In this document: piece after piece, positions 1-64,000 of the stretch
Layout of the letters: every line of letters begins with the position of its first letter
Position numbering within the stretch: the first letter of the stretch is position 1
Assembly: GCA_018897155.1 (NCBI GenBank)
Contig: JAHILE010000045.1
Location: 2,236 to 66,235 of the forward strand
From: Nanobdellota archaeon
Lineage (GTDB): Archaea > EX4484-52 > LFW-46
Reading direction: 5' to 3'
Length of the DNA: 64,000 nucleotides
Translations under genes and position numbers: made by a program
The notes under the pieces: model-generated
The model's input: only the letters and a program-made list of their open reading frames with translations
Database searches by the model: none
What the model was told of the DNA's origin: nothing

Positions 1-1025
1 AATTGAATGTCTTCAACAAGCGCTTTATCACGTGGCCTTATGTCTGGTTCGAATTTTTTGCCAGTAAGTTTTTGAATTCCCATTATATATCTTACCGCAA
101 TCAGAATCTGTTGTTCCGGAGTGTATTTTTTATCTCCTTCGGACATACCTCTTGCGAATTCTTTTGAATAGGATACCGGATCTCTTCCTTCGTCTATTGC
201 TTTGAGATAATCCTCTAAAGACCAATATCTTGAGGAATCAAAAGTGAATAACTCATCTTGTGAAACAATTTTGCCTTTTCTATTGCGACCATTTTCGGTT
301 TTAGTATCTGCAAGTATTATGCCTTTGTCATAAAGATATCCGAAGACAATTCCATATGCCATTTTGGAATTACTGCTTATCTCAGTGTATTCGTTAGGTG
401 TGCATATGTTATTATCAAAAAGATATTGTGGAGATACAGACATATCGGTTTTACCTTTGGTTGAAGGGGTGCCCATGAGATATGGAAGTTTTTGATTAAC
501 GATAAGATTTTCAGATAATGGGTGTCCGCAAAATTCTTTTTCACCTTTAACAAAATATGCGTGATATAATGAAGTCTCAGTACTGCTTCTTGCAAGATAT
601 AATCTCAGAACGTTTTCGAAAGGTATTGTATCAAGATTTTCTGCAGCGATTACTGTCGCATTCATGACAAGCCCGGGTATCTCAAACTGTGAGGTTCCTA
701 TTGCGGGTTCGACCATTTTTCTCATGAAGTTGTGATTTGTTGCCAGTACTTGATCTTTGAAAGGTATATCCCCTCGTCCTTTATCATGTGTTGAGATACG
801 CGGCGTTCTAACCATTATCCTTATAGGCTTTCCATCATCTGATAAAAGCGGTTTTTCATCGTTTGTTTGATATATCGAATCAGAAACTTTTCCAGGACGT
901 ACAATACACTTATTTAATTCCGGTACGCGCTTTATTATGTCTTCGGTCGGTGTTAATATGCCAATTTCACTCAGATAGTTCTTAACAATCTCTCCTGCTT
1001 CAGATTCATCCAGAAATCTTGTCAT
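1..1025 (-). CDS. purC: SAICAR synthetase (phosphoribosylaminoimidazole-succinocarboxamide synthase), N-terminal part; the C-terminus runs off the window start
   Basis: Minus-strand frame starting at ATG 1025..1023 stays open to position 1 (no stop in window, so absent from the ORF track). Translation contains PRISTHDKGRGDIPFKDQVLATNHNF and ILADTKTENG, matching the PurC motifs (DRISAFD...IPxKGxVLT, ILADTKFEFG). Confidence 0.65.
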   Translation of the reverse strand, partial: MTRFLDESEAGEIVKNYLSEIGILTPTEDIIKRVPELNKCIVRPGKVSDSIYQTNDEKPLLSDDGKPIRIMVRTPRISTHDKGRGDIPFKDQVLATNHNFMRKMVEPAIGTSQFEIPGLVMNATVIAAENLDTIPFENVLRLYLARSSTETSLYHAYFVKGEKEFCGHPLSENLIVNQKLPYLMGTPSTKGKTDMSVSPQYLFDNNICTPNEYTEISSNSKMAYGIVFGYLYDKGIILADTKTENGRNRKGKIVSQDELFTFDSSRYWSLEDYLKAIDEGRDPVSYSKEFARGMSEGDKKYTPEQQILIAVRYIMGIQKLTGKKFEPDIRPRDKALVEDIQ

Positions 1026-1117
1026 GATATATCCCCGAAATAGACTCATCACCAAAACTAAACAAAACTTTGTTGTTTTGTTTTAGTCCTCAAACATTTA
1101 AAAACCCTTTTAGAAAT

Positions 1118-1906
1118 CTACAAAAGCCTTGCAAAAACATCCCATCCAAACATTATGAGCAGGATAAGCGCGCCTACCACCTCTATTACTCGCCATTTTT
1201 TTGTTCCTTCAAGCACATCTGTTATTGTCAGGCACATCCATAGAAGAAAAACATATCCGCTCATTAGCGAAAATATCGAAAATTCCGGATGGCTCCAGAC
1301 CCCGATAAGTTCCCCCATCATTTCGTCAAAAACCGTAAAAAGCGCGACAAAATAAGCGAGCCTTATTTCACTCCACGATTTGAAAAGGGCGAGCGATACG
1401 GCAAACCATACTAATATTTCTATAGGCCTCAACGAAAAATCCAGATACAGCCAGTCAATAGCCATGATGGCTGGCGTTAAAATAAGAAATCCGTAGGTAA
1501 GTTTTGGAAACCATACTTTTTTTTCATACGCTTCTTCAAAGACTTTTCCGAAATTATATGATGCCCAGAATATTGCGCCGTAGCCTGGAAGAATCCAAAG
1601 CGGAACGCCGCCGAAAATACCGCCGAGGTATGTGAAGTACCCTGCATTGACTCCGATAAGTTCGTGTAAGTATCCTACAACTGCGGCAAAAATAAGAAAT
1701 ACTTTGCCTTTTTTATCGCTTTCGCGCCAGAAAAAAATCCAAAGCAGCGATAAAATCAGCGTTGCTGTGAATTCGTCTTCAGTTTCCCGATAAAATATCA
1801 GGGTGCCTATGATTGCAGACACTACGAATATGAAAAAATCTTTTGCATCATGGAGCAGCGCGTCTTTTCTGCGTTTCAGATTGTCTTTTAGCATGAGAAA
1901 ATCCAT
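1118..1906 (-). CDS. Polytopic integral membrane protein, function unknown
   Basis: 262-aa ORF with 6-8 hydrophobic spans; no motif recognised. Confidence 0.5.
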   Translation of the reverse strand: MDFLMLKDNLKRRKDALLHDAKDFFIFVVSAIIGTLIFYRETEDEFTATLILSLLWIFFWRESDKKGKVFLIFAAVVGYLHELIGVNAGYFTYLGGIFGGVPLWILPGYGAIFWASYNFGKVFEEAYEKKVWFPKLTYGFLILTPAIMAIDWLYLDFSLRPIEILVWFAVSLALFKSWSEIRLAYFVALFTVFDEMMGELIGVWSHPEFSIFSLMSGYVFLLWMCLTITDVLEGTKKWRVIEVVGALILLIMFGWDVFARLL

Positions 1907-1924
1907 GATATCACATTAAGCAAA

Positions 1925-2764
1925 TCAAAGCGCAGGAGTTATCCAGACTTCTATGAACGCCGCAATTATTAATAATGCGACGGAAAGGCCGAAAAGCGCT
2001 GCGGCATCTTTTATTATCCGCGTGTCTTGGTGGCGCTTTATGATTCCGATTGACAAAATACCCCCCGCAATTCCGGCAACAAAATACGCAGCTATTTCAG
2101 GAACGCCGTGCAGAGCAATTGAAATGAGGCCTGCCGGAAGGGAAATAAGGTAGCCATATACTGCGGAAAGGGGGTGGCTAATCTCTGACGCTGCTGCGCG
2201 CGCCATTCCTCCGACAAAAACAGCTATTATCGACGCATTCCATGCAAGTATGAATATGGCGCCTGCTCCGTAAAAGAATGACAGTATGAACGAAACAAAT
2301 GCCACGGAGAAATTATTCAGGAATATCTGCATAAATCCTTTTCCTTCAAATGTCGCAAAGCCGGTTTTTATATTTTCTCCGCGGATGCTTGAAAGCGTTT
2401 TTATCTGCTCACTGAACGCGTCTTTTACAAAATCCGCTGGAAGGACGGTATACCAGAATGACGCAGCAACGATTATCCCGAGAAACAAAAATGTGTATAT
2501 GTCAAAAGCCTTTTTGTGTATCTTAAGAAACCCCAAATCCAGGTGCTCATAATCTTCATCAAGCGTTTCTTCATTATTGAGCACATTATATATCATTGGA
2601 AACGATGCAAGCGTCACAAGAAACAGGAAGGTTGTCGAGATCTGTGATGGAAAAATATATGCTGCCAAAAAAAGGGAAACTGTGGTTGCCATCACGCCGT
2701 ATATAAACACATGCCACGGCTTTTTTTCAGCATCATCAGAAGTTTCGATATTCTCAAGAACCAT
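1925..2764 (-). CDS. SpoIIM/DUF95-family membrane protein
   Basis: 279 aa, multi-TM, conserved HGVPEIAAYFVAGIAGG segment typical of the stage II sporulation protein M / DUF95 family. Confidence 0.5.
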   Translation of the reverse strand: MVLENIETSDDAEKKPWHVFIYGVMATTVSLFLAAYIFPSQISTTFLFLVTLASFPMIYNVLNNEETLDEDYEHLDLGFLKIHKKAFDIYTFLFLGIIVAASFWYTVLPADFVKDAFSEQIKTLSSIRGENIKTGFATFEGKGFMQIFLNNFSVAFVSFILSFFYGAGAIFILAWNASIIAVFVGGMARAAASEISHPLSAVYGYLISLPAGLISIALHGVPEIAAYFVAGIAGGILSIGIIKRHQDTRIIKDAAALFGLSVALLIIAAFIEVWITPAL

Positions 2765-2821
2765 TTATATACTTGTTGAAATGCGTATTTATAGATTGAT
2801 TCATTTCAGAGATTAATTCTT

Positions 2822-3499
2822 TTACTTCGGAACTGTTTTTGCGCATTCGATGATATAAACGCCCGCATCTCTTTTCCATTCCTTATGCGCCTCAATAAGT
2901 TCTATTTTTTTCGAGAATAAAGGGCAATCAAGCACAAATGTCTCGAACTCTCCGCCTTCACCAGCAATATTTATTTTGTTTTTCTTTGATATTTCGATTA
3001 ACTCGTTCACTGCTTTTTTATCTAGTTTTCTTCCAAGCCAGCTTTTGTCAAGGCCTTCTGCCGCAACTGCTGTGATTACAACTTCGAATTTATTTTCAAG
3101 AAGCAGGTCCCAGTATTTTACGAGGTCAATATTCCACAAAGGCGCCTCAGATTTAAGCCCGAGTTTTTTCGCAATTGCATCGATGCGCTCCTTCTGGTAG
3201 TTTGAGTAAAGCGCGCCAGTTACGATACCGTCAACTTTTCCCTTTACCGTTGCGATGAGATTTTCAAGGTCCTTTAGTTCTTTTTCCTTTTCACCTTTTG
3301 TTTTTCCAGTAATTTGTGGGATGTTCATAAGATCTGCCTGCATCGCAGTGAGATGGACGTTTGGGTGGTGGAACATATAGCTGTCAGAACGCGCAGGCAT
3401 CATTGTAAGAATATATGTGATTTCATGGCCTTTTTGCTTCATTGCATATATTGCGAAAATGGAATCCTTTCCTCCGGAAATGAGTGCCGCGAGCTTCAT
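2822..3499 (-). CDS. PP-loop ATP pyrophosphatase, MJ0570/Dph6 (diphthine-ammonia ligase) family
   Basis: N-terminal SGGKDS PP-loop; the whole 225 aa follow the Diphthami_syn_2 pattern (SGGKDS...DSYMFHH...GAlySnYQkeRid...LGLkseaPLW). Confidence 0.8.
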   Translation of the reverse strand: MKLAALISGGKDSIFAIYAMKQKGHEITYILTMMPARSDSYMFHHPNVHLTAMQADLMNIPQITGKTKGEKEKELKDLENLIATVKGKVDGIVTGALYSNYQKERIDAIAKKLGLKSEAPLWNIDLVKYWDLLLENKFEVVITAVAAEGLDKSWLGRKLDKKAVNELIEISKKNKINIAGEGGEFETFVLDCPLFSKKIELIEAHKEWKRDAGVYIIECAKTVPK

Positions 3500-3501
3500 A
3501 A

Positions 3502-3702
3502 TTATCCGCCCGATACAACCTGAATAATCTCTATTTTGTCGTTGTTATTAAGCTCTTCGTTGTCCGGAATTATTTCTCCGCCGCGCTTTATCAGGACCAT
3601 TTCCGGATTAATTTTGAGAATCTGAAGTACATCCAGCCCGATTGCGCCGTATCTTAGCGCGAGCTTCTTTTTCACTTTTCCGTATGTGACAAAAACGTGC
3701 AT
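3502..3702 (-). CDS. ThiS/MoaD-fold small ubiquitin-like protein (SAMP-like), C-terminal GG
   Basis: ORF ends ...IEIIQVVSGG-stop. The internal Met (MHVFVTYGKV) gives a 66-aa beta-grasp-sized protein. Track ORF 3502..3768 has a longer upstream extension. Confidence 0.6.
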   Translation of the reverse strand: MHVFVTYGKVKKKLALRYGAIGLDVLQILKINPEMVLIKRGGEIIPDNEELNNNDKIEIIQVVSGG

Positions 3703-3755
3703 ATCCGGTTTTAGTTCCTTTAATTTATATATACTTCCTTTGACAATATCCTGAT

Positions 3756-4283
3756 ATGAACGCCTCAAATCCTCTTGAAGAAGATTATCAGAAGCTTACA
3801 AGGCAGGCAAGTTCGCTTCGGCCGCAAGGTGCGCAAAGGGCACCGCAATCCGCGGCACCGCGGCAGGATGAGTGCATTTTCTGCAAAATGGCCAAGAAAG
3901 AGATAAGGACGCGCCAAATCGAGGAGAATGCGAAATTTTCTGCGTTTCTTGACATCCAGCCAAAAGAGGCGGGGCATGTGATAATTCTTTCTAAAAGGCA
4001 TTTTGCGCAGATGGATGAAATGGATGAGGTCGAGGCTTCTACTTTGGTAGACCTTATAAAAAGCGTTTCATCGCGCATGAAAAAAGTTCTCGGAGCAACC
4101 GGATTTACAGTCATTTCCCAGAACGGTATATCTTCGGCGCAGGCTGTTGCGCATTTTGCCGTGCATGTGATTCCGACATATTCACAAAACGCCGTGGATT
4201 TGCCTGTGATGAACCTGATACAGCCGCAGAAAGTTCCGGAGTTTGTGATGGCTGATATTGAAAGGCTGCTAAGGAAGGTTTAG
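3756..4283 (+). CDS. HIT-family hydrolase (histidine triad)
   Basis: CIFCK N-terminal motif and HFAVHVIP (HxHxHxx) triad; a 40-aa Q/A/P-rich N-terminal extension. Confidence 0.8.
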   Translation: MNASNPLEEDYQKLTRQASSLRPQGAQRAPQSAAPRQDECIFCKMAKKEIRTRQIEENAKFSAFLDIQPKEAGHVIILSKRHFAQMDEMDEVEASTLVDLIKSVSSRMKKVLGATGFTVISQNGISSAQAVAHFAVHVIPTYSQNAVDLPVMNLIQPQKVPEFVMADIERLLRKV

Positions 4284-4285
4284 GT

Positions 4286-4768
4286 ATGCCGGCGCTAAAA
4301 GAGTTGAACAGCTTTCTAGGAATCGCTAGTTTATCTACGTACGCAGGCAGCGGACCTGAAGCAGATCCGGAAGAGCTTGATTTTAAAGAGTTGGAATACG
4401 AAGAAGGAAAATGGCGTTACTTGGATAGCTACACAGGATTTTTTCAGTCATGGGGACGGGAAACTGTGTGGTATGATAAAAAGCCATTCTGGACTCAAGT
4501 ATATGGCGGCGGAATGACAGAAAAATTTCAAATGGACAAAGATTTTGCGCACAAAACATTTGAATTTCTCAAAAAAGCATTATCTGCCGGCGAAAAACAA
4601 AAGAGCTTTCAGCCTCGCGGCCCAAATAAATTCGTTGATGGTGATTGGGAATATATTTGCGAATGGAAGGGCGATATTTCAAAATTTGAAGGGCATGAAA
4701 AAATTAAACTTAAAGGAGAATTAGCATTTACGCATGATTTCTTGGGCGGCTTAGTTCTTGATGGGTGA
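4286..4768 (+). CDS. Hypothetical protein
   Basis: 160-aa ORF, start overlaps the HIT stop region; no motif recognised. Confidence 0.4.
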   Translation: MPALKELNSFLGIASLSTYAGSGPEADPEELDFKELEYEEGKWRYLDSYTGFFQSWGRETVWYDKKPFWTQVYGGGMTEKFQMDKDFAHKTFEFLKKALSAGEKQKSFQPRGPNKFVDGDWEYICEWKGDISKFEGHEKIKLKGELAFTHDFLGGLVLDG

Positions 4769-4834
4769 AATCCAATATTTGATTAATTTATTCGATTGTG
4801 TCCGTATTTAAAGTTTCATTAAGATTCATATTTT

Positions 4835-6244
4835 ATGAATTCTTTACGTATGACCAAAATCGTCTGCACAATCGGACCAAAGACAGAATCTTATGAAATG
4901 CTTGAGAAGCTCGCGAAAGCAGGAATGAATGTTGCGCGCCTTAATTTCTCTCACGGCAGTTATGAAGAGCAGGGCGCAAAAATAAAGCGGATAAAAGAGC
5001 TTAATAAAAAAATAATCCATCCAATCGCGATTCTTCTTGACACGCAGGGGCCGGAGATAAGGACCGGCGTTCTGAAGGCAGACCTAAAGCTTCAGATGGG
5101 GGATAAATTCACATTTACTGTTGCAGATAAATTTGACGGAAAATGCGGCACTACAATCACATACAAGCAGATTGTCAAAGATGTGGAAAAAGGCCATATA
5201 ATACTTGTTGATGACGGCATGCTGGAATTTGAGGTTGAAAAAATATCGGGAAACGATGTCATCTGCAAGGTGCTGAATTCAGGAATTCTTTCATCAAGAA
5301 AGGGTGTTAATATTCCGGGAATCAGTATAAACCTTCCGGCGCTTTCCGATAAAGATGTTAATGATATAAACTTCGGAATAAAAAATGAAGTCGATTATAT
5401 TGCCGTATCTTTTGTGCGAAGGCCTGAAGAGATAACCGCCTTGCGCAAGCTTATAAAAGATGAGGGGGCAAGCACACTGATACTCGCGAAAATCGAGCAC
5501 ATGGATGCTGTGAATAATTTCGACAAGATTCTTGAAGTTTCCGATGGCATACTGGTTGCGCGCGGAGATCTTGGCGTGCAGGTGCCGTTTGAGGAAATTC
5601 CGATAATTCAGAGCAGGCTTATAGCAAAATGCAACAAGGCCGGAAAACCGGTGATTACAGCGACGCACATGCTTAACTCGATGACTGATTATCCCAGGCC
5701 GACTAGAGCTGAAGTTTCCGATGTTGCAAACAGCGTGCTGAATGGAACCGATGCAGTGATGCTTTCTGCAGAATCCGCAAAAGGAAAATACCCTGTTGAA
5801 TCTGTTGCTGTAATGGATAAGATTTGCCGGGCGACAGAGAAAACACTTGAGAGCAATATTGAAAAAATGATTTCGGGAAAGACTGTTCCGGAAATTATCG
5901 CGCGAGCAGTTGCCCAGAGCGCGGAAGTTGTCGGGGCAAAGGCAATAATTACGTTTACGATAACCGGAAACACCGCGCAGACAATATCCAAATTCAGGAC
6001 AAAAGTGCCAATATTTGCAATGACTGTTTCGGATAAAATCATTCGCGCGACATCCCTTTCATGGGGAGTCTATTCTTTTCGGATGCGCGAGTATTCGTCA
6101 ACAGACACAATGATAAAGGACGGCCTGTCTATTTTAAAGGAGAAAGGCGCGCTTGCAAAAGGTGATTTGATTGTGATAACGAGCGGCGTGCCGCTTGGAA
6201 AAGCAGGAATGACGAATTTGGCGGAGATTAGGAGAGTGGAATAA
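4835..6244 (+). CDS. pyk: Pyruvate kinase
   Basis: MTKIVCTIGP...ARLNFSHGS... N-terminal signature and full-length 469 aa. Confidence 0.9.
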   Translation: MNSLRMTKIVCTIGPKTESYEMLEKLAKAGMNVARLNFSHGSYEEQGAKIKRIKELNKKIIHPIAILLDTQGPEIRTGVLKADLKLQMGDKFTFTVADKFDGKCGTTITYKQIVKDVEKGHIILVDDGMLEFEVEKISGNDVICKVLNSGILSSRKGVNIPGISINLPALSDKDVNDINFGIKNEVDYIAVSFVRRPEEITALRKLIKDEGASTLILAKIEHMDAVNNFDKILEVSDGILVARGDLGVQVPFEEIPIIQSRLIAKCNKAGKPVITATHMLNSMTDYPRPTRAEVSDVANSVLNGTDAVMLSAESAKGKYPVESVAVMDKICRATEKTLESNIEKMISGKTVPEIIARAVAQSAEVVGAKAIITFTITGNTAQTISKFRTKVPIFAMTVSDKIIRATSLSWGVYSFRMREYSSTDTMIKDGLSILKEKGALAKGDLIVITSGVPLGKAGMTNLAEIRRVE

Positions 6245-6297
6245 TGTTGTAATGTCTGTCAATAGTTAGATATGTTGGTATCTGCGAGGGCATCTAT

Positions 6298-7557
6298 TTA
6301 AGAGTCTTGTAAAAGCCATTTCCATAGTGGTATGAATTTAATCTTTCCTTTCATATTAAACCATTCAGAATCTTCTTCAGCATCATAGTCTTCAGTAAGG
6401 ATTAAGAGTTTATGGCATTTTAGTTCTTCTCCGGCTTTAAGCAATGCACGTATTTCCCGCTTTTTGGTTTCAGGATTGCTGATATCGTAGCATACTTGAA
6501 TAAGTTGGGTTACTGCCAATTCTTTTTTAACTACAAAATCGACTTCTTCCTGCTGTGCGTTTTTCCAGTAATATGCACGTATTTCATGATTCAGTTCCGC
6601 TTTTTTTAATTTGCATGCCACAATATTTTCATAAAGTTTTCCGATATTCGGACTGAATTTGAATGCTTTAGCGTGTATGATACCGTTATCAGTGCAGTAA
6701 ATTTTCTTATTTGAAGATATTTGTTCCTTTACCTTAAATGAAAAACGAGGTATTGCAAAAACCAAAAACGCTTCTTCTAAATAGCCTAAGTATTTTTCGA
6801 CAGTGTATGGGCTTTTGCATTTCGTTATTTTGCTTAAGGAATTATAGGACTGTTCGTTTGCAATATTTGAAATTAAATACAGCGCAAGGTTTTCAATTCC
6901 TTCTGCAAAACGTATTTTATGCCGTTTTATAATGTCTTTGTAAAGTACGGAATCAAATAATGTCGAAAGATATTCTTTGAAATCCAGATGCTTCATCAAA
7001 GGCTCTGGATAGCCCCCATAGGTTATGTATTTTAGCAGCATTTCTTTTGTTTCGGAAGTTGTCAGCTCTTTTTTTTCAAAATGTAAAAATTCCTTGAATG
7101 AAAAAGGGAATATGTGAATGAGGCTGTGCCTTCCGGTAAGGTGCGTTGCCAGTTCCGCACTCAAAAGTTTCGCGTTGCTTCCGGTGATTATTAAATTATA
7201 TCCTTGCCTCGCAAGCCGGTTTGCAAATAGTTCCCATTTCGGCAAATTCTGGATTTCGTCAAACAGTATGTATTTCGGGTTGTAGTATATTGAATTTAAA
7301 GCTGAAACAATTTCGTCATAGTTTTGTGTTTCTGAAAGCTTTTCATCATCAAAATTTACGTATCCAAAATTGCCTTGTTTATTCAGAAAATGAAGCGCGA
7401 AAAAAGACTTTCCAGCCCTTCTTGGGCCAATAATCACTTTTATCAGAGGGCTATTTAGTTTATTCGAATCATAGTCTCTCTCAGCATATGGCTCTTTTAG
7501 CTTATTTTCAAGCTCTCTTTTTTGGAGCAGTAAAATGTCTCGAATCATAAAAAACAC
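6298..7557 (-). CDS. AAA+ ATPase, DUF4143-containing (COG1373-like archaeal ATPase)
   Basis: Walker A GPRRAGKS, Walker B ILFDEIQ, typical 400+ aa architecture. Confidence 0.8.
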   Translation of the reverse strand: MFFMIRDILLLQKRELENKLKEPYAERDYDSNKLNSPLIKVIIGPRRAGKSFFALHFLNKQGNFGYVNFDDEKLSETQNYDEIVSALNSIYYNPKYILFDEIQNLPKWELFANRLARQGYNLIITGSNAKLLSAELATHLTGRHSLIHIFPFSFKEFLHFEKKELTTSETKEMLLKYITYGGYPEPLMKHLDFKEYLSTLFDSVLYKDIIKRHKIRFAEGIENLALYLISNIANEQSYNSLSKITKCKSPYTVEKYLGYLEEAFLVFAIPRFSFKVKEQISSNKKIYCTDNGIIHAKAFKFSPNIGKLYENIVACKLKKAELNHEIRAYYWKNAQQEEVDFVVKKELAVTQLIQVCYDISNPETKKREIRALLKAGEELKCHKLLILTEDYDAEEDSEWFNMKGKIKFIPLWKWLLQDS

Positions 7558-8098
7558 CTGATTTATACGGATTCATGAATTTGTCAAATATATGCAATTT
7601 TGACATATTTGCTCGATTTTGAGCATTTTCATGTATTTTAAACATTATAATACGAGAAAGTTTATATATTTTTGTATTATGATGTTTTTCGTGTGTTTTG
7701 GTGTTCTAATGATTTTATTGTGTGTTTTAGTCAAAGCTTAGGGCTCGAGACGTAATAACTTGATAAATTTACATATGTTTTTGTGTGCGTTGTGGCTCAA
7801 ACAATATCATTTTACTTTGTCTTGCGCCCTTACGATATAATGGTAAACTTTTGGACGAAAGCTTACGATACAACCGTAAGCTATTTGGGGAATATTTGAA
7901 AACAAGGAAAAAACCGCGCGCGGAAAAATAATGTATTTGCTACTCTGGAAGTGGCTATTGGCGCGCGAGTTTGGGAAAAAAGGCGTGTGATGGCGAATTC
8001 GGCGAATGGAGTAGAAAAAGGCGCGCGAAAATTATTGTCCCATTTTTGAACCATATGGATCATTAGTGAGACAATGGTTGCGTTGAGGTAATGAGTAT

Positions 8099-8494
8099 TC
8101 AAAAATCTCTTGGAACTGCGAAAAAAGAGGATTGTTTGCGATATCTTCGGGGTGTAGGATTTCTGTAATTCGTTCTTATCGTATGGACTAATTGTGGTCT
8201 TGTGTGTGAATCAATATTTTCCCGCGATTCTTTAGTCCATCTATATCCACAATATTTACATTCGTTTGTATTTTTATAAATTTTAATTCTCTCGATTCTA
8301 TGTCTTCCTTCAGTATAGGTGCTATTTTTGTAAGTGCCATCTGAATAGAAGTATCGAGTTTCGATTCGATAGTTCCAAGGTATTCTTTCCATTCGTTCAA
8401 AATCTCTACCGATATGTTTTTTAACAAAAACTCTTTTACATACGGAGCATCTTGTAAAAACGAATATGAATATCATGATAATATCAATTATCAA
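8099..8494 (-). CDS. Hypothetical small protein with N-terminal hydrophobic segment and CxxC...CxxC zinc-ribbon-like pairs
   Basis: 131-aa ORF in an otherwise gene-poor region; CSVC and CKYCGY pairs; weak support. Confidence 0.25.
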   Translation of the reverse strand: MIIDIIMIFIFVFTRCSVCKRVFVKKHIGRDFERMERIPWNYRIETRYFYSDGTYKNSTYTEGRHRIERIKIYKNTNECKYCGYRWTKESRENIDSHTRPQLVHTIRTNYRNPTPRRYRKQSSFFAVPRDF

Positions 8495-8725
8495 GAGTGT
8501 AGAAAAGATGTCCGGATATTCTGGGATTAATACATATGACGTAATTCCAATTAAAATTGATAAAACTAATGGATCTTGATAGAATGGTAATGGTTCGATT
8601 TCACTACCAAATTTTAAACCCTTTTTAATAACACTTGATACGTAATTTAGTTCTTTTGGATAAATCCAAATGCATTTTATATTGTTTAAGCCATAAACCG
8701 ATTTCTTTTCCTCATATCTTTTTCT

Positions 8726-8932
8726 TTATTCCATTCTTTCATTATCATTGCTTTTATCCCATCCACCAGCATATTCGATATACGTATTATACTTTGGAAG
8801 AAAAAAATCAGCTCGTCTAAATCTCTTTGAATCTTCGTTCAAAAAAGTTATTTCTTTTTCTTGTTCATAGGTTATTCCTAAATTATCTAAAGCAGCACGA
8901 ACTGCGCGTTCTCCATCAGATTCAATGTTCAT
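8726..8932 (-). pseudogene. Vsr-like (very-short-patch repair endonuclease) remnant
   Basis: 68-aa ORF ...LDNLGITYEQEKEI...RADFFLPKYNTYIEYAGGWD aligns with the Vsr core (E..L..LG.r.r.....PDivfpKy.laiFvDGCFWH), but the catalytic Asp/His block is degraded and both ends are truncated. Confidence 0.35.
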
Positions 8933-9016
8933 ATAGGTCCTCTTGAATATGTTTTAATTTTCTAAGGTGTTAATCAATTAGTATCCCTCGGCGTTAAGCT
9001 TGTTTCGCGCGTCATT

Positions 9017-9185
9017 TCCCCTTCATCTGCGAATCAATAAGCTCCTTTTGCTGCGCGCTCCAGACGTTGTCCGGAGTTTTTTTGATGTAGTCGACCCACA
9101 AATCTATGAATTTCAGGCGCTCCTTGAAGTTCTGCTCTTTCTTTTTGCGAAGCTCTTGCGCGCTGATTTTGAGTTTAGTCGGCAT
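9017..9185 (-). CDS. Small ORF (56 aa) translationally coupled to the upstream nucleotidyltransferase
   Basis: ATG overlaps the stop of the upstream gene in an ATGCCGACTAA arrangement; below the ORF-track size cutoff; no family recognised. Confidence 0.3.
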
Positions 9186-9789
9186 ATAGCGCCTCCAAAT
9201 GTTTTTTTGCAGTCTTTTCGGCTTTAAGCGACTTTATGAGTGATTTCAATTCTTCATTATTTAATTTATCTTTGAAAAGTGAAAACAAAAAATAGGCGTC
9301 TTCAATGTCTTTTTCTCCGCTTAAATAAAATTTATATGCAATCTGCATCTCAAGAGGCGACAAAAAAAGCGTTTTATCGCCTATTTCAACGCGTATTTTT
9401 TTGTTTAAAGAATATCGCTCTATTTCATCTTTTACAAATTTGACTTCCATGTTAGGGATGATTTTATTGTTCTCTGCAACGCGAATTGATGATCTATCGT
9501 TCAGTATTTCAAACGCATCCTTTTCGGTTGTTGAATTTATAATCCAATAGCCATTTTTAATAAGCGTTGCGTAAAGTTCTGAAAATCTTTCTTTGGATAT
9601 GGGCTCGATAAGAACATCTATATCCTCTGTTGCGCGGCTTCTTCCGAAAAGTATTGCGACGTAGCCCGAAACAATAACATAATTTATTTGCAATGAATCA
9701 AGGATCTCGATAAAAGAAATTACGAAATTATCCAGTTCGTTTGTTTCTTTATCAAAAATTATATTATTTCCGACCATTTTTGGAAGCAT
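9175..9789 (-). CDS. Nucleotidyltransferase-fold protein (minimal NTase motif GS...DIDVLI)
   Basis: SGYVAILFGRSRATEDIDVLI fits the Pol-beta-type NTase G[SG]x9-13Dx[DE] motif; 204 aa. Confidence 0.55.
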   Translation of the reverse strand: MLPKMVGNNIIFDKETNELDNFVISFIEILDSLQINYVIVSGYVAILFGRSRATEDIDVLIEPISKERFSELYATLIKNGYWIINSTTEKDAFEILNDRSSIRVAENNKIIPNMEVKFVKDEIERYSLNKKIRVEIGDKTLFLSPLEMQIAYKFYLSGEKDIEDAYFLFSLFKDKLNNEELKSLIKSLKAEKTAKKHLEALYAD

Positions 9790-9823
9790 AACTCTATTTG
9801 TCGTCTTTTCTTTAAAAACGCTT

Positions 9824-11101
9824 TCACGGCGTCAGCCTTTCGGTATCCCTCGGCGTCAAGCTCGCTTCGCGCACATTCTCAAGATTCAGAATTTTCATTG
9901 TCAGTCGCTCGATTCCTATTGCCAGGCCCCCGTGCGGAGGCATGCCGTATTTGAAAAAGCGCAAGTGGTCAAAGCTCGCAGGGTTGATTCCTTTCTCTTT
10001 TATATTCGCGACGCGCTCGTCATACCTGTGCTCACGTATCCCACCGCTTGTGATTTCAAGGCCGTTGTAAAGCAAATCAAACGACAGCGTGCCTTCTTTT
10101 CCCTTGCGCATTATATAGAACGGCTTTTTTGCAAACGGGAATTCTGTGACAAAAACAAAGGATGTGCCGTGCTCCTTTTGCGCCCACTCAGAGAGCTTTC
10201 GCTCGCCTTCCGGAGTAAGGTCAGTTTTTTCGGTTTCGACTTTCATCTTAGCGAGGATTTCATTTGCTTCTGCAAGCGTCACGCGCGGTATTTTCTTTGG
10301 CACATCAAGCGTTATTTTGTACATGTCAAGAATATGCTTGCATCTTTTGTTCAATTCCGTGAAAATGAACTGCATCATCTTCTCTTCCATCGCAAGCACA
10401 TCTTCAAGTTCCTGCGCGACCATCTCCAAGTCAAACGAGGCATACTCGCACAAATGCCTTGGCGTGTGGTGCGGCTCTGCGCGATACACAAAACCGATGT
10501 CATAAACCCTATCTACGCCTGACGCAAGAACGCTTTCTTTTATCAACTGCGGGCTTTGCGCAAGGAATGCCTCCTTGTTGAAATAAAGAATCGGGAAATA
10601 TTCTGTTCCGCCTTCTGTTGCCGCGCCTGTCAATCTTGATGAGAAAATCCGCATGAATGACTCTTTTTGCATAAATTCTTCCATCAAGTGAGTTATTTCG
10701 CTTTCAAGCCTGAAGACTGCCATGATTTCCGGTCTGCGCATGTCGATAAATCTCCAGTCCAACCTTCTGTCGAAATTCGATTCGATTTTCCCGACATCAA
10801 TCGGAAGAGGGATTTCGGAATTCGCAATAACTTCAAGAGAATCCGGAACCATCTCAAATCCGTTTGGCGCGCGGTCATTTTTAACAGCGTTTCCAGAAAC
10901 AGTAATCAATGTCTCTTTGTGTATCTCTTTGAACTGCGTAAAAAGAGGATTGTCAGCCTTTACAGTAATCTGCACAATGCCTTCGCGGTCGCGCAAAGTG
11001 ATGAATATGAGTTTGCCCATGTTTCTGATGTCCTGCGCCCAGCCTGTTACGCGCGCGGATTTTCCTGCCTCAATCTGGTTTGAGTAATGCGTTCTTAACA
11101 T
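9824..11101 (-). CDS. aspS: Aspartyl-tRNA synthetase, archaeal type (class IIb)
   Basis: N-terminal OB anticodon-binding domain; class II motifs FRAEPHHTPRHLCEY, GMPPHGGLAIGIERL; 425 aa. Confidence 0.9.
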   Translation of the reverse strand: MLRTHYSNQIEAGKSARVTGWAQDIRNMGKLIFITLRDREGIVQITVKADNPLFTQFKEIHKETLITVSGNAVKNDRAPNGFEMVPDSLEVIANSEIPLPIDVGKIESNFDRRLDWRFIDMRRPEIMAVFRLESEITHLMEEFMQKESFMRIFSSRLTGAATEGGTEYFPILYFNKEAFLAQSPQLIKESVLASGVDRVYDIGFVYRAEPHHTPRHLCEYASFDLEMVAQELEDVLAMEEKMMQFIFTELNKRCKHILDMYKITLDVPKKIPRVTLAEANEILAKMKVETEKTDLTPEGERKLSEWAQKEHGTSFVFVTEFPFAKKPFYIMRKGKEGTLSFDLLYNGLEITSGGIREHRYDERVANIKEKGINPASFDHLRFFKYGMPPHGGLAIGIERLTMKILNLENVREASLTPRDTERLTP

Positions 11102-11196
11102 AAAGTCACGAGTTAAATGGTGCGAGAAGGCTTATATTTATTGTTAATTGGCTTCCCTTTAGCTAAGCATATAAGCAACAAATACGAATTAATCTT

Positions 11197-11526
11197 ATGG
11201 CGGACAGACGAATCATTTATGGCACGATGATACTTATTTTCGTAGTTGTTGCAGGTGTCGGGCTTTATCTATTCAGTAAGCAATTGAATAATCAGTTCGA
11301 TCAAATATCCGTTTCTGCTTCTTCTTCATCTTCTTTAGTAAACGGCACGTTTATCGCATGCGGATGCGGGTGTTGCATTGGCGTTGAGCCGGAAGAAAAA
11401 TGCCTGTATCATTCAAAAAAAGACAGTTTGCAGAAAATTATTGAAAAAGACAAGCAAGAGGCCAAGACTATGGAATGCCCTATGCTGGGATGTAATTATC
11501 CCATTAAATATACTTACTGTGATTGA
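11197..11526 (+). CDS. Small Cys-rich membrane-anchored hypothetical protein
   Basis: One N-terminal TM helix, CGCGCC and CPMLGC motifs. Confidence 0.4.
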   Translation: MADRRIIYGTMILIFVVVAGVGLYLFSKQLNNQFDQISVSASSSSSLVNGTFIACGCGCCIGVEPEEKCLYHSKKDSLQKIIEKDKQEAKTMECPMLGCNYPIKYTYCD

Positions 11527-11529
11527 TTC

Positions 11530-11784
11530 TCAAATATTTATGGCTAGCACCCATACAAGGTACCAGAAAGTGAGATAGGGTATGAGGCCGTTTGCATTAA
11601 GCCATGTTCCGTCCTTTAAGAAGAGTTTTTCCGCACCTTTTCTAATGCCCACTAATGCGGCAATGCCTGCGGGCAATGCGTAGGTTGCAACGCCCAATAT
11701 CGATGAAACGCCGCCCATCGCCACTCCTGCGCCTGAGAAAAGTATCATTGATTTCAGTTCTTCAGTGATTTCGAATTTTTGCAT
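11530..11784 (-). CDS. Small hydrophobic membrane protein
   Basis: 84 aa, two predicted TM helices. Confidence 0.35.
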   Translation of the reverse strand: MQKFEITEELKSMILFSGAGVAMGGVSSILGVATYALPAGIAALVGIRKGAEKLFLKDGTWLNANGLIPYLTFWYLVWVLAINI

Positions 11785-11883
11785 AACCTATATTAGAAAC
11801 AGGGCTTTTTAAATGTTGATTTTGTTTCAGATATTCTTACTTTGTTATCACGAGAATATATGCCTTCGTGATTATAATAAAAT

Positions 11884-12246
11884 ATGGTCGATAGTACTAA
11901 TCCTACAAAAACAGATTCTATTTTTGCCGAAAAAAAGGATTATATGCCGTTTGATGTTCTGAATTTTTGCCAATACTGCAATATGAGCAAATCAAAAGAA
12001 AACAATATGATTGATGCCTCAGGCATGCGCAGCGCAGCCCTTGATAGCGCAAAGAGTTACACGAATCCCGCAGCTAAGGATAAAATGATACTGGACCTTG
12101 CCGGCGCGAAATCCAGTGTTTGCGAGCTTGAGGCAAAAGACCCGGAGACCTACAAAAAAGTTCTTGGAGTTTTCGAAAAAACAATCGATGCTGTTAATTA
12201 TTTCACGGATTTTTGCACAAAAGAGTGCGCAAACCGTTCAACATAA
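11884..12246 (+). CDS. Hypothetical protein upstream of the HerA-like ATPase
   Basis: 120-aa ORF, same strand, 56 nt upstream of the HerA-like gene. Confidence 0.4.
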   Translation: MVDSTNPTKTDSIFAEKKDYMPFDVLNFCQYCNMSKSKENNMIDASGMRSAALDSAKSYTNPAAKDKMILDLAGAKSSVCELEAKDPETYKKVLGVFEKTIDAVNYFTDFCTKECANRST

Positions 12247-12302
12247 GATTGTCTTGCAATCCATGGATTACATATATATTTCTTTTCCTCTAATTTAGTG
12301 TT

Positions 12303-14276
12303 ATGCTCATCGGCGAAGTTTTCGGAAGCACAGGAACAAAGACTTTTAATTTCCGCGCGGAAAAGGAAGTGCGCAAACTTGATTTTGTAGTTGTTGAAGG
12401 CGAGAACAAGACCTGGGTCCTATCGCAGGTTGAAAATATTGAAAGCAGGCCTGACGGCAAGAACATAGCATTTGCAAAAGCCATCGGATACAGGGAAGAC
12501 GGAATCCTGAAAGTGCCTATGACGCCGATAAAGTCGAATGCAAGAGTCTATTCTGCAGACGCGGGCATAATTCAGGACACGCTTAAGCTTGACAAAAACG
12601 GGCTTTATCTCGGTTGCCTTGATGCGAACAAGGAAGTGCCGGTTTATATCGATCCGACAGATCTCATCTCGCGGCATGTCGCAGTCCTTGCGGCAACAGG
12701 TTCCGGGAAATCATATACGGTTGCAGTTATTCTTGAAGAGCTTCTTGAAAAGAACATACCTATTGTTATAATAGATCCCCACGGAGAGCACACCTCTTTA
12801 GGGGTTGCAAACGATAATGCAGAAGAAATCGAGAAGGCGCAGAAATTCAACATTCTCTCAAAAAACTATCTTGTTGTCGAATACAGCCCGGACACAAATG
12901 TCAATTCAGGTGCGCAGCAAATATCCTTTTCCGACAAGAATCTTGAAGCATCTGAAATACTTCATCTTCTTCCGACAAAGCCGTCGTCCTCGCAGATAGG
13001 TGTGCTTTACAGCGCGATAAAGGAACTGAAAGAAATGGGCAAGCCGTACGAGCTAAAGGATATAATCAAGGCAGTTGAAGACAACCAGAGCGCATCAAAA
13101 TGGGCTGTTATAAACATGCTTGAAGTTGTCCGGGGCACAGGGCTTTTCTCGTCAAAGCCGACAAATATCCGCGAGCTGGTCAAAGCAGGGCAGGCATCGA
13201 TAATAAATCTGCGTGGCATAACACAGGAGATACAGACAGTTGTCGCATATAAAATTATCGAGAAGCTTTTTGAGGAACGTAAAGTTGGCCGAGTTCCGCC
13301 GATGTTTTTGGTGGTTGAAGAGGCGCATAATTTCTGCCCTGAAAAAGAAGTTCGGGCATCCTCAAAAATCATACGCACTGTTGCATCTGAAGGGAGAAAA
13401 TTCGGCTTCGGCTTGTGCGTTATTTCGCAGAGGCCTGCTCGGGTTGACAAGAACGTGCTTTCACAGTGCAATACCCAGATTGTCCTTCGCATGACAAATC
13501 CGAATGACTTGAAAGCGGTTTCTTATGCAGAGGGGCTTACAAGTGGAATTGAGAAAGAGATAAAAAATCTAAATCCCGGAACAGCTTTGATTTTGGGCCG
13601 CGAATTTCCTATATTTGTGAATATCCGAATCCGAAGAACAAAGCACGGAGGCGTCACAGTCAATATCAGCGAGCCTGTAAAAGAGGTTACTGAACTTTTA
13701 GCATTCCGGAATTACGAGAAAAAATACATCGAGAAAAAATTCGGGTCCGTTCATACGATATATTATCCGTGCTGGCGCATATACGGCGAGAAGACCTACC
13801 TTATAGAAGCGGTGCGTGGCAAAGTGATTTTCGAGGATTCTGATGCGACAAAAGAGTGTGACATAGAGCTTAACGATGATCATGCGCTGATTCTGAGCGA
13901 AATGAAATTCAACAGGACTTTGCAGGAGCTTCTTGAGCGGACAAAATTGACTGAAGACGATCTTGTCAAGGCGCTGAAAGAATTGCGCGATAAAGGCTAT
14001 GTAAATGAAAAAGAGGAGAATGAGAAATTCGTTTATGAAAAAACAGAAAAAAGCGTTTTTCGCGACTTTGCAATAGAGCCTGCAACAATTGAAAAAGACA
14101 ATAATTCAGAGACGCTGAAATTCGAGTTCACAAAAGAGGATGCTCTGAAGCGCGCGAAGCTTTTGTTTGGCGCGGTTGATAACATCGAGCCGGTCTATTA
14201 TACATATTATCTTGACGAAAACCAGAAGTTCTTGATTGACGGCGTGACCGGGATAAAGAAAGAAACCGGGAATTAG
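12303..14276 (+). CDS. herA: HerA/FtsK-like hexameric ATPase (DUF87) with about 180-aa C-terminal extension
   Basis: N-terminal HAS-barrel-like region; Walker A AATGSGKS; Walker B FLVVEEAHNF; arginine finger region. No nurA/mre11/rad50 adjacent. Confidence 0.8.
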   Translation: MLIGEVFGSTGTKTFNFRAEKEVRKLDFVVVEGENKTWVLSQVENIESRPDGKNIAFAKAIGYREDGILKVPMTPIKSNARVYSADAGIIQDTLKLDKNGLYLGCLDANKEVPVYIDPTDLISRHVAVLAATGSGKSYTVAVILEELLEKNIPIVIIDPHGEHTSLGVANDNAEEIEKAQKFNILSKNYLVVEYSPDTNVNSGAQQISFSDKNLEASEILHLLPTKPSSSQIGVLYSAIKELKEMGKPYELKDIIKAVEDNQSASKWAVINMLEVVRGTGLFSSKPTNIRELVKAGQASIINLRGITQEIQTVVAYKIIEKLFEERKVGRVPPMFLVVEEAHNFCPEKEVRASSKIIRTVASEGRKFGFGLCVISQRPARVDKNVLSQCNTQIVLRMTNPNDLKAVSYAEGLTSGIEKEIKNLNPGTALILGREFPIFVNIRIRRTKHGGVTVNISEPVKEVTELLAFRNYEKKYIEKKFGSVHTIYYPCWRIYGEKTYLIEAVRGKVIFEDSDATKECDIELNDDHALILSEMKFNRTLQELLERTKLTEDDLVKALKELRDKGYVNEKEENEKFVYEKTEKSVFRDFAIEPATIEKDNNSETLKFEFTKEDALKRAKLLFGAVDNIEPVYYTYYLDENQKFLIDGVTGIKKETGN

Positions 14277-14284
14277 AAAAACAT

Positions 14285-14466
14285 ATGGACACGGCGCGAT
14301 TTTCATCAGTTCTGGGTAGTTTTGCGCCTCGACGAAGTCGAGGTCGCTGGTTTTTCTCTTTATACCCAGATTTGTTTTTCTCTTCTTCAAAAGAGAAAGA
14401 AACTGGATTTGAACGCGCGGCCTCTGCGTTGCGAACGCAGCGATCTACCAGCTGATCTACGTGCCC
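14285..14466 (-). tRNA. tRNA-Ala (anticodon CGC) interrupted by a roughly 109-nt intron in the T-loop (between positions 59/60 or 60/61)
   Basis: Manual fold on the minus strand gives a 7-bp acceptor stem GGGCACG/CGTGUCC containing the G3:U70 Ala identity pair, with A73 discriminator. D-arm GAUC-AGCUGGUA-GAUC. Anticodon arm CUGCG-UUCGCAA-CGCAG. Variable loop AGGCC. Perfect T-stem GCGCG/CGCGC. The T-loop UUCAAAU is immediately followed by about 109 nt before the 3' T-stem strand resumes. The intron ends pair (CAGUU/AACUG), as expected for a relaxed BHB motif. Exon 1 about 14407..14466, exon 2 about 14285..14297. Confidence 0.65.
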
Positions 14467-14720
14467 ACGCATAGAATTCTTTCAGAAATTATTTAAAAGG
14501 AACGTGTTGCGATTACATTATTCCGAGTTTTTCAAACACGAACCAGATTGTCAGAAGAAGCAATGCAACTGCAGCCCAGCCGATGTTGGACGAAAACGCG
14601 CTGCCGAAAATCCAGATTTTGAGGATTTGATATCCTATGTAAATCGAAATAATATCCCGAAGGATGCCGCGGAGCGCCATATAACTTATTGTGCGCACAC
14701 TCTTAATAATTTGATATTTC

Positions 14721-15131
14721 TTATTTTAGTATTTTGTAGTATTCCGGACCTTTTCCGCAACGAATAAAACCTCGATTTTTTATAAAATCTTCCATGAGGC
14801 CAGTTGGAAAAACAATCATTGCTTTTGAAGGATAGTTTTTGCAGTCTTTGACTACGTCCATATATATTTCGGATCCAACACCTCTTTTCATATGATCTTC
14901 AAGTTCTTTATTGGATGCGCTTCTATGTTCTTTATCGGGAAATGTTCCATGAGGATCAAACCATATCAGATCTGCAATTTCGTCAAAATCAGTTAAGTTT
15001 TTTAATCCTAATTTTTTGCGCGTTTCTTCGTACTTGCAATCTTTTAGATGCTTGAAGGTCACAGTAACAGATCCATGCGGTCGAGATGGATTTTCATAAA
15101 TAATTTCATATTGATCTGTACGCTTTCCCAA
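14721..15131 (-). CDS. Hypothetical protein
   Basis: 136-aa ORF, no motif recognised. Confidence 0.45.
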   Translation of the reverse strand: MGKRTDQYEIIYENPSRPHGSVTVTFKHLKDCKYEETRKKLGLKNLTDFDEIADLIWFDPHGTFPDKEHRSASNKELEDHMKRGVGSEIYMDVVKDCKNYPSKAMIVFPTGLMEDFIKNRGFIRCGKGPEYYKILK

Positions 15132-15234
15132 TGTTTTTCGGATATCAACTTTTAGAGTACTTTCAAGTGATATATCTTTAAATTAGGTTCTAACTTTATA
15201 AACTTTGTATGACATGTTCAAATAAGCGAATTAT

Positions 15235-15753
15235 GTGATTTCTATGATTTGGTCCGGCAAAAAAACCGCAGAATGTATTGAAGGAGACAAGAAAATAGGG
15301 CCAAACGGCTGCGATTTGAAGATTTGCGAAATAGCTAAAGTTCCGGAAGATGCAACCATATACTTGCATGACAAAAAGCGCGGCTATCTTGTCAACGGCG
15401 AATTCAAGGAGCAGGCGGATGTAAAGAAACCGATTGCGCCGAATGCGGACGGCTTTTATGAGCTGTCTTACGGGGCATATGAGGTCCGAATTGCAAACAA
15501 GGTGAATGTGCCGAAGAACGCAGTTGGATTTGCATTTCCGCGCTCAACTTTCAATCGCCTTGGCATAATAAAATCAGAAAGCGCGGTATGGGATTCAGGG
15601 TATTCCGGAATGGGCACATGCACAATAGTAGTCCCCTTGAAAAAAGCGCTTATTCATAAGGACGAATATTGGGTCCAGTTTGTTCTTTTTGACGCAGAGG
15701 AAAGCGATAAGCAGTACAACGGTTTCTATCAGGGCGAGCTAAAGAAGCAATAA
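15235..15753 (+). CDS. dCTP deaminase / dUTPase-fold protein
   Basis: FPRSTFNRLGIIKSESAVWDSGYSGMGTCTIVV matches the Dcd/Dut core (GRSSLARLGL...DPGwsG...vLE). Confidence 0.6.
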   Translation: MISMIWSGKKTAECIEGDKKIGPNGCDLKICEIAKVPEDATIYLHDKKRGYLVNGEFKEQADVKKPIAPNADGFYELSYGAYEVRIANKVNVPKNAVGFAFPRSTFNRLGIIKSESAVWDSGYSGMGTCTIVVPLKKALIHKDEYWVQFVLFDAEESDKQYNGFYQGELKKQ

Positions 15754-15874
15754 CTCAGAAAGCGCTCCAATAGTTATTTAAAGTTCGTCAACTGTTGAAT
15801 ATGTGGTGCAAAAAATATAACCCTCTTAGTGATATGAATACCATACTATGACTGCCTTAAAATAACCTGTTTGT

Positions 15875-16615
15875 GTGAAGCCTATGATAAAGGAAGAAAT
15901 TTCTCTTGATTCACTTGCAAAGAACATAGCGGGCGAAATCGTGCTTTCTGAAAATCCGGGCAATGCCATACAAAAATGGCGCAATATTTTCAAAGTCCCC
16001 CAGAGGCAGCTGGCCGATAAAATGGATGTAATGCCTTCGGTTATTTCGGATTATGAGAGCGGAAGGAGAAAGTCTCCTGGCATTCAGTTCATAAAGCGGA
16101 TAGTTAATTCTCTTCTTGAAGTAGATCGCACAAATGGAAATACAGTTTCAAATGAGTTTCGGTCGATCTATTCAAATGAGGTTCTAAGCGATGCGATTAT
16201 TGATATGAAAGATTATTCAAATCCTATTTCGCTCGACGGCTTTGCAAAATCGATTGATGGATTGGTTATTAATGGTTTTGAGGGGCCGAGCAATGTCATA
16301 CACGGCCATACGATAATAGATTCTCTTAAGGTTGTTATGGAACTTTCTCATACGGATTTGGCGCGCCTTTATGGACTAACAACTGAAAAAGCTATGATAA
16401 TAACCAATGTAAGCTCCGGAAAAACAGCGCTTGTGGCAATAAAAGTGACAAACCTTAAGCCGAGCGCAGTCATTTTTCACGGCATAAAAGAAGTTGACCC
16501 TCTTGCAATTCGCATAGCAAAAACAGAGAAAATACCGATTATTTTGTCAAAAATGAGAACTGTGGATGAACTTATCGTCGCTCTCAAGGTACATGCATCA
16601 AAGGAAAAGAAATGA
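15875..16615 (+). CDS. XRE-type HTH regulator with C-terminal DRTGG-like domain
   Basis: QRQLADKMDVMPSVISDYESGRR is a Cro/C1 HTH; the C-terminal half (ITNVSSGKTALVAIK...IPIILSK) resembles a DRTGG domain. Confidence 0.55.
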   Translation: MKPMIKEEISLDSLAKNIAGEIVLSENPGNAIQKWRNIFKVPQRQLADKMDVMPSVISDYESGRRKSPGIQFIKRIVNSLLEVDRTNGNTVSNEFRSIYSNEVLSDAIIDMKDYSNPISLDGFAKSIDGLVINGFEGPSNVIHGHTIIDSLKVVMELSHTDLARLYGLTTEKAMIITNVSSGKTALVAIKVTNLKPSAVIFHGIKEVDPLAIRIAKTEKIPIILSKMRTVDELIVALKVHASKEKK

Positions 16616-16630
16616 ACTTACTACACTCGT

Positions 16631-18088
16631 ATGCATTTGGCAGCGCAAAAACTATTTATACATTATCAAACAAATAGATGTATGAAATTTTCAGGTATTC
16701 TATTGTCTTTGTTCATAACGGCAACGCTTTTTTCCATTCCGGTGCTTTCGGAGGAGATTGCATCGACGCTTAATGTATCTATACTTTCTGAGAAAGATGC
16801 AATATTTCCCGGCGAATGCAACAAATACATTGCAACAGTGGATAATCATGGCGGTATGCAGAGAGTTGATTTTATAATCGAGGGAACAAGATTAGCTTGG
16901 ATAACGCTTGGAGACGCATATTATGATTTCAATAACAGCGGCTCTAAAAACGTTATGTTTTACTTATGTCCTCCGATAGGGACTCCTTCTGCAACACACA
17001 ATTTCGTATTTAATGCGCGAGACCGCATAAACAATCGCACGACATCGCAGCCGTTTGCGATGTATATAATGGATCGCCCATATCTTGAATTGCGCGATGT
17101 GACCACATCAAAAGACAATTACAAGATTGGTGAGGATGTTGATTTCTCAGTTAATGTGCGTAATTTGGGACTTTCAGATGCAAAGAGAATCAAAATCCTT
17201 GCAGAAATATCCGGACAAGGTGCTCCGGAAAAACAGCGCCTTGAAATACCGCTTATAGAAGCAGAACGAGGCGCCAGCGCAACAGGAAAATTTGAATTCG
17301 ACAGGTTTGAGGCGCGCGGAAATTATGTGATAACCGGCTCAATAGTTGATGATATCGGCGATGTGCTTTACACAAAAACAAAGAATGTGCGAATCGAGGA
17401 AAAAAGCGAAGTGAAAAAAGACACTGCTGTAAAGAGCAATGCGCTTTCAAAGGAAGTGGTGATGAGTGCAATAAATACGGGAAACAAAAAAGAAACCGTG
17501 GTTTTTGAAAGCAGGGGATTGAGCTATCTTGCACTTTATTCTTTTAACCGGCAGCCGGATTCAATAGAATACAGCGGGGCGCATAAAATATTCCGATGGA
17601 CGTGCGATCTTGCGCCAGCAACATCATGTTCTGTATCATATGTTGTGGAATACTGGTTGTTCCTTGTGATTATAATTGCCGCTTTAGGAATCACCTACGT
17701 TGTCTATAGCATTGTTGAACAGCCAGAAATAAAGAAAAAATTGGTACGGGTGCACGAACGCGAGCATACGGTTCACATAATAATCAAGAACAGGAGCAGA
17801 AAAGCGCTTCGTGAAGTGCATGTTGTTGACGTTATTCCGGACATTGTTTCTGTTGTGCCGAATTCATTTTCTCCATCAATAAAGCCGATTGCAAAAGGAA
17901 AGAGGGGCGGGACCGAAATTGTCTGGACATTCGCAAAGCTTGAGCCCAAAGAAGAGCGCGTGCTGACGTATAAGATACGGCCTCTTGTGATGCTGATGGG
18001 CAATGTCAGGCTTCCAAAGGCGCGCATCTACGCCGTAGACGCGCTTGGAAAGAAGTATCGCGCAGAAAGCGCGGTGATGGTGGATTAA
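16631..18088 (+). CDS. Secreted or surface protein with signal peptide, C-proximal TM helix and DUF11/CARDB-like terminal domain
   Basis: Likely true start at 16682 (MKFSGILLSLFITATLFSIPVLS signal peptide). Beta-rich body; TM YWLFLVIIIAALGITYVVYSIV near residue 330. Confidence 0.55.
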   Translation: MHLAAQKLFIHYQTNRCMKFSGILLSLFITATLFSIPVLSEEIASTLNVSILSEKDAIFPGECNKYIATVDNHGGMQRVDFIIEGTRLAWITLGDAYYDFNNSGSKNVMFYLCPPIGTPSATHNFVFNARDRINNRTTSQPFAMYIMDRPYLELRDVTTSKDNYKIGEDVDFSVNVRNLGLSDAKRIKILAEISGQGAPEKQRLEIPLIEAERGASATGKFEFDRFEARGNYVITGSIVDDIGDVLYTKTKNVRIEEKSEVKKDTAVKSNALSKEVVMSAINTGNKKETVVFESRGLSYLALYSFNRQPDSIEYSGAHKIFRWTCDLAPATSCSVSYVVEYWLFLVIIIAALGITYVVYSIVEQPEIKKKLVRVHEREHTVHIIIKNRSRKALREVHVVDVIPDIVSVVPNSFSPSIKPIAKGKRGGTEIVWTFAKLEPKEERVLTYKIRPLVMLMGNVRLPKARIYAVDALGKKYRAESAVMVD

Positions 18089-18248
18089 ATACACTTATTC
18101 TTGATGTGAACGACAAATAATAAATAAAATATTCTATCGGCAACTTGTATGCGTCAAATATAAATGCTTAAAGACCGTTTCATACACAGTATAATAGAAA
18201 GCTTATATACTAGTGTAACATAATATTAACAATAAGTTACATAATGTA

Positions 18249-18410
18249 ATGGGTGTTGTGATGGGTGTTGTTCGAATTGATGACAAGCTGATAAAAGAAG
18301 TCCAAGCGTGGCTGGATGAGAACGGAAATAAGTATAAACATCCAACTCTTTCTGCATTTGTAAATAATGCCGTCTATGAGAAATTAAAAGAGGTTAAATC
18401 AAAAAAATAG
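18249..18410 (+). CDS. Small ribbon-helix-helix (CopG/Arc-like) DNA-binding protein immediately upstream of the Dcm gene
   Basis: 53-aa ORF (below track cutoff): VRIDDKLIKEVQAWLDENGNKYKHPTLSAFVNNAVYEKLKE has a beta-strand then two helices, RHH-like. Starts with an in-frame 12-nt tandem repeat (MGVVMGVV). Stop lies 8 nt before the Dcm ATG. Confidence 0.45.
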   Translation: MGVVMGVVRIDDKLIKEVQAWLDENGNKYKHPTLSAFVNNAVYEKLKEVKSKK

Positions 18411-18418
18411 GTGTTCCG

Positions 18419-19423
18419 ATGAAAAAGAAATTAAGAATAATGTCTTTATTTGCCGGTTGCGGCGGCATGGATTTGGGATTCCTTATGGCTGAACACCCCG
18501 AACTGGCTTATGAGCTTGTTTGGGCTAATGATTTTGATAAAACCGCCTGCGAAACATACAAAAAGAATTTTAAGCACGACATAATATGCGGCGACATTTG
18601 GGATGTTGACTTAGAGAAGACACCAAGTGTGGATGTAATTGTTGGCGGTTTTCCATGCCAAGATTTTTCAATTCTTAGAGGGGAAAAAAGGCAGGGCTTC
18701 GACTCTAAAAGAGGGCTGTTATACACCAGATTTGTAGAAGCAGTTGCCAAAAAACTGCCGTTATTTTTTGTGGCTGAAAATGTTAAGGGGCTGCTTACAG
18801 CTCACGATGGATGGGCTATAAAAAAGATAAAAGAAGATTTTGAAAAAGTTGATCATGTCGGCTACAAAGTCTGCCATAAACTGATAAACTTTGCAGATTA
18901 CGGCGTGCCGCAAAATAGAGAAAGAGTAATAATCGTGGGAATAAGAAGCGACATAAAGGCAAGTTTTGTATTTCCCGAGCCGACGCATAAAGACAAGCAT
19001 GTTCCTGCAAAAATTGCATTGTTAGGAGTGGAAACTGTGAAACTTAATAATGAAAAGATAAATATTCAGCCTTCGACAAGAAAAAAACTTGAGTTAATTC
19101 CAGCAGGCGGCAATTATCGCAGTTTGCCCGGTTATGAAAATAGAAATTGGATGAGTTTAATATATAAGCGGCTTCATCCAAATCAGCCATCCCCAACTAT
19201 CGTGGCAAACGGAGGAGGAGGAACATGGGGATATCACTATTCAGAGCCAAGACCTTTAACAAACAGGGAGCGGGCAAGAATACAAACATTTCCCGACGAT
19301 TTTGAATTTGCGGGCAATATTTCCGAAGTTAGAAAGCAGCTGGGCAATGCGGTTCCGCCGCAGGGAATAAAGCCTATTGCTGAACAGCTTCTTAGAGCTA
19401 TAAATGGTGTTAAAACGGCTTAA
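18419..19423 (+). CDS. dcm: DNA (cytosine-5)-methyltransferase
   Basis: Motif I FAGCGG, motif IV GGFPCQDFS, motif VI ENV, motif X QLGNAVPP; 334 aa. Confidence 0.9.
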   Translation: MKKKLRIMSLFAGCGGMDLGFLMAEHPELAYELVWANDFDKTACETYKKNFKHDIICGDIWDVDLEKTPSVDVIVGGFPCQDFSILRGEKRQGFDSKRGLLYTRFVEAVAKKLPLFFVAENVKGLLTAHDGWAIKKIKEDFEKVDHVGYKVCHKLINFADYGVPQNRERVIIVGIRSDIKASFVFPEPTHKDKHVPAKIALLGVETVKLNNEKINIQPSTRKKLELIPAGGNYRSLPGYENRNWMSLIYKRLHPNQPSPTIVANGGGGTWGYHYSEPRPLTNRERARIQTFPDDFEFAGNISEVRKQLGNAVPPQGIKPIAEQLLRAINGVKTA

Positions 19424-19429
19424 TCGCAA

Positions 19430-20269
19430 GTGATGCTTTATATTCTTTTCTACTCAATAGTGTTTATGCCGAATTTGGATTTGAATAACGCTTCAGAGTA
19501 CATTGGTATAAAAAGGGCTCTTCTTGAGCGTATAATAAAAGACGGGCGCGAATTGGAGCGCGTTAAAGAAGGCAGAAAATATGTTTTAAAAAGTGAAGAT
19601 ATTGATGTTTGGAAGCAGAGAAAACAGCAGAGACTTGTTGGCTTGGATAAAAACGATTTTATCAAGGCGTTTAAGTTTGCGATAGAAATTAATTATGCAG
19701 GTCATACAAGAGCGGATTTTGGCACGGCGAGGCAAAGAAGTGTAACTCAAGCTGTTGAAAATTGGACCCAAGGCGCCCTTGCAGAAATAGCACTTGCAAA
19801 GTTTATCAAACAAAAATTCAATGTGGATATTGAGCTTGAGTACCGAATATTTGAAGATTCTATTGTCGGTCAGGACATAGTGTCGGTTAAACGGCGGGGC
19901 GTCGCAAATCCTCCAAGAAAACGCATAAGCGTCAAAAGCGGAAAAGAAAATGGAATGATGCTGATTGTTCCAGTCAATGAAGTCGAAAGAGACGAGAGGG
20001 TTTCGGATTCTTATGTTTTCGTAAGGGTGTTTTACCCAACTGATTTTATCTTGAGGCTCTTAAGAGACCTTCCAGACATTTCGGATAAAAAAGATAAAAT
20101 TCCTGAATTTTCTGGCTCTAAAGCGGAAATTGTCGGATATTGTCCGAAAGGTGAACTTGAGAAGAGGGCAGTTCCAGAAGCAGGCATAGAGGAAGAGCGG
20201 TACGTTAAGCCAAGCGGAAAAATGCATAACAGCGACGTCGATTGGCAAAGATTTGCCAACGAACTATAA
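19430..20269 (+). CDS. Hypothetical protein between dcm and vsr. It has an N-terminal excisionase/MerR-like HTH and is a candidate cognate restriction endonuclease or other module partner
   Basis: GIKRALLERIIKDGRELERVKEGRKYVLKSEDIDVWK resembles HTH_17. The remaining ~220 aa are unrecognised. Co-directional with dcm (6-nt gap) and convergent with vsr (overlapping 3' ends). Confidence 0.5.
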   Translation: MMLYILFYSIVFMPNLDLNNASEYIGIKRALLERIIKDGRELERVKEGRKYVLKSEDIDVWKQRKQQRLVGLDKNDFIKAFKFAIEINYAGHTRADFGTARQRSVTQAVENWTQGALAEIALAKFIKQKFNVDIELEYRIFEDSIVGQDIVSVKRRGVANPPRKRISVKSGKENGMMLIVPVNEVERDERVSDSYVFVRVFYPTDFILRLLRDLPDISDKKDKIPEFSGSKAEIVGYCPKGELEKRAVPEAGIEEERYVKPSGKMHNSDVDWQRFANEL

Positions 20270-20683
20270 CTTTTTAACCAGCCTTGAGATGCATGACTTT
20301 GCATCTTTCTTGATTTCATGTTCCCATATTTTCACTACTTTGAAGCCTTGTTCTTTAAGGATTTTTTCGTTTTCTCTATCTCTTTTTACAGTTCTTTCAA
20401 TTTTTGGCAACCAGTAGTCTTTATGACTTTTTGGCTCATTATAGCATTTTGGACATTTGTGCCAAAAGCAACCGTGCAGAAAAACCGCAGTATTCGTTTC
20501 GTATATTAGACTGTCTGGACTCCCTCTTATTTTTGGATGCATCTTATGTTTTATTTTTTTGGCTTTCAAATAATTATGCATCTTTTTTTCTTGAGACGTC
20601 CATTTACTTCGTATTCTTGACATTGTTCTGCTTCTTTGCTCTTTTGTAAGTGTATCTGTCATATATACGCTATAGATATTCAA
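20264..20683 (-). CDS. vsr: Very-short-patch-repair endonuclease
   Basis: TKEQRSRTMSRIRSK N-terminal motif and FLHGCFWHKC catalytic block; 139 aa. Confidence 0.9.
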   Translation of the reverse strand: MNIYSVYMTDTLTKEQRSRTMSRIRSKWTSQEKKMHNYLKAKKIKHKMHPKIRGSPDSLIYETNTAVFLHGCFWHKCPKCYNEPKSHKDYWLPKIERTVKRDRENEKILKEQGFKVVKIWEHEIKKDAKSCISRLVKKL

Positions 20684-20809
20684 GACATTTTATTAATGTT
20701 TTGAAAACTATCGTTGTGACTATTATGCCCGAAAGATTCTAATTAACCCTACCGGTAACCGTATTCAAAAATTCACTAAAGATTAAAGAAAAAGAACTAT
20801 AAAAGCAGC

Positions 20810-20858
20810 CGCACTCGCGCCTAATTACGCAAAAGTGCAGCTGCCTCATTAGCATTTG
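20810..20858 (-). terminator. Stem-loop followed by T-tract downstream of rpl12 (minus strand)
   Basis: GCAGCCGCACT...AGTGCAGCTGC imperfect 11-bp inverted repeat, followed on the minus strand by a T-rich run. Confidence 0.35.
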
Positions 20859-20873
20859 CTTCTGCTAGAAAGT

Positions 20874-21179
20874 TTATCCGAACAGCGCGCCGAGTCCAGC
20901 AGCTGCTTCTTCTTCCTTCTTTGCAGTGTCTTCTTTCTTTTCTTCCTTCTTTTCAGCCTTTGCTTCTCCGCCAGCCGCTGCAGGTGCTGCCGCAACTTGT
21001 GCGACTGCTGCCTTTGCGATAGCTTCGTCGATGTTCACGCCATCAAGAGCTGAAACAAGGGCTTTGACTTTTGCGTCATCAACCTTTGCTCCCGCTGATT
21101 CGAGAACTTTTTTCACGCCATTTTCATCGACTTTTTGCCCTGCGCTGTGCAGAAGCATTGCAGTGTAGATATATTCCAT
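20874..21179 (-). CDS. rpl12: Ribosomal stalk protein P1 (aL12)
   Basis: [14 protein letters not shown]... with Ala/Glu/Lys-rich tail ending GLGALFG. Confidence 0.9.
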
Positions 21180-21204
21180 AATATCACCATTAAATCATTA
21201 GTTA

Positions 21205-21396
21205 TCAATATTCATCAATTACGTAGGTTGTATTCAAAATTTTTGCTGAAACATTATTATTTTTTAGGAACTCTATAAATCCATCTTCACTATGTTTATC
21301 ACCTTTATCATGGTATGCGCGAAGATATTTTTTCATTTCTACATCAGTCATGTTGGATTCGACCTCTATTCGAACAGGTCTTCCAGGTATCTCCAT
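21205..21396 (-). CDS. Small hypothetical ORF wedged between rpl12 and rpl10
   Basis: 63-aa ORF with no homology recognised; may be spurious. Confidence 0.3.
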   Translation of the reverse strand: MEIPGRPVRIEVESNMTDVEMKKYLRAYHDKGDKHSEDGFIEFLKNNNVSAKILNTTYVIDEY

Positions 21397-21449
21397 TTTT
21401 TGAGTGCTCTATAAGATATCTCAAATATATTTCTCATATATTTCACGAA

Positions 21450-22295
21450 TTACTGAATCTTTGCAGTACTTTTCACCGAAATCGCCTGCAGATTTGCCTT
21501 TGCAAGCAGGTGCGGAATTATTTCCTTTTCAAGGATTGTTGCGTTTATGCCGAGGTTCAGTGCATTTCTATAAGCTTCAGATAGTTTCAGAAGCACAACG
21601 TCTTTTGTGAGGTAGTTTGCATTATATGCAAGATTGAAAGCATTCCTATATGCCTGCACAATCTGATTAACATAAGCGGCTTCATCAACTGCAAGCAAAT
21701 CTTTTCCATAGACAATGCCGCCTTCATATATTCCAGGCACATTCAGGCATATTTCCATTGGCTTTATATTTAGTTTTCCAAGAATTCCTGCAGCGGCTTC
21801 GTTTATGACTTCACCCTGTTTTACTAGTGTTTTTGTTTCTTTGATCACTATATTAGGTCCCTGTATTGCTGCTTTTATCCCTGCTTTTTGAAATTCTGCG
21901 ATTGCAGGTCCTGGAGGCAGGTTTGTCGGGCCTTCTTGAACTATGATGTCTATCGGCGCAATATCTCCTGCTTTTGCCGATGCTTCTGATTTGTTCTTTT
22001 CGATTTTCTTGTATAGCTTGAATGGATTGTCTGTGCTTACAATCAATGCAGGAATATGAACTTTGAGTTTTGTGAGTTCGCTGATTTTGTCTTTTTTCTT
22101 CTGCGATGCTTCAATTGCCCTGTAAATGACGCTTTTCTTTGTGACGATTATTTCGGCTGAACCGCGCAATCCCTTTTTTATGTTTTGAAGCATCGAAGAA
22201 GGAAGCTTGCTTATGTCGACAATCCCGACAGTTGCATTTGATTCAATAAGCTTTTCAAGATCTTTTACTTTTTCAGTTTTCCATTTTTGAACCAT
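21450..22295 (-). CDS. rpl10: Ribosomal protein P0 (aL10)
   Basis: Conserved N-terminal L10 domain and internal AYRNAFNLAYNA / AYRNALNLGINA repeat; lacks the usual acidic C-terminal tail. Confidence 0.85.
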   Translation of the reverse strand: MVQKWKTEKVKDLEKLIESNATVGIVDISKLPSSMLQNIKKGLRGSAEIIVTKKSVIYRAIEASQKKKDKISELTKLKVHIPALIVSTDNPFKLYKKIEKNKSEASAKAGDIAPIDIIVQEGPTNLPPGPAIAEFQKAGIKAAIQGPNIVIKETKTLVKQGEVINEAAAGILGKLNIKPMEICLNVPGIYEGGIVYGKDLLAVDEAAYVNQIVQAYRNAFNLAYNANYLTKDVVLLKLSEAYRNALNLGINATILEKEIIPHLLAKANLQAISVKSTAKIQ

Positions 22296-22340
22296 TTTTA
22301 ATCATCTCTTTTTACATTGGATTAAAAAGCTTGAAAATCT
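22296..22340 (-). promoter_or_regulatory. Conserved ATG-proximal element (CAAGCTTTTTAATCCAATG...GAGATGATTAAAA-ATG), putative TATA/promoter of rpl10
   Basis: 19-nt block identical to the spt5 5' flank; the AT-rich TTTTTAAT core lies about 25 nt upstream of the ATG. Confidence 0.35.
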
Positions 22341-22368
22341 CGAAGATTTTCAAGATAAACATTACCTC

Positions 22369-22995
22369 TTAAATTAATTTTACCGGCGCGCCCATCGTCG
22401 CTTTCAAATAAACCGCCTTTATGTTCTGCTTTCCATTCGGAAGGCGCTTTTCAACTCCTGCAAGAACTGCTTCAAGGTTTTTTCCAAGTGCGTCATCATT
22501 CATTTGTTCCATTCCTATCGGGCAGCTTATTACCGGTGCGTCTTTTACAACAACCCTTACTGTTTTTTTCAAGCGCTCTATCAAGGGCTTTGGATCAACT
22601 GTGCCTGGAAGCGGTTTTGGCATTTTTCCTTTAGGACCAAGCCGCTTACCGAGGGATTTTCCGATGCGCGCCATAAACTGCGGTTCGGATATGAAATAAT
22701 CAATATTTCTTAAAAGTATCTTCTGCTCTTTTGCACTTCCCTCTATTTGCGCAAGTCTCTGTTCATTTATAAGTTCATCAGCTTTGTCCTTTGCAGTGAC
22801 TACGAGGTTTGCTCCAATTACACCTACTTTTACATCTTTGCCTCTGCCTTCTGGAAGAATTACTTCTTCAACAAAACGGTTTTCCTGTTTTTTTGAGTCA
22901 TAATGCTTAAGATTAATAATTACGTCGATTGTCTGGTTGAAGTTTCTCTTAGGCTCCTGCTTTCTTATTTCCGCGAGCTGTTTTGAAATGTCCAT
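22369..22995 (-). CDS. rpl1: Ribosomal protein L1
   Basis: 208 aa, full L1 fold signature (GRGKDVKVGVIG...KAVYLKATMG). Confidence 0.9.
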   Translation of the reverse strand: MDISKQLAEIRKQEPKRNFNQTIDVIINLKHYDSKKQENRFVEEVILPEGRGKDVKVGVIGANLVVTAKDKADELINEQRLAQIEGSAKEQKILLRNIDYFISEPQFMARIGKSLGKRLGPKGKMPKPLPGTVDPKPLIERLKKTVRVVVKDAPVISCPIGMEQMNDDALGKNLEAVLAGVEKRLPNGKQNIKAVYLKATMGAPVKLI

Positions 22996-23008
22996 AAATA
23001 CACACCCT

Positions 23009-23764
23009 CTATTTCTTTGTATCTTTCTTAGCAGCTGGTGCAGTACCTACCACAGCCGCTGCTCCAGCAGGCGCTTCCTTCGGCATCACCATTTCCATTA
23101 TATCTTTTGGTATGCCAAGTTCCTCGAGTTTGTGCTTGATTCTGAATGCTTCCTGTCCCTTCATTTCTTCGACAGTCTTCTTTGCAAGTGTTTCGAACCT
23201 CTCGCGTCTTGCTTTTGATTCTTCTGCCATTGTCTTCTTTTCTTCTTCGATTTGCTTGAGCTCTTCTGTTGAAAGCTCTGTTTTTTCCTGTGTAATTTCA
23301 ATATCATAAACGCCTTTTTCTATGTCTTTTACAAGTTCTTTTGCAGGTTTTCCTTCAACAAGAACTCCGAGCGATACGCAGCTTCCGACAACCATCTTTA
23401 CGCCGTTTTTGAGGTTGCGTGAAAGCATCCCATCTTCCTTCATCTTTGCGATTTTGATTGCTTGTTCGATTCTCATATCTGCGATATTTTCAATACCTGA
23501 TTTTGATGCGAGCTTATCAAGTTTTAATTCTTTTTTAATAAGTTCTGCAGTACTTGGGCTTCCCACTTTTATTGAGAATTCCTTTGTTGCAGGATCAACT
23601 ATGACTTTAACAGGTACTTTTATTCCAGCAAATGCTTTTGTCTTTTCATTGATTTGATCCACTATTGCCTTTACATTGACTCCAAGCGGTGCGAGTCCCG
23701 GACCTAAAGGCGGTCCCGGCGTTGCCTTTCCGCCATCAACTATAACATCGAATGTTTTTGACAT
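23009..23764 (-). CDS. rpl11: Ribosomal protein L11 with about 90-aa charged/coiled-coil C-terminal extension
   Basis: The N-terminal 160 aa are canonical L11 (GKATPGPPLGPGLAPLGVN...). The C-terminus adds an EK-rich helical segment and an Ala/Pro/Lys tail. Confidence 0.85.
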   Translation of the reverse strand: MSKTFDVIVDGGKATPGPPLGPGLAPLGVNVKAIVDQINEKTKAFAGIKVPVKVIVDPATKEFSIKVGSPSTAELIKKELKLDKLASKSGIENIADMRIEQAIKIAKMKEDGMLSRNLKNGVKMVVGSCVSLGVLVEGKPAKELVKDIEKGVYDIEITQEKTELSTEELKQIEEEKKTMAEESKARRERFETLAKKTVEEMKGQEAFRIKHKLEELGIPKDIMEMVMPKEAPAGAAAVVGTAPAAKKDTKK

Positions 23765-23780
23765 AAAATCATCTCATAAG

Positions 23781-24092
23781 TTAAGCTGTTGCGTTCATGG
23801 TTACATGGCAAATTTTTCGTACATAGGGATCGTATGTTGTTGGATTAACTAAACAAAAATCTTTTCCTTCCAAATCAGCTACAACCTTGTGTGTAAAGTC
23901 ATTGTAAACCGCAGGTACTTCAATCATCATGTGTTCGCTCGTATTTCCTTTTAGCATATCTTCAAGGCGTGCAGCACTGATATTATCACCCAATTTCTTA
24001 AGGCAATATAGGATTTCTGGAATTGAGGTGGGATATCTTTCAAGTCTTATTTTATTGGAACCACTTTTCAATCTAATAAAGTCGACAGTCAT
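23781..24092 (-). CDS. Hypothetical protein inserted between spt5 and rpl11
   Basis: 103-aa ORF whose ATG overlaps the spt5 stop (ATGA). No family recognised. Confidence 0.4.
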   Translation of the reverse strand: MTVDFIRLKSGSNKIRLERYPTSIPEILYCLKKLGDNISAARLEDMLKGNTSEHMMIEVPAVYNDFTHKVVADLEGKDFCLVNPTTYDPYVRKICHVTMNATA

Positions 24093-24520
24093 TTAATCAC
24101 TTTCAATAAATCTAATTTAATTGTAATCGGTATCGGAACCGCGCTTTCGATGAGCTCGATTCTTGCTTCGCGTTTGTCTTCATCGATTCGCACAATCTTT
24201 GCTTTTTCGTGCTTGAAAGGGCCACCGATTACTTCGACAATATCATTTACTTTCATTGTGATTTCTTTTGTTGCGACTTTCATGAATGTTTCAAGCTGCT
24301 CTATTGCAACCGGCTTGTTTATCAGGCCGCGAACATGAGGTACGCCTCGAAGGACATCTGTGATGCCTTCTTCAGAGCCTTCTATGAAAAGATAGCCTTT
24401 CAATTCTGCAGGCGCAAATATTGATTTTATGTCAACCGGCTTCATATGGGCTTTTGTGGTCAGTGTGTCCAGTACAGTTCTTTCACGTCCTACAGTTGTC
24501 CTTATTGTGAGTATTGTCAT
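24089..24520 (-). CDS. spt5: Transcription elongation factor Spt5 (NusG-like, NGN+KOW)
   Basis: 143 aa, KOW segment GDIVEVIGGPFKHEKAKIVRID. Confidence 0.85.
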   Translation of the reverse strand: MTILTIRTTVGRERTVLDTLTTKAHMKPVDIKSIFAPAELKGYLFIEGSEEGITDVLRGVPHVRGLINKPVAIEQLETFMKVATKEITMKVNDIVEVIGGPFKHEKAKIVRIDEDKREARIELIESAVPIPITIKLDLLKVIK

Positions 24521-24610
24521 TTTTAATCATTCTCCAATTGCATTGGATTAAAAAGCTTGGTACAAGCCATGATTTTTAATCATTCTCCATTTGACTGGAT
24601 TAAAATCATC
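24521..24610 (-). promoter_or_regulatory. Tandemly duplicated ATG-proximal element upstream of spt5 (two copies of the rpl10-type element)
   Basis: Copy 1, abutting the ATG: CCAAGCTTTTTAATCCAATGCAATTGGAGAATGATTAAAA. Copy 2, about 45 nt further upstream: TTTTAATCCAGTCAAATGGAGAATGATTAAAAATCATGG. Confidence 0.35.
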
Positions 24611-24688
24611 TCGTTTGCTGTTACAAACTTGAAGCTTTTGAGCTTCGCTCAAAAAGCATAAAACTTGATTTTCCTGATAAACATACAC

Positions 24689-24862
24689 TTATACTGCGCC
24701 GATAGCCACCATGATAATGTAAATCACATATCCAATTAATCCCATTAAAAGCGCACCTATTCCCGTAACCTTTGCAGCTGCCACGAATTCCTCACGGCTT
24801 GGTTTCTTCATAATTTGGAGCACGCGGATATATTTTTGCAAATAATCTCTGATTGGCATCAT
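24689..24862 (-). CDS. secE: Preprotein translocase SecE / Sec61-gamma
   Basis: 57-aa ORF (below track cutoff): MMPIRDYLQKYIRVLQIMKKPSREEFVAAAKVTGIGALLMGLIGYVIYIIMVAIGAV. Conserved KPsreEf motif plus a single C-terminal TM helix; canonical position upstream of spt5. Confidence 0.7.
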   Translation of the reverse strand: MMPIRDYLQKYIRVLQIMKKPSREEFVAAAKVTGIGALLMGLIGYVIYIIMVAIGAV

Positions 24863-25053
24863 GATCACTTATAACATTTTTTTGAGAGAAATAGTTGTTA
24901 AACTAAATCCCTCCTGCCGAAGCAGTCATGAAAATCTTTACGCATATTGTTCAGATTTTCAAGCTTTTCAAAGTTGAAGCGAGCCTCAACTATTGAAAAT
25001 TGTTGCGGGTCTTATTTTCTTTGCGCTAAAGATTTATAAATACATTGGAATAC

Positions 25054-25224
25054 CTATTCTTCACATCTGCCGCTTGAAAGGCAGCCGTATGTGTTGCAAC
25101 CAAATAGATAACATTCCTCTGTTGGTGATGCAGATTTTGGAATGAACTCTTCCAACCGTTTCTGTTTTGTATTTTTTTCTATTTCAAATATTCTGTCTGA
25201 GTAAATTTTATTTATGTCTGCCAT
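25054..25224 (-). CDS. Small Cys-rich ORF (56 aa) between secE and aRF1
   Basis: MADINKIYSDRIFEIEKNTKQKRLEEFIPKSASPTEECYLFGCNTYGCLSSGRCEE has a C-x4-C-x4-C-x5-C cluster at the C-terminus; not in track (<60 aa). Confidence 0.25.
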   Translation of the reverse strand: MADINKIYSDRIFEIEKNTKQKRLEEFIPKSASPTEECYLFGCNTYGCLSSGRCEE

Positions 25225-25268
25225 AAAATCACTTAAATTAGTGGCACCAGAATTATTTAAATCTTGTT

Positions 25269-26453
25269 TTATTCCACTACATATCTTAATATGGCGCCAA
25301 TTCCGCCCAACTGTATAAATTGCGCGCCTTCCTGCGTTTCTACAGATACTAGCTCGAATTTCGCGCCGGTGTTTTTCGCCAGCTCTTCGAGTTTTGCAAA
25401 TACGTCAATTTCATCAGGCGTTATTTGCGCGCTGCATTTAGGGCAGAATGTTGGAGCATGCTCTGCTCGTTTAACAATCTCATCTTCATGGCTGCAGGCC
25501 GTGCATTTGATGGAATACGCTTTGAATTCAAAGCCTTCCGAAACAATCAATGTATCAACAGCGCCGATAGACATCGCTTTTTCAACTTCGAGAAACCCAT
25601 AGGTTACAAGCCGCGTGTCTTTTTTCAGGTGCTCGAAGAATTTGTTCAGGATTTCCTTTTCTTTCATCACTGATGCTTCTTTTAGGATGTCGCTTGAGCG
25701 CTCGACAAGCTCGCGCAATCCGTCTTCTCCTGCATAACCCGTATCTTTTATTCCGAGTATTTTTTTCTTTACGGATTCAAAAAGAAAGTTGCCGTTAACG
25801 AATTCGTCTTTTATTTGTCCCGGACCTCCGACAATTATTCCGACAATGTCTTTTTCTACTTCAAAAGTCTTGTTCACAAGATCCCCGAAGTCTTTCATGA
25901 ATTTGAAAAGAATCTCTTCTCTTATTCGCGAGAAACGGATGCTTGATTGTCCTCCTTTTCTCTGTTTTCCGGGCACGTGCGATGTTTTTTTGACAGCTAC
26001 GCTTATTGCTTTTCCGCGAAGGAATGCGACAGTGGCTTCATGGGTGTCAATTGAAATCAAGCCGTAGTTTTCCCGCTCGCGTATCATGTCCTGAAGCGGC
26101 TCAAGCACAAATGTCTGATCGCATCTGTAAATGCGCGTGGTTACCGGTTCAGGCGGAATGATTTCCCAGATGCGCATGTCTGTTTGGCCTTCGTTCTCAG
26201 AAATATTGCCGCAAAGTATGGCCAGGCCATTTTCCGGCGTGACTTTATAGTTCTTCAGCTTCTGGCCCGCTCTTTCAAGAGCGGTTGTTACATTTTTTCG
26301 TGTTGTTCGAGATTTTATGTTTTCTGCAGTCGCCGCCTCGTTGAATACGAGGTTTCTTATCTCGTTTATATTGTAACCTTTCGGAATGTATATGCTCACA
26401 AGATCAGTGTGCCTGCCGCGCATTTTTGACAGCTCTGTGACAAGGCGCTTCAA
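25269..26453 (-). CDS. prf1: Peptide chain release factor aRF1
   Basis: GGQ motif (KKGGQSSIRFSRIREE), eRF1 three-domain length (394 aa), C-terminal CxxC...CxxC. Confidence 0.9.
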   Translation of the reverse strand: MKRLVTELSKMRGRHTDLVSIYIPKGYNINEIRNLVFNEAATAENIKSRTTRKNVTTALERAGQKLKNYKVTPENGLAILCGNISENEGQTDMRIWEIIPPEPVTTRIYRCDQTFVLEPLQDMIRERENYGLISIDTHEATVAFLRGKAISVAVKKTSHVPGKQRKGGQSSIRFSRIREEILFKFMKDFGDLVNKTFEVEKDIVGIIVGGPGQIKDEFVNGNFLFESVKKKILGIKDTGYAGEDGLRELVERSSDILKEASVMKEKEILNKFFEHLKKDTRLVTYGFLEVEKAMSIGAVDTLIVSEGFEFKAYSIKCTACSHEDEIVKRAEHAPTFCPKCSAQITPDEIDVFAKLEELAKNTGAKFELVSVETQEGAQFIQLGGIGAILRYVVE

Positions 26454-26940
26454 TTGTTTTGAGGTATAATTTGGATTGATAGAATCACCGGATACGATAT
26501 GACTACATTAATCTATGGATAATAAATAATCTAATATATTGAATGGAGAAGAAATTTTAATAAATCGATGCTATAATATCACTGAATTGCTTTTTTCTAA
26601 ATAATTGTTAAATTCAGCTCAAAATGTACGCCACGCTCGTTAGTTTTAATTATATAATATACATTTTCTTTTATCGGCGTCAGGTCCCCAAGTTCAATAG
26701 GGGGTTTTGGGACGGGAATTTCAACGCTAAGGAAATTTCCATTCCCATATCTTGTTTGAAAGTAGCTTCCGCAATTTATCGACACAAAATCGCTTTCATA
26801 CGAGTTCAAATATTTTTTCGAACAGTTATCCATGCGCTTATCTTATTTATTAATTTTAAAAATGTTTATTTCTGGTTAATTTAACAATTTTTGAACTATT
26901 TGAGTGATTATGACTTAATTCAAGACAAATAAACGCGGAA

Positions 26941-29124
26941 TCACTTTGAATTAATTCTATTGCTTTCTGTCTTTTGCTTAGAAGAAGCAATATCCCATGT
27001 AGCCTTATTTTCGGGCACGGCAGTTTGCACAGTTTTTGATTTGTTGTTATTCCATGCATCCTTTGTCTTGCACTTCGGGTCAATGCATAGAATCCACGGC
27101 CGTTTGCCTTTGGAAATAATTTTCACTATCGGCGAATTGCATTCTTTGCAGATATCCTTTGTTGTCTTGAGCATGCCAACCTGCGGCAGCGGATATGATG
27201 TTCTGCATCCGTCTGCATATCCCGAACATCCGACAAAGCGTTTTTTTGTCATTTTGGAAACAATCACTCGAAGGTCTTTTCCGCAAGCAGGGCAAATGCC
27301 TACAATATTTTCAACTGCAGCGGTTTCATTTAATGCTATAAGAAGCGCGCCTCCGACCTCTTTTTCCTTAAGCCTGAATTTTGAAAGTTCGCTTGTCAGT
27401 TCTGCTTCTGCTTCTGAAAGCACGTCTTTTGGCAATCTTTTCTTTTTTTCAATATCTGCTATCTCATCTTCAAACCTGCGCGTGAGTTCAACAGAAACAA
27501 TCTCGGGCAGGTATTTTTCAAGTACGCTGCTTGTCTTCAGGCCAAGGTCACTTACTTCGATTGGCGTGCCTTTTACATAGCCGCGCAGCACCAGGTTGTT
27601 GACGATTTCCGCGCGCGTCGCCTTTGTTCCAATATTCAGCCGTTCCATCTCGCGAATAATTGATGCCGGCGTGTACCTTCGCGGAGGCTCTGTTTCTTTT
27701 GCAAGAAGATTGAGCTTTTTCACATCGATTTTCTGCCCTTCTGTTAGAGGCGGAAGAATGACGTCCTTGTTTTTTGAATACGGCGCGTAAAGCAAATACC
27801 AATTCGGCTCAACATTTCTTTTTCCGGATGCGTTGAATATGTGCGGGCCGATATTTAGTTTTGCCGCTATGTTTTCGTTTAATGCGGCGTCGCCGAATGT
27901 TGCAATAAAGCGCTTTACAACAAGGTCGTAGACCTTCTTTTCATAGGGGTTCAGGGACTTTGGAGCCTCGCCGGTCGGGTGTATTGCAGGGTGCGCTTCG
28001 TCTGTTTTTTGGCCCTCATTCGGAACAAGCGTTTTCTTTGACAGAACGATTTTTGCGATTTGCGCATATTCTGCCTGTTTTGCGAGATTTTCAAGAATGC
28101 TCCTGAGATTAAGCACTGCCGGCAGCTTTTGCGACGATGTTCGCGGATAGCTGATAAGCGCTGCTTCATATAGTTTTTGCGCTATTTCCTGTGTCATTTT
28201 TGGGGATAGTTTAAATGTTCTGTAAGCTTCTGTCTGAAGGTCTGTCAGGTTGAATGGCTCCGGAGGCTTGTGCATTACTGTCTTTTTATTAACTTTAGAG
28301 ACAATCGCGTCTTTTCCAGTGCATTCTTCAACTATTTTCTTTGCGTCAGCTTCTTTTTCGATTTTTGAGCCTTGCTCAAAAAGCTTCGAGCTTTGCGAGA
28401 TGATTTTTTCGTTTTCATAAAGCGCAGAGAAGTCTTTTGCTTGGAGCTCAATCTGCCAGAAGGGAGTCGATTTGAATGCTTTTATTGCAAGCTCTTTGTC
28501 TGCAAGAATTTTCAAAGTAGGTCCCTGCACTCTGCCGGAACTCATTATTTTGTATTTGCCGGCGCTTTTCATTGCAAGTGTGAGTGCGCGCGATACATTT
28601 ATGCCGAAATAATAATCAAGAATATGCCGTGTAACGCCGGCATTGGCAAGGTCGCGTTCGATGTGCGGGCTTGCATTGTCGTAGGATTTTTCAAGTTCTG
28701 CTTTTGTAAGCGTGGAGTATTTCATCCTCTTTGCATCATTGACTTTGCAGATGAATCGCAGGATGTTGTATGCGATGACTTCGCCTTCTATATCAAAGTC
28801 TGTTCCGACAACAAAGCTGTCAGCGTCTTTTGCAAGCGCTTTTAGCGTATCATAATAGTTCTTGACATAGGCGGCGTCTTTTGAAATCTTGAAAGTCGGC
28901 AGCCATTCGACGTCAAAAACCGGGTAGGTCCAGGTGCCGCTTTTCTGCTTTAAGCCAAATATGTGGCCGACTGCAGGCACAACTACGATTGTCTTTCCAT
29001 TGCGCGTGATTTCGTAGTATTTGACTGATTTGATGGATTTTACTGCGCGCTTTCCATCGGCGATTGAGGCAGAAATTCTATCTGCAGCATTCGGTTTTTC
29101 GGCAATCAGAAGCTCGTATGACAT
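26941..29124 (-). CDS. topA: DNA topoisomerase IA (archaeal Topo I/III type) with C-terminal zinc ribbons
   Basis: Toprim N-terminus (LLIAEKPNAA...VVPAVGHIFGL); multiple C-terminal CxxC zinc fingers. Confidence 0.9.
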   Translation of the reverse strand: MSYELLIAEKPNAADRISASIADGKRAVKSIKSVKYYEITRNGKTIVVVPAVGHIFGLKQKSGTWTYPVFDVEWLPTFKISKDAAYVKNYYDTLKALAKDADSFVVGTDFDIEGEVIAYNILRFICKVNDAKRMKYSTLTKAELEKSYDNASPHIERDLANAGVTRHILDYYFGINVSRALTLAMKSAGKYKIMSSGRVQGPTLKILADKELAIKAFKSTPFWQIELQAKDFSALYENEKIISQSSKLFEQGSKIEKEADAKKIVEECTGKDAIVSKVNKKTVMHKPPEPFNLTDLQTEAYRTFKLSPKMTQEIAQKLYEAALISYPRTSSQKLPAVLNLRSILENLAKQAEYAQIAKIVLSKKTLVPNEGQKTDEAHPAIHPTGEAPKSLNPYEKKVYDLVVKRFIATFGDAALNENIAAKLNIGPHIFNASGKRNVEPNWYLLYAPYSKNKDVILPPLTEGQKIDVKKLNLLAKETEPPRRYTPASIIREMERLNIGTKATRAEIVNNLVLRGYVKGTPIEVSDLGLKTSSVLEKYLPEIVSVELTRRFEDEIADIEKKKRLPKDVLSEAEAELTSELSKFRLKEKEVGGALLIALNETAAVENIVGICPACGKDLRVIVSKMTKKRFVGCSGYADGCRTSYPLPQVGMLKTTKDICKECNSPIVKIISKGKRPWILCIDPKCKTKDAWNNNKSKTVQTAVPENKATWDIASSKQKTESNRINSK

Positions 29125-29241
29125 TTTATTCTGGTTTGTGTAAGGCGAAGAAAGTTTATAAGCTTTGTAAGGAATCTGATTTTTGAGGGTATTTTTGAAA
29201 CTTTGTTATGAATTAAAATGTTTATAAATACTGTTGGGTAA

Positions 29242-29589
29242 TTGTATTATGTGAGTGATATGGCATATAAGAATAATTCAAAAGGTCTTGAAATGGCTGA
29301 CGTTAAAATTCAAGAATCTGACGTAGATGAAGTGTATGCTGCTGCAATTAAACCTAAGATGCACAATTTTGAATCCGCCGTACATCGGATTGAAGAACAA
29401 CATGGACAACCATATGCTATAGGTGCTCTCGTTAAAGCAAGGGAGAAATTATTGGATGACGTGCCCGGAATGGTGACATTTGATGGAAGAGGACACGCAA
29501 TTATGAAAAACACATCCAGTAATGATGCATATTTAAAAGGTAATGAATGGATAGAACATGAATTGAGGAAAAAGAATGTTTTGAAATAA
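29242..29589 (+). CDS. Hypothetical protein
   Basis: 115-aa ORF, no motif recognised. Confidence 0.4.
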   Translation: MYYVSDMAYKNNSKGLEMADVKIQESDVDEVYAAAIKPKMHNFESAVHRIEEQHGQPYAIGALVKAREKLLDDVPGMVTFDGRGHAIMKNTSSNDAYLKGNEWIEHELRKKNVLK

Positions 29590-29634
29590 TTTTAGCTTTA
29601 TAATAATTTGCCTTTGACATTTCCTTAAGTATAA

Positions 29635-29961
29635 TTAATCCTTCAGCCTTAACACAAAATTCTTATCGGCCTCTACAAGTTCAGTTATCGGAACAAGCCG
29701 CCAGCCGGCATTGTCGCGCTTGATACAATAGACGCATTCGCCTCCGAATTCTTCTGCGACTTTCTCAAGATGCCGGACTTCTGCTTTGTTAAGATAAATA
29801 ATATCTGATGCAGTTGATTTGCACTCGATTATCAGGATTTTGCCATTTCTTGCACAGACTAAATCAGGCTTTTTGCTTCCGCCCGAACGGATTACTGTCC
29901 AGCCGTCGGATTCAAGATGCAGTTTCAACGCGCGCTCAAATGCATAGCCTTTTTTGTACAT
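29635..29961 (-). CDS. hjc: Holliday junction resolvase Hjc (archaeal PD-(D/E)xK)
   Basis: MYKKGYAFERALKLHLESDGWTVIRSGGSKKPDLVCARNGKILIIECKST... matches the Hjc signature (KG.aFEReL...L...G..v.RsagS...DlvA..g....iEcK). Confidence 0.8.
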   Translation of the reverse strand: MYKKGYAFERALKLHLESDGWTVIRSGGSKKPDLVCARNGKILIIECKSTASDIIYLNKAEVRHLEKVAEEFGGECVYCIKRDNAGWRLVPITELVEADKNFVLRLKD

Positions 29962-29991
29962 GTGAATCCTCTTGAAGAAATTCTGCCGCGT

Positions 29992-30816
29992 TTATAATGG
30001 ATTTGCCTGCAGCGACCATTTTCCTTTAAGCTGTTTTATGTCATATCCTCTTTCCTTCAAGAAAGGCGCGATTTCAGTTGTTGTCGGAAACTCAGAATTG
30101 AATTCTCTTTTTAAATCGGAAATAAGGGGCTTTCCCAAAGAAGATTCATACTTTTGCGAGAGGCATAGCGCATACCATTCTTTCAAATTGGAAAATGTTA
30201 TTATTCCTTGAATCCTGCTGCTAAAAGGCAGTTGCTTCATAACTGTGTTTACTGTTTTTGCTTCAGCGTCAAGGCAAACCAATATTATTTTGTCCGCGCT
30301 TATTGTGTCAGAAACGTCTTCCGCCAATTCCTCGCTCAAAGAAACATGCTTTACTTGAACAGCAGGCCCGAAATTAGACCACATATCTAAGCCTCTGTCG
30401 GCCGCGTTGGTGACGCCCGCTCGAAATAGCTTTGCAGGCATGCTTATTCTCTTTTTATTTTTCGAAAGCCCGAGCGTCAATTTAATGAAATCCTTAAAAT
30501 CGCTTAAAATCTCTTCATTAGAATCTTTTATTGATATGCTGACTTCCGCATTTAATGCGCGCACAATCGCGCTGAACAGCGCGTAAACGGTTATTTCATA
30601 CGCTTTGTCCACGCTTCTCTTTAAGCCGGGATTTTGCGCAAATAATGATAGGAACTCATCAAGCCCGAAAGTTTTCGGCGTTGCGGAATCAATATATCTA
30701 TATGCGCCGAGCACCATCGATAGCCTTTCCTGAAGCCTGTGGTATATGTAGTTTTCGACAAGCCCTCCGTTTTTTTTGTTGAATTCCGCCAGTTCCCTGA
30801 GAAATTCCGGCGGCAT
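29992..30816 (-). CDS. Hypothetical protein downstream of dcm-2 (candidate restriction endonuclease); reading frame stays open 82 codons upstream of its ATG
   Basis: 274 aa from ATG 30816. The same frame has no stop codon from 30817 up to a TGA at 31065..31063, which overlaps the dcm-2 stop, and no ATG/GTG/TTG in that extension. Possible D..QVK-type motif (ADRGLDMWSNFGPAVQVKH). Confidence 0.45.
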   Translation of the reverse strand: MPPEFLRELAEFNKKNGGLVENYIYHRLQERLSMVLGAYRYIDSATPKTFGLDEFLSLFAQNPGLKRSVDKAYEITVYALFSAIVRALNAEVSISIKDSNEEILSDFKDFIKLTLGLSKNKKRISMPAKLFRAGVTNAADRGLDMWSNFGPAVQVKHVSLSEELAEDVSDTISADKIILVCLDAEAKTVNTVMKQLPFSSRIQGIITFSNLKEWYALCLSQKYESSLGKPLISDLKREFNSEFPTTTEIAPFLKERGYDIKQLKGKWSLQANPL

Positions 30817-31051
30817 TGCGTTAGGCTCGAAAAGATTGTCTTGGAATTTTTGAGATGATGTGGAAACTCTTCCGATAAGCCTTCTGCTGACCTCATCTCT
30901 CCATTTTTTGCTGATATTTTTATAGGATTCAAAATCAGAAGGATTTGCGCTATTTTCGCTCCTATAATGGTGCAGAATTTCCGCAATCTGTATGGGCTTG
31001 TATAAATGAACTCTGCTCTTTCTTATAATTTTATCCAGCGCAATTTTGCTT

Positions 31052-32047
31052 TTAATAAGACATCACCATTTGCAATGAAGTTTGTTTGCAGCCATTTTTA
31101 GTCGCGATTATGGCCGGAAGCGGCTCGGATCGCATTGCCGCAATCATTCTTTTTGCCACTTCTCGAATCATATTCACAGGAACGCTGTTTCCGGCAAGCT
31201 TCTTTATCTGCGCGTCCGGAACAGCCATTTTGAAGCTTTTTGGAAATCCTTGCAGCAAAAGCTGCTCTCTTGGGGTGAGGCGCCGTATTCCATCCACCAG
31301 CAAATAATTATGCGATGCTCCAGATCTCAGGGCGCACGAATATTCATGAACTCCTATATGGCCTTCTTTGTTTTCGTGCCAGATAGACGGCTTCGGGACT
31401 TTCTTTTCTCCGATTTTAGCCAATCTTTTTTTAACAATATCCTCGGAAGCAAAATACTTTTTATCCACCATATCGTGCGATTCTATAATTTCGATTAGGC
31501 GCGCTTCCCTTTTTAATGGCTCAGGAAACGTAAATGGATAGTTTTTCTTAAATCCGACAATAATAACCCGCTCTCTTTTTTGAGGCAGCCCATAATCCAG
31601 CGCATTTAATACTTTCCAATGAGTCTGATACCCCAATTGTTCGAGCTTAAACAGTATTGCTTTGAACGTTCTTCCTTTGTCATGGCTTGCGAGCCGTTTA
31701 ACGTTTTCCAGCAAAAATGCTTCCGGCTCCTTTTCTTTCAATATTCTCTCAATTTCGAAAAATAATGTTCCTCGAGTATCCGCAAATCCTAACCCCTTGC
31801 CAATTATGCTAAATGGCTGGCATGGAAAGCCCGCAAGCAGCAGGTCATGATCCGGAATTTCGCTTGAAGGTATTTTGGTGATGTCTCCTTTTGGCATTTC
31901 CCCAAAGTTCGCTTCATACATTTTTTGAGCCGCAGAATCAAATTCAGAAGAAAATACGCACAAACCTCCCAATTCTTCAAAAGGAATCCTAATGCCGCCG
32001 ATTCCCGCAAAAAGATCTATGAATTTAAACGCTCGCTCCATATTCAT
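31052..32047 (-). CDS. dcm: DNA (cytosine-5)-methyltransferase, second copy
   Basis: FAGIGG, GFPCQPFS, ENV, LAGNSVPV motifs; 331 aa. Confidence 0.9.
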   Translation of the reverse strand: MNMERAFKFIDLFAGIGGIRIPFEELGGLCVFSSEFDSAAQKMYEANFGEMPKGDITKIPSSEIPDHDLLLAGFPCQPFSIIGKGLGFADTRGTLFFEIERILKEKEPEAFLLENVKRLASHDKGRTFKAILFKLEQLGYQTHWKVLNALDYGLPQKRERVIIVGFKKNYPFTFPEPLKREARLIEIIESHDMVDKKYFASEDIVKKRLAKIGEKKVPKPSIWHENKEGHIGVHEYSCALRSGASHNYLLVDGIRRLTPREQLLLQGFPKSFKMAVPDAQIKKLAGNSVPVNMIREVAKRMIAAMRSEPLPAIIATKNGCKQTSLQMVMSY

Positions 32048-32105
32048 TCAATATGTGTTTTCGCGCTTATTAACCTTGCCATATCCATTAATTTAATGGC
32101 TTGAT

Positions 32106-32522
32106 ATGGCGGACACAGTCACTAAAAAAGAAAGAAGCAGAATCATGGCTAAAATAAAAAGCAAGAACACCCGAGTTGAAATGACCTTTAGAAAACAGCT
32201 GCGCACAAATGAAATACGTTATCGCTTAAACTATGCGCTGGAAGGGAAGCCGGATATTGTGATTCCTTCAAAGAAACTCGCAATATTTATTGACGGCTGT
32301 TTTTGGCACGGATGCGCAAAGCATTTCAGGATGCCAAAATCCAATAAAGCATATTGGCGCTCAAAGATAGAAAGAAATATGGCGCGGGACAAAGCCGTGA
32401 AAAAAACTCTGAAATCAAAAGGGTGGAAAGTGATGCGTATTTGGGAGCATGAAATTAAAAACAGTTCTGAAAGAGCCGCGAAAAGGGTAAAACGCGTTTT
32501 AAACCCGTTTAAAAGTATATAA
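32106..32522 (+). CDS. vsr: Very-short-patch-repair endonuclease, second copy
   Basis: TKKERSRIMAKIKSKNT and FIDGCFWHGC motifs; divergent from dcm-2. Confidence 0.9.
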   Translation: MADTVTKKERSRIMAKIKSKNTRVEMTFRKQLRTNEIRYRLNYALEGKPDIVIPSKKLAIFIDGCFWHGCAKHFRMPKSNKAYWRSKIERNMARDKAVKKTLKSKGWKVMRIWEHEIKNSSERAAKRVKRVLNPFKSI

Positions 32523-32625
32523 AGGTTCTGTTTTATATAGTCAAACATCCCGCATTCGTCAGCGCTTCGAGCAAGTGCGATGAATCAGCGTGTTACTTGC
32601 GGGATACATATAATAATTAACTGAT

Positions 32626-32910
32626 ATGAATTTTATGTTTGAAATCAAAGGAAATAATGTGATGATGTCGGTTACAGTAAAGCCGCTCTCACATAGATTT
32701 AAAATACTGGTCGATGAAAACAGAATTATCATATGCTTGAAGAGCATACCTGAAGACAATAAGGCGAATATCGAACTTATAAAAGGGCTTGAGAGGCTTT
32801 TGAAAAAACATCTTTCGATTGTTTCGGGCGAAAAGTCAAAAAAAAAGAAATTGTTGATATACAACGCAACTGAAAGCGAAATCAGACGCGCGTTTGAACG
32901 ATCTCGGTAG
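32626..32910 (+). CDS. DUF167/YggU-family small protein
   Basis: VTVKP...IIICLKSIPEDNKANIELIKGLERLLKKHLSIVSGEKSKKKKLLI matches the DUF167 pattern (...aPP.dGkAN.eli.fLak.l......v.ivsG..sr.K.v.I). Confidence 0.6.
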   Translation: MNFMFEIKGNNVMMSVTVKPLSHRFKILVDENRIIICLKSIPEDNKANIELIKGLERLLKKHLSIVSGEKSKKKKLLIYNATESEIRRAFERSR

Positions 32911-33087
32911 GAGATTAATATTTATCAAATTCACCATTTGTTTATATTCGGAATTGACTTCCGATTATTGATTGGAAAATCAAAAACATCCAAATACAGA
33001 TAATGTTAATCTCTTTCTGAATTGGCGTGCGTAATTTGAATCGTATTCTTTTGCTAATGACTAAAAATAACATTTAATGTAATTTGA

Positions 33088-34431
33088 GTGATATCTATGG
33101 CAAAACTAGCACAAACATCAGTGAAATACCTGATAAAGGCAAAATTTGACGCAAGTGGAATAGTTGAAAAACCCGATGTTATCGGGGCTCTTTTTGGACA
33201 AACTGAAGGCCTTCTTGGTCCTGAGCTTGATTTGAGGGAGCTTCAGCGAACCGGTCGAATAGGCAGAATCGAAGTGAAAAGCGTTTCGCAAAGAGGAAAG
33301 GCTGTTGGAGAAATTACAATACCATCGAGCCTTGACAGCACAGAAACTGCACTTATCGCAGCATCTCTTGAAACAATAGATCGCGTAGGTCCGTGTGATG
33401 CTAAAATACATATAGAATCTGTTGAGGATCTTCGCACAATAAAGAGAAACTACATTGTCGAACGGGCAAAGGAACTTCTTGCAGGCCTTCTTAATCAGAT
33501 GCCGGATACAGCGGTTATGAGTGAGGAGCTTATGCAGAACCTTAGAACCGCAGAAGTTGTGGAATTCAAGGGCTTGCCAGCAGGTCCGGATGTTTTAACA
33601 GGCGATGCAATAATAGTTTGCGAAGGAAGAGCTGATGTTGTAAACCTGCTTAAACACGGTGTGAAAAATGCTGTAGCAATAGGCGGAACTTCCGTTCCCC
33701 AGGCTTTTGCAGAAATCTTCCGTGAAAAAGAAGTTACTGTTTTCCTTGATGGAGACCGCGGAGGAGATATAATCCTTAAAGAGCTGCAGCAGCTTGGAGA
33801 AATTGATTTTGTTGCAAGAGCTCCTGAAGGAAAGGAAGTTGAGGAGCTGACAAAGAAAGAAATATTCAAAGCGCTTAGGGACAAGGTTCCAACAGGGCAG
33901 GCGACTGATATCAGGCCACTTTCGCAGCCGCAGCATCAACAGACTGTGAATCACGGGGCTGACTTTATTTCGCAGAATGAACGGGCTGAGCCTTTTGATG
34001 TTTTGGAAACATCTGAATCAAAGGAAAAATCCGCGCAGTTCAAGAGCTATTCTGTGAAGACCTCTACACCTATTTTATCGAACACGAGGCGCGTAACATC
34101 TGTTTCATCATCAAGCGCGCCAATGAAAAAGAAGGCCCTTGATAGCGAAACGTCAGCCAAATTCAAGGAGCATTTGAGCGAGCTTGTAGGGACGCGCGCT
34201 GCAGCAATCTTTGACAAGGACAGCAATTTTGTCGGAAGAGTGCCTGTGAAGGAAATAACAACGTCTCTTAAGCAGATTGAGAGCCCTTCTGCAGTGATTC
34301 TTGACGGATATATAGACAAGTTTCTTGTGAAAGCTGCTGAGGATGCCGGAGTGCAGTTCTTAATCGGCACATCGCTGAAAGACAAGCCGTTTTCGAGCAA
34401 ACTGTCGATAATCAGCGAGAACGAATTATAA
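33088..34431 (+). CDS. dnaG: Archaeal DnaG-like primase (Toprim)
   Basis: Toprim block IIVCEGRADVVNL...VFLDGDRGGD; archaeal DnaG length and C-terminal region. Confidence 0.85.
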   Translation: MISMAKLAQTSVKYLIKAKFDASGIVEKPDVIGALFGQTEGLLGPELDLRELQRTGRIGRIEVKSVSQRGKAVGEITIPSSLDSTETALIAASLETIDRVGPCDAKIHIESVEDLRTIKRNYIVERAKELLAGLLNQMPDTAVMSEELMQNLRTAEVVEFKGLPAGPDVLTGDAIIVCEGRADVVNLLKHGVKNAVAIGGTSVPQAFAEIFREKEVTVFLDGDRGGDIILKELQQLGEIDFVARAPEGKEVEELTKKEIFKALRDKVPTGQATDIRPLSQPQHQQTVNHGADFISQNERAEPFDVLETSESKEKSAQFKSYSVKTSTPILSNTRRVTSVSSSSAPMKKKALDSETSAKFKEHLSELVGTRAAAIFDKDSNFVGRVPVKEITTSLKQIESPSAVILDGYIDKFLVKAAEDAGVQFLIGTSLKDKPFSSKLSIISENEL

Positions 34432-34442
34432 ATTAGACTTAT

Positions 34443-35417
34443 TTGCGGCGCCAAAAAATGGCGCCGCGATATCCTTTTTATGATGTTTTTATGGAAAATC
34501 AATCAGAGCTTTCTGAAAAATTAGAGAATATCTGTAATGTGTTTAATATAACTCAGGTTCTGGATTTGAAAATAAATAACAAATATATACAAAAATATTA
34601 TTTAGTAAACAGAATTCCATATTCTTTATTTCACAGCAGTACGGACCTAATTCATATGGCAATAAGTCGTGATGGTTTATACAAAGAAGATGATTTATTT
34701 GAACCTGCAAGAATTGTGGGCAATTATATCAATAAATCAGCAGGGCGAAGTGTTTTGGAATTGGCTACGGGGCGCGGGGCAAATTCGGTTTATCTTTCCC
34801 GTAAATTTTCGGCTACAAAATTCTATGGGATAGACATATCTAAAGGGCAGTTGGAATACGCTTTTAAGAAAGCGAAAATCGTTCATAATTATTATCCTGA
34901 TTTTGGCGATTATCACGACCTTAGCAGATTCAAAAATGAAACGTTTGATATCGTTTTTGTAGTCGAGGCGTTATGTTACAGCACCGATAAAAACAAGGTT
35001 TTGGCAGAAGCTTACCGCGTTTTAAAGAAAGATGGCGTTTTCATCATATTTGACGGATATTCAAACAAAAATCTAAATCAATTATTGCATGAGGAAAGAA
35101 TCGCATTACAGCTTGCCGGAAAGGGAATGGCGATGGAAAAATTTGAGAGCTATCGGAGTTTTATCCGCAAAGCAAAAAAAGAGAAGTTTAAGATAGATTT
35201 TGAAGAAAACGTCTCGCAATTTGTTCTTCCAAATATGGAGCGTTTCGAAAAGAAAGCCGCTTCATTTTTTAAACGCCCAAAAACAGCCAAGATACTCTCA
35301 CGGATTCTTCCGAAAGAATTTACTTACAATATAATTTCAGGGTATTTATCAACAACACTGATGAGACAGAATATATGTAATTATATGATAACTGTATTAA
35401 AGAAAGAAAAAAGATAA
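34443..35417 (+). CDS. Class I SAM-dependent methyltransferase
   Basis: Motif I VLELATGRGANSVYL, motif II-like DIVFVVEAL. Confidence 0.7.
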   Translation: MRRQKMAPRYPFYDVFMENQSELSEKLENICNVFNITQVLDLKINNKYIQKYYLVNRIPYSLFHSSTDLIHMAISRDGLYKEDDLFEPARIVGNYINKSAGRSVLELATGRGANSVYLSRKFSATKFYGIDISKGQLEYAFKKAKIVHNYYPDFGDYHDLSRFKNETFDIVFVVEALCYSTDKNKVLAEAYRVLKKDGVFIIFDGYSNKNLNQLLHEERIALQLAGKGMAMEKFESYRSFIRKAKKEKFKIDFEENVSQFVLPNMERFEKKAASFFKRPKTAKILSRILPKEFTYNIISGYLSTTLMRQNICNYMITVLKKEKR

Positions 35418-35421
35418 TCTA

Positions 35422-36555
35422 TTGATAGGTGTTTTGAAAATGGCTAATCAATCCCGCATTGTCGCGCTGACACAAAAACTCATCCGCACAAATTCCGAGA
35501 ATCCCGGAGGAACAGAGAAAGCAGTCGCGCAAATTGTCGAAAAAGAGCTTATGGATTGCGGATTTGTTGTAAAGACTTACGAGTTTGCAAAGGACAGGAC
35601 AAATGTTGTTGGCGTTCTGAAAGGAAAAAATTCCGCCAAGTCATTATTACTCACACCGCATATTGATACCGTGCCTGCAGGCGGTGGCTGGAAGCACAAT
35701 CCTTTTGGCGCGGAAATCTTCGATGGCAAAATCTACGGCAGGGGCGCAGCAGACTGCAAGTGCAATATTGCGATTTGCCTTGAAGTGGCGCGCCTTTTGA
35801 AAGAAAACAACATAAAGCTAGATTACGACTTGATAATCGCTGCAACTGCAGATGAGGAAATGGGCAGCAAACTTGGGTTGATTCCGCTTCTTGAAAAACA
35901 AATCATAAAGCCAACGCAAACACTTGTTATGGATGTAGAGGGATTCAAAATCGCAATAATGCAAAAGGGCGTATTGCAAATGAAGGCGACGGTATATGGA
36001 AAGAAAGCGCATGGCGCGTATCCCTGGAAAGGCGAAAATGCAGTTGAAGCGGCGTCAAAGGCGATAGTCGAATTAAAGAACTACGAGTTTAACGTTAAGC
36101 CGCACCAGCTTGTCCATCCGCCGACAATCAATATCGGGATTATTAAGGGCGGCGAAGCAGTAAATATTGTGCCGGATGTTTGCGAATTTACAATAGATGC
36201 AAGATACCTGCCGGGTATGGATGCTGACGCACTCATTCTTGAAATAAAAAAAACCATTGAAAAAGCAACTAAAAATTACAAATTAGAAACACTGAATATT
36301 CAGCTGCCTTACGAAATGAACAGGAACAGCCCGCTTATAACAAAACTTGAATTTGCGATGAAAAATAACGGGGTTGAGCCCAAAATAGATGGTTCTGAGG
36401 GCGCTACTGTGATGACATTTTTTCAGAATTATAAAATACCTGCGGTATCGTTTGGCATTGGCCCTGATATGGCGCACCAGACAGACGAATATGTTGAAGT
36501 TGACGCGCTCGTATATGGCGCGAATGTTCTTTTAGATTTCTTGAAAGAATTCTGA
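35422..36555 (+). CDS. M20-family metallopeptidase (ArgE/DapE-like deacylase)
   Basis: HIDTVPAGGGW, GRGAADCK, dimerisation insert, 377 aa. Confidence 0.85.
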   Translation: MIGVLKMANQSRIVALTQKLIRTNSENPGGTEKAVAQIVEKELMDCGFVVKTYEFAKDRTNVVGVLKGKNSAKSLLLTPHIDTVPAGGGWKHNPFGAEIFDGKIYGRGAADCKCNIAICLEVARLLKENNIKLDYDLIIAATADEEMGSKLGLIPLLEKQIIKPTQTLVMDVEGFKIAIMQKGVLQMKATVYGKKAHGAYPWKGENAVEAASKAIVELKNYEFNVKPHQLVHPPTINIGIIKGGEAVNIVPDVCEFTIDARYLPGMDADALILEIKKTIEKATKNYKLETLNIQLPYEMNRNSPLITKLEFAMKNNGVEPKIDGSEGATVMTFFQNYKIPAVSFGIGPDMAHQTDEYVEVDALVYGANVLLDFLKEF

Positions 36556-36577
36556 TGCCTGCAAAGGAGGGTATATT

Positions 36578-37255
36578 ATGATAAAAGCCATAATATTCGA
36601 CTGGGATGATGTTATTGTAGCTGGCTCGACAAAAGGCTATATTAACTGCTACCATGAAACACTGTCAAGGCTTGGCGTCTTTCTTGAAGCAGAAGAAGAA
36701 AAGCGAAGGATTTTTGAGAACTGGGGGAAGGCTCCAAAAGCCGAACTGAGCGGTTTGCTAAAAGAACATCCCGGAAAGCTTGACGAAGCATACAGATTAT
36801 ATGACGGCATTCTACTTAATTCAGATACGTTTGTCAACTGCGTAAAACCAATAAATGGAGTGAACATACTGCTAGAAAATCTGGCAAAAAAATATGCTCT
36901 CGCGATTGCTACCGGAATTCATCCTGTTTTGCTGAAGAAAATCATGGACAAATTCAACACTCCGAAAGTTTTTTCAAAAATAATTTCTGCATATGATATC
37001 GAAGAGAAAAATCAGAAGCCTTCGCCTTATTCTCTTAATGAGATAATGGCGTTTCTTAAAGTAAAATCCGAAGAGACGATTTATGTCGGCGACGCAAAGA
37101 ACGATGTTTTGATGGCAAGAAACGCGCGTATAGAACCTATTGTTGTGCTTACAGGCCATTTGTCAAAGTCGGAAGCTGAAGTCTTGAAAGTAAAGCACAT
37201 AATTCCGGACGTAACCGAAATTGAAGAAGTTCTTGAATCAATTGGCAGCAAGTGA
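36578..37255 (+). CDS. HAD-superfamily hydrolase
   Basis: FDWDDVIV (DxD motif I), GDAKNDV (motif IV). Confidence 0.8.
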   Translation: MIKAIIFDWDDVIVAGSTKGYINCYHETLSRLGVFLEAEEEKRRIFENWGKAPKAELSGLLKEHPGKLDEAYRLYDGILLNSDTFVNCVKPINGVNILLENLAKKYALAIATGIHPVLLKKIMDKFNTPKVFSKIISAYDIEEKNQKPSPYSLNEIMAFLKVKSEETIYVGDAKNDVLMARNARIEPIVVLTGHLSKSEAEVLKVKHIIPDVTEIEEVLESIGSK

Positions 37256-37259
37256 ACTT

Positions 37260-37874
37260 TTATTTCACTTCAACTTTCCTGACTTCAACGCTTCTTATCG
37301 GGAATATCTTTGCCGCCGCTTCATGTATTACTCGCGTCAGTTTTTCGTTGTTCATAGTCATGACCGCTTCATCAAGCGGCCTTCCCGCAAGCATTTCGCT
37401 CGAGGTTTTTATAGTGAGCGCGCGAAGGTGTTTTCTTACTGTAGTATTTGCTTTTTTTGCTGTGATTATTGTCATTTTCAGGCGCAGTTTCTTGTCCTTT
37501 AGCGTGATGTCCTGAATTGAGTCGACGCGTGAGCTCCATCTTCGAATAAGGCGTGCCAATGCATCTTTTAGAAGTTCCTGACCGGAGTATTCTGTTTTTG
37601 CCTTTTTGCCATCAATTCCTGTAATTTTTAGGCTTGCTGTTGTGTGCATTTGCTTGTAATTCTTTGTAAGCTCAGATAATGAGACTTTTACAGTCCTTCC
37701 AATAATATTAGAATCCTTCAAAGAAGGAATTTCTGCAATTACTTCTTCGCCAAAAACACTTGGAGACGACACCATATACCATGATTTTTTTGACCATGTG
37801 TCCTTTCCAGCCTTTGGCTTTGCTGCTGTATCTGCTTTTTTCGCTTCTCCGGGCTGTTGCATTATTTCAACCAT
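37260..37874 (-). CDS. rps3ae: Ribosomal protein S3Ae (eS1)
   Basis: KKSWYMVSSPSVFGEEVIAEIP...IGRTVKVSLSELT signature. Confidence 0.85.
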   Translation of the reverse strand: MVEIMQQPGEAKKADTAAKPKAGKDTWSKKSWYMVSSPSVFGEEVIAEIPSLKDSNIIGRTVKVSLSELTKNYKQMHTTASLKITGIDGKKAKTEYSGQELLKDALARLIRRWSSRVDSIQDITLKDKKLRLKMTIITAKKANTTVRKHLRALTIKTSSEMLAGRPLDEAVMTMNNEKLTRVIHEAAAKIFPIRSVEVRKVEVK

Positions 37875-37957
37875 GAAATCACATATTTAGTACATATTAC
37901 CTTACAATAACCATACATTAATGCGGAAGATTTATTAAGGTTATGGAAAGCCATACG

Positions 37958-39373
37958 CTAAGGCTCCACATTAACTTCCGCTAAATCAACAACATCTGTT
38001 TCATTTTCCCATTTTTTTATAAGAAGCGGATCTATAAGCTGTATGAACTTTGCTTCAGTTCCAAGAGGTATTTTGGCTCCGGCAGCGTTTGTATGGCCTC
38101 CACCTTCCCCGCCAAGCTCTTTCGAGGCTTGTAGAATCGCCTTTCCAAGATTTGCTTCGTTGGAGTTTATTAGTATCCTTCCTGAAACTTTAACACCGTT
38201 GTCAGAATTCGCAAATCCGATGGCAACATTGGCTTTAAGTATTGAGCGCATTGCAATTGAAACTGACGTGCCTATCATGTTGTCGGAAATATTGTTTCCA
38301 GCAATCACATAAACTGCGTTATCTGTTTTGACAAAGAGATCTTTATTTGTTTTTATCCATTCAAGGTACACAGCGATTTTCTTTCTGTACGCACCCATTA
38401 TAGTGTCTGCAGAATCAATATGCCCAAGGCATAATTTCATACCCTCTACAGGTTTTTCTATCCTTCCGCAGGCGTTAAGTATTGTTGTAAATTCACGTAT
38501 TTCGTAGTTGTTATGAAGCTTGTAGACATTTCCTATTAATGTTCCGGGTTTGACTCCTGCATGCGTTGCCTCTATCAGAAGCGCGCTTGCAAGCTTTTTT
38601 TCATCATCCTTTGAAAGATCCGCAAGCCGCAGCCATGCGCCTGCTTTGTCTTTGATAGGGATGCCGTAGTTGTTAAGAAATTGCAATGCTCCGGATTGAT
38701 CTCCCGATATGTTTGGAATAAAAGGATCTGTCGAGTATTCAATCGCTTTAATTAGCGGCCTCGTATATCTTCCGAAAAGCCGCAAGCCTTTATCGACTTT
38801 TAATTTTCCTGCAAGCTCAGCATCTTTTACAAACATCTCATTTACGCCTTTGTAATTTCCGTTGACTTTTTGCATGTCGCCGGCAGCGCCTATCACTGCG
38901 AGATCCACAAGCTTCCATGCCTTTGAAGTGAGCATCCGGCATACCAGATAGGCCACTCCAGCTCCTGAGATTTCATCTTTTCCGTCGATTCCTGTCAGAT
39001 GGGGGTTTACGTGGATTAGTCCGTCCCACGAAAGATCAACTGGCTGATGATGGTCTGCGACAACGATTTTTTTCCCGGGAAAGAATTCTTTTATTGCGTC
39101 AAGCTGACCGCTTCCAAGATCTGTAAAAATCCACAAGTCTGCAGAATCCTTGTCTTTTGACAGATCCTGTGCAACATCGCGCTCAAGCTGCTTTACAAAG
39201 TCAATTTCAAAATTTTTTTTCAGCGCGTTTAGCGTTTCATGCATTATGGCTCCGGCGCATATTCCGTCGGCATCAAAATGAGTCACGACGCGTATGTGGC
39301 CTTTTTCTGATTTGATAACGTCTGCTGCGCGCGAAGCTAATGCGAGAAGAGAATTAAGGTTGTCTGTGTTCAT
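37958..39373 (-). CDS. DHH-family phosphoesterase, archaeal RecJ/GAN (Cdc45-like) type
   Basis: DHH motifs HFDADGICAG, ADHHQP, and DHHA1 GGGH near the C-terminus; 471 aa. Confidence 0.85.
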   Translation of the reverse strand: MNTDNLNSLLALASRAADVIKSEKGHIRVVTHFDADGICAGAIMHETLNALKKNFEIDFVKQLERDVAQDLSKDKDSADLWIFTDLGSGQLDAIKEFFPGKKIVVADHHQPVDLSWDGLIHVNPHLTGIDGKDEISGAGVAYLVCRMLTSKAWKLVDLAVIGAAGDMQKVNGNYKGVNEMFVKDAELAGKLKVDKGLRLFGRYTRPLIKAIEYSTDPFIPNISGDQSGALQFLNNYGIPIKDKAGAWLRLADLSKDDEKKLASALLIEATHAGVKPGTLIGNVYKLHNNYEIREFTTILNACGRIEKPVEGMKLCLGHIDSADTIMGAYRKKIAVYLEWIKTNKDLFVKTDNAVYVIAGNNISDNMIGTSVSIAMRSILKANVAIGFANSDNGVKVSGRILINSNEANLGKAILQASKELGGEGGGHTNAAGAKIPLGTEAKFIQLIDPLLIKKWENETDVVDLAEVNVEP

Positions 39374-39418
39374 AGATGACTTATTGCGCGCAAAGTATTA
39401 AAAATTAAATGCGCTATT

Positions 39419-39760
39419 TTGTTTATGGAATCTGATCGTTCTGATGCTGAAAAAATCAGGATATTCGATAAATGCAATGCCGGCTTTCTGGATTTTGTAT
39501 ATGGCGGCCCTTCCCAATGCTTGTTTGTATGGAAAGGCGACCTGTCAAAAGCAATCAGCCTGTATTCTTGCATTCAAAGTGTGATGAAAGAATTTGAAAT
39601 CGGGAACATCCATTTTGGAAAATTGTCCCATTGCGATGCTGCATGGGGCAATTGCGCATATATTATGATGGACGATGTTTTGAGCCCGCAGCAAAAATAT
39701 AAAATCATAAAGGGCATAGAATCAAAAGGATATGCAACCGCTGTTGAGCCGCTTTTCTGA
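39419..39760 (+). CDS. Hypothetical protein
   Basis: 113-aa ORF, no motif recognised. Confidence 0.35.
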   Translation: MFMESDRSDAEKIRIFDKCNAGFLDFVYGGPSQCLFVWKGDLSKAISLYSCIQSVMKEFEIGNIHFGKLSHCDAAWGNCAYIMMDDVLSPQQKYKIIKGIESKGYATAVEPLF

Positions 39761-39808
39761 ATTTATGGTACCATATGCTTATATTCCCGACCGCATCATA
39801 GATTATTA

Positions 39809-40180
39809 ATGTGGCGCGGCGTAATTATCGAGGAAAGTTTGAATGATAAATCGCTTCTGAACTTAGCGAAAATTGTTGAAACAAAAAAGTCGACATTGGA
39901 AGGCGAGAAAAAAGCAGGAACTATGACATTTCACAAAATCGAGCTGTTTGATGCAGATAAAGAAAAGTTTTTGAATCTGGCGCGCACATCAATAAAAGAC
40001 AAATTCTATTTGCATATCTGTAGCGGTGGCGTAATGGTTGTTGTTTACAAAAACAGTATGTTTGAATTCTCGAAAAATGATTGTGGCAAAATAAATGAAG
40101 CGCGCGACTACGGCGCAGAGCACGGTATTTTAAGAGAGCAGATGGATTTTGAAGTGCTGGTTGATGCGCCTTGGGCTTAA
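39809..40180 (+). CDS. Hypothetical protein
   Basis: 123-aa ORF, no motif recognised. Confidence 0.35.
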   Translation: MWRGVIIEESLNDKSLLNLAKIVETKKSTLEGEKKAGTMTFHKIELFDADKEKFLNLARTSIKDKFYLHICSGGVMVVVYKNSMFEFSKNDCGKINEARDYGAEHGILREQMDFEVLVDAPWA

Positions 40181-40271
40181 AATAAGGCAAAGCATAGCGA
40201 AAAATTATCGGCAATTCTCGAATGTGCGGAATCAAATAACCTTTATAAAGTTTAATTATCCAGTAAACGAT

Positions 40272-41021
40272 ATGCTTAATTCTGAGTTGATTACTGATGC
40301 AAAAAACAGATGCTCACAAACTGGATTTTTAAGAACCGGATTTTCGGTGAAACTTTCAGGTGCAGAAGGTGGCCATGAAAATGGAAAGCTGAAAACCGGA
40401 ACAACAACTGTCGGGCTTGTCTGCAAGGACGGGATTGTCTTGGCAACAGACAATAAAGCTACAATGGGACATCTGATTGCGTCAAAGACGGCAAAGAAAA
40501 TACTTGAAGTGTCGCCTAAAATGGCGGTAACGATTGCAGGGGATGTTGGAGATGCGCAGGCGGTTGTAAGGCTCCTTAGCGCGGAACTCCGATTATATAC
40601 TCTTTCAGAAAAAGTGCTTACTGTAAAAGCAGCAGCAACGCTTCTTGGAAATATGTTAAGAGATGCATACAAGTCATGGATGCCGGAAATGATACAGCTC
40701 ATACTTGGCGGCGCAGATGACAGGGGCGTAATGCTTTATTCAATAACTGCGGACGGCGCAGTTATGATTGAGGACGAGTATACTTTCAGCGGTTCAGGGT
40801 CGGTAATTGCAATAGGTGTGCTTGAAGATGCATACAAAAAAGACATGCCTGTTGATGAGGGGATAAAACTTTCGGTAAGGGCGATAAAAGCGGCGCGTGA
40901 GCGCGACGTATTCACTGGCGGAAAGGATATAAACGTTGTTACAATAACGCAAAAGGACGGCGTGAAATGGGTTCCGCAGGATAAAATAAATTTGATTATA
41001 AAGGAAACGGACAAAAAGTAA
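40272..41021 (+). CDS. psmB: Proteasome beta subunit with long propeptide
   Basis: Catalytic GTTTVGLVCKDGIVLATD block. The track ORF starts at 40149, but the likely start is the Met at 40272, about 45 aa before Thr1. Confidence 0.85.
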   Translation: MLNSELITDAKNRCSQTGFLRTGFSVKLSGAEGGHENGKLKTGTTTVGLVCKDGIVLATDNKATMGHLIASKTAKKILEVSPKMAVTIAGDVGDAQAVVRLLSAELRLYTLSEKVLTVKAAATLLGNMLRDAYKSWMPEMIQLILGGADDRGVMLYSITADGAVMIEDEYTFSGSGSVIAIGVLEDAYKKDMPVDEGIKLSVRAIKAARERDVFTGGKDINVVTITQKDGVKWVPQDKINLIIKETDKK

Positions 41022-41248
41022 ATCAAGGATTTTGCAAAAAATTAGATATTTCAGAAAAGGAGTTCTAAACCCAAACATATTTTTAGCGAGAATTGAATTG
41101 ATGCAGAAATGGATAGTATTGCTCAAAATGATAACATAATAATTGATAGTCAATTGGCGGTTTTTTTGCAAGTTATGCTATATTTATGGCATTAGTTTCT
41201 AATGCAGAAATAGCCGGCAACAAATAAGTCTATTAACTGGTGAAACAC

Positions 41249-41375
41249 GTCATGAAAGCTTGCACATAACGCGCTTTCAAGCTTTTGAACCCAAGGAAAA
41301 TGAGGAATGGTCCAAAATCTTGATGCTTCGCATCAAGCTTTCAAACCCAAATTAAATGAGATGGTTTAAAATGGA
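41249..41375 (+). repeat. Tandem duplication (about 57-nt period) of the aCPSF1 5' flank including a decayed copy of the start region; also a 9-bp perfect inverted repeat GAAAGCTTG/CAAGCTTTC
   Basis: Copy 1 TTCAAGCTTTTGAACCCAAGGAAAATGAGGAATGGTCCAAAATC. Copy 2 ATCAAGCTTTCAAACCCAAATTAAATGAGATGGTTTAAAATGG, overlapping the annotated ATG. Confidence 0.5.
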
Positions 41376-43251
41376 ACTAAAAGAATTAATCGAACGCCTT
41401 CCAAAGGCAGCGATGATAACTAGCGCAGGATTTGAAGGCGCTGAAGTTGTGCTTTATACGAAAAGCAAGAAGTTTTTCGTTGAGAGCTCAGATGAAATAA
41501 AGGCACTTGTTTCTGAAATTCATAAGAGAATAGATGTTCGGCCGGACCCGGAAATATGCACTGAGCAGGAATCTGCAAAATCGAAAATAAAAGAGCTGGT
41601 TCCAAAAGAAGCTGCTGTTGAGAAGATAGAATTTGAGCCGGAGTTCGGCAAAGTTATAATTTATGCACAAAAGCCGGGTGTTGTAATAGGCAAGGCAGGG
41701 GAAACTTTGCGCGCAATAAAAGAACAGACCGTCTGGAGCCCTGAAATACAGCGAGTTCCGCTATTCGTTTCAAATATTGTCAATAAAGCGCGGGAAATCG
41801 TGCATGAAGAGGCTAAATACCGAAGAAAATTCTTGACAAAAATCGGCGAAAAAATCCAGCTGAAAAAAGGCGCAAAAGAAGGCTGGGTAAGGCTTTCATT
41901 TTTAGGCGGATTTAGGGAAGTCGGAAGATCGTGCCTGTTTTTGCAGACAAAAGAGAGCCGAGTTCTTTTGGACTGTGGGGAAGGCATGTCGAATATAGAT
42001 GCCCATCCATCAATAGATGTTCCTGAATTTGATCTTGGCAGGCTTGACGCGATCATAGTATCTCATGCGCATCTTGACCACTCGGGATTTGTGCCATATC
42101 TTTATGAATACGGTTATGAAGGTCCTGTTTATTCGACGCTCCCTACAAGAGACTTGATGACGATGCTTCAGCTTGATTATATAGACATCGCCCAGCGCGA
42201 ACACGGCCGATCGCCATATAGCTCAAAAGGTATCAAGAATGCCATTAAGCATTCAATAACTTTGGATTACAACGAAGTCTGTGATATAACGCCAGACATG
42301 CGGTTGACTTTTCAGAATGCCGGGCATATTCTTGGTTCTGCAATAACGCACCTTCATATAGGTGAAGGGTTTTACAATCTCGTTTATTCAGGCGACATAA
42401 AATTCGGCAGGACACACTTGTTTGAGCCGGCTTTTACAAACTTTTCGCGTGTTGAAGGTCTTGTTATAGAAAGCACTTATGGCGCGCAGGGGGATATCGT
42501 TCCACAACTGCAGGTTGGCGAACAAAAAATTATCGACATAATAAAGAGGGTTTCGGCAGAGAAAGGCAAGGTGATAATTCCTTCATTTTCCGTTGGAAGA
42601 TCGCAGGAAATCATGGTAATACTTGCAGAATGCGCGAGAAAGGGCATTCTTGATGTTCCCGTATATCTTGACGGCATGGTTTGGGATGCAACTGCCATAC
42701 ACACAACATATCCCGAATTTTTGTCGCGCGAACTTCAAAAGCAGATATTTCATAACGATATAAACCCATTTGTGGGTGAGCATTTCAAGAAAGTGACCGG
42801 CTCGAACGAAAGAAAAGCGGTTATAGAAAGCCCTGAATCAGGCGTTATAATAACGACATCAGGAATGATGACTGGCGGGCCTGTGATGGAATACGTCCGC
42901 GAGCTTGGCGACAGCAAAAAGAACACTCTTGTTTTTGTCGGATATCAGGCAGAAGGCACACTTGGCTCAAAAATACAGCGCGGTTTCCGAGATATTCCAA
43001 TACCTGGAAGTGACGGAAGCATGAAGTCAATGCGACTTGAAATGGATATTCAGACTGTTGAAGGATTTTCAGGGCACTCTGATAGGAACCAGTTGATGAA
43101 TTTTGTTTCGCATTTGAGGGCGCGTCCAGAAAAAATCATAGTCAATCATGGAGAGGTTTCAAAGTCCTTGAATCTTGCAAGCGCCATTCACAAGACATTC
43201 AGGATTGATACAGAAGTTCCAGGAAATATGGATGCGATGAGGCTGAGGTAG
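41356..43251 (+). CDS. aCPSF1 / FttA (KH-KH + metallo-beta-lactamase + beta-CASP RNase, transcription termination factor)
   Basis: Two N-terminal KH-like segments, HAHLDHSG MBL motif, beta-CASP region, 631 aa. True start may be the Met at 41371. Confidence 0.9.
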   Translation: MRWFKMELKELIERLPKAAMITSAGFEGAEVVLYTKSKKFFVESSDEIKALVSEIHKRIDVRPDPEICTEQESAKSKIKELVPKEAAVEKIEFEPEFGKVIIYAQKPGVVIGKAGETLRAIKEQTVWSPEIQRVPLFVSNIVNKAREIVHEEAKYRRKFLTKIGEKIQLKKGAKEGWVRLSFLGGFREVGRSCLFLQTKESRVLLDCGEGMSNIDAHPSIDVPEFDLGRLDAIIVSHAHLDHSGFVPYLYEYGYEGPVYSTLPTRDLMTMLQLDYIDIAQREHGRSPYSSKGIKNAIKHSITLDYNEVCDITPDMRLTFQNAGHILGSAITHLHIGEGFYNLVYSGDIKFGRTHLFEPAFTNFSRVEGLVIESTYGAQGDIVPQLQVGEQKIIDIIKRVSAEKGKVIIPSFSVGRSQEIMVILAECARKGILDVPVYLDGMVWDATAIHTTYPEFLSRELQKQIFHNDINPFVGEHFKKVTGSNERKAVIESPESGVIITTSGMMTGGPVMEYVRELGDSKKNTLVFVGYQAEGTLGSKIQRGFRDIPIPGSDGSMKSMRLEMDIQTVEGFSGHSDRNQLMNFVSHLRARPEKIIVNHGEVSKSLNLASAIHKTFRIDTEVPGNMDAMRLR

Positions 43252-43293
43252 TAGAGTTAGGCGCGCGGGAAGGGGCGGACGACCTAGGGGATT

Positions 43294-43836
43294 TTACATC
43301 GATGACTTTACTTTCTTACGCTTGCCAAATACCTTGTAAATCTTCTTTACCATTTTGATTTGCCTCTTTTGGAGGTAAAGTAAATGCCTAATGAAACCAT
43401 CATCATTCAGTTTTTTAGGGCTGTCTCCAAGCGGGTAAAAAAATATTTTCTCTTTGAATGTCCCTAATTTCTCGGCATCTCTCTTTAAAGTATCCGCTTC
43501 CTTTTTTAATGAATAGAACGCTTTCTTTGTTTCTGGTTCGATTTCGATTGTTCTTTCTTTTAAAAATTTAATTTCAATCTCATTTATAGCCTCTTTTGCT
43601 TCTTTAGGATGCCACTCTTCAATGTGTGTATAGAAATCGACATATTTTTCTTCTTCTCTCAAATTTCTGTCCAAATGTATTTTTATCTTGCACACTGGAC
43701 ATATTAATGATTTTTGTATTTTTGTCATAGTTATCACATTGCGCATTTCCGGATTCTTCTTTACAAAGGAAAGTTCCTTTCGCATCAGCCGCTTGCTTGA
43801 AACGACATCTTTTAACAGATTTTGCTTTGATTTCAT
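43294..43836 (-). CDS. Hypothetical protein (CxxC pair, Lys-rich)
   Basis: 180-aa ORF; CPVCKIKIH motif; no family recognised. Confidence 0.4.
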   Translation of the reverse strand: MKSKQNLLKDVVSSKRLMRKELSFVKKNPEMRNVITMTKIQKSLICPVCKIKIHLDRNLREEEKYVDFYTHIEEWHPKEAKEAINEIEIKFLKERTIEIEPETKKAFYSLKKEADTLKRDAEKLGTFKEKIFFYPLGDSPKKLNDDGFIRHLLYLQKRQIKMVKKIYKVFGKRKKVKSSM

Positions 43837-43890
43837 ACAATCCCTCTTTAATTGGCTTGAGTAGTATAACTGTCTCTATGCACGAGTTTG

Positions 43891-44817
43891 TTATAAACTT
43901 TTTTGTTTTTCTTGCAATTCTTCAAGTCTTTTCTTTTTAGTTTCAAGATTTGAAAGTGCACCATCATATTGTTCAGTACTAATTTTTCCGATAGATTTCT
44001 GGCTGTCCCAAATTCGTTTAGCTCGCGTCAATGAGGGCACTTCTTTTTCTAATTCTTTTAGTTCTTTTACATCATCCTTTAACATTTTTTTCATTTCTGA
44101 CTCCGACTTAATCTTCTTGCATATTTCGAGCACCTCAAATGCCGCACGTATGTTTGTTTTGAATTCCTCATTAGATGGATGCTGAGGAAATGATGTTTCT
44201 ATCAGGTGTATGCTTGGATTTATCCTAAATGGTAGTTTTGTGCTAGGATTCACATTTGGACCATGACTCGGTTTCTCTTTATTTTCTTTACGTTTCGTTC
44301 TATTGTCAGCACCCTTTTTGAACAATCTTACGCATTCTGCAAACATTTCTTTAATCTTGGCTTCATTTATTTCGTTTGACTTTATGGTAAACTCGGACGG
44401 AAGGTATTTCGGTTTATCCTTATATACATCATTTACCTTTTCATCAACTGAAGTTTTCCAATTAGGCCCTAATTTTGATAATTTAGTTAACAAATCTTTT
44501 CTCTCAGCATTATGAATGTCAGTCAATATATTTTTTAATTTTTTTACAGAATCCACTTTATCAAAAGCCAGTCCAATGGTGATTTGAGCATTTTTGTTGA
44601 TAGTTACATATATATTCGGCTCAGCAGATGCTTTTAACGATTCCTTTGGAGAACCATTCAAATCGAATCCAATCCAATCCTCACCTCTTTCATCGTCAGG
44701 ACTAATAAGGTCTTCAATCTCTTTATCTGTTCTTGTTGGCACCCAAACGTCATTATTTATGACGGTTTTCGTCAGATTATACAATTCGATAAATTTTTTG
44801 ATTTTTTTCGCGTCCAT
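43891..44817 (-). CDS. Hypothetical protein
   Basis: 308-aa ORF, charged, no motif recognised; 13 nt downstream of the next ORF. Confidence 0.45.
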   Translation of the reverse strand: MDAKKIKKFIELYNLTKTVINNDVWVPTRTDKEIEDLISPDDERGEDWIGFDLNGSPKESLKASAEPNIYVTINKNAQITIGLAFDKVDSVKKLKNILTDIHNAERKDLLTKLSKLGPNWKTSVDEKVNDVYKDKPKYLPSEFTIKSNEINEAKIKEMFAECVRLFKKGADNRTKRKENKEKPSHGPNVNPSTKLPFRINPSIHLIETSFPQHPSNEEFKTNIRAAFEVLEICKKIKSESEMKKMLKDDVKELKELEKEVPSLTRAKRIWDSQKSIGKISTEQYDGALSNLETKKKRLEELQEKQKSL

Positions 44818-44830
44818 AAAATCACCAATA

Positions 44831-45214
44831 TTATATTTTCTTTTCTGAAAATTGTTTTGCCATTTCCGAAAGAGGCAAACCGAGCATTTCTTGACAGAAT
44901 TTATCCGCGGATTGTGTTAATGCAGTTTTTCCGTCAGTTAGTTTAATCAGCGAAGGATTTTTTCCCACGTAAAAGCCGCCAGCGCCCCTTATATCCTTCC
45001 CCATTTTAGTGCACCAAAGCTCTCGGAATTGCTCGTCGGATACAACCCCTCCGCGATTGTATATTCTACCCCATAATTCCACGCGGTCGCGCATCCAATC
45101 AGGTACTTCTACTGAAGATTTTTCATCAAGTAGGGACTGTATTTTTTTCGCGAGACGCTGAAGTTCGTCTCGGGTTTCCATCACTATTTTTTTCTCTGTT
45201 TCAGTTAATGCCAT
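44831..45214 (-). CDS. Hypothetical protein
   Basis: 127-aa ORF, first of a three-ORF co-directional run; no motif recognised. Confidence 0.45.
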   Translation of the reverse strand: MALTETEKKIVMETRDELQRLAKKIQSLLDEKSSVEVPDWMRDRVELWGRIYNRGGVVSDEQFRELWCTKMGKDIRGAGGFYVGKNPSLIKLTDGKTALTQSADKFCQEMLGLPLSEMAKQFSEKKI

Positions 45215-45468
45215 GTTATCACATTCACTATTTTGATTATAACCTTTTTAAACTTTACTATTATGTTTTAAAATATGAATAACAAAATTTATTATTAGCA
45301 TATTGTACTTAGAAGTATTTAAGTACCTATGTAACTTAATGATATATGAGGGGGTGCGCTAATCAGCAGGTTATTTTAAGAATTATTGGTGGATGGGCTT
45401 TCACCCACCAAAAACGCCTATTTAAATTCTGCCATACATTATAATAAGATACTAATAACGTGATATAA

Positions 45469-45612
45469 ATGGCAAAGCCAATCAGAGCAACACCGACATT
45501 AAGGGGCAAGGACGCAGCCGAATTTTTGAGAAGAATGCGCATCGAAGAAACACGCCCGATAACGGAAAAGGACAGGGAATTAGCGAGACGCATAGCGGCA
45601 TTTAAGCTCTAA
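45469..45612 (+). CDS. Small ORF (47 aa), convergent with the GNAT gene
   Basis: MAKPIRATPTLRGKDAAEFLRRMRIEETRPITEKDRELARRIAAFKL; antitoxin-like look but not assignable. Confidence 0.25.
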   Translation: MAKPIRATPTLRGKDAAEFLRRMRIEETRPITEKDRELARRIAAFKL

Positions 45613-45614
45613 GC

Positions 45615-46169
45615 TTATTCGCGCTTAATTCTTATCAGGTTCAGCAGATCGCGATACATGGGCAAAGTGCCCTTTTCTCTTGCTTTCAGGACGGCAAAAT
45701 CCATCTTCTTGTAAAAGTGTACTGCATCCTTCTTTGCATCAACGATGAGAAACCGGCACCCTATGGCTACTTGCTCATTTATTGCAACGAGCTTTTTTAT
45801 GGCAAAATCGGTTGTTAGCGTGCCTATTCCACGTCTTGCATAATCCTTGCTTACGCAAAGTCTGCCTACCTTTAACGCGGGCATAGTTTTGTATTCTACA
45901 CCCTTGTCCAGAAAAGTCTGTCCGAGAAAGGTTCCATGAACCCGTACAGCATCTGCAAGCAACGTAATATATGCAACAAGCTCATTATTTTTCTTGTAAA
46001 ACCAGAGGTATGTGTAGGATATGCCCATTTCCTGATTTCCTAGGGCGTCTTCTATCAGGAATTGCTTGAGTTCTGTATTATCAGTTTTGAAGGTTTCGAG
46101 AATATTTTTGTGTTTCTCCGAGATTAGTTCAATATCCAAATCTTCCCGGAAAATACTCTCTTCTGCCAT
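45615..46169 (-). CDS. GNAT-family N-acetyltransferase
   Basis: Motif A VGRLCVSKDYARRGIGTLT (R/Q-x-x-G-x-G/A). Confidence 0.8.
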   Translation of the reverse strand: MAEESIFREDLDIELISEKHKNILETFKTDNTELKQFLIEDALGNQEMGISYTYLWFYKKNNELVAYITLLADAVRVHGTFLGQTFLDKGVEYKTMPALKVGRLCVSKDYARRGIGTLTTDFAIKKLVAINEQVAIGCRFLIVDAKKDAVHFYKKMDFAVLKAREKGTLPMYRDLLNLIRIKRE

Positions 46170-46264
46170 AGAATCTACTGTTATTTATCGGAAGAATTTT
46201 ATAAGCTCAAACTAATGGAACCCATTTCGGATTCTTTTGATTCAGCCATACCCATTTTCGGGTA

Positions 46265-47524
46265 TCATCTTGATACAAGATAATCGCTTCTTGCTTGTTC
46301 AATCTCCGCTACAACCGTATCGCCTAATTTTCCTTCTTTCAGAAGCACAGGTTTGTACGCGAAATTCCTGCCGATTGGCGTTCCGTCATCCATTTCAGTT
46401 ACAAGGACATCTCCCTTCCAGCCGAGCCATTCTTCGTTTTTCATATCCGCATATTTCATTGAAAGTGTTTTCACTTCATCCGAGCGGTTCTTTATTTTCC
46501 AAGAAGGTATCTGGTCCGGCATTGAGGCTGCTTTTGTCAGCGGCCTTACGCTATAATTGTATGCCTTGAGAACATCCGGCTTTATTTCGTTTATCAGTGC
46601 GATAGTTTTTCCGAAATCCTCGTCGCTTTCGCCAGGGAAGCCTATGATGACGTCTGTTGCTATTGTTGTGTTCGAGTATGCTTTTCTGAATTCCGCAACA
46701 ATGTTTTTGTACTGTTCTGCGGTGTATTCGCGCTTCATTTCTGCAAGTATTTTGTTCGAGCCCGATTGCATCGGAATTTCCAAATATTTGTAGATTTTCG
46801 GGTGGTTGTATGCAAGAATCAAATCCTTAAGTATCGGCATAACATTTGTAGGATTCATTGAGCCGAGCTTTATTCTGAATTCTCCGGGAATTGATGTGAG
46901 CTTTCTAAGCAGTGCCGGAAGGCGCGAGCCATTATCTTTTCCATAAGCTGCAACATCCTGCGCAACAAGATGTATTTCCCTTGCCCCGGAAGCCACAGCA
47001 TTCTGCACTTCGCGGATAATTCTATCCGGTTCGTTGCTTATCAATATGCCGCGCGTTATCGCATCAATACAATATGAGCAGTTTTCCGAGCATCCGTCAG
47101 ATATGGGGATTATTGCAACATACTGATTTATTTTCAGTTTCGGAGAATTTATGAGCTGAATGGGCTTGTCCTTGAATCTGAGGACCCGTGTGTTTGACTG
47201 CATCTTTTCAAGTATTTCAACAACATGTGCTGTTGAGCTGACTGCAGCAATGCTTGCAGTCGGTGCCACTTCCTCGATTTTTTCTTTTATTATTTCAGTT
47301 AGGCAGCCCATTACAAGAACGCGTTTTCTTTGCATATTAAGCTCTGATAGCCTGCGAAGAATCTTGTTTTCAGTTGATAGCTGAAGCGCGCATGTGTTAA
47401 GTATTATGACTTCCGCCGAATCAAAAGGCACCATCTGGTGGCCAGCTTCTGCAATCAGTCCTGCAATTGTCTCAGAAGAAGAAACATTGCTTTCGCATCC
47501 GTAAGTTTCTATATTAATTTTCAT
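46265..47524 (-). CDS. Radical-SAM methylthiotransferase, MiaB/e-MtaB (CDKAL1-like) family
   Basis: MTTase N-domain MKINIETYGCESN, radical SAM CSENCSYC, C-terminal TRAM. Start at Met 47524 (the track ORF has an extra 55-aa upstream extension). Confidence 0.85.
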   Translation of the reverse strand: MKINIETYGCESNVSSSETIAGLIAEAGHQMVPFDSAEVIILNTCALQLSTENKILRRLSELNMQRKRVLVMGCLTEIIKEKIEEVAPTASIAAVSSTAHVVEILEKMQSNTRVLRFKDKPIQLINSPKLKINQYVAIIPISDGCSENCSYCIDAITRGILISNEPDRIIREVQNAVASGAREIHLVAQDVAAYGKDNGSRLPALLRKLTSIPGEFRIKLGSMNPTNVMPILKDLILAYNHPKIYKYLEIPMQSGSNKILAEMKREYTAEQYKNIVAEFRKAYSNTTIATDVIIGFPGESDEDFGKTIALINEIKPDVLKAYNYSVRPLTKAASMPDQIPSWKIKNRSDEVKTLSMKYADMKNEEWLGWKGDVLVTEMDDGTPIGRNFAYKPVLLKEGKLGDTVVAEIEQARSDYLVSR

Positions 47525-47695
47525 TTTTGACACCCACATACTTAGAAAAAATGAAATCCTTTCGCAAGCTTTCGCTTGCTCTAGGCTTTTCGACATTATG
47601 TCGAAAAAGTTTCGAGTTCGCGAGCAGCGAACGAGATGACTTTCATAGTTCTCCCCGTTATTATTATGTAGTGCAAAGCTTAAATTCATAATTGA

Positions 47696-48397
47696 TTAAG
47701 CGCCAAGCCTTCTTAGAACGAGATTGAAGAACATCTTCGGGGATTCAAGCATGCTGAATTTCGCCTCTTTTTTTCCGCGCCAGATTATCGGCACTTCTTT
47801 TATCGAATATCCTGCGTGTTTTATGCGCCAGAGCATTTCGATATCGAATTCAAAGCTGCTTGAGCGCATTGCAGGCATTATTTTTTCGATAGCTTCGCGC
47901 GAAAAAATCTTTGCTCCGCATTGAGTATCGTGAATTTCGAGGCCAAAAAGCAGTTTGGCAAGCGAATTAAGCGCTTTGCTTCCAAATTTTTGCATCTCGC
48001 CTCTTGATTCGAATATTCTTGAGCCTTCGATTTTTCGCGAGGCTATTACACAATCCGCGCTTTCTATGACTGCGGAGATAAGCTTTTCATATTCTTCCGG
48101 CGTTACTGCATTATCCGCATCAACAAATCCGAGATAATCGCCACTCGCGGCATTAAATCCCGCAAACACTCCGCCGCCTTTTCCAAGCCTTCGGGCAAAT
48201 TCAAGAACTTTGACGTTTTTGAAGCGCTTTGCGATTTTTGCTGTTTTATCCAGACAGCCGTCGCATACAACAATCAGCTCGATAAGAAGCCCGTTTTTGC
48301 GAGATGCTTTCGAAAACTCAGAATATGCCTTAAGTGTTGAGGTTATGCGCGCCTCTTCATTATATGCAGGGATTATTATCGAAATATTTTGGGGCAT
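47696..48397 (-). CDS. Family 2 glycosyltransferase (Dpm1/dolichyl-phosphate hexosyltransferase-like)
   Basis: ISIIIPAYNEE, DxD (VDADN), 233 aa from the Met whose ATG overlaps the upstream gene stop (TGATG). Confidence 0.85.
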   Translation of the reverse strand: MPQNISIIIPAYNEEARITSTLKAYSEFSKASRKNGLLIELIVVCDGCLDKTAKIAKRFKNVKVLEFARRLGKGGGVFAGFNAASGDYLGFVDADNAVTPEEYEKLISAVIESADCVIASRKIEGSRIFESRGEMQKFGSKALNSLAKLLFGLEIHDTQCGAKIFSREAIEKIMPAMRSSSFEFDIEMLWRIKHAGYSIKEVPIIWRGKKEAKFSMLESPKMFFNLVLRRLGA

Positions 48398-49845
48398 CAA
48401 ACAACCTTTTGTTTTTGGAATATATAATAATCGCATTTGGAGTCATTTCCATAGTAAATCGTTTTGCTGTTTTTTTGTATGTCTCTTGCAAATGCCTTTA
48501 TAGTATTCGAGCATTCAATATCCTCTTCCGGGCACGGAAAATCGCATGAATTGAATATCGCATATCCTGTTTCATCATGTATTGCGTCGTAATTGTTCTG
48601 CGTGAAAATCAGCGAGTAATATATCGGCGTTATTTTTAGGTCCGAATAAACCACTATGTTTCGCGTTGAGGAAAATAAAGGACCTTTCCCGAAATCCATT
48701 TTCGAGTATGTTTTCTCGAATTCTGAAATATTTCCGACTTCCTTCGCCCTTTCAATATCTACAAGAACGAGATTCCATACAGTTATTGACAAGAAGATTA
48801 TCGAAATTACTGAGGCAATCTGCTTGTACGGCGCTTTTTCAAACATTCGCAGAATCTCAAAAAAGCCGTATGCTGCGATGATGAATAGATAGGGGAGGAA
48901 AGCCAGCATGTATCTGGCTTCCTTGTGGTTCAGGAGCGTGAAATAGATTATGAGGAACAGCCCGGCTACAAAAACAGGCAGTTTTTCTTTATCCTGCCAG
49001 AGTTTTCCTGCCACAAAATAGATTATTCCGATAGCAGTAAATGCGAGAAATGTGCTTTGAATCCACAGTTCATTAAAATAGAATCCATATCCCAAATCAT
49101 AAAGCCAGGAATATATTTTTGTTATGTTTTTGTTCGCGGAAATGAATGGTTTTGCAAAAGAGCCGTAAAGATACTCATTTATGAGAAGGTAGGGAATTAC
49201 CAAAAACAGCACCCCCGACATAAAATCATATATTTTATTAAGGGTGCTTTCAAAACTAAACGCGCCTTTTTTGCCGTATTTTTCTGATATTATGATTGAA
49301 ACCGCTATTGCCGCCGCAACCGCAGCCATTGGGAATCGCGTAAGGAATGCCATCGATACAAATATGCCTGTGATGAACATTGATTTTTCTGATTTTATCG
49401 AGATGTATGCGTATATGGCAGCCATTGCGAAGAAAAGCGAGATTATATCGCTTAAAAGAAGCGTGCTGAAATAGAAATATATTTTCGTGAAAGCAAGAAG
49501 CACTGCCGCAGTAATGCCTTCCTTTTCGCCAAATGCGCGCCTTCCAATAAGATAGGTAAGAACGATTGTGCCTGCAGAAAAAAGCATTGCCATAGTGCGG
49601 CCTGCAGACAGCGGATCAAATCCGAGTTTCCAAAGAATTCCAGAGAAAAGAGGCATTATGGGAGGCCTTATTTCTTCCCAGAACCCTATTGAACATCCGG
49701 AAAAAATATATTTTCCCATTCCGATATAAACTGCTTCATCCCACCATAACGGATTATTGTGGTATAGAGTAAGGATTTGAAGCGCTATGAATAGAATCAG
49801 GGCTATGTAAAAAATTATCACGTATTTCTTATTTTCGGGATGCAT
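48397..49845 (-). CDS. GT-C fold glycosyltransferase (PMT/ArnT, GT39/GT83-like), 12+ TM
   Basis: N-terminal WWDEAVY loop motif after TM1, polytopic 482 aa. Confidence 0.7.
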   Translation of the reverse strand: MHPENKKYVIIFYIALILFIALQILTLYHNNPLWWDEAVYIGMGKYIFSGCSIGFWEEIRPPIMPLFSGILWKLGFDPLSAGRTMAMLFSAGTIVLTYLIGRRAFGEKEGITAAVLLAFTKIYFYFSTLLLSDIISLFFAMAAIYAYISIKSEKSMFITGIFVSMAFLTRFPMAAVAAAIAVSIIISEKYGKKGAFSFESTLNKIYDFMSGVLFLVIPYLLINEYLYGSFAKPFISANKNITKIYSWLYDLGYGFYFNELWIQSTFLAFTAIGIIYFVAGKLWQDKEKLPVFVAGLFLIIYFTLLNHKEARYMLAFLPYLFIIAAYGFFEILRMFEKAPYKQIASVISIIFLSITVWNLVLVDIERAKEVGNISEFEKTYSKMDFGKGPLFSSTRNIVVYSDLKITPIYYSLIFTQNNYDAIHDETGYAIFNSCDFPCPEEDIECSNTIKAFARDIQKNSKTIYYGNDSKCDYYIFQKQKVV

Positions 49846-49933
49846 GTGAGATATTATTGGATGAAATCAGATATAAAAACATAATCTAATAAATATCCGC
49901 AGGTTTTATTGGCGTTTTATGGATTCTTTGATA

Positions 49934-50644
49934 TCAATAATATCCGGAACATTCGGTTTGATTTTCTTTGTCAATGTATTGCGGACATATTTCTTTGAGC
50001 AGTTCAGTGCGTGTCAGGAATTGTTCAACTTTCTTATCATTTATAATGAGCGTAGGGTACTTGGTTATGTTGTACTTATTTTTTAGAAGTATTACCATCG
50101 GCTCATTTATGAAGTCGCTGTCTATCGCAAATATGAGTATCTTGTTTTCAAAGGCCTGCTTAAGGTTTGAAAGAATGACTCCTTGGGACTCAAGACAGAC
50201 TTTGCAATCGTTGCTGAAAAAATAAAGGACGGTTACAGAATCCCCACTACATGTCTTTTTGAATTCTTCGGATAGAAGCCAATACTTAAGGTTTGAAAGA
50301 AGATATTGCCTTTTAAGAAACAGGTAATTCGTGCTGTTCACGTTTTTGCTTTTTTCATAATCCAGCATCTGATTAAGCGTCGGCGCAAGCGTTCTTATGT
50401 TGTTTTCAAGCGTCTGGTATAATGTAGGGCATTTTTCCGTCCCCTGTATACTTTCAAGATAAAGATATTGAAGCTGCAAGCTCGTGAATTCAAGCTCTTG
50501 TTGCTTTACAACTTCCTGAACATAGCCCCGTTTATAATCGTCAAAGAAGTTTCCAAGAAGAAAGCCGAGCGTAAATACCATGATTGTAATAACCAGAGCT
50601 ACTGCGTATTTGTCTTTTCTTAGATTTCGCATTTCAGCCTGCAT
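49934..50644 (-). CDS. Membrane-anchored thioredoxin-fold protein (CxxC)
   Basis: N-terminal TM helix; FFSNDCKVCLES CxxC motif. Confidence 0.45.
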   Translation of the reverse strand: MQAEMRNLRKDKYAVALVITIMVFTLGFLLGNFFDDYKRGYVQEVVKQQELEFTSLQLQYLYLESIQGTEKCPTLYQTLENNIRTLAPTLNQMLDYEKSKNVNSTNYLFLKRQYLLSNLKYWLLSEEFKKTCSGDSVTVLYFFSNDCKVCLESQGVILSNLKQAFENKILIFAIDSDFINEPMVILLKNKYNITKYPTLIINDKKVEQFLTRTELLKEICPQYIDKENQTECSGYY

Positions 50645-50677
50645 ATTACCATCTTTTTAGTTTATAATTTCTTAAAA

Positions 50678-51925
50678 TTACCATCTTTTTACGCGCTTTA
50701 AAACAAGAAGCTCAAACATCGAGCCCACCCAGATGAACGATAGGATAATATAGTATACCACAAAATATAAAAGCAGCGGGATTATCTGGTATGCTGAAAG
50801 CTTTTCACTGCCATTTTTAAACCCCTTCAGCATCCAGTAAATGCCTATTGCAAATATCAGAATTATTATGAATATCTTCGTGTAGTCATACATTAGAAGA
50901 AGCGATTTGAGTTCTACAGCAGTGTATCGTGGAATATATATATTAAAGTTCAGCAGAAACAGATTTGATATTTTCGTAATTATCGGCGATATAAAATACT
51001 TGAAAAAAAGAGTGACCGTTATAAAAGGCAATATTAGCCCCATTACAAGTGTTGGAAGCTGGAAAATTCCGAAATCGCCGTATTTTTTATTTAATAACAT
51101 ATCGCGGTACTGGTATATTGTTATTACCGAACCTTTGAACCATCGGCATCTTTGATTGTAGAGTTCTGATAGGTTCTTAGGCGCTATTGTAAGCACTTCA
51201 CCCGTAGTGCTTTGCAGGATTTTGTAGTGGTTTCTTTGTATTCTATAGCATATTTCCTGGTCCTCTACAATTGTTTTTTCGTCAAAGCCTCCTATTTTTT
51301 GTATCGCGCTTTTTCTGTAAATGCTGAAAGGGCCGGATGTAACATGAATGCTGTTCATGCTTGAAAAAATACATTTGAGAAATCCGTAGAGCAGATACTC
51401 TAATGCCTGAAGCCTTTGAAGAATTGTTTTTGGCTGATACACTTTCATTAGCGGAGACACCGCGGCAATATCCCCCTCGTAAAAGTATCGCATCATTTCT
51501 TTTAGCGTGTCGCTTCTCACCATAGAATCTGCGTCAAGGCATGCTACAAAATCTCCTTTTGCGCGTTTTATTCCCTCATTTAGAGCTGCGCCTTTTCCCA
51601 AATTTTTCTGATTGATTAGCAGCAGCTTAAAATGATGTTCCTTTTGCATAAAACCCTCGGCAATGTTTTGGGTTTTGTCTTTTGAGCCGTCGTTGACTAC
51701 AATTATTTCAAGCAGATCTTTTGGATAATCTAAGTTCATTAACGATTCAAGCGTCTTTCCTATGGATTCTTCTTCATTGTATGCAGGCACTATAACGCTT
51801 ACCGAAGGAATCGTATCGAGCCTTTTTGGAGGCGGACGTTTCTCAAAAAAAGTGATAAGAAGAAAAACCGAGACATAAAGCGAAAAGAAATACACTGCCC
51901 AGAAAACAATATCAGAGAAATACAT
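50678..51925 (-). CDS. Processive family 2 glycosyltransferase (QxxRW type, multi-TM)
   Basis: VSVIVPAYNEEESI, DADS, QRCRWFKGS motifs; C-terminal TM bundle. Confidence 0.8.
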   Translation of the reverse strand: MYFSDIVFWAVYFFSLYVSVFLLITFFEKRPPPKRLDTIPSVSVIVPAYNEEESIGKTLESLMNLDYPKDLLEIIVVNDGSKDKTQNIAEGFMQKEHHFKLLLINQKNLGKGAALNEGIKRAKGDFVACLDADSMVRSDTLKEMMRYFYEGDIAAVSPLMKVYQPKTILQRLQALEYLLYGFLKCIFSSMNSIHVTSGPFSIYRKSAIQKIGGFDEKTIVEDQEICYRIQRNHYKILQSTTGEVLTIAPKNLSELYNQRCRWFKGSVITIYQYRDMLLNKKYGDFGIFQLPTLVMGLILPFITVTLFFKYFISPIITKISNLFLLNFNIYIPRYTAVELKSLLLMYDYTKIFIIILIFAIGIYWMLKGFKNGSEKLSAYQIIPLLLYFVVYYIILSFIWVGSMFELLVLKRVKRW

Positions 51926-51940
51926 GATAGTTTCACCATT

Positions 51941-52279
51941 TTAAAGAAGCTTTAGTTTTCCTGCAACAGCATCTATTTTATCATCATCTTCAGGCCCGAT
52001 ACCAACGCATGTCGCAGTTCCTGGCTCAAGCTGTGTTTTTCCAGCATCGCGGATTAATGCTGCGGGAATTTTCGCCTTTTTTGCAGTCATAAAAACATCT
52101 ATTAGCTCTTTTTCGCCAGAAACTTTCAATATTACCTTTTTCTGGCCTTCGGATTCCCATGATTCTGCCGAATCGAAATCTGCTTTTTTATACGATTCAA
52201 GGGATGCATGCGCGGCCTGCGCGGCAAGCTTACCTTTTGTCATTTTCAGATCTGCGCGAATTATTATTGCCTGTTTCAT
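51941..52279 (-). CDS. pth2: Peptidyl-tRNA hydrolase, archaeal/eukaryotic Pth2 type
   Basis: 112 aa, KQAIIIRADLKMTKGKLAAQAAHAS signature. Confidence 0.85.
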   Translation of the reverse strand: MKQAIIIRADLKMTKGKLAAQAAHASLESYKKADFDSAESWESEGQKKVILKVSGEKELIDVFMTAKKAKIPAALIRDAGKTQLEPGTATCVGIGPEDDDKIDAVAGKLKLL

Positions 52280-52327
52280 AGAATGAATTTGTGCGGACAG
52301 GTATAAAAAGGCTCTTATTTTGTTAGG

Positions 52328-53065
52328 CTATCTCTTTCCATGAACCTCATTTTTCAATCTTTCGAAGAATTCTTGCATAAAACCCATTCTTTCTTTAGCG
52401 ATTTCTTTTGCTTTTTGAGTATATAATTTGTCGGGTATGTGTATGACTTTTGTCACAAAATCAAGGTTTGGCGAGTGTTTTGACGGGTTTTTTATTCTTC
52501 CGTTCGGCTTTCCGCCGACAAGATTATCGCTTATATATTCTTCAATTGGCGTATCTACGTATATTTTTTCGCCATGTTCTCCGGCAACCATGAAAAGGCG
52601 CGCGATTCCGACTGCTCCGAGCGTGTCGAGCTTATCCGCGTCAAAAAGTATTTTTGCTTCTATTGTCTTTGGCTCGTTGCCGGTTCTGAAGCGATGGCAT
52701 GCTATGCTGTGTTTTACTTTCTCTATTTTTTCAGGAGGGAAGTTAAGCTCTTTTAGTATTTTTTCAGACATGACAGAGCCAAGAACTGCGTGATCAGTAT
52801 TTCCAGTATTGTCGCCGGCTTCTTTAACGCGCGCGATATCGTGAAGAAGAACTGAGGCTTCAAGGACATCTTTGTCAACATCTTTTTCGCCATCTGCAAT
52901 CTCCGTTCGCTTGCTTTCGGCTCTTGCAGCCATCTCTGCGTCTGCAAGATGCATGCATAAATCATGGACGCGCATTACATGGTCCATACTGTGCGCGGAG
53001 CCGGAAAGTTCTTTTTCCATGATTGCCTTAATTTTCTGTTGAATTTCGTTCATAAGAAATCGCAA
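52328..53065 (-). CDS. HD-domain phosphohydrolase
   Basis: H...HD...D metal-binding pattern (MRVHDL..., LLHDIARV). Confidence 0.75.
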   Translation of the reverse strand: MRFLMNEIQQKIKAIMEKELSGSAHSMDHVMRVHDLCMHLADAEMAARAESKRTEIADGEKDVDKDVLEASVLLHDIARVKEAGDNTGNTDHAVLGSVMSEKILKELNFPPEKIEKVKHSIACHRFRTGNEPKTIEAKILFDADKLDTLGAVGIARLFMVAGEHGEKIYVDTPIEEYISDNLVGGKPNGRIKNPSKHSPNLDFVTKVIHIPDKLYTQKAKEIAKERMGFMQEFFERLKNEVHGKR

Positions 53066-53081
53066 TTGAATGTTTGTGGGG

Positions 53082-54335
53082 TTATTGCTTGATTACGCCC
53101 CAACCAATGAGCCGCCATTTGCTTTCTATCTGGCGCGATAGCGCGACTTTGTCCCCGATTGATGCGCATACCGGAATTTTTAGTAGGAATTCGGCAACTT
53201 TTCCGGGTTTTGTGCAAATTCCAATCGTTCTTGAAGTATTGACATTCATGAGCAAGGCATCATTTTGCTTTACTTCATTTTTCACCTGTTTTGCATCAAC
53301 AAGGCGCTCAAAAGTGTGCATTTCAAGCTTTAAATTATTGAATACGGCGGGGAGTTTTCCTTCAAGCCCAAGAACATTTCCAACAAGGTTATCTGATTTT
53401 GCTAGAGACGGATCTAAGAGAGTTCCGACACTAAGAAGCCCTCCGGGTTTTCCGGCATCAAGCGATGCATTGCCCTGATTTATACTTACAATCGTTGATT
53501 TAAGAGGAACCCATTTACTCTCCTTTTTTGCACCAGGGCGTATTTCTATTTTGTCGCCTTTTTTTAGATTCCCGCGCACAAGGCTTCCTCCGACCACGCC
53601 GCCGACAAGTTCAGATATATCGGTTCCGGGCCGGTTTACATCAAAGCTTCGCGCGATATACATAATAGGGTCTGCATTCGAATCATGCGGCTTTGGCTGT
53701 ATTATATCAGTTATTGCTGCAAGAAGAACATCAATGTTTGCCTGATGCTGCGCAGAAACAGGAATTATCGGCGCGTTTTCTGCAACCGAGCCTTTGATAA
53801 AAGCCTTTATCTGGCCGTAGTTTTTTCGCATCTGTGCCTCATCAACAAGATCCACTTTGTTTTGCACAATAACTATATTTTTTATTCCTGCGATATTTAA
53901 GACCATTAGATGCTCTGCAGTTTGCGGCTGCGGGCATTGTTCATTTGCCGCGATTACCAAAAGCGCGCCATCCATAAGAGATGCTCCTGTCAGCACTGTC
54001 GCCATCAATGTTTCGTGTCCGGGGCAGTCGATTACAGACAAGGCACGGACATATTCGGTATTAACTTCATGTTCTAAGCATTTCGGCATTGTGGTGTATG
54101 CTTTAATGCTCTCGCACTTTGGGCATTTTCTTATTTCCATATCTGCGTAACCGAGGCGAATTGAAATGCCGCGCTTCAGCTCTTCGGAATGTTCGTCTGT
54201 GAATTTTCCGGTAAGCGCCTGAGTAAGCGTGGTTTTTCCATGGTCGACGTGGCCGACAATTCCGATGTTCATTTCCGGAAGGTGCCTGTCTGCTTTGTTT
54301 TGCGCAACATCCGATTCTGATTTTTTAGAAACCAT
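53082..54335 (-). CDS. Translation initiation factor aIF2 gamma subunit
   Basis: GTPase G1 GHVDHGKTT, zinc ribbon CPKCES...C, domains II/III, 417 aa. Confidence 0.9.
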   Translation of the reverse strand: MVSKKSESDVAQNKADRHLPEMNIGIVGHVDHGKTTLTQALTGKFTDEHSEELKRGISIRLGYADMEIRKCPKCESIKAYTTMPKCLEHEVNTEYVRALSVIDCPGHETLMATVLTGASLMDGALLVIAANEQCPQPQTAEHLMVLNIAGIKNIVIVQNKVDLVDEAQMRKNYGQIKAFIKGSVAENAPIIPVSAQHQANIDVLLAAITDIIQPKPHDSNADPIMYIARSFDVNRPGTDISELVGGVVGGSLVRGNLKKGDKIEIRPGAKKESKWVPLKSTIVSINQGNASLDAGKPGGLLSVGTLLDPSLAKSDNLVGNVLGLEGKLPAVFNNLKLEMHTFERLVDAKQVKNEVKQNDALLMNVNTSRTIGICTKPGKVAEFLLKIPVCASIGDKVALSRQIESKWRLIGWGVIKQ

Positions 54336-54464
54336 AGAACCATTAATTGAAAAGAAAGATTTAAATAGAAAGGCGAAACATAAAATGCAAGCACGTAGAT
54401 GAAAACAGCTAAACTATCCGCAGGCTAAAAAGTTATTTAAATAAACCTTAGCATAGGTATTTTT

Positions 54465-56243
54465 ATGCCAAAAATAACTGACGAAATCATGCGCGAAGCA
54501 GAAAACAAGCATTATGATTTTCAGACAGGGTGCTATTTCTCAGGCTCAAAGAAAATCCGCGGCGCACGCCTTATATGGAGCGACAAAATCAGTGATATGT
54601 ATTGGAATTATGCGACTAAAATCAATGCAGATGAAAAAACCAAGGGCGCGTTAATAAAAGAAATTATCGCTTTTTACAAAGAAAAAAACAGGCAGCCTGA
54701 ATTGTATATCACGCCGTTTACTGAGCCGAAGAATCTTGCAGAGTATGCAAAACTAATTGGCTTTAAATTAGCATTTAGAGATGCTTGGATGTTTTATGAG
54801 GGGCAAAAAAAACAAATCAAAACGCTTGAAAATTTTATAATAAAGCAAGTCAAGACAAAAGAAGAAATGAAACTCTTTATTGATGTTTTTCATCAGGCGT
54901 ATGGCGGCGCAACTCTGAACGAACCTTATGGAGCGCTTCCAAAAGAATACGGAGAATGCCTTATTAATTCGTTTACAAATCCGCTAAAAGGAAAAACCAC
55001 CATTCATTATTTAGGGCTTTTAAACGGGATTGCGGTTGGCATTGCAACCCTGTTTTATTCAGAAAAATTCGGATGCATCACTAATGTTGGAGTTGTTTCG
55101 TTTCAAAGAAAAAAAGGAATCGGGGCTCTTTTAACAATAAATGCGATTGCGGATTCGATTAAGAATAAAGCTGAAATAGTGTTTTTGTATACTGAAGAAG
55201 GCAGCATCAATGAAAAATACTATCAAAAACTTGGCTTTTCTACAAAATTTATCGGTGAATCATTTTTGCTTGATGCTCTTGAATACGGAGTTTACCAAAC
55301 CGTTAATTCCTGCGTAAAGATAAAACCAAATGAAAATGTGGTAATACTCACAGACAATAAAATAAAGGCAGTTGCGGCGCGTATTGCCGATGCCGTAAAG
55401 AAAATAACGCCCAATATTAAGACATACACACTTAATGATTACGGAAAACGGCCTTTTAAAATACCGCCATTTATTCTTGAAGACATCAAAAAATCCGATG
55501 CTGCATTCGTTATTACCGAGTACATTTATGGTGATATGCCCGTACTTTATGAACCGGTGAATGGCGCAGTTACTAAAAGCCGGACGCGCATGGCTGCATT
55601 AGTCGATATAGACGAATCGCTGTTAAAAGACGGGATGAATGCAGATTATGAAAAAATCGGCAAGTTTTCAAAGAAAATATATCGCATTGTTAAAAATGCT
55701 AAGAAAATACGCGTTATTACCGATTTAGGAACTGATATTACTGTAACTCTCGGCTATAAATGGGCTGTGTTTGACGGAATTCCAAGACCCGGAAAATGGG
55801 TTAATTTGCCTGATGGAGAGGTATTGACTGCGCCAAAAAATGTTGATGGCGTAGTTGTTGTTGATGGCAGTATAGAATTTCTGGGAATTTTGACACAACA
55901 CCCTATGAAAATTGAAATCAAAGACGGCTTTGCACAAAAAGAAAGCGTATCATGTGCGCGTAAGGAAATAAAAGACAAATTTACTGAACTCGTTTTTACA
56001 ACGGACGAAAATTCAAGCCGTGTAGGAGAGTTCGCATTCGGAACTAACTTATTCCTAAAAAATTTGTCAGGCAATCTGCTTCAGGACGAGAAATTTCCAA
56101 GCATCCATATCGCATTCGGAGACCCGCACGGAAGCCTGACAGGGGCAAAGTGGAGGAGCAATAATCACATGGATGCAATTATATTAAAGCCGACAGTATT
56201 TGTTGATGATGTTAAGGTTATGGAAAAGGAAAATATCTTATAG
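54465..56243 (+). CDS. Fusion protein: N-terminal GNAT acetyltransferase-like domain + C-terminal M29 (aminopeptidase T/AmpS)-like domain
   Basis: GNAT motif A VSFQRKKGIGALL around residue 220. The C-terminal 320 aa resemble thermophilic-metalloprotease M29 aminopeptidases (VKIKPNENVVILTD...HIAFGDPHG). Confidence 0.5.
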   Translation: MPKITDEIMREAENKHYDFQTGCYFSGSKKIRGARLIWSDKISDMYWNYATKINADEKTKGALIKEIIAFYKEKNRQPELYITPFTEPKNLAEYAKLIGFKLAFRDAWMFYEGQKKQIKTLENFIIKQVKTKEEMKLFIDVFHQAYGGATLNEPYGALPKEYGECLINSFTNPLKGKTTIHYLGLLNGIAVGIATLFYSEKFGCITNVGVVSFQRKKGIGALLTINAIADSIKNKAEIVFLYTEEGSINEKYYQKLGFSTKFIGESFLLDALEYGVYQTVNSCVKIKPNENVVILTDNKIKAVAARIADAVKKITPNIKTYTLNDYGKRPFKIPPFILEDIKKSDAAFVITEYIYGDMPVLYEPVNGAVTKSRTRMAALVDIDESLLKDGMNADYEKIGKFSKKIYRIVKNAKKIRVITDLGTDITVTLGYKWAVFDGIPRPGKWVNLPDGEVLTAPKNVDGVVVVDGSIEFLGILTQHPMKIEIKDGFAQKESVSCARKEIKDKFTELVFTTDENSSRVGEFAFGTNLFLKNLSGNLLQDEKFPSIHIAFGDPHGSLTGAKWRSNNHMDAIILKPTVFVDDVKVMEKENIL

Positions 56244-56559
56244 AATAAAAGATAGGATACGTTTTGAGATAGGTTGATTTCTACATAGTAAAATAAAACG
56301 TAGCGGCGCGCATAATCCATAGTTGTAATTTAAATAATTTAATGATGGAAGAACAAAGCGCCTCCAATGAAAGAGGCGCAAAATAAACTCAATGATCAAC
56401 TAAATAATAACCATTACTCAATTATTTTTTTTTCGCTGGTTTTGGTCCTATCATTTAAGTCACCTATGGAAGACGAGGAATGGGTTATGGGTGGGTCAAC
56501 CACACATATCTTATGAACGACTGAGATTATATACTCCATTATGGAGTTTATTGAAGCCG

Positions 56560-57165
56560 TTAAATTTTATCTTTAGAATACGGTTTTGATGCATGTGTTT
56601 GGTAAACCCTTCCCGATTTGACAAGAACATTCGCATCATTCACCTTTAAGCTAATTTCCTGCGCGATTTTTACATCGCGCGGCAATACCGCCATTATCCA
56701 TCTATTTCCCCTTGTCAGGCGGTCGTTCCAGAATTCTTCAAAAACCTTTTTGTTTACTTCATGCCGCGGGCCGTACCACGGATCGCAGAAAAACACATTT
56801 TTTGCAGTTACTTTAATCATCACGCTGTAATGCCCGATTTCGCTGATGTTGTCGGTCCAATCAATTATCACCGGCAGATGCGCCTTCAAAAATGCTTTTA
56901 CAGTTGCCATATTTGCATTTTCATGCACAAAGCATGAGAACCCGATTTTTTTGCAAGCATCAATCATTCCCTGATGGTGCGTGCCGCATTTTTCGCTTGT
57001 GTTTGCAATACGCGCGATTTCATCTTCTGTTTTTTTGATCCCAAGCGTTTCAAGAACCATCTTAAGGCAGGTGGGGCCGCAGAAATAGCAGTTCTTCTGG
57101 TGGTGGTAAGGAACTTTAACAGGCATAGTAATACATGGTAAGGTACACATATATAGAAAATGCAT
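56560..57165 (-). CDS. Peptidase C39-like (papain-fold, bacteriocin-processing-type) domain protein, standalone
   Basis: QKNCYFCGPTCLKMVLETLG matches the C39 catalytic Cys region (Q...C.(A/G)..l.mvl); His/Asp further on (GHYSVMI...CDPW). Start probably at an internal Met. Confidence 0.5.
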   Translation of the reverse strand: MHFLYMCTLPCITMPVKVPYHHQKNCYFCGPTCLKMVLETLGIKKTEDEIARIANTSEKCGTHHQGMIDACKKIGFSCFVHENANMATVKAFLKAHLPVIIDWTDNISEIGHYSVMIKVTAKNVFFCDPWYGPRHEVNKKVFEEFWNDRLTRGNRWIMAVLPRDVKIAQEISLKVNDANVLVKSGRVYQTHASKPYSKDKI

Positions 57166-57375
57166 TTTTGGATAGTGCTGGGCGGGTAGACTGTAGAAGT
57201 TACGCCAACAAGGTCTGGCATTGTTCCATGGAGCTGCGGAATGGGCATGCTTCGGGGAAGCTTTACGGTAGCTGATTAGAAAACTGCTTCGAATGGCTGA
57301 AATATTTGTTTAATAAAGATATGAGCGAATTTATTATTCAATTTATATTGTGATTTAATAGATCGAGTTGATGCA

Positions 57376-57915
57376 ATGGCTCCAAAAAAAGCAGATGTAA
57401 AAACAGATTTAAAAGAAGAATTGACTATAAAAAAAGGTGACGCTGAAGTGCCGGCAGAGAATGGTGGTGCAAAATTGGCTGTAACGCATGGAGATACTGT
57501 AAAAGTTCATTATACAGGAACCCTTGAAGACGGAACTGTTTTTGACAATTCGGAAAGCCACGGCACTCCGCTTGAGTTTCAGATTGGCGCGAATCAGGTA
57601 ATTCCCGGATTTGAAAACGCAATGGTCGGCATGAAAGAAGGCGAAGAAAAAAATGTCAAGCTTTCAGTGGCAGACGCTTACGGAGAATACAATCCGCAGA
57701 TGGTCGGGAAAGTGCCTAAAGCTCAGCTTCCGAAAGGCCAGGAGCCGAAAATCGGAATGATTCTGATGGTCGGCTTGCCAAACGGAATGCAAGTGCCTGT
57801 AAAGATAGTGGCTGTCGATGCCGAATCGGTTTCAATTGATCTTAACCATCCCCTTGCAGGAAAGGCGCTGAATTTCAAGATTAAGATTGTGGGAATTGGC
57901 GATTCGAAGCAATAA
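57376..57915 (+). CDS. FKBP-type peptidyl-prolyl isomerase with IF-domain insert (SlyD/archaeal FKBP)
   Basis: GDTVKVHYTGTLEDGTVFDNS...IPGFENAMVGM core; insert-in-flap region. Confidence 0.85.
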   Translation: MAPKKADVKTDLKEELTIKKGDAEVPAENGGAKLAVTHGDTVKVHYTGTLEDGTVFDNSESHGTPLEFQIGANQVIPGFENAMVGMKEGEEKNVKLSVADAYGEYNPQMVGKVPKAQLPKGQEPKIGMILMVGLPNGMQVPVKIVAVDAESVSIDLNHPLAGKALNFKIKIVGIGDSKQ

Positions 57916-57921
57916 ATGAAA

Positions 57922-58080
57922 TTATCCTCTAAACGCCTTTGCGCAATGAACGCAGCAGAAAACGACATCCTTTCCTTTGATTTTTTCGCGATGCCCCCCT
58001 TCAAACACTTTGCAGCCGCAATGCGCGCAAACCGTAAGTCTCGGCTCTACGGCAAAATCAACAAGATCGTCGAAATGCAT
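57922..58080 (-). CDS. Small TRASH-domain (C-x2-C-x20-C-x3-C) metal-binding protein
   Basis: 52-aa ORF (below track cutoff): MHFDDLVDFAVEPRLTVCAHCGCKVFEGGHREKIKGKDVVFCCVHCAKAFRG. Confidence 0.5.
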   Translation of the reverse strand: MHFDDLVDFAVEPRLTVCAHCGCKVFEGGHREKIKGKDVVFCCVHCAKAFRG

Positions 58081-58167
58081 TAGTATGCGCTTTACAAACG
58101 CCTTGCCTTCGGGCGTGAGTGCGTATGTTTTTTTCTCGCGCGCGCCGGGAATTCCCGTCTTAATAAA

Positions 58168-58728
58168 GTGTCTGTCGAACTGTGGGCAAATCCGGCAAAC
58201 TCCGGCAACTACACCATTCTTGAGAGGTCCGGCACATACAGGTTATATATCAATAATTCGAGGATTATGGGCGGAATATATAATGGAACCGGCTGGCATG
58301 AAACGCAGGGCGCAACTATTCTTTCAGATAATATATGGCATTACTTTGCCATGGCATACTCCAACGAAAGCGGGCTGAAGCTCTATCTTGACGGTGTCCA
58401 AGACGCATCGCTCGGCGTCGGCGGGCAGATAAAAACAGAATCATCTAAATCATTGCAGAATTATCGGTTGTATGCATATTTTGCTTACATTATTACTGCC
58501 GCAATATTGGCTATGGCGTGGTTTGCAATAAAGAAAAGGCAGGTGGGCAAAAATCCGAAATATGAAGAACCTGCGCATGGAACCGAAGCTGCAAAGATTG
58601 CGGCAGAAAAGCCAGCCATAAAAACTCCTGAAAAAAAGAAAAAAGCGCGCAAAATGCCTGCTTCAAAAGATAATCTGGATGATATGGAGAAGCGGATAGA
58701 GGAAATAAAGAAGAAACTGAATGAATGA
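58168..58728 (+). CDS. Membrane-anchored protein with truncated LamG/ConA-like jelly-roll N-domain and Lys-rich cytoplasmic tail
   Basis: WHYFAMAYSNESGLKLYLDGV is the LamG_3 core. The domain is incomplete at the N-terminus and there is no signal peptide. A different-frame ORF (57977..58378) overlaps upstream, so the gene may be frameshifted or decayed. Confidence 0.4.
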   Translation: MSVELWANPANSGNYTILERSGTYRLYINNSRIMGGIYNGTGWHETQGATILSDNIWHYFAMAYSNESGLKLYLDGVQDASLGVGGQIKTESSKSLQNYRLYAYFAYIITAAILAMAWFAIKKRQVGKNPKYEEPAHGTEAAKIAAEKPAIKTPEKKKKARKMPASKDNLDDMEKRIEEIKKKLNE

Positions 58729-58827
58729 TCAATATTAATATCTTCGGATATTGAATGATAATACCCTATTCTATTATATACCGGCTGAACAAAAAACGCA
58801 TATAATGACAAATACCCAATTAACAAT

Positions 58828-61569
58828 ATGCTTTACGTTCACGAAAAACCACCCCACGCGCTTTTGGCAAAGGAAGTTGTAAAGCATCTTAGCTCCCACG
58901 AATCGTGCGGGCTTTCTTCCGGTGAATCAGAAAAACGGTTGCAGAAAAACGGCCCGAATACACTAGATACAAAAAAGAAAATTACAGCGCTTGATATATA
59001 CGCCAGGCAGTTCAAAAGCGCGGTAATCGCGATTCTTGCATTTGCTTCAGTTATTTCATATTCTATCGGCGAGATGATTGAGGCATATGCGATACTTGGA
59101 ATGATATTTGTTGTTACGCTTATCGGTTTTTATCAGGAGTACAAGGCAGAGAACATTCTTGAGTCAATAAAAAATATGGTTGTGACGCGTGTCCGGGTCT
59201 TTCGCAACGGAAAAATTGCCGAAATTTCCTCAATTGGACTTGTTGCAGGTGACATGATTTTTCTTGAGGCTGGAGATAAGGTTCCTGCAGATGCAAGGAT
59301 TGTCCGCTCAAGCGAGCTTTATGTGGATGAATCATCTATGACTGGTGAATCCAATCCTGTTTTGAAAAGGGATTGCGTTCTTTCTGAGGATACGCCGCTT
59401 GCAGACCGGAAAAACATGCTTTTTATGGGAAGTTATGTTTCAGGAGGTAATGCCAGCGCAATAGTCACGCACACAGCGGAAAGGACAGAGATAGGAAAAA
59501 TAGCAAAAGAAGTGCCGCAAGACGAGGAAACGCCTCTTGAGAAAAGTGTTAGTGATTTTGGTAAGAAGCTTTCTGCAATAGTTATTGTTCTTGGCATTTT
59601 CATGATTGTGTTTCAAGTGCTAAAAGGAGCGCCGATAGAGGATATTCTTATAGTGAGCATCGCAGTGGCAGTTTCCGGGATTCCGGAAGGCCTTCCAATA
59701 ATAATGACTATCGGCCTTTCGCACGGCGTTCACGCAATGGCAAAAAAGAACGCACTTATAAGAAAAATGGGCGCTGTGGAAACTCTTGGCTGCGTCAGTG
59801 TGATATGCACTGATAAGACAGGAACACTGACTAAAAATGAGATGACGGTTGCTAAACTTTATTCGAATGATTCGATTATCGGTGTTCAAGGTACGGGATA
59901 CAGTCCTGAAGGCGCGCTTATCTTGAATGGTAAAAAAATTACTGCAAAAAATAATGAGACGCTGAATCGCTTCATTACTGCAGGAGTGCTGTGCAACAAC
60001 GCGCGCCTGAAAAAGGAAGATAACGGATGGTTCGTAATGGGCGATTCCACAGAGGGGAGCCTCATTGTTCTTGGCAAAAAGGCAGGCCTTTCGGAGGATC
60101 AGCTGAGTATTGAATATGAGCGCGCCGGAGAGCTGACATTCACATCCGAGCGCAAGTGCATGAGTACGATCCATATAAAAGGCGGCGATAGGTATATGTT
60201 TTCAAAAGGCGCGCCAGGCTATCTTCTTGAGAATTGCGCCCACATAGAAAAAGACGGCAAGATAACACTTCTTTCAAAAAAAGAAAAAGAGAAAATAATC
60301 GAAACCTATGAATCATTTTCTTCAGAAGCGCTTCGTGTAATCGCGATTGCATATAAGACATTGCCTTCAGGAAAAATGCCAAGGGTAAAAGACGAAATCG
60401 CTGATGAAAAAGATCTCATTTTTCTCGGTCTTGCAGGAATCCAGGATCCTATTCGTGACGGCGTAAAAGAATCTATTGAAGCATGCAGAAAAGCAGGCAT
60501 AAAAACCGTGATGATAACTGGTGATCACATCACAACAGCAACCTCAATTGCCCGCGAAATTGGCCTGATAAAAAGCAACGAGCTTGTTATGGAAGGCTCC
60601 GAGCTTGACAAATTGTCTGAGGAAGAATTCTCATCTATTGTGGAGCGAATTTCTGTTTATGCTCGGGTGACTGCAGAGCATAAGCTGCGGATAATTGCGG
60701 CTTTTGAAAAAAAAGGACACGTTGTTGCAATGACAGGTGATGGCGTGAATGACATAATCGCGCTGAAAAAAGCGCACGTCAGCATAAGTATGGGCCTTAA
60801 AGGGACGGATATCGCAAAAGAAGCATCTGACATAATACTTCTTGACGATAATTTTAATACAATTGTTTCAGCGATAAAAGAGGGGCGCTCGACATATAAT
60901 AACCTGAAGAATGCTATGCGATTTATGCTTTCGATATCTTACGCAGAAATGTGTGTGGTTGTAACTGCAATACTCATTGGAATTCCACTTCCGATTACTG
61001 CGCTGATGGTGCTTTTTATAAATCTTGTGACTGATGACCTTCCGGGTATGGGAATGAGCATGGACTCTGCAAAACACGAGGTTATAAACAGGAATCCACG
61101 GAAAAAAGACGAGCCTTTGATAGACCGAAGCACTCTTGAATCAATAATTTATAACGGCACAATTTTCACAATTGCAGTTCTCGGGTTTTTTTCAATAAAT
61201 TATTTTTATTTTGGCGAAGATCTGCTTAAAAGCCAGACCGTAGCTTTTGCATCGCTAATGGCAATGGAGATAATATTTGCCTACGGCATAAAGATTGATG
61301 GCGTGCAAAGCATAAAGCATGCATTCTCAAACAAGTCTTTGAATTTTATGGTTGTTTTGGCAACAATAGCTGCAATTCTTGCAATAGAACATCCCTTGCT
61401 TCAGTCAATTTTTGAGACAACCGGACTCACTTTATTAGAATGGATTTCAGTGATTCTGGCAAGCACAATTGTTGTTGCGATAATTATCCTTTTGCGCGGC
61501 AAAGCAGAAGAAAAAGAGCGCGCAATTGTTAAGGATCTTGAGGGTATAAAACGGGCAATAAGCGGTTAA
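58828..61569 (+). CDS. P-type cation-transporting ATPase, P2 (Ca2+/Mg2+-type)
   Basis: DKTGTLT phosphorylation site, TGDGVNDIIALKKA, TGES, and the LVTDDLPGMGMSMD TM6-type motif. No CPC/HMA motifs, so not a heavy-metal pump. Confidence 0.9.
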   Translation: MLYVHEKPPHALLAKEVVKHLSSHESCGLSSGESEKRLQKNGPNTLDTKKKITALDIYARQFKSAVIAILAFASVISYSIGEMIEAYAILGMIFVVTLIGFYQEYKAENILESIKNMVVTRVRVFRNGKIAEISSIGLVAGDMIFLEAGDKVPADARIVRSSELYVDESSMTGESNPVLKRDCVLSEDTPLADRKNMLFMGSYVSGGNASAIVTHTAERTEIGKIAKEVPQDEETPLEKSVSDFGKKLSAIVIVLGIFMIVFQVLKGAPIEDILIVSIAVAVSGIPEGLPIIMTIGLSHGVHAMAKKNALIRKMGAVETLGCVSVICTDKTGTLTKNEMTVAKLYSNDSIIGVQGTGYSPEGALILNGKKITAKNNETLNRFITAGVLCNNARLKKEDNGWFVMGDSTEGSLIVLGKKAGLSEDQLSIEYERAGELTFTSERKCMSTIHIKGGDRYMFSKGAPGYLLENCAHIEKDGKITLLSKKEKEKIIETYESFSSEALRVIAIAYKTLPSGKMPRVKDEIADEKDLIFLGLAGIQDPIRDGVKESIEACRKAGIKTVMITGDHITTATSIAREIGLIKSNELVMEGSELDKLSEEEFSSIVERISVYARVTAEHKLRIIAAFEKKGHVVAMTGDGVNDIIALKKAHVSISMGLKGTDIAKEASDIILLDDNFNTIVSAIKEGRSTYNNLKNAMRFMLSISYAEMCVVVTAILIGIPLPITALMVLFINLVTDDLPGMGMSMDSAKHEVINRNPRKKDEPLIDRSTLESIIYNGTIFTIAVLGFFSINYFYFGEDLLKSQTVAFASLMAMEIIFAYGIKIDGVQSIKHAFSNKSLNFMVVLATIAAILAIEHPLLQSIFETTGLTLLEWISVILASTIVVAIIILLRGKAEEKERAIVKDLEGIKRAISG

Positions 61570-61920
61570 ACGACCCATCTAGTATTTTCTTGTTTGAGGG
61601 TAATCATTTAATTCATTAACAAAAGGGTCATTTTTTGTTTCATGAGGCACATTATTAAAATCCCGACCTATTGAAGTATCTTTCAAATAATCCGGATCGA
61701 GATGCGGCGAATATACGAATTTATTTGGTGCTGAAATTTCAAATTCTAAAGCGAGATCGTCTTCTTTTTGTTTATACTCACCCGTATTAAAAGATTTATG
61801 ATTATCAAGAGTTTCTCCGCCGCATATAAAAATACCTGTTTAAATGATGCAAAAGCACCACGAGTAAATGACTACGGATACTTTTAAAGCGTTGTACTTG
61901 GAGAAAAAATTAGTGCTAAC

Positions 61921-63294
61921 TCACATTTTTTTTAAAGAGTCCAAAACTTCTTTTGCCCTGTCCACTCGCACCTTTTTTTCAGCAACAAGAACGTCAACCA
62001 CTTTGTCGATTTCTACGCCTTCTGCGCCAGCCATTATCGCAATGTTGCGCGCATGCAATTCCATATGCCCGCGTTGTATGCCTTCTGTTGTAAGCGCCTT
62101 TAGCGCGCCCAAGTTCTGCGCAAGCCCGACTGATGCCATGACTTCGGAAAGCTCGCGCGCAGTTTTCACGCCAAGAATTTTGAGATTTGTCTTTGCAATC
62201 GGATTTGTTCCTGTTGCTCCGCCAATTATTCCTGCAGCTATCGGAAGCTCGATTTCACCAATCAAGTCCCCGTCTGAATTCTTTGACCATTTTGTAAGCG
62301 TTTTGTACTTTCCCGGAAGCGTCTTGTATTTTCCATACTTTCCGGAATCTTCTGCGTAATCATTCTCTCCACGACATTTCGTTTTCACAGGAAACAGCTC
62401 TGCAATGGTGTACTTTCCTGAATATGCTGCGTAGGCATGCGCGCCTGCTTCAATTGCGCGGAAATCATTTCCCGTAGCAATCGCTACTGAATCAATGCCG
62501 TTCATTATGCCTTTATTATGCGTTGCGCCTCTGAATGGATCTGCGTCTGCAAATGCCCATGCAAGAATTATTTTGTCCACAACATCTTCGCCGCCAATCT
62601 CTGTTTTATCAAAAACTGCTGTTGCGCGAGCAAGCCGGTATATCGCAAGATTCGAAATTATTCGAATAAGTGCCTTTCCGCCGGAAATTTCTTCAAGAGT
62701 TTGTTTTACTGATTCTGACATTGTGTTTACCGCGTTTGCACCCATAGCATCGCGGCAGTCTACAAGAAGATGGACAATTAACATAAGTCCCTTTTCAGTG
62801 TCGATTATCCTTACCTCAATATCACGTGCACCTCCGCCGAATTTTACAAGAATAGGATCGACTTCATTTGCTTTTGCAATTATCTCGGATTTCTTTGCAA
62901 GAATTGCCGCTCTAGCAGCTTTCGGATCTTTGACATTGATGAGCTGAATCTGGCCAATCATTATAGGCTCTGTGCTTGACGCCGAAAAGCCGCCTTTGGT
63001 TCTTGCGAGCTTTGCCATATTCGATGCTGCGGCAACAACGCTTGGCTCTTCAAGTGCCATCGGGATGAGATAATCTTTTCCGTTTATCCGGAAATTCGCG
63101 GCAATGCCAAGAGGCATCTCCATTTTTCCAATGACGTTTTCAATCATGCGGTTTGCAGTATCAAGCGGAAGTCCTCCTGTTTTTAAGGCATTTGTTTCCT
63201 CTGGCGTAAGTCCTGCAAAATCAGCAACGATTTTTGCGCGTTCATCAAGCGTTAGCTTGTAGAATCCGGATAATTTTGATGTTTTTTCTGGCAT
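61921..63294 (-). CDS. hmgA: HMG-CoA reductase (class I)
   Basis: ENVIGKMEMPLG, EEPSVVAA, DAMGANAVN, GTNP/GIIGGATG motifs. Contains a 7-aa tandem duplication (GKYKTLPGKYKTL) from a 21-nt direct repeat. Confidence 0.9.
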   Translation of the reverse strand: MPEKTSKLSGFYKLTLDERAKIVADFAGLTPEETNALKTGGLPLDTANRMIENVIGKMEMPLGIAANFRINGKDYLIPMALEEPSVVAAASNMAKLARTKGGFSASSTEPIMIGQIQLINVKDPKAARAAILAKKSEIIAKANEVDPILVKFGGGARDIEVRIIDTEKGLMLIVHLLVDCRDAMGANAVNTMSESVKQTLEEISGGKALIRIISNLAIYRLARATAVFDKTEIGGEDVVDKIILAWAFADADPFRGATHNKGIMNGIDSVAIATGNDFRAIEAGAHAYAAYSGKYTIAELFPVKTKCRGENDYAEDSGKYGKYKTLPGKYKTLTKWSKNSDGDLIGEIELPIAAGIIGGATGTNPIAKTNLKILGVKTARELSEVMASVGLAQNLGALKALTTEGIQRGHMELHARNIAIMAGAEGVEIDKVVDVLVAEKKVRVDRAKEVLDSLKKM

Positions 63295-63344
63295 GATGAT
63301 TGGATGCGCGTTATACTTTTAAATAGGTTGTTTCTGGCTTGCGC

Positions 63345-63989
63345 TTAAATTTCAGTAACTTTACTAAACAGCGCCGGCCAATTATTTTGTTTAATTCTAA
63401 ATTTGGTGCCGTGATTATGTCCTGTTCTGGCATCAAAATCTACAAATACTACGCCGTTTAATATTCCCCTAAGAAGATTATTGAACGCGAAATCTTCAAG
63501 CAATTCTATTTTTTCATACTTAAATTCCTCTTGTTCATTTACTTTTCTTGAATCCGCAATAACATAGATAGTATTTCTAATTTTACCCGCACATTTTTTA
63601 TTTAGAACATCAAAGTCCCAAGAAGCCAGCACCGTTGCACCTACCAGATGATACTTAAGTACATTAGTTAACCAGTCTCCATGTCTTTGTTTATCAACTT
63701 TTTCTGGATCGAAGAAGATCTCTACTTTTCGTCCTACGCTATTTACATTTACTTTAAGACCACGATCAGTAAATCGATTTCCTGTCAATGTAGCTCTAAA
63801 ACTCATTTCACCTTTTGGATACATTTTTCCTGCTTCGTCGTGTGGCCAACCATACTTTGGAAGCAATACGTTTGCTACAACGCTTTTTGGTTTCCTAGGT
63901 TCAGGATCCTGATGGAATAAGGTAATTAATGACCCCGTGCTCTTTCTCTGCGTTTTTAATTCCCAATCCACCGTATTGGCAATGGCCAA
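63345..63989 (-). CDS. Possible MvaI/BcnI-like (MutH-related) restriction endonuclease
   Basis: 214 aa. The ITLFHQDP segment and the C-terminal GHNHGTKFRIK block recall, from memory, the BcnI/MvaI family. No partner methyltransferase lies within the window (window ends 11 nt upstream). Confidence 0.35.
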   Translation of the reverse strand: MAIANTVDWELKTQRKSTGSLITLFHQDPEPRKPKSVVANVLLPKYGWPHDEAGKMYPKGEMSFRATLTGNRFTDRGLKVNVNSVGRKVEIFFDPEKVDKQRHGDWLTNVLKYHLVGATVLASWDFDVLNKKCAGKIRNTIYVIADSRKVNEQEEFKYEKIELLEDFAFNNLLRGILNGVVFVDFDARTGHNHGTKFRIKQNNWPALFSKVTEI

Positions 63990-64000
63990 ATTATTTTCAG

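What the first reader, a model, noticed from the sequence alone, without database searches (positions are those of the whole stretch)
18249..20683. Module 1: RHH protein - Dcm - unknown HTH-containing ORF - convergent Vsr
A compact four-gene unit:
- a 53-aa ribbon-helix-helix-like ORF ends 8 nt before the ATG of a complete m5C methyltransferase
- 6 nt after the methyltransferase comes a 279-aa protein (excisionase-like HTH at the N-terminus, remaining 220 aa unrecognised)
- its 3' end overlaps that of a bona fide Vsr endonuclease on the other strand
Dcm+Vsr pairs are known, and M-R-V triads exist (HpaII type). The middle ORF matches no REase family I can recognise, and RHH proteins are not the usual C-protein controllers (those are XRE HTH). 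The middle protein could be a novel restriction endonuclease, or a non-nuclease partner that uses the HTH to target methylated or mismatched sites.
Basis: partly seen in the sequence, partly recalled or inferred. Interest (0 to 1): 0.6.

Follow-up and report, generated by a model that had tools for sequence, protein, structure and literature searches.

The report
ApeKI-type restriction module with small regulator
This is an ordinary kind of DNA restriction-modification module (methylase, cutting enzyme, mismatch-repair nuclease) in a tiny DPANN archaeon; the "unknown" middle gene is a distant relative of the commercial enzyme ApeKI, and the small first gene belongs to an apparently undescribed regulator cassette found in front of unrelated methylases.

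Summary
The four ORFs are real, with two start-codon corrections: 49 aa from 18261, and 267 aa from 19466. The host is a Nanoarchaeota/DPANN MAG.

The "unrecognised" middle protein (X) is a divergent member of the TseI/ApeKI Type II restriction endonuclease family:
- PADLOC REase_II PDLC03411, E = 1.8e-18. That model is in effect the Aeropyrum pernix protein next to M.ApeKI.
- Profile-profile probability 99.7% over 180 columns.
- Shared invariant residues: E, D, S-x-K-x-x-K, S-D and R-Q-R.

X differs from ApeKI in having an N-terminal excisionase-type winged HTH and a shorter C-terminus. MTase, X and Vsr recur together in about 12 independent loci, in shuffled gene orders. The module is therefore an R-M-V system. 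Its specificity is probably GCWGC-like, which is inferred and untested.

The small ORF is the more novel part. It belongs to a conserved ~50-aa RHH-like family (118 homologues). In all six promoter types examined it sits directly upstream of a DNA methyltransferase, and four different MTase types are involved. It carries a conserved TATA box followed by a TGTAAC-N16-GTTACA operator. This fits a portable controller cassette, analogous to C proteins but not homologous to them.

Overall this is a new variant of a known kind, of moderate interest.

The parts
18204..18210 (+). TATA-like box (TTATATA) of the promoter for the small ORF and MTase
   Evidence: Aligned with TTTAAATA boxes at the same distance (4 nt) from the operator in L028, L031 and L035. 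Its function as a promoter is inferred.
18214..18241 (.). Candidate operator: 28-bp imperfect palindrome TGTAAC-N16-GTTACA with a central TTAACA
   Evidence: Unique in the 64-kb window, with 0.08 matches expected by chance. Among 38 loci it occurs only upstream of small ORFs with an MGVVR strand. The 13-nt GTTACATAATGTA (18236-18248) is identical in L027. In L035, where the protein's N-terminal strand differs, the half-sites change to TGTGAT/ATCACA.
18261..18410 (+). Small RHH-like protein (49 aa; the ORF could also start at 18249), putative controller/autorepressor
   Evidence: 118 homologues of 49-60 aa, many 80-96% identical. It lies directly upstream of a DNA MTase in all six promoter types examined. 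Pfam gives only weak RHH_3/RHH_1 hits. The AF2 monomer shows an extended N-terminus plus two helices at pLDDT 65.8. The best fold match is the RHH protein ParB of pCXC100 (TM 0.70, E-value not significant).
18419..19423 (+). C5-cytosine DNA methyltransferase (334 aa)
   Evidence: PF00145 1.4e-77 and TIGR00675, with PCQ and ENV motifs present. PADLOC MTase_II PDLC03378, 1.3e-109. It is 37% and 49% identical to M.ApeKI in the N- and C-terminal parts. Orthologues at 60-75% identity accompany X in about 10 loci.
19437..19444 (+). TATA-like box (TTTATATT) about 26 nt upstream of the X start codon
   Evidence: An equivalent A/T box lies 25-32 nt upstream of the ATG in X homologues, whatever the gene order. 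Promoter function is inferred.
19466..20269 (+). X: TseI/ApeKI-family Type II restriction endonuclease homologue (267 aa) with an N-terminal excisionase-type winged HTH (residues ~1-55) and a nuclease core (residues ~60-235)
   Evidence: PADLOC REase_II PDLC03411 1.8e-18. BLASTP against the A. pernix ApeKI-locus protein gives 29% identity and E = 3e-22. HHalign gives 99.7% probability, E = 1.3e-26. E107, S155, K157, K160, S180, R187, R89 and R91 are invariant and D137 and D181 nearly invariant in 29 sequences. AF2 pLDDT 88.8 with an alpha-beta-beta-beta-alpha-beta core. The N-terminal domain matches the RdfS and Xis excisionases with probability ~1.
20264..20662 (-). Vsr very-short-patch-repair endonuclease (132 aa as annotated; the ORF extends to 20683)
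   Evidence: TIGR00632 at 106.6 bits, above its cutoff. PF03852 2.4e-16. E. coli Vsr 1CW0 at 7e-17 with active-site motifs kept. Vsr accompanies X in most loci.

Best explanation
The locus is a mobile Type II restriction-modification-repair module in a DPANN archaeon.

1. MTase (shown by homology): the 334-aa enzyme methylates C5 of cytosine in a short site.
2. X, homology (shown): X is a divergent TseI/ApeKI-family endonuclease. Its core is most likely of the PD-(D/E)xK type in the S-x-K variant, using E107, D137, S155, K157 and D181.
3. X, activity (inferred): X cuts the same site when it is unmethylated. The site is probably GCWGC or a close relative, by analogy with ApeKI. X is transcribed from its own promoter.
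4. Vsr (shown by homology; role inferred from E. coli Dcm/Vsr): it nicks next to the T of the T:G mismatches that arise when 5-methylcytosine in that site deaminates.
5. Small protein (inferred): the 49-aa RHH-like protein binds, probably as a dimer or tetramer, to the TGTAAC-N16-GTTACA palindrome just downstream of the TATA box of its own promoter. It thereby represses the operon of the small ORF and the MTase once enough MTase has been made. This would be a functional analogue of R-M controller (C) proteins or of self-repressing MTases.
6. Cassette: the unit of promoter, operator and small gene is portable and is found fused to several unrelated MTases.
For: X as a restriction enzyme:
- PADLOC Type II REase model PDLC03411, 1.8e-18.
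- That model matches A. pernix K1 BAA79856.2 (P0121) over 1-350 of 350 positions at 830 bits.
- P0121's cluster-mate P0074 (same 90%-identity cluster) lies convergent with a 469-aa m5C MTase whose ends, (L)SRYSTIS and EVLDAV, match the M.ApeKI cloning primers.
- M.ApeKI methylates GCWGC, the ApeKI site (PMC8557920).
- TseI and ApeKI are described as closely similar, TseI as a homodimer of ~42 kDa subunits, with no solved structure (PMC3643589).
- HHalign of the X family against the ApeKI-like family gives 99.7%, E = 1.3e-26, over 180 columns, with the invariant residues aligned.
- An X-like paralogue in L026 has a canonical D-I-K where X has S-V-K.
- The AF2 model is confident (pLDDT 88.8) and has the alpha-beta-beta-beta-alpha-beta order.

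Linkage: MTase, X and Vsr co-occur in the orders M-X-V, X-V-M, V-X-M and X-RHH-M-V in about 12 independent loci.

Vsr and MTase identities.

Small protein:
- 118 homologues.
- All four independent context look-ups, plus the window and L027, place it immediately upstream of an MTase. The MTases are an m5C enzyme of 334 aa, an m5C enzyme of 316 aa, an N4/N6 enzyme of 252 aa and an Eco57I-type N6 enzyme of 691 aa.
- The TATA box + 4 nt + TGTAAC-N16-GTTACA architecture is conserved in three of these contexts and found nowhere else.
- The half-sites differ where the N-terminal strand differs.
- Nucleotide identity is 66-79% within the cassette and 33-42% in the flanks.
Against: - No enzymology or methylome data exist, so activity and specificity are inferred.
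- GCWGC is only mildly under-represented in the window (O/E 0.83, rank 15 of 112). The value of that test is low, because GCGC is not depleted (O/E 1.17) despite an HhaI-like module in the same window.
- X shares only ~30% identity with ApeKI, and restriction enzymes at that distance often differ in specificity.
- In L007/L008/L018 an intact X and Vsr are left with only a 37-aa remnant of the MTase gene. That is hard to reconcile with an active, unprotected REase unless another MTase exists elsewhere.
- The RHH fold is not established: all Pfam hits are below threshold, the AF2 monomer has pLDDT 65.8, and the fold match is not significant.
- The evidence for covariation between operator and protein rests on two variant promoters only.
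- The RHH-MTase linkage rests on six locus types.
Confidence: 0.72

Rival explanations
1. X is a domesticated or inactive REase relative, for example a sequence-specific DNA-binding protein or nicking partner working with Vsr. It would not be a restriction enzyme that needs MTase protection.
For: In L007/L008/L018, from different samples, X (74% identical, intact) and Vsr persist while only the last 37 codons of the MTase remain upstream. X and Vsr are the most tightly coupled pair, with convergent ends that overlap or abut in most loci. X carries an extra N-terminal DNA-binding domain.
Against: All candidate catalytic residues are invariant or nearly so across 29 sequences, including P0002 from L007. 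An orthologous MTase accompanies X in about 10 of 13 distinct loci, and a related MTase is present in two more. L005/L006/L022 have M-X without Vsr. On short metagenomic contigs, a protecting MTase elsewhere in the genome cannot be excluded.
Confidence: 0.12
2. The small ORF is not a transcriptional controller. It would instead be an MTase accessory subunit (for example a specificity or stability factor), or an antitoxin-like protein that merely travels with MTase genes.
For: It is tightly coupled to the MTase start, with an 8-9 nt gap or an overlap of 4-17 nt. Weak hits to the VapB and ParD-like antitoxin families, which are also RHH. DNA binding has not been tested.
Against: It is paired with four different MTase types from three unrelated classes, so a shared protein-protein interface is unlikely. 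A conserved palindrome sits between the TATA box and the start codon, is unique to these promoters, and changes when the N-terminal strand changes. No toxin-like partner gene is present.
Confidence: 0.15
3. X recognises a site unrelated to GCWGC, so the system is a new specificity within the ApeKI fold.
For: Only ~30% identity to ApeKI. The N-terminal domain is different. GCWGC is barely depleted, while GGCC and CCWGG are more depleted. The MTase's target-recognition region does not align with any MTase of solved structure.
Against: The window MTase belongs to the PADLOC cluster (PDLC03378) that is the nearest neighbour of M.ApeKI, and shares 49% identity with M.ApeKI in the C-terminal third. 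In L004 and L026, X shares a single MTase with a NgoFVII-type REase. From memory, the founding member of that Pfam family recognises GCSGC, so one GCNGC methylase could protect against a GCSGC cutter and a GCWGC cutter together. Other R-M modules in the window can account for the other depleted sites.
Confidence: 0.4

Closest known systems
ApeKI / TseI Type II restriction endonucleases (G^CWGC) with M.ApeKI
   Same: The nuclease core is homologous (HHalign 99.7%) and shares invariant R-Q-R, E, D, S-x-K-x-x-K, S-D and R residues. It is paired with a related C5-cytosine MTase. The host is archaeal.
   Different: The first ~45 residues are an excisionase/MerR-type winged HTH in place of the ApeKI N-terminus. 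The C-terminal ~95 residues of ApeKI are reduced to ~35. Identity is only ~30%. The MTase lacks the ~140-aa insertion of M.ApeKI. A Vsr gene is attached, whereas the A. pernix locus has an HhH-GPD glycosylase next door. Specificity is untested.
M-R-V triads such as the HpaII system, and E. coli Dcm-Vsr
   Same: A C5-MTase is linked to a Vsr nuclease that would repair the T:G mismatches caused by deamination of 5-methylcytosine. The arrangement is compact and mobile.
   Different: The REase family is different, the host is archaeal (DPANN), and there is an additional small upstream regulator gene. The comparison with HpaII is from general knowledge and was not tested here.
Controller (C) proteins of bacterial Type II R-M systems (e.g. 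C.PvuII, C.Esp1396I, C.Kpn2I)
   Same: A small DNA-binding protein is encoded as the first gene of an R-M operon, with a palindromic operator in its own promoter. The cassette can be exchanged between systems.
   Different: C proteins are XRE-type helix-turn-helix proteins (PMC3874152), whereas this protein is RHH-like. It precedes the MTase and not the REase. The promoter is of the archaeal TATA type. Regulation has not been shown.
RHH repressors CopG / Arc / MetJ / Omega and the ParB of pCXC100
   Same: Size (~50 aa), an extended N-terminal strand followed by two helices, and binding sites made of short repeats. The best, non-significant, structural match is pCXC100 ParB.
   Different: No Pfam RHH model reaches its threshold. 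The inter-helix loop is longer (NGNKYKHP). The association with R-M methyltransferases was not found in the literature searched.

Membership tests
TseI/ApeKI Type II restriction endonuclease family | Significant sequence homology to R.ApeKI | tested here: met
   PADLOC PDLC03411 1.8e-18. BLASTP against P0121 gives E = 3e-22. HHalign 99.7%, E = 1.3e-26, over 180 columns.
TseI/ApeKI Type II restriction endonuclease family | Conservation of the family's invariant (presumed catalytic and DNA-binding) residues | tested here: met
   These pairs align and are invariant or nearly invariant in both families (X / ApeKI): D84/D92, R89-Q-R91/R97-Q-R99, E107/E115, D137/D146, S155-x-K157/S164-x-K166, K160/K169, S180-D181/S185-D186 and R187/R192.
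TseI/ApeKI Type II restriction endonuclease family | Full-length architecture (~340-350 aa, with the same N- and C-terminal regions) | tested here: not met
   X is 267 aa. Residues 1-44 are an HTH_17-type domain that does not align with ApeKI residues 1-52, and the C-terminal extension is missing.
TseI/ApeKI Type II restriction endonuclease family | Cleavage of G^CWGC, blocked by the cognate m5C methylation | not testable with these tools
   Only indirect hints: the MTase is related to M.ApeKI, X shares an MTase with a NgoFVII-type REase in L004/L026, and GCWGC has O/E 0.83.
TseI/ApeKI Type II restriction endonuclease family | Genetic linkage to a C5-cytosine MTase | tested here: met
   An MTase is adjacent in the window and in about 12 of 13 distinct loci.
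PD-(D/E)xK nuclease superfamily | An alpha-beta-beta-beta-alpha-beta core with acidic residues and a lysine in the E...D...(D/E)xK pattern | tested here: inconclusive
Vsr very-short-patch-repair endonuclease | Score above the curated family threshold, with active-site and zinc motifs conserved | tested here: met
   TIGR00632 at 106.6 bits, above 97.85. The alignment to 1CW0 keeps the G-x-PD, HGCFWH, RDR and WE motifs.
C5-cytosine DNA methyltransferase (Dcm type) | PF00145 domain with the PCQ and ENV motifs | tested here: met
   PF00145 1.4e-77 over 2-323 of 324 positions. PCQDFS and ENVKGL are present.
R-M controller (C) proteins | XRE-type helix-turn-helix fold | tested here: not met
   No HTH_3/XRE hit. 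The predicted topology is a strand plus two helices. C proteins bind through an HTH (PMC3874152).
R-M controller (C) proteins | A small first gene of an R-M operon with a palindromic operator in its own promoter | tested here: met
   Binding and regulation themselves were not tested.
Ribbon-helix-helix (CopG/Arc/MetJ) superfamily | A beta-alpha-alpha fold that dimerises to form a two-stranded DNA-reading sheet | tested here: inconclusive
   RHH_3 is hit by 7 of 55 members (best E = 1.4e-4), RHH_1 by 3 of 55, and none for the window protein itself. NCBIfam YlcI_YnfO_N scores 17.2 bits, below its cutoff of 30. The AF2 monomer has pLDDT 65.8. pCXC100 ParB matches at TM 0.70 with E = 2.7. Dimer modelling was not possible.
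Excisionase/MerR-type winged HTH (HTH_17), N-terminal domain of X | Pfam PF12728 match and a winged-helix fold | tested here: met
   The window protein scores 21.8 bits, below the cutoff of 27. However, PF12728 is precomputed for most homologues, and Foldseek matches the RdfS and Pukovnik Xis excisionases with probability 0.98-1.00 at rmsd 1.7-2.1 A.

The most novel reading that the evidence does not exclude
The 49-aa protein and its TATA-proximal TGTAAC-N16-GTTACA operator form a previously undescribed, portable controller cassette for archaeal restriction-modification systems. It would be an RHH-type functional analogue of bacterial C proteins, and it has been recombined in front of at least four different DNA methyltransferase types from three unrelated classes in DPANN and other archaea. 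Operator half-sites co-evolve with the protein's DNA-reading strand. In addition, X would be the founding member of an HTH-fused short branch of the structurally uncharacterised TseI/ApeKI nuclease family.
Probability: 0.5. Interest if true: 0.6.

Novelty: new variant of a known kind. Interest (0 to 1): 0.45.

Why it matters
The R-M-V module itself is ordinary, but three points have some value.
1. It gives a function to a family annotated as "hypothetical" or "excisionase". It also extends the TseI/ApeKI family, which has no solved structure, with a confident model and a testable catalytic motif (E, D, S-x-K, S-D).
2. Regulation of R-M systems in archaea is essentially unstudied. A conserved small regulator with a clear operator, sitting on an archaeal TATA promoter and shared by unrelated methylases, offers a simple system for asking how archaeal R-M modules time methylation against restriction when they enter a new host.
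3. The variant with two REases and one MTase (X plus a NgoFVII-type enzyme) suggests that two nucleases of complementary specificity can share one methylase.

Tried and rejected
- **Sequence search of X and of the X-family profile against PDB chains:** nothing significant.
- **Foldseek of the X model against the PDB:** only the N-terminal HTH matched, and the core had no significant neighbour.
- **M.ApeKI cloning primers searched as DNA in L010:** no match. The paper says the gene was amplified from a synthesised plasmid, so the comparison was made at the protein level instead.
- **Site-avoidance test for GCWGC:** weak and uninformative. The control site GCGC is not depleted despite an HhaI-like module in the same window.
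- **Small-ORF homologues in other collections:** none in viral contigs, phage records or plasmids.
- **HMM search for distant small-ORF relatives in the other X loci and the rest of the window:** none. The 51-aa ORF upstream of the L025 MTase is not detectably related.
- **Conserved palindrome upstream of X that could make its HTH autoregulatory:** none seen.
- **Literature search for RHH/CopG controllers of R-M systems:** only TA-system regulators and a plasmid copy-number copG next to TaqIII, which is not a precedent.
- **Not run:** the representative-protein search, because that library has no names or context and would not change the verdict.
Full report
**Observation**

The four ORFs are present as described. 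Composition across the region is unremarkable, at GC 0.39-0.41. The window comes from a Nanoarchaeota/DPANN MAG: the middle protein is 100% identical to "MAG Nanoarchaeota archaeon ABIF85_00520", and the same locus occurs in three near-identical assemblies.

The identities of two of the genes are secure.
- The 334-aa protein is a C5-cytosine methyltransferase: PF00145 1.4e-77 and TIGR00675 2.4e-73, with PCQ and ENV motifs.
- The convergent ORF is a bona fide Vsr: TIGR00632 at 106.6 bits, above its 97.85 cutoff, and E. coli Vsr 1CW0 at 7e-17 with the G-x-PD, HGCFWH, RDR and WE motifs intact.

Two start codons need correcting.
- The middle protein (X) starts at the ATG at 19466 and is 267 aa, not 279 aa. 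All homologues begin there, the MAG annotation agrees, and a TATA-like box at 19437-19444 lies inside the supposed extension.
- The small ORF starts at 18261 and is 49 aa.

**What the middle protein is**

Pfam and NCBIfam see only a weak excisionase-type HTH at the N-terminus. PADLOC's Type II REase model PDLC03411 matches residues 55-220 at E = 1.8e-18.

A single-sequence search found about 30 close homologues of ~267 aa, mostly in DPANN archaea. A profile search then reached a large family of ~340-aa archaeal "hypothetical proteins", including one from Aeropyrum pernix. The A. pernix K1 member (P0121, BAA79856.2, 350 aa) matches PDLC03411 over all 350 positions at 830 bits, so the model is in effect that protein.

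In the A. pernix locus L010, its cluster-mate P0074 (same 90%-identity cluster) is convergent with a 469-aa C5-MTase. That MTase begins (L)SRYSTIS and ends EVLDAV, exactly the ends encoded by the primers used to clone M.ApeKI. M.ApeKI methylates GCWGC, the ApeKI site (PMC8557920). The TseI paper describes TseI and ApeKI as closely similar and TseI as a homodimer of ~42 kDa subunits, with no solved structure and possibly a distinct structural class (PMC3643589). P0121 is therefore, in all likelihood, R.ApeKI.

To avoid circularity I built one alignment of the X family without any ApeKI-like sequence (A3, 29 sequences) and another of ApeKI-like proteins only (A4, 31 sequences). HHalign gives 99.7% probability (E = 1.3e-26) over 180 columns, aligning X 45-233 with ApeKI 53-256. 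The invariant or nearly invariant residues of the two families align as follows:

| X | ApeKI |
|---|---|
| D84 | D92 |
| R89-Q-R91 | R97-Q-R99 |
| E107 | E115 |
| D137 | D146 |
| S155-x-K157-x-x-K160 | S164-x-K166-x-x-K169 |
| S180-D181 | S185-D186 |
| R187 | R192 |

The AlphaFold model is confident (pLDDT 88.8, pTM 0.87). It places E107 on a long helix, D137 on the second strand and S155-x-K157 on the third strand of an alpha-beta-beta-beta-alpha-beta unit. That is the PD-(D/E)xK layout in its S-x-K variant. An X-like paralogue in L026 has a canonical D-I-K at this position.

**Genomic context**

tblastn of the four window proteins against all fetched loci, together with the gene calls, gives this picture:

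| Arrangement | Loci |
|---|---|
| M-X-V | window, L001, L003, L019/L020 |
| X-V-M | L012, L023, L025 |
| V-X-M | L024 |
| X-RHH-M-V | L027 |
| M-X without Vsr, next to a DDE transposase | L005, L006 (L022 repeats the M-X pair on a short contig) |
| One MTase (~40% identical to the window's) + NgoFVII-type PLD REase + X + Vsr | L004, L026 |
| X and Vsr intact, with only a 37-aa MTase remnant | L007, L008, L018 |

An orthologous MTase (60-75% identity) and a Vsr travel with X in shuffled orders. Shuffled order with conserved content is typical of mobile R-M modules. The last arrangement in the table is the main observation that does not fit an active, unprotected REase.

**Specificity**

This part is inferred only.
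- The window MTase's best PADLOC model (PDLC03378) is also M.ApeKI's second-best hit, after M.ApeKI's own model. It is the best hit for the MTases that sit with NgoFVII-type REases.
- The window MTase shares 49% identity with M.ApeKI in the C-terminal third.
- From memory, the founding member of the NgoFVII Pfam family recognises GCSGC. Under that assumption, a single GCNGC methylase protecting against a GCSGC cutter and a GCWGC cutter would explain the modules with two REases and one MTase.
- GCWGC is only mildly depleted in the window (O/E 0.83).
- GCGC is not depleted at all, although an HhaI-like R-M module lies at 29992-32047. Avoidance is therefore not informative here.

**The small ORF**

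It is not generally conserved with X. L001 and L023 have nothing plausible upstream of the MTase, and other loci have unrelated small ORFs there: winged-HTH in L003, Zn-ribbon in L012, AbrB-like in L024.

It does have an orthologue (61% identity) directly upstream of the MTase in L027, where X lies elsewhere in the locus. A profile search found 118 homologues of 49-60 aa, many 80-96% identical.

The methyltransferases belong to different classes:
- L028-30: a 316-aa m5C MTase.
- L031-34: a 252-aa N4/N6 MTase, whose convergent partner hits a Type II REase model.
- L035-38: a 691-aa Eco57I-type N6 MTase followed by an m5C MTase.

The upstream DNA shares one architecture: a TATA box, 4 nt, then TGTAAC-N16-GTTACA with a central TTAACA, in the window (18214-18241), L028 and L031. 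This pattern is unique in the 64-kb window, with 0.08 matches expected by chance. Among 38 loci it occurs only in these promoters. L027 shares an identical 13-mer, GTTACATAATGTA.

Where the protein's N-terminal strand differs, the operator differs too. With MATVR in place of MGVVR (L035), the geometry is kept but the half-sites become TGTGAT/ATCACA. L034 (MATVK) has GTTACT-type sites.

Nucleotide identity between the window and L028 or L031 is 66-67% over the promoter and operator and 77-79% over the small ORF. It falls to 33-42% in the flanks. The unit of promoter, operator and small gene therefore behaves as a portable cassette.

Evidence for an RHH fold is weak but consistent:
- Sub-threshold RHH_3, RHH_1, RHH_6, VapB and ParD-like hits.
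- An extended N-terminus plus two helices in a low-confidence monomer model.
- Best fold match to the RHH protein ParB of pCXC100, at TM 0.70 with a non-significant E-value.

**Comparison with what is known, and verdict**

The review of R-M regulation describes C proteins as HTH proteins and mentions RHH regulators only for toxin-antitoxin systems (PMC3874152). I found no description of an RHH-type R-M controller in the searchable literature, though absence from that library is not proof.

The module is a Type II R-M system with an attached Vsr, which is a known kind. Its REase is a new HTH-fused short branch of the TseI/ApeKI family.

The small upstream gene is real and conserved. It is most plausibly an autorepressor or controller that is analogous to C proteins without being homologous to them. 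That part appears new and is easy to test.

Confidence:
- About 0.9 that X is an ApeKI-family REase homologue.
- About 0.45 that it cuts GCWGC specifically.
- About 0.6 that the small protein is a promoter-binding regulator of the MTase operon.

Noticed in passing
window 29992-32047 (- strand): A second R-M module: a 331-aa m5C MTase very similar to M.HhaI over its full length (8.7e-70), followed by a 274-aa protein that hits PADLOC REase_II PDLC03526 (2.2e-79). It has no small RHH-like gene.
   Followed up: partly
window 63345-63989 (- strand): A 214-aa ORF that hits PADLOC REase_II PDLC03524 (3.6e-52) and the C-terminal part of an MTase_II model, close to the window edge. It may be a third R-M element.
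   Followed up: no
whole window: GATC is strongly under-represented (O/E 0.40, z = -9). GGCC (0.63), CTAG (0.42) and CCWGG (0.54) are also low, while GCGC and CGCG are slightly over-represented despite the HhaI-like module.
   Followed up: partly
L004 4001-7341 and L026 2475-5798: A recurring variant module with two restriction-type genes and one MTase: X, a NgoFVII-type PLD nuclease (57% identical between the two loci), one C5-MTase (60% identical between the two) and Vsr. The gene orders differ and the samples are different. One GCNGC methylase may serve a GCSGC cutter and a GCWGC cutter.
   Followed up: partly
L026 5926-6747 (- strand): A 273-aa X-like paralogue without the N-terminal HTH (HHalign 95.4% to the X family). 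It carries a canonical D-I-K where X has S-V-K, and lies convergent with X.
   Followed up: partly
L007 438-548, L008/L018 462-572: Only the last 37 codons of the MTase gene remain upstream of an intact X (74% identical to the window's) and an intact Vsr, in contigs from different samples. This leaves an apparently unprotected REase gene, which is unexplained.
   Followed up: partly
L010 4245-4916 (A. pernix ApeKI locus): An HhH-GPD/EndoIII-type glycosylase gene lies divergent from the R.ApeKI-like gene, where the DPANN modules have Vsr. It may be an alternative route to repair of T:G mismatches from m5C deamination. The K1 protein is also listed as gp39 of the provirus APSV1.
   Followed up: no
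L003 2646-2900, L012 (upstream of the MTase at 3991), L024 (upstream of the MTase at 6794), L005/L006: Other X-type modules carry unrelated small ORFs directly upstream of the MTase: winged-HTH (84 aa), Zn-ribbon (60 aa), AbrB-like (52 aa) and a 61-aa ORF. This may be non-homologous replacement of a small regulator.
   Followed up: partly
L035-L038 1-1865: The RHH + Eco57I-type MTase + m5C MTase unit sits next to another R-M pair (a HEAT-repeat N4/N6 MTase and a CfrBI-type REase), which suggests a defence island in Pacearchaeota.
   Followed up: no
window 18245-18268: A tandem 12-nt duplication (TGTAATGGGTGT / TGTGATGGGTGT) creates the two in-frame ATG codons of the small ORF. The first copy overlaps the end of the conserved 13-mer just 3' of the operator.
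   Followed up: no

Follow-up and report, generated by a model that had tools for sequence, protein, structure and literature searches.

How might a restriction endonuclease be made from a reading frame that has no canonical start in its first 82 codons? In the window, i.e., the whole 64,000-nucleotide stretch of archaeal DNA analyzed here, a frame on the minus strand is open from 31062 to 29992, and 82 codons pass before its earliest ATG, GTG, or TTG, at 30816. The first-pass annotation, made from the sequence alone, had described this locus as a second Dcm-Vsr pair in divergent arrangement, followed downstream of dcm-2 by a 274-amino-acid (aa) open reading frame (ORF) (30816 to 29992, minus strand), a candidate endonuclease, and then by Hjc (29961 to 29635, minus strand). 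These positions were confirmed, as were the 82 further open codons (31062 to 30817) with zero in-frame ATG, GTG, or TTG. One detail required correction: the TGA that closes the frame upstream, said to overlap the dcm-2 stop, lies within the dcm codons GTG-ATG (31065 to 31063), 9 nucleotides (nt) upstream of the TAA.

Organization of the locus

Three genes here form a Type II restriction-modification (RM) module: a C5-methylase gene (M), a HaeII-family endonuclease gene on the same strand (R), and a divergent vsr gene. Its features and those of its neighborhood are listed below.

32106 to 32522, plus strand: vsr, very-short-patch mismatch endonuclease (PF03852, E 2.8e-23; TIGR00632, 137 bits against a cutoff of 97.85)
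31052 to 32047, minus strand: dcm-2, C5-cytosine DNA methyltransferase, M (PF00145, E 6.8e-92, profile 1 to 323 of 324; TIGR00675, 326 bits)
31062 to 31067, minus strand: GGTGAT, Shine-Dalgarno (SD)-like motif within the final M codons, ending 5 nt before ATT
31063 to 31065, minus strand: in-frame TGA closing the R frame upstream, two codons before ATT
31054 to 31056, minus strand: ATT, proposed AUU start of R, aligned with homologue Met-1 and kept in relatives
29992 to 31056, minus strand: HaeII-family restriction endonuclease gene, R, full length, 354 codons plus stop (PF09554)
30817 to 31062, minus strand: 82-codon start-less extension, made up of the N-terminal 80 residues of R and 2 codons upstream of ATT
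30985 to 30987, minus strand: second ATT, GenBank start of R (331-aa product P0001, beginning MAEILHH)
30814 to 30816, minus strand: ATG (Met83), first canonical start of the R frame, opening the 274-aa ORF given by ORF finders
29635 to 29961, minus strand: hjc, Holliday junction resolvase (PF01870, E 7.2e-20; NF040854, 79.6 bits)

The vsr gene is oriented divergently from the methylase gene, which measures 331 aa as the longest ORF and 329 aa in GenBank and ends in TAA (31054 to 31052, minus strand). M and R are separate adjacent genes in different frames, each with its own stop and both intact, as expected of a Type II (IIP-like) system. The hjc gene lies 30 nt 3' of the R stop and is a neighbor outside the RM module.

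The endonuclease gene is complete

A Pfam profile search with the extended translation, beginning right after the TGA, identified the proposed partner of dcm-2 as a HaeII-family enzyme: the match of R to PF09554 (RE_HaeII) has an E value of 5.1e-127 and a score of 424.3 bits against a cutoff of 25, and the alignment pairs profile positions 2 to 338 of 338 with residues 6 to 340. Identity to full-length homologues is 68 to 72% across 99% of R length, and all 56 of the 56 family-invariant residues in an alignment of 60 sequences that included the window R (alignment A1) are present. Homologues of 349 to 359 aa start MKSK(x)ALDKIIRKSRVHLYKPIQIAEIL, i.e., MKSK(x)ALDKII, and the corresponding stretch of the window, IKSKIALDKIIRKSRVHLYKPIQIAEIL, or IKSKIALDKII, is colinear with them. 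Homologues beginning at the Met at 30816, with unrelated sequence upstream, would have spoken against the idea in the first-pass annotation; the opposite was seen, with starts 82 residues earlier.

The extension had been called protein-like, and this was borne out. The 82-codon stretch is open because it is coding, as RE_HaeII spans it from profile position 2. Nonsynonymous divergence (dN) is 0.12 to 0.20 in the N-terminal 81 codons versus 0.21 to 0.28 in the rest of the gene, synonymous sites being saturated, and in structure prediction the N-terminal extension was modeled as helices with a pLDDT of roughly 83 to 93 for residues 1 to 40. Together, these comparisons show an extension that is coding and under strong purifying selection. 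By the trinucleotide frequencies of the window, a run of 82 codons free of stops has a probability of about 0.024, and the absence of any canonical start from 82 codons, given no stop, one of about 0.013; the window holds 61 stop-to-stop frames of 150 codons or more, and their median start-less extension is 8 codons. The window has other long start-less extensions, of which at least two (5294 to 6058 and 9683 to 10522) are antisense shadows of longer genes, judged by their coordinates against the ORF list; a further one is at 8099 to 8725. The start of R in GenBank (ATT 30987) is probably 23 codons too short, because homologues reach 23 residues further upstream.

An ATT codon at the junction of the two genes

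By tblastn extrapolation, the ATT at 31056 to 31054 coincides with Met-1 of 353-aa homologues, which favors a noncanonical start, one of the possibilities raised in the first-pass annotation. This ATT and the M stop have one base in common, the last of the former and the first of the latter, so that the genes overlap by 5 nt in the sequence ATTAA. Only TGT and CTT lie between the upstream TGA and the ATT, leaving no other near-cognate start. The same-strand overlap that characterizes translationally coupled gene pairs is found here (ATT 31056 to 31054, TAA 31054 to 31052), but the canonical start that such pairs carry in the overlap is replaced by ATT in the window and in seven relatives.

The hexamer GGTGAT ends 5 nt before the ATT. 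The motif GGAGGUGAU has been called a strong archaeal SD (PMC6237735), and (G)GTGAT is found 3 to 5 nt ahead of ATG in several window genes. GGTGAT occurs 23 times in the window, mostly within genes, and 3 occurrences precede an ATG at 3 to 7 nt. Because these within-window statistics are weak alone, the case for an SD rests on conservation across genomes. RNAalifold applied to seven ATT junctions gave a stem of only 2 bp and zero covariation as conserved structure at the M/R junction; a hairpin like that of Cfr9I was considered for this position and is unsupported by the same analysis.

Conservation of the junction in relatives

The junction GGTG(A/G)T-N5-ATTAA recurs in L005/L007, L006/L166, L009, L086, L087, L167/L168, and L169, for a total of at least eight distinct archaeal or metagenomic sequences, the window and seven others. 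These relatives were drawn from independent assemblies in NCBI, JGI, and Logan; L005/L007, L006, and L009 are recorded as archaeal metagenome-assembled genomes (MAGs). The ATT-bearing R proteins share 67 to 78% mutual identity, two closer pairs apart, and their frames are intact in all cases at 349 to 354 codons. The dN/dS ratio is 0.046 for L009 and L167 (dS 1.0) and 0.040 for L086 and L087.

GGTGAT stands at the same spacing in all of the ATT-bearing relatives, in L169 as GGTGGT. Its first G, at the third position of M codons that specify M, T, E, or Q, is invariant, and the Val codon within the motif is GTG every time, despite saturated synonymous sites. The last M codon is TAT, GAT, AAT, AAT, CAT, or GAT, so that the amino acid is variable and the bases are always NAT, while the 5 nt preceding the ATT vary. 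Because NAT and G are fixed while the encoded amino acids vary, it is evidently an RNA signal, rather than the M protein, that is constrained at this junction. In the methylase tail, GGTGAT also specifies Val-Met/Ile, and constraint at the protein level could explain part of its conservation.

ATG-bearing relatives have an equal layout, with overlaps of ATGA or ATGAAAAGTAA, and in several of them (L096, L013, L016, L095, and L014) (G)GTGA-type motifs precede the start by 5 to 7 nt. The first canonical start of the R frame in relatives is scattered, at codons -1, +17, +41, +59, and +80. In L006, the codon just ahead of the ATT is a GTG, a possible alternative start. Viral contigs yielded six relatives only, all at or below 56% identity and none from the ATT group.

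Weighing other explanations

RM modules commonly lose R and keep M as they evolve, and the frame in the window, in which a canonical start is absent for 82 codons, could be read as a young pseudogene: an ATG-to-ATT mutation removed the start, R is silenced and decaying, and the methylase and Vsr are orphans. A recent N-terminal truncation or silencing had been suggested in the first-pass annotation. The lack of site avoidance would fit such a history. RGCGCY occurs 58 times in the window versus 59.2 +/- 6.5 times in shuffles (order-4 Markov ratio, 0.89), and GCGC is over-represented (423 versus 291); the window thus has no RGCGCY depletion and no independent sign of active restriction, RGCGCY being the HaeII prototype site, which may not be the site of this enzyme. 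We nevertheless regard silencing as improbable. A recently lost start would not be shared by eight distinct sequences with saturated synonymous sites and about 30% divergence in protein, all with intact R frames, a dN/dS of 0.04 to 0.05 between ATT-bearing pairs, and both the ATT and the upstream GGTGAT conserved as nucleotides; the window R, moreover, retains every family-invariant residue. Translation might instead begin internally, at Met83 (ATG 30816, 274 aa, as ORF finders have it), at the annotated ATT 30987 (331 aa, as in GenBank), or at another near-cognate codon, leaving the upstream part untranslated. This is a shade less probable again, as that upstream part is the best conserved of the gene, lies inside the Pfam profile match, and is predicted to form confident helices, while the first canonical start differs in place among relatives and ATT 30987 has no SD-like motif before it.

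A programmed +1 frameshift at the M stop, with NAU UAA A read as NAU-[U]-AAA, would yield an M-R fusion in the manner of prfB or antizyme, an idea that had also been put forward earlier. The geometry invites it: R is read in the +1 frame with respect to M, the zero frame has a stop codon at the site, and the SD-like GGTGAT, 4 nt before the last sense codon, is reminiscent of the prfB stimulator. The prfB stimulator is 3 nt from its shift codon, however, and the 5-nt distance from GGTGAT to ATT suits initiation. A frameshift site calls for a P-site tRNA that can re-pair or a conserved shift heptamer, and the junction has neither; the P-site codon varies (UAU, GAU, AAU, or CAU), and none of the corresponding tRNAs can re-pair on AUU. 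Frameshifting also leaves the fixed A and T of ATT, next to a variable amino acid, unexplained. In the ATG homologues, R is a separate protein whose first residue is exactly this one, and among the best 120 homologues, which range from 310 to 368 aa, none (0/120) is of fusion length. We consider frameshifting very unlikely. Least credible of all, to the point of being negligible, is a sequencing or assembly error, with the true codon being ATG or an indel masking the start, the latter being among the suggestions in the first-pass annotation. The window does come from a MAG, but the identical junction is found in independent NCBI, JGI, and Logan assemblies, the frame is colinear with homologues from residue 1 and requires no indel, and an ATG at this position would cost the methylase its TAA stop.

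A proposed weak start coupled to methylase termination

With these alternatives weighed, it is likely that R is a complete HaeII-family gene whose translation starts at AUU, with probable coupling to the end of methylase synthesis and low nuclease output. We infer AUU initiation purely from the conservation described above. Ribosomes, most of them fresh from termination on the M frame or else retained by the SD, would use initiator tRNA to start at the AUU. In Escherichia coli, initiation at AUU is very weak, and such a poor start would yield far less nuclease than methylase; nuclease would be made only from mRNA on which the M frame is under translation. A toxic enzyme would thereby have its safety ratio built in, and we hypothesize that a low R:M ratio, with M made before R, is the regulatory benefit.

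Five-nucleotide overlaps are possible only with an ATT start (ATTAA, ATTAG, or ATTGA), and ATT is quoted as about 0.3% as efficient as ATG in E. coli (PMC10666635). The archaeal factor aIF1 destabilizes complexes on non-AUG codons (PMC6237735). R output may be extremely low because AUU is weak and aIF1 disfavors non-AUG complexes. That AUUAA is a selected device, by which nuclease comes, at a roughly hundred-fold lower yield, almost solely from ribosomes fresh from the methylase, is a tentative proposal, one toward which we stay a little on the doubting side.

If this proposal holds, the locus would provide natural, conserved AUU initiation in Archaea and a real case of a class of 5-nt overlaps suspected of being annotation errors. 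It would also represent archaeal Type II RM control of the form "methylase first, little nuclease," independent of promoters and without a C protein, in which a poor start welded to a stop is a simple, testable means of holding a toxic nuclease below and behind its methylase. A conserved natural archaeal AUU start with a 5-nt overlap would be a test case for aIF1 fidelity and for termination-reinitiation models. Annotation is affected as well: gene callers give truncated R calls of 274, 310, 331, 334, or 343 aa, which can look like damaged or orphan systems, and inventories of RM systems in uncultured archaea will be biased in consequence.

Comparison with known systems

The module resembles the HaeII RM system (prototype site, RGCGCY) in having an endonuclease that is a full-length PF09554 member and a C5-methylase gene immediately upstream on the same strand; an adjoining vsr is shared with many relatives. 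It differs in its ATT rather than ATG start, in the ATTAA overlap, and in its archaeal host.

The textbook case of a conserved AUU start is E. coli infC, encoding IF3, where it serves autoregulation. As in infC, AUU occupies the initiator-Met position of orthologues and is conserved across lineages, and a weak codon would set the expression level of R as it does that of IF3. R is nevertheless a different protein from IF3, made in another domain of life with other initiation factors (aIF1 in archaea); it has no known or implied feedback loop, and its AUU overlaps an upstream stop.

With coupled overlapping pairs (ATGA or TAATG; Huber et al. 2023, PMC10666635), the M and R genes share a same-strand overlap of a few nucleotides and an SD that lies within the tail of the upstream gene, and the classical ATGA overlap is found in the ATG-bearing relatives. 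Here, in contrast, the overlap is of 5 nt, conserved and under selection, a length that, in the view of the same study, canonical starts do not allow and that might reflect misannotation.

Our literature search found no precedent for AUU/ATT or for weak or rare starts in restriction genes; a TTG start is described in the BsaHI paper, but it belongs to the methylase, and start-codon choice is absent from the translational-control section of a 2025 RM review (PMC12707154). The translational controls of Type II R genes covered in that review are the start-site hairpin of Cfr9I, the antisense RNA of Eco29kI, and a rare-codon cluster. The presumed aim would be the same, to keep the nuclease below and behind the methylase with transcription unchanged, whereas the means proposed here are a poor start codon and the overlap of a stop with a start.

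Gene layout and the open frame

Pfam and NCBIfam profile searches identified the genes of the module, which are arranged as follows.

Genes of the restriction-modification (RM) module and hjc
32047-31052, minus: C5-cytosine methyltransferase (M gene, dcm-2), 331-aa ORF; PF00145, profile 1-323/324
30816-29992, minus: 274-aa ORF (ORF listing and raw sequence)
29961-29635, minus: Hjc, 108-aa ORF; PF01870, NF040854
32106-32522, plus: Vsr, 138-aa ORF, divergent; PF03852, TIGR00632

The frame of the 274-aa ORF contains no stop from 31062 down to 29992, and the first-pass annotation correctly described its 82-codon upstream extension (31062-30817) as open and devoid of in-frame ATG, GTG or TTG. With the window's own triplet frequencies, the probability of an 82-codon stop-free run is ~0.024, and that of no canonical start, given no stop, is ~0.013. 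The TGA closing the frame (31065-31063) had been placed across the dcm-2 stop; it lies within the methylase codons GTG-ATG, 9 nt upstream of the methylase stop TAA (31054-31052), and does not overlap it. A 30-nt gap (29962-29991) separates the end of the frame from hjc, a core archaeal gene on the same strand that may be cotranscribed with the RM module.

The extension is the N-terminus of a HaeII-family nuclease

When translated from just after the TGA, the frame matched RE_HaeII (PF09554; Pfam) with 424 bits (E 5e-127), the alignment covering profile positions 2 (residue 6) to 338 of 338. The 274-aa ORF, proposed earlier as a candidate restriction endonuclease, is therefore part of a full-length HaeII-family enzyme (R), of which the "extension" is the N-terminal quarter. 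A search of 5.8 billion proteins returned 3268 relatives at E <= 1e-10; the closest full-length ones, of 349-359 aa, were 62-72% identical over 99% of the query. Their N-termini read MKSK(I/D/S/E)ALDKIIRKSRVHLYKPIQIAEIL and that of the window IKSKIALDKIIRKSRVHLYKPIQIAEIL, so that the codon at Met-1 is ATT (31056-31054). Because TGT and CTT are the sole codons separating the in-frame TGA from this ATT, it is the only near-cognate start able to yield the conserved N-terminus. The sole identical database entry, a 331-aa GenBank product (P0001; JAKLQK010000015.1, GCA_022013375.1, "archaeon"), starts at another ATT (30987-30985; MAEILHH), 23 codons inside that conserved region.

All 56 family-invariant residues are retained, and residues 1-40 of the AlphaFold model have a pLDDT of roughly 83-93 (mean for the model, 81). 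The near-invariant segment GVTNAADRGLDMW...QVKH (residues 213-251), more strongly conserved than any other sequence in the family and probably its catalytic region, was modeled with pLDDT <50.

A group of relatives shares the ATT junction

The codon aligned with Met-1 was read in each of ~165 related loci (80 from one genome per species, 80 metagenomic, the rest from exact-protein look-ups). Most have ATG there or, in more distant clades, a few codons earlier. A single group carries ATT and shares the junction of the window, ...caaatGGTGATgtcttATTAAaagcaaa...

Related loci with ATT at Met-1
L005 = L007, archaeon MAG GCA_043801165.1: GGTGATgtccaATTAA
L006 = L166, Thermoplasmatota archaeon MAG: GGTGATgtgtgATTAA
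L009, Woesearchaeota MAG: GGTGATttccaATTAA
L086 and L087, two contigs of Ga0209541: GGTGATggcgcATTAA
L167 = L168, GCA_053532035.1: GGTGATtaaagATTAA
L169, Ga0373628: GGTGGTatctgATTAA

In L005, the NCBI annotation begins the gene at the junction ATT (353-aa product, P0006). Gene callers shortened the other ATT relatives to 334, 310 or 343 aa, which accounts for the short entries in the protein search. In L006 (2498-2505), a GTG codon directly precedes ATT, merely 2 nt past the Shine-Dalgarno (SD) sequence. In relatives, the module lies in unrelated neighborhoods, and its vsr is divergent where it stands upstream and convergent where it stands downstream, which indicates a mobile cassette. The viral collection searched contained no close relatives.

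Selection on the gene and its junction

The eight distinct ATT-bearing genes encode proteins 67-78% identical, two closer pairs excepted, in uninterrupted frames of 349-354 codons. Among distant members, synonymous sites are saturated (dS >1.5 or undefined), and dN is 0.12-0.20 in codons 2-82 versus 0.21-0.28 in the remaining gene; the "extension" is thus the better-conserved part. Both closer comparisons between ATT-bearing genes gave low dN/dS, 0.046 for L009-L167 (dN 0.047, dS 1.01) and 0.040 for L086-L087 (dN 0.013, dS 0.33), demonstrating strong purifying selection while starting with ATT.

In the window, the last base of ATT is the first base of the methylase stop (ATTAA), a 5-nt gene overlap. 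The 16S rRNA 3' end includes AUCACC, to which GGTGAT is complementary; this motif terminates 5 nt ahead of ATT. The last methylase sense codon in the ATT members is TAT, GAT, AAT, AAT, CAT, CAT, GAT or GAT: the residue varies (Y, D, N, H) while bases 2 and 3 stay fixed as A and T. The Val codon in the GGTGAT region is GTG in every member. It always follows a G, even though that G ends codons for several different amino acids (M, T, E, T, Q, E and T). Lineages differ in the five bases that lead from GGTGAT to ATT, which are common only to the near-identical contigs L086 and L087. In L169 (1816-1830), GGTGGT replaces GGTGAT and the second codon is AAT. This base pattern fits a pair of RNA signals, SD and start triplet, with constant spacing between them; constraint on the methylase protein alone does not account for it. 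These comparisons demonstrate the coding status of the gene, selection upon it and conservation of its signals. No conserved RNA structure was found among the ATT junctions compared.

In a paper on Pyrococcus initiation, GGAGGUGAU, separated by four bases from AUG, is called a strong natural archaeal SD (PMC6237735). In the window, (G)GTGAT stands 3-5 nt ahead of ATG in several genes; the GGTGAT count by itself is not decisive.

Alternative explanations

Of the explanations offered by the first-pass annotation, a non-canonical start is favored, since ATT occupies Met-1 of the homologs and is conserved in relatives; initiation at AUU is what we infer from this. Both the evidence of selection and the presence of every invariant residue contradict the suggestion of a recently truncated or silenced gene. 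An assembly error, such as the suggested indel, is contradicted by the recurrence of an identical junction in assemblies made independently (NCBI, JGI and Logan). Against internal initiation, giving 274 or 331 aa, it counts that the most conserved, confidently modeled helices would be dropped and that the start positions it depends on are not conserved in relatives.

A +1 frameshift at NAU-UAA-A, also raised earlier, would fuse R to the methylase. It is unlikely: the shift codon is variable and cannot re-pair in the +1 frame, the fixed A and T would be left unexplained, no fusion-length homolog occurs in the best 120 of the 3268 matches, and in relatives with ATG the protein that begins at that residue is plainly a separate one. 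The first-pass observation is now largely explained: the stretch with no start codon forms the genuine N-terminus of a full-length HaeII-family nuclease that selection has maintained.

Proposed mechanism and origin

In the reading with the best support, R is translated from AUU at 31056 with initiator tRNA. Ribosomes would be placed by the GGUGAU SD or would be those freshly terminated at the overlapping UAA, for which a P-site shift of only one nucleotide would be needed. The nuclease would be expected to be scarce relative to the methylase, its synthesis being tied to translation of the methylase, as suits a toxic enzyme; we infer both this coupling and its regulatory benefit. AUU initiates poorly: it is quoted at ~0.3% of AUG in Escherichia coli, in a paper that regards 5-nt overlaps as possible with ATT only and otherwise treats them as possible annotation errors (PMC10666635). 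Raised IF3 inhibits initiation at non-canonical start codons in E. coli (PMC2268962), and archaeal aIF1 destabilizes non-AUG complexes (PMC6237735).

Gene order is the same in relatives with ATG, whose overlap is ATGA (L008, L016) or ATGAAAAGTAA (L002, L088, L013, L014); in the latter type the methylase ends two residues later, ...EK*. One G-to-T change in ATGAA converts the start to ATT and the methylase codon GAA to the stop TAA. The downstream AGTAA, the would-be methylase stop in ATG-type relatives, is still present in L169; other ATT members have AGC there. In a neighbor-joining tree, ATT members are paraphyletic around a small ATG subclade (L002, L088, L008), which suggests that the ATT state may be old, with reversion to ATG, a p-distance tree being weak on direction of change.

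Site counts and other features of the window

There was no avoidance of RGCGCY, the HaeII site, in the window (58 observed versus 59 expected). GCGC was strongly overrepresented (423 versus 291 +/- 16 in dinucleotide-preserving shuffles), and GGCGCC alone was low (16 versus 29.5, order-4 Markov estimate). The window also contains a first RM-like module (18419-20683).

Genes of the first RM-like module
18419-19423, plus: C5 methylase
19430-20269, plus: 279-aa ORF, GTG start, 6 nt after the methylase; weak HTH_17 match
20264-20683, minus: Vsr, convergent, overlapping the end of the 279-aa ORF

The profile search gave no nuclease family match for the 279-aa ORF. At 8099-8725 (minus), a 131-aa ORF (TTG start, 8494) is preceded by 77 open codons without a start; with only a faint DUF7296 match, in its downstream part, this frame could be another mis-started gene or merely an open non-coding stretch.

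Comparison with known systems

R belongs to the HaeII family and its module to the ordinary Type II systems, with vsr next to it; it is the start that is unusual. In its proposed working, the gene pair resembles translationally coupled overlapping pairs but lacks that class's usual canonical start. It shares a conserved AUU with infC, with no feedback loop implied for R. A 2025 review of RM systems names hairpins, antisense RNA, possible C-R coupling and rare codons as translational controls, and the term "start codon" is absent from it (PMC12707154). The literature searched, with incomplete coverage, yielded no report of an AUU/ATT start in a restriction gene; this lack of precedent counts only as absence of evidence. 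The R gene is a variation on what is already known, namely weak start codons, overlaps of stop and start, and RM systems controlled at translation; its start has practical consequences for annotation and provides a clear, testable hypothesis.
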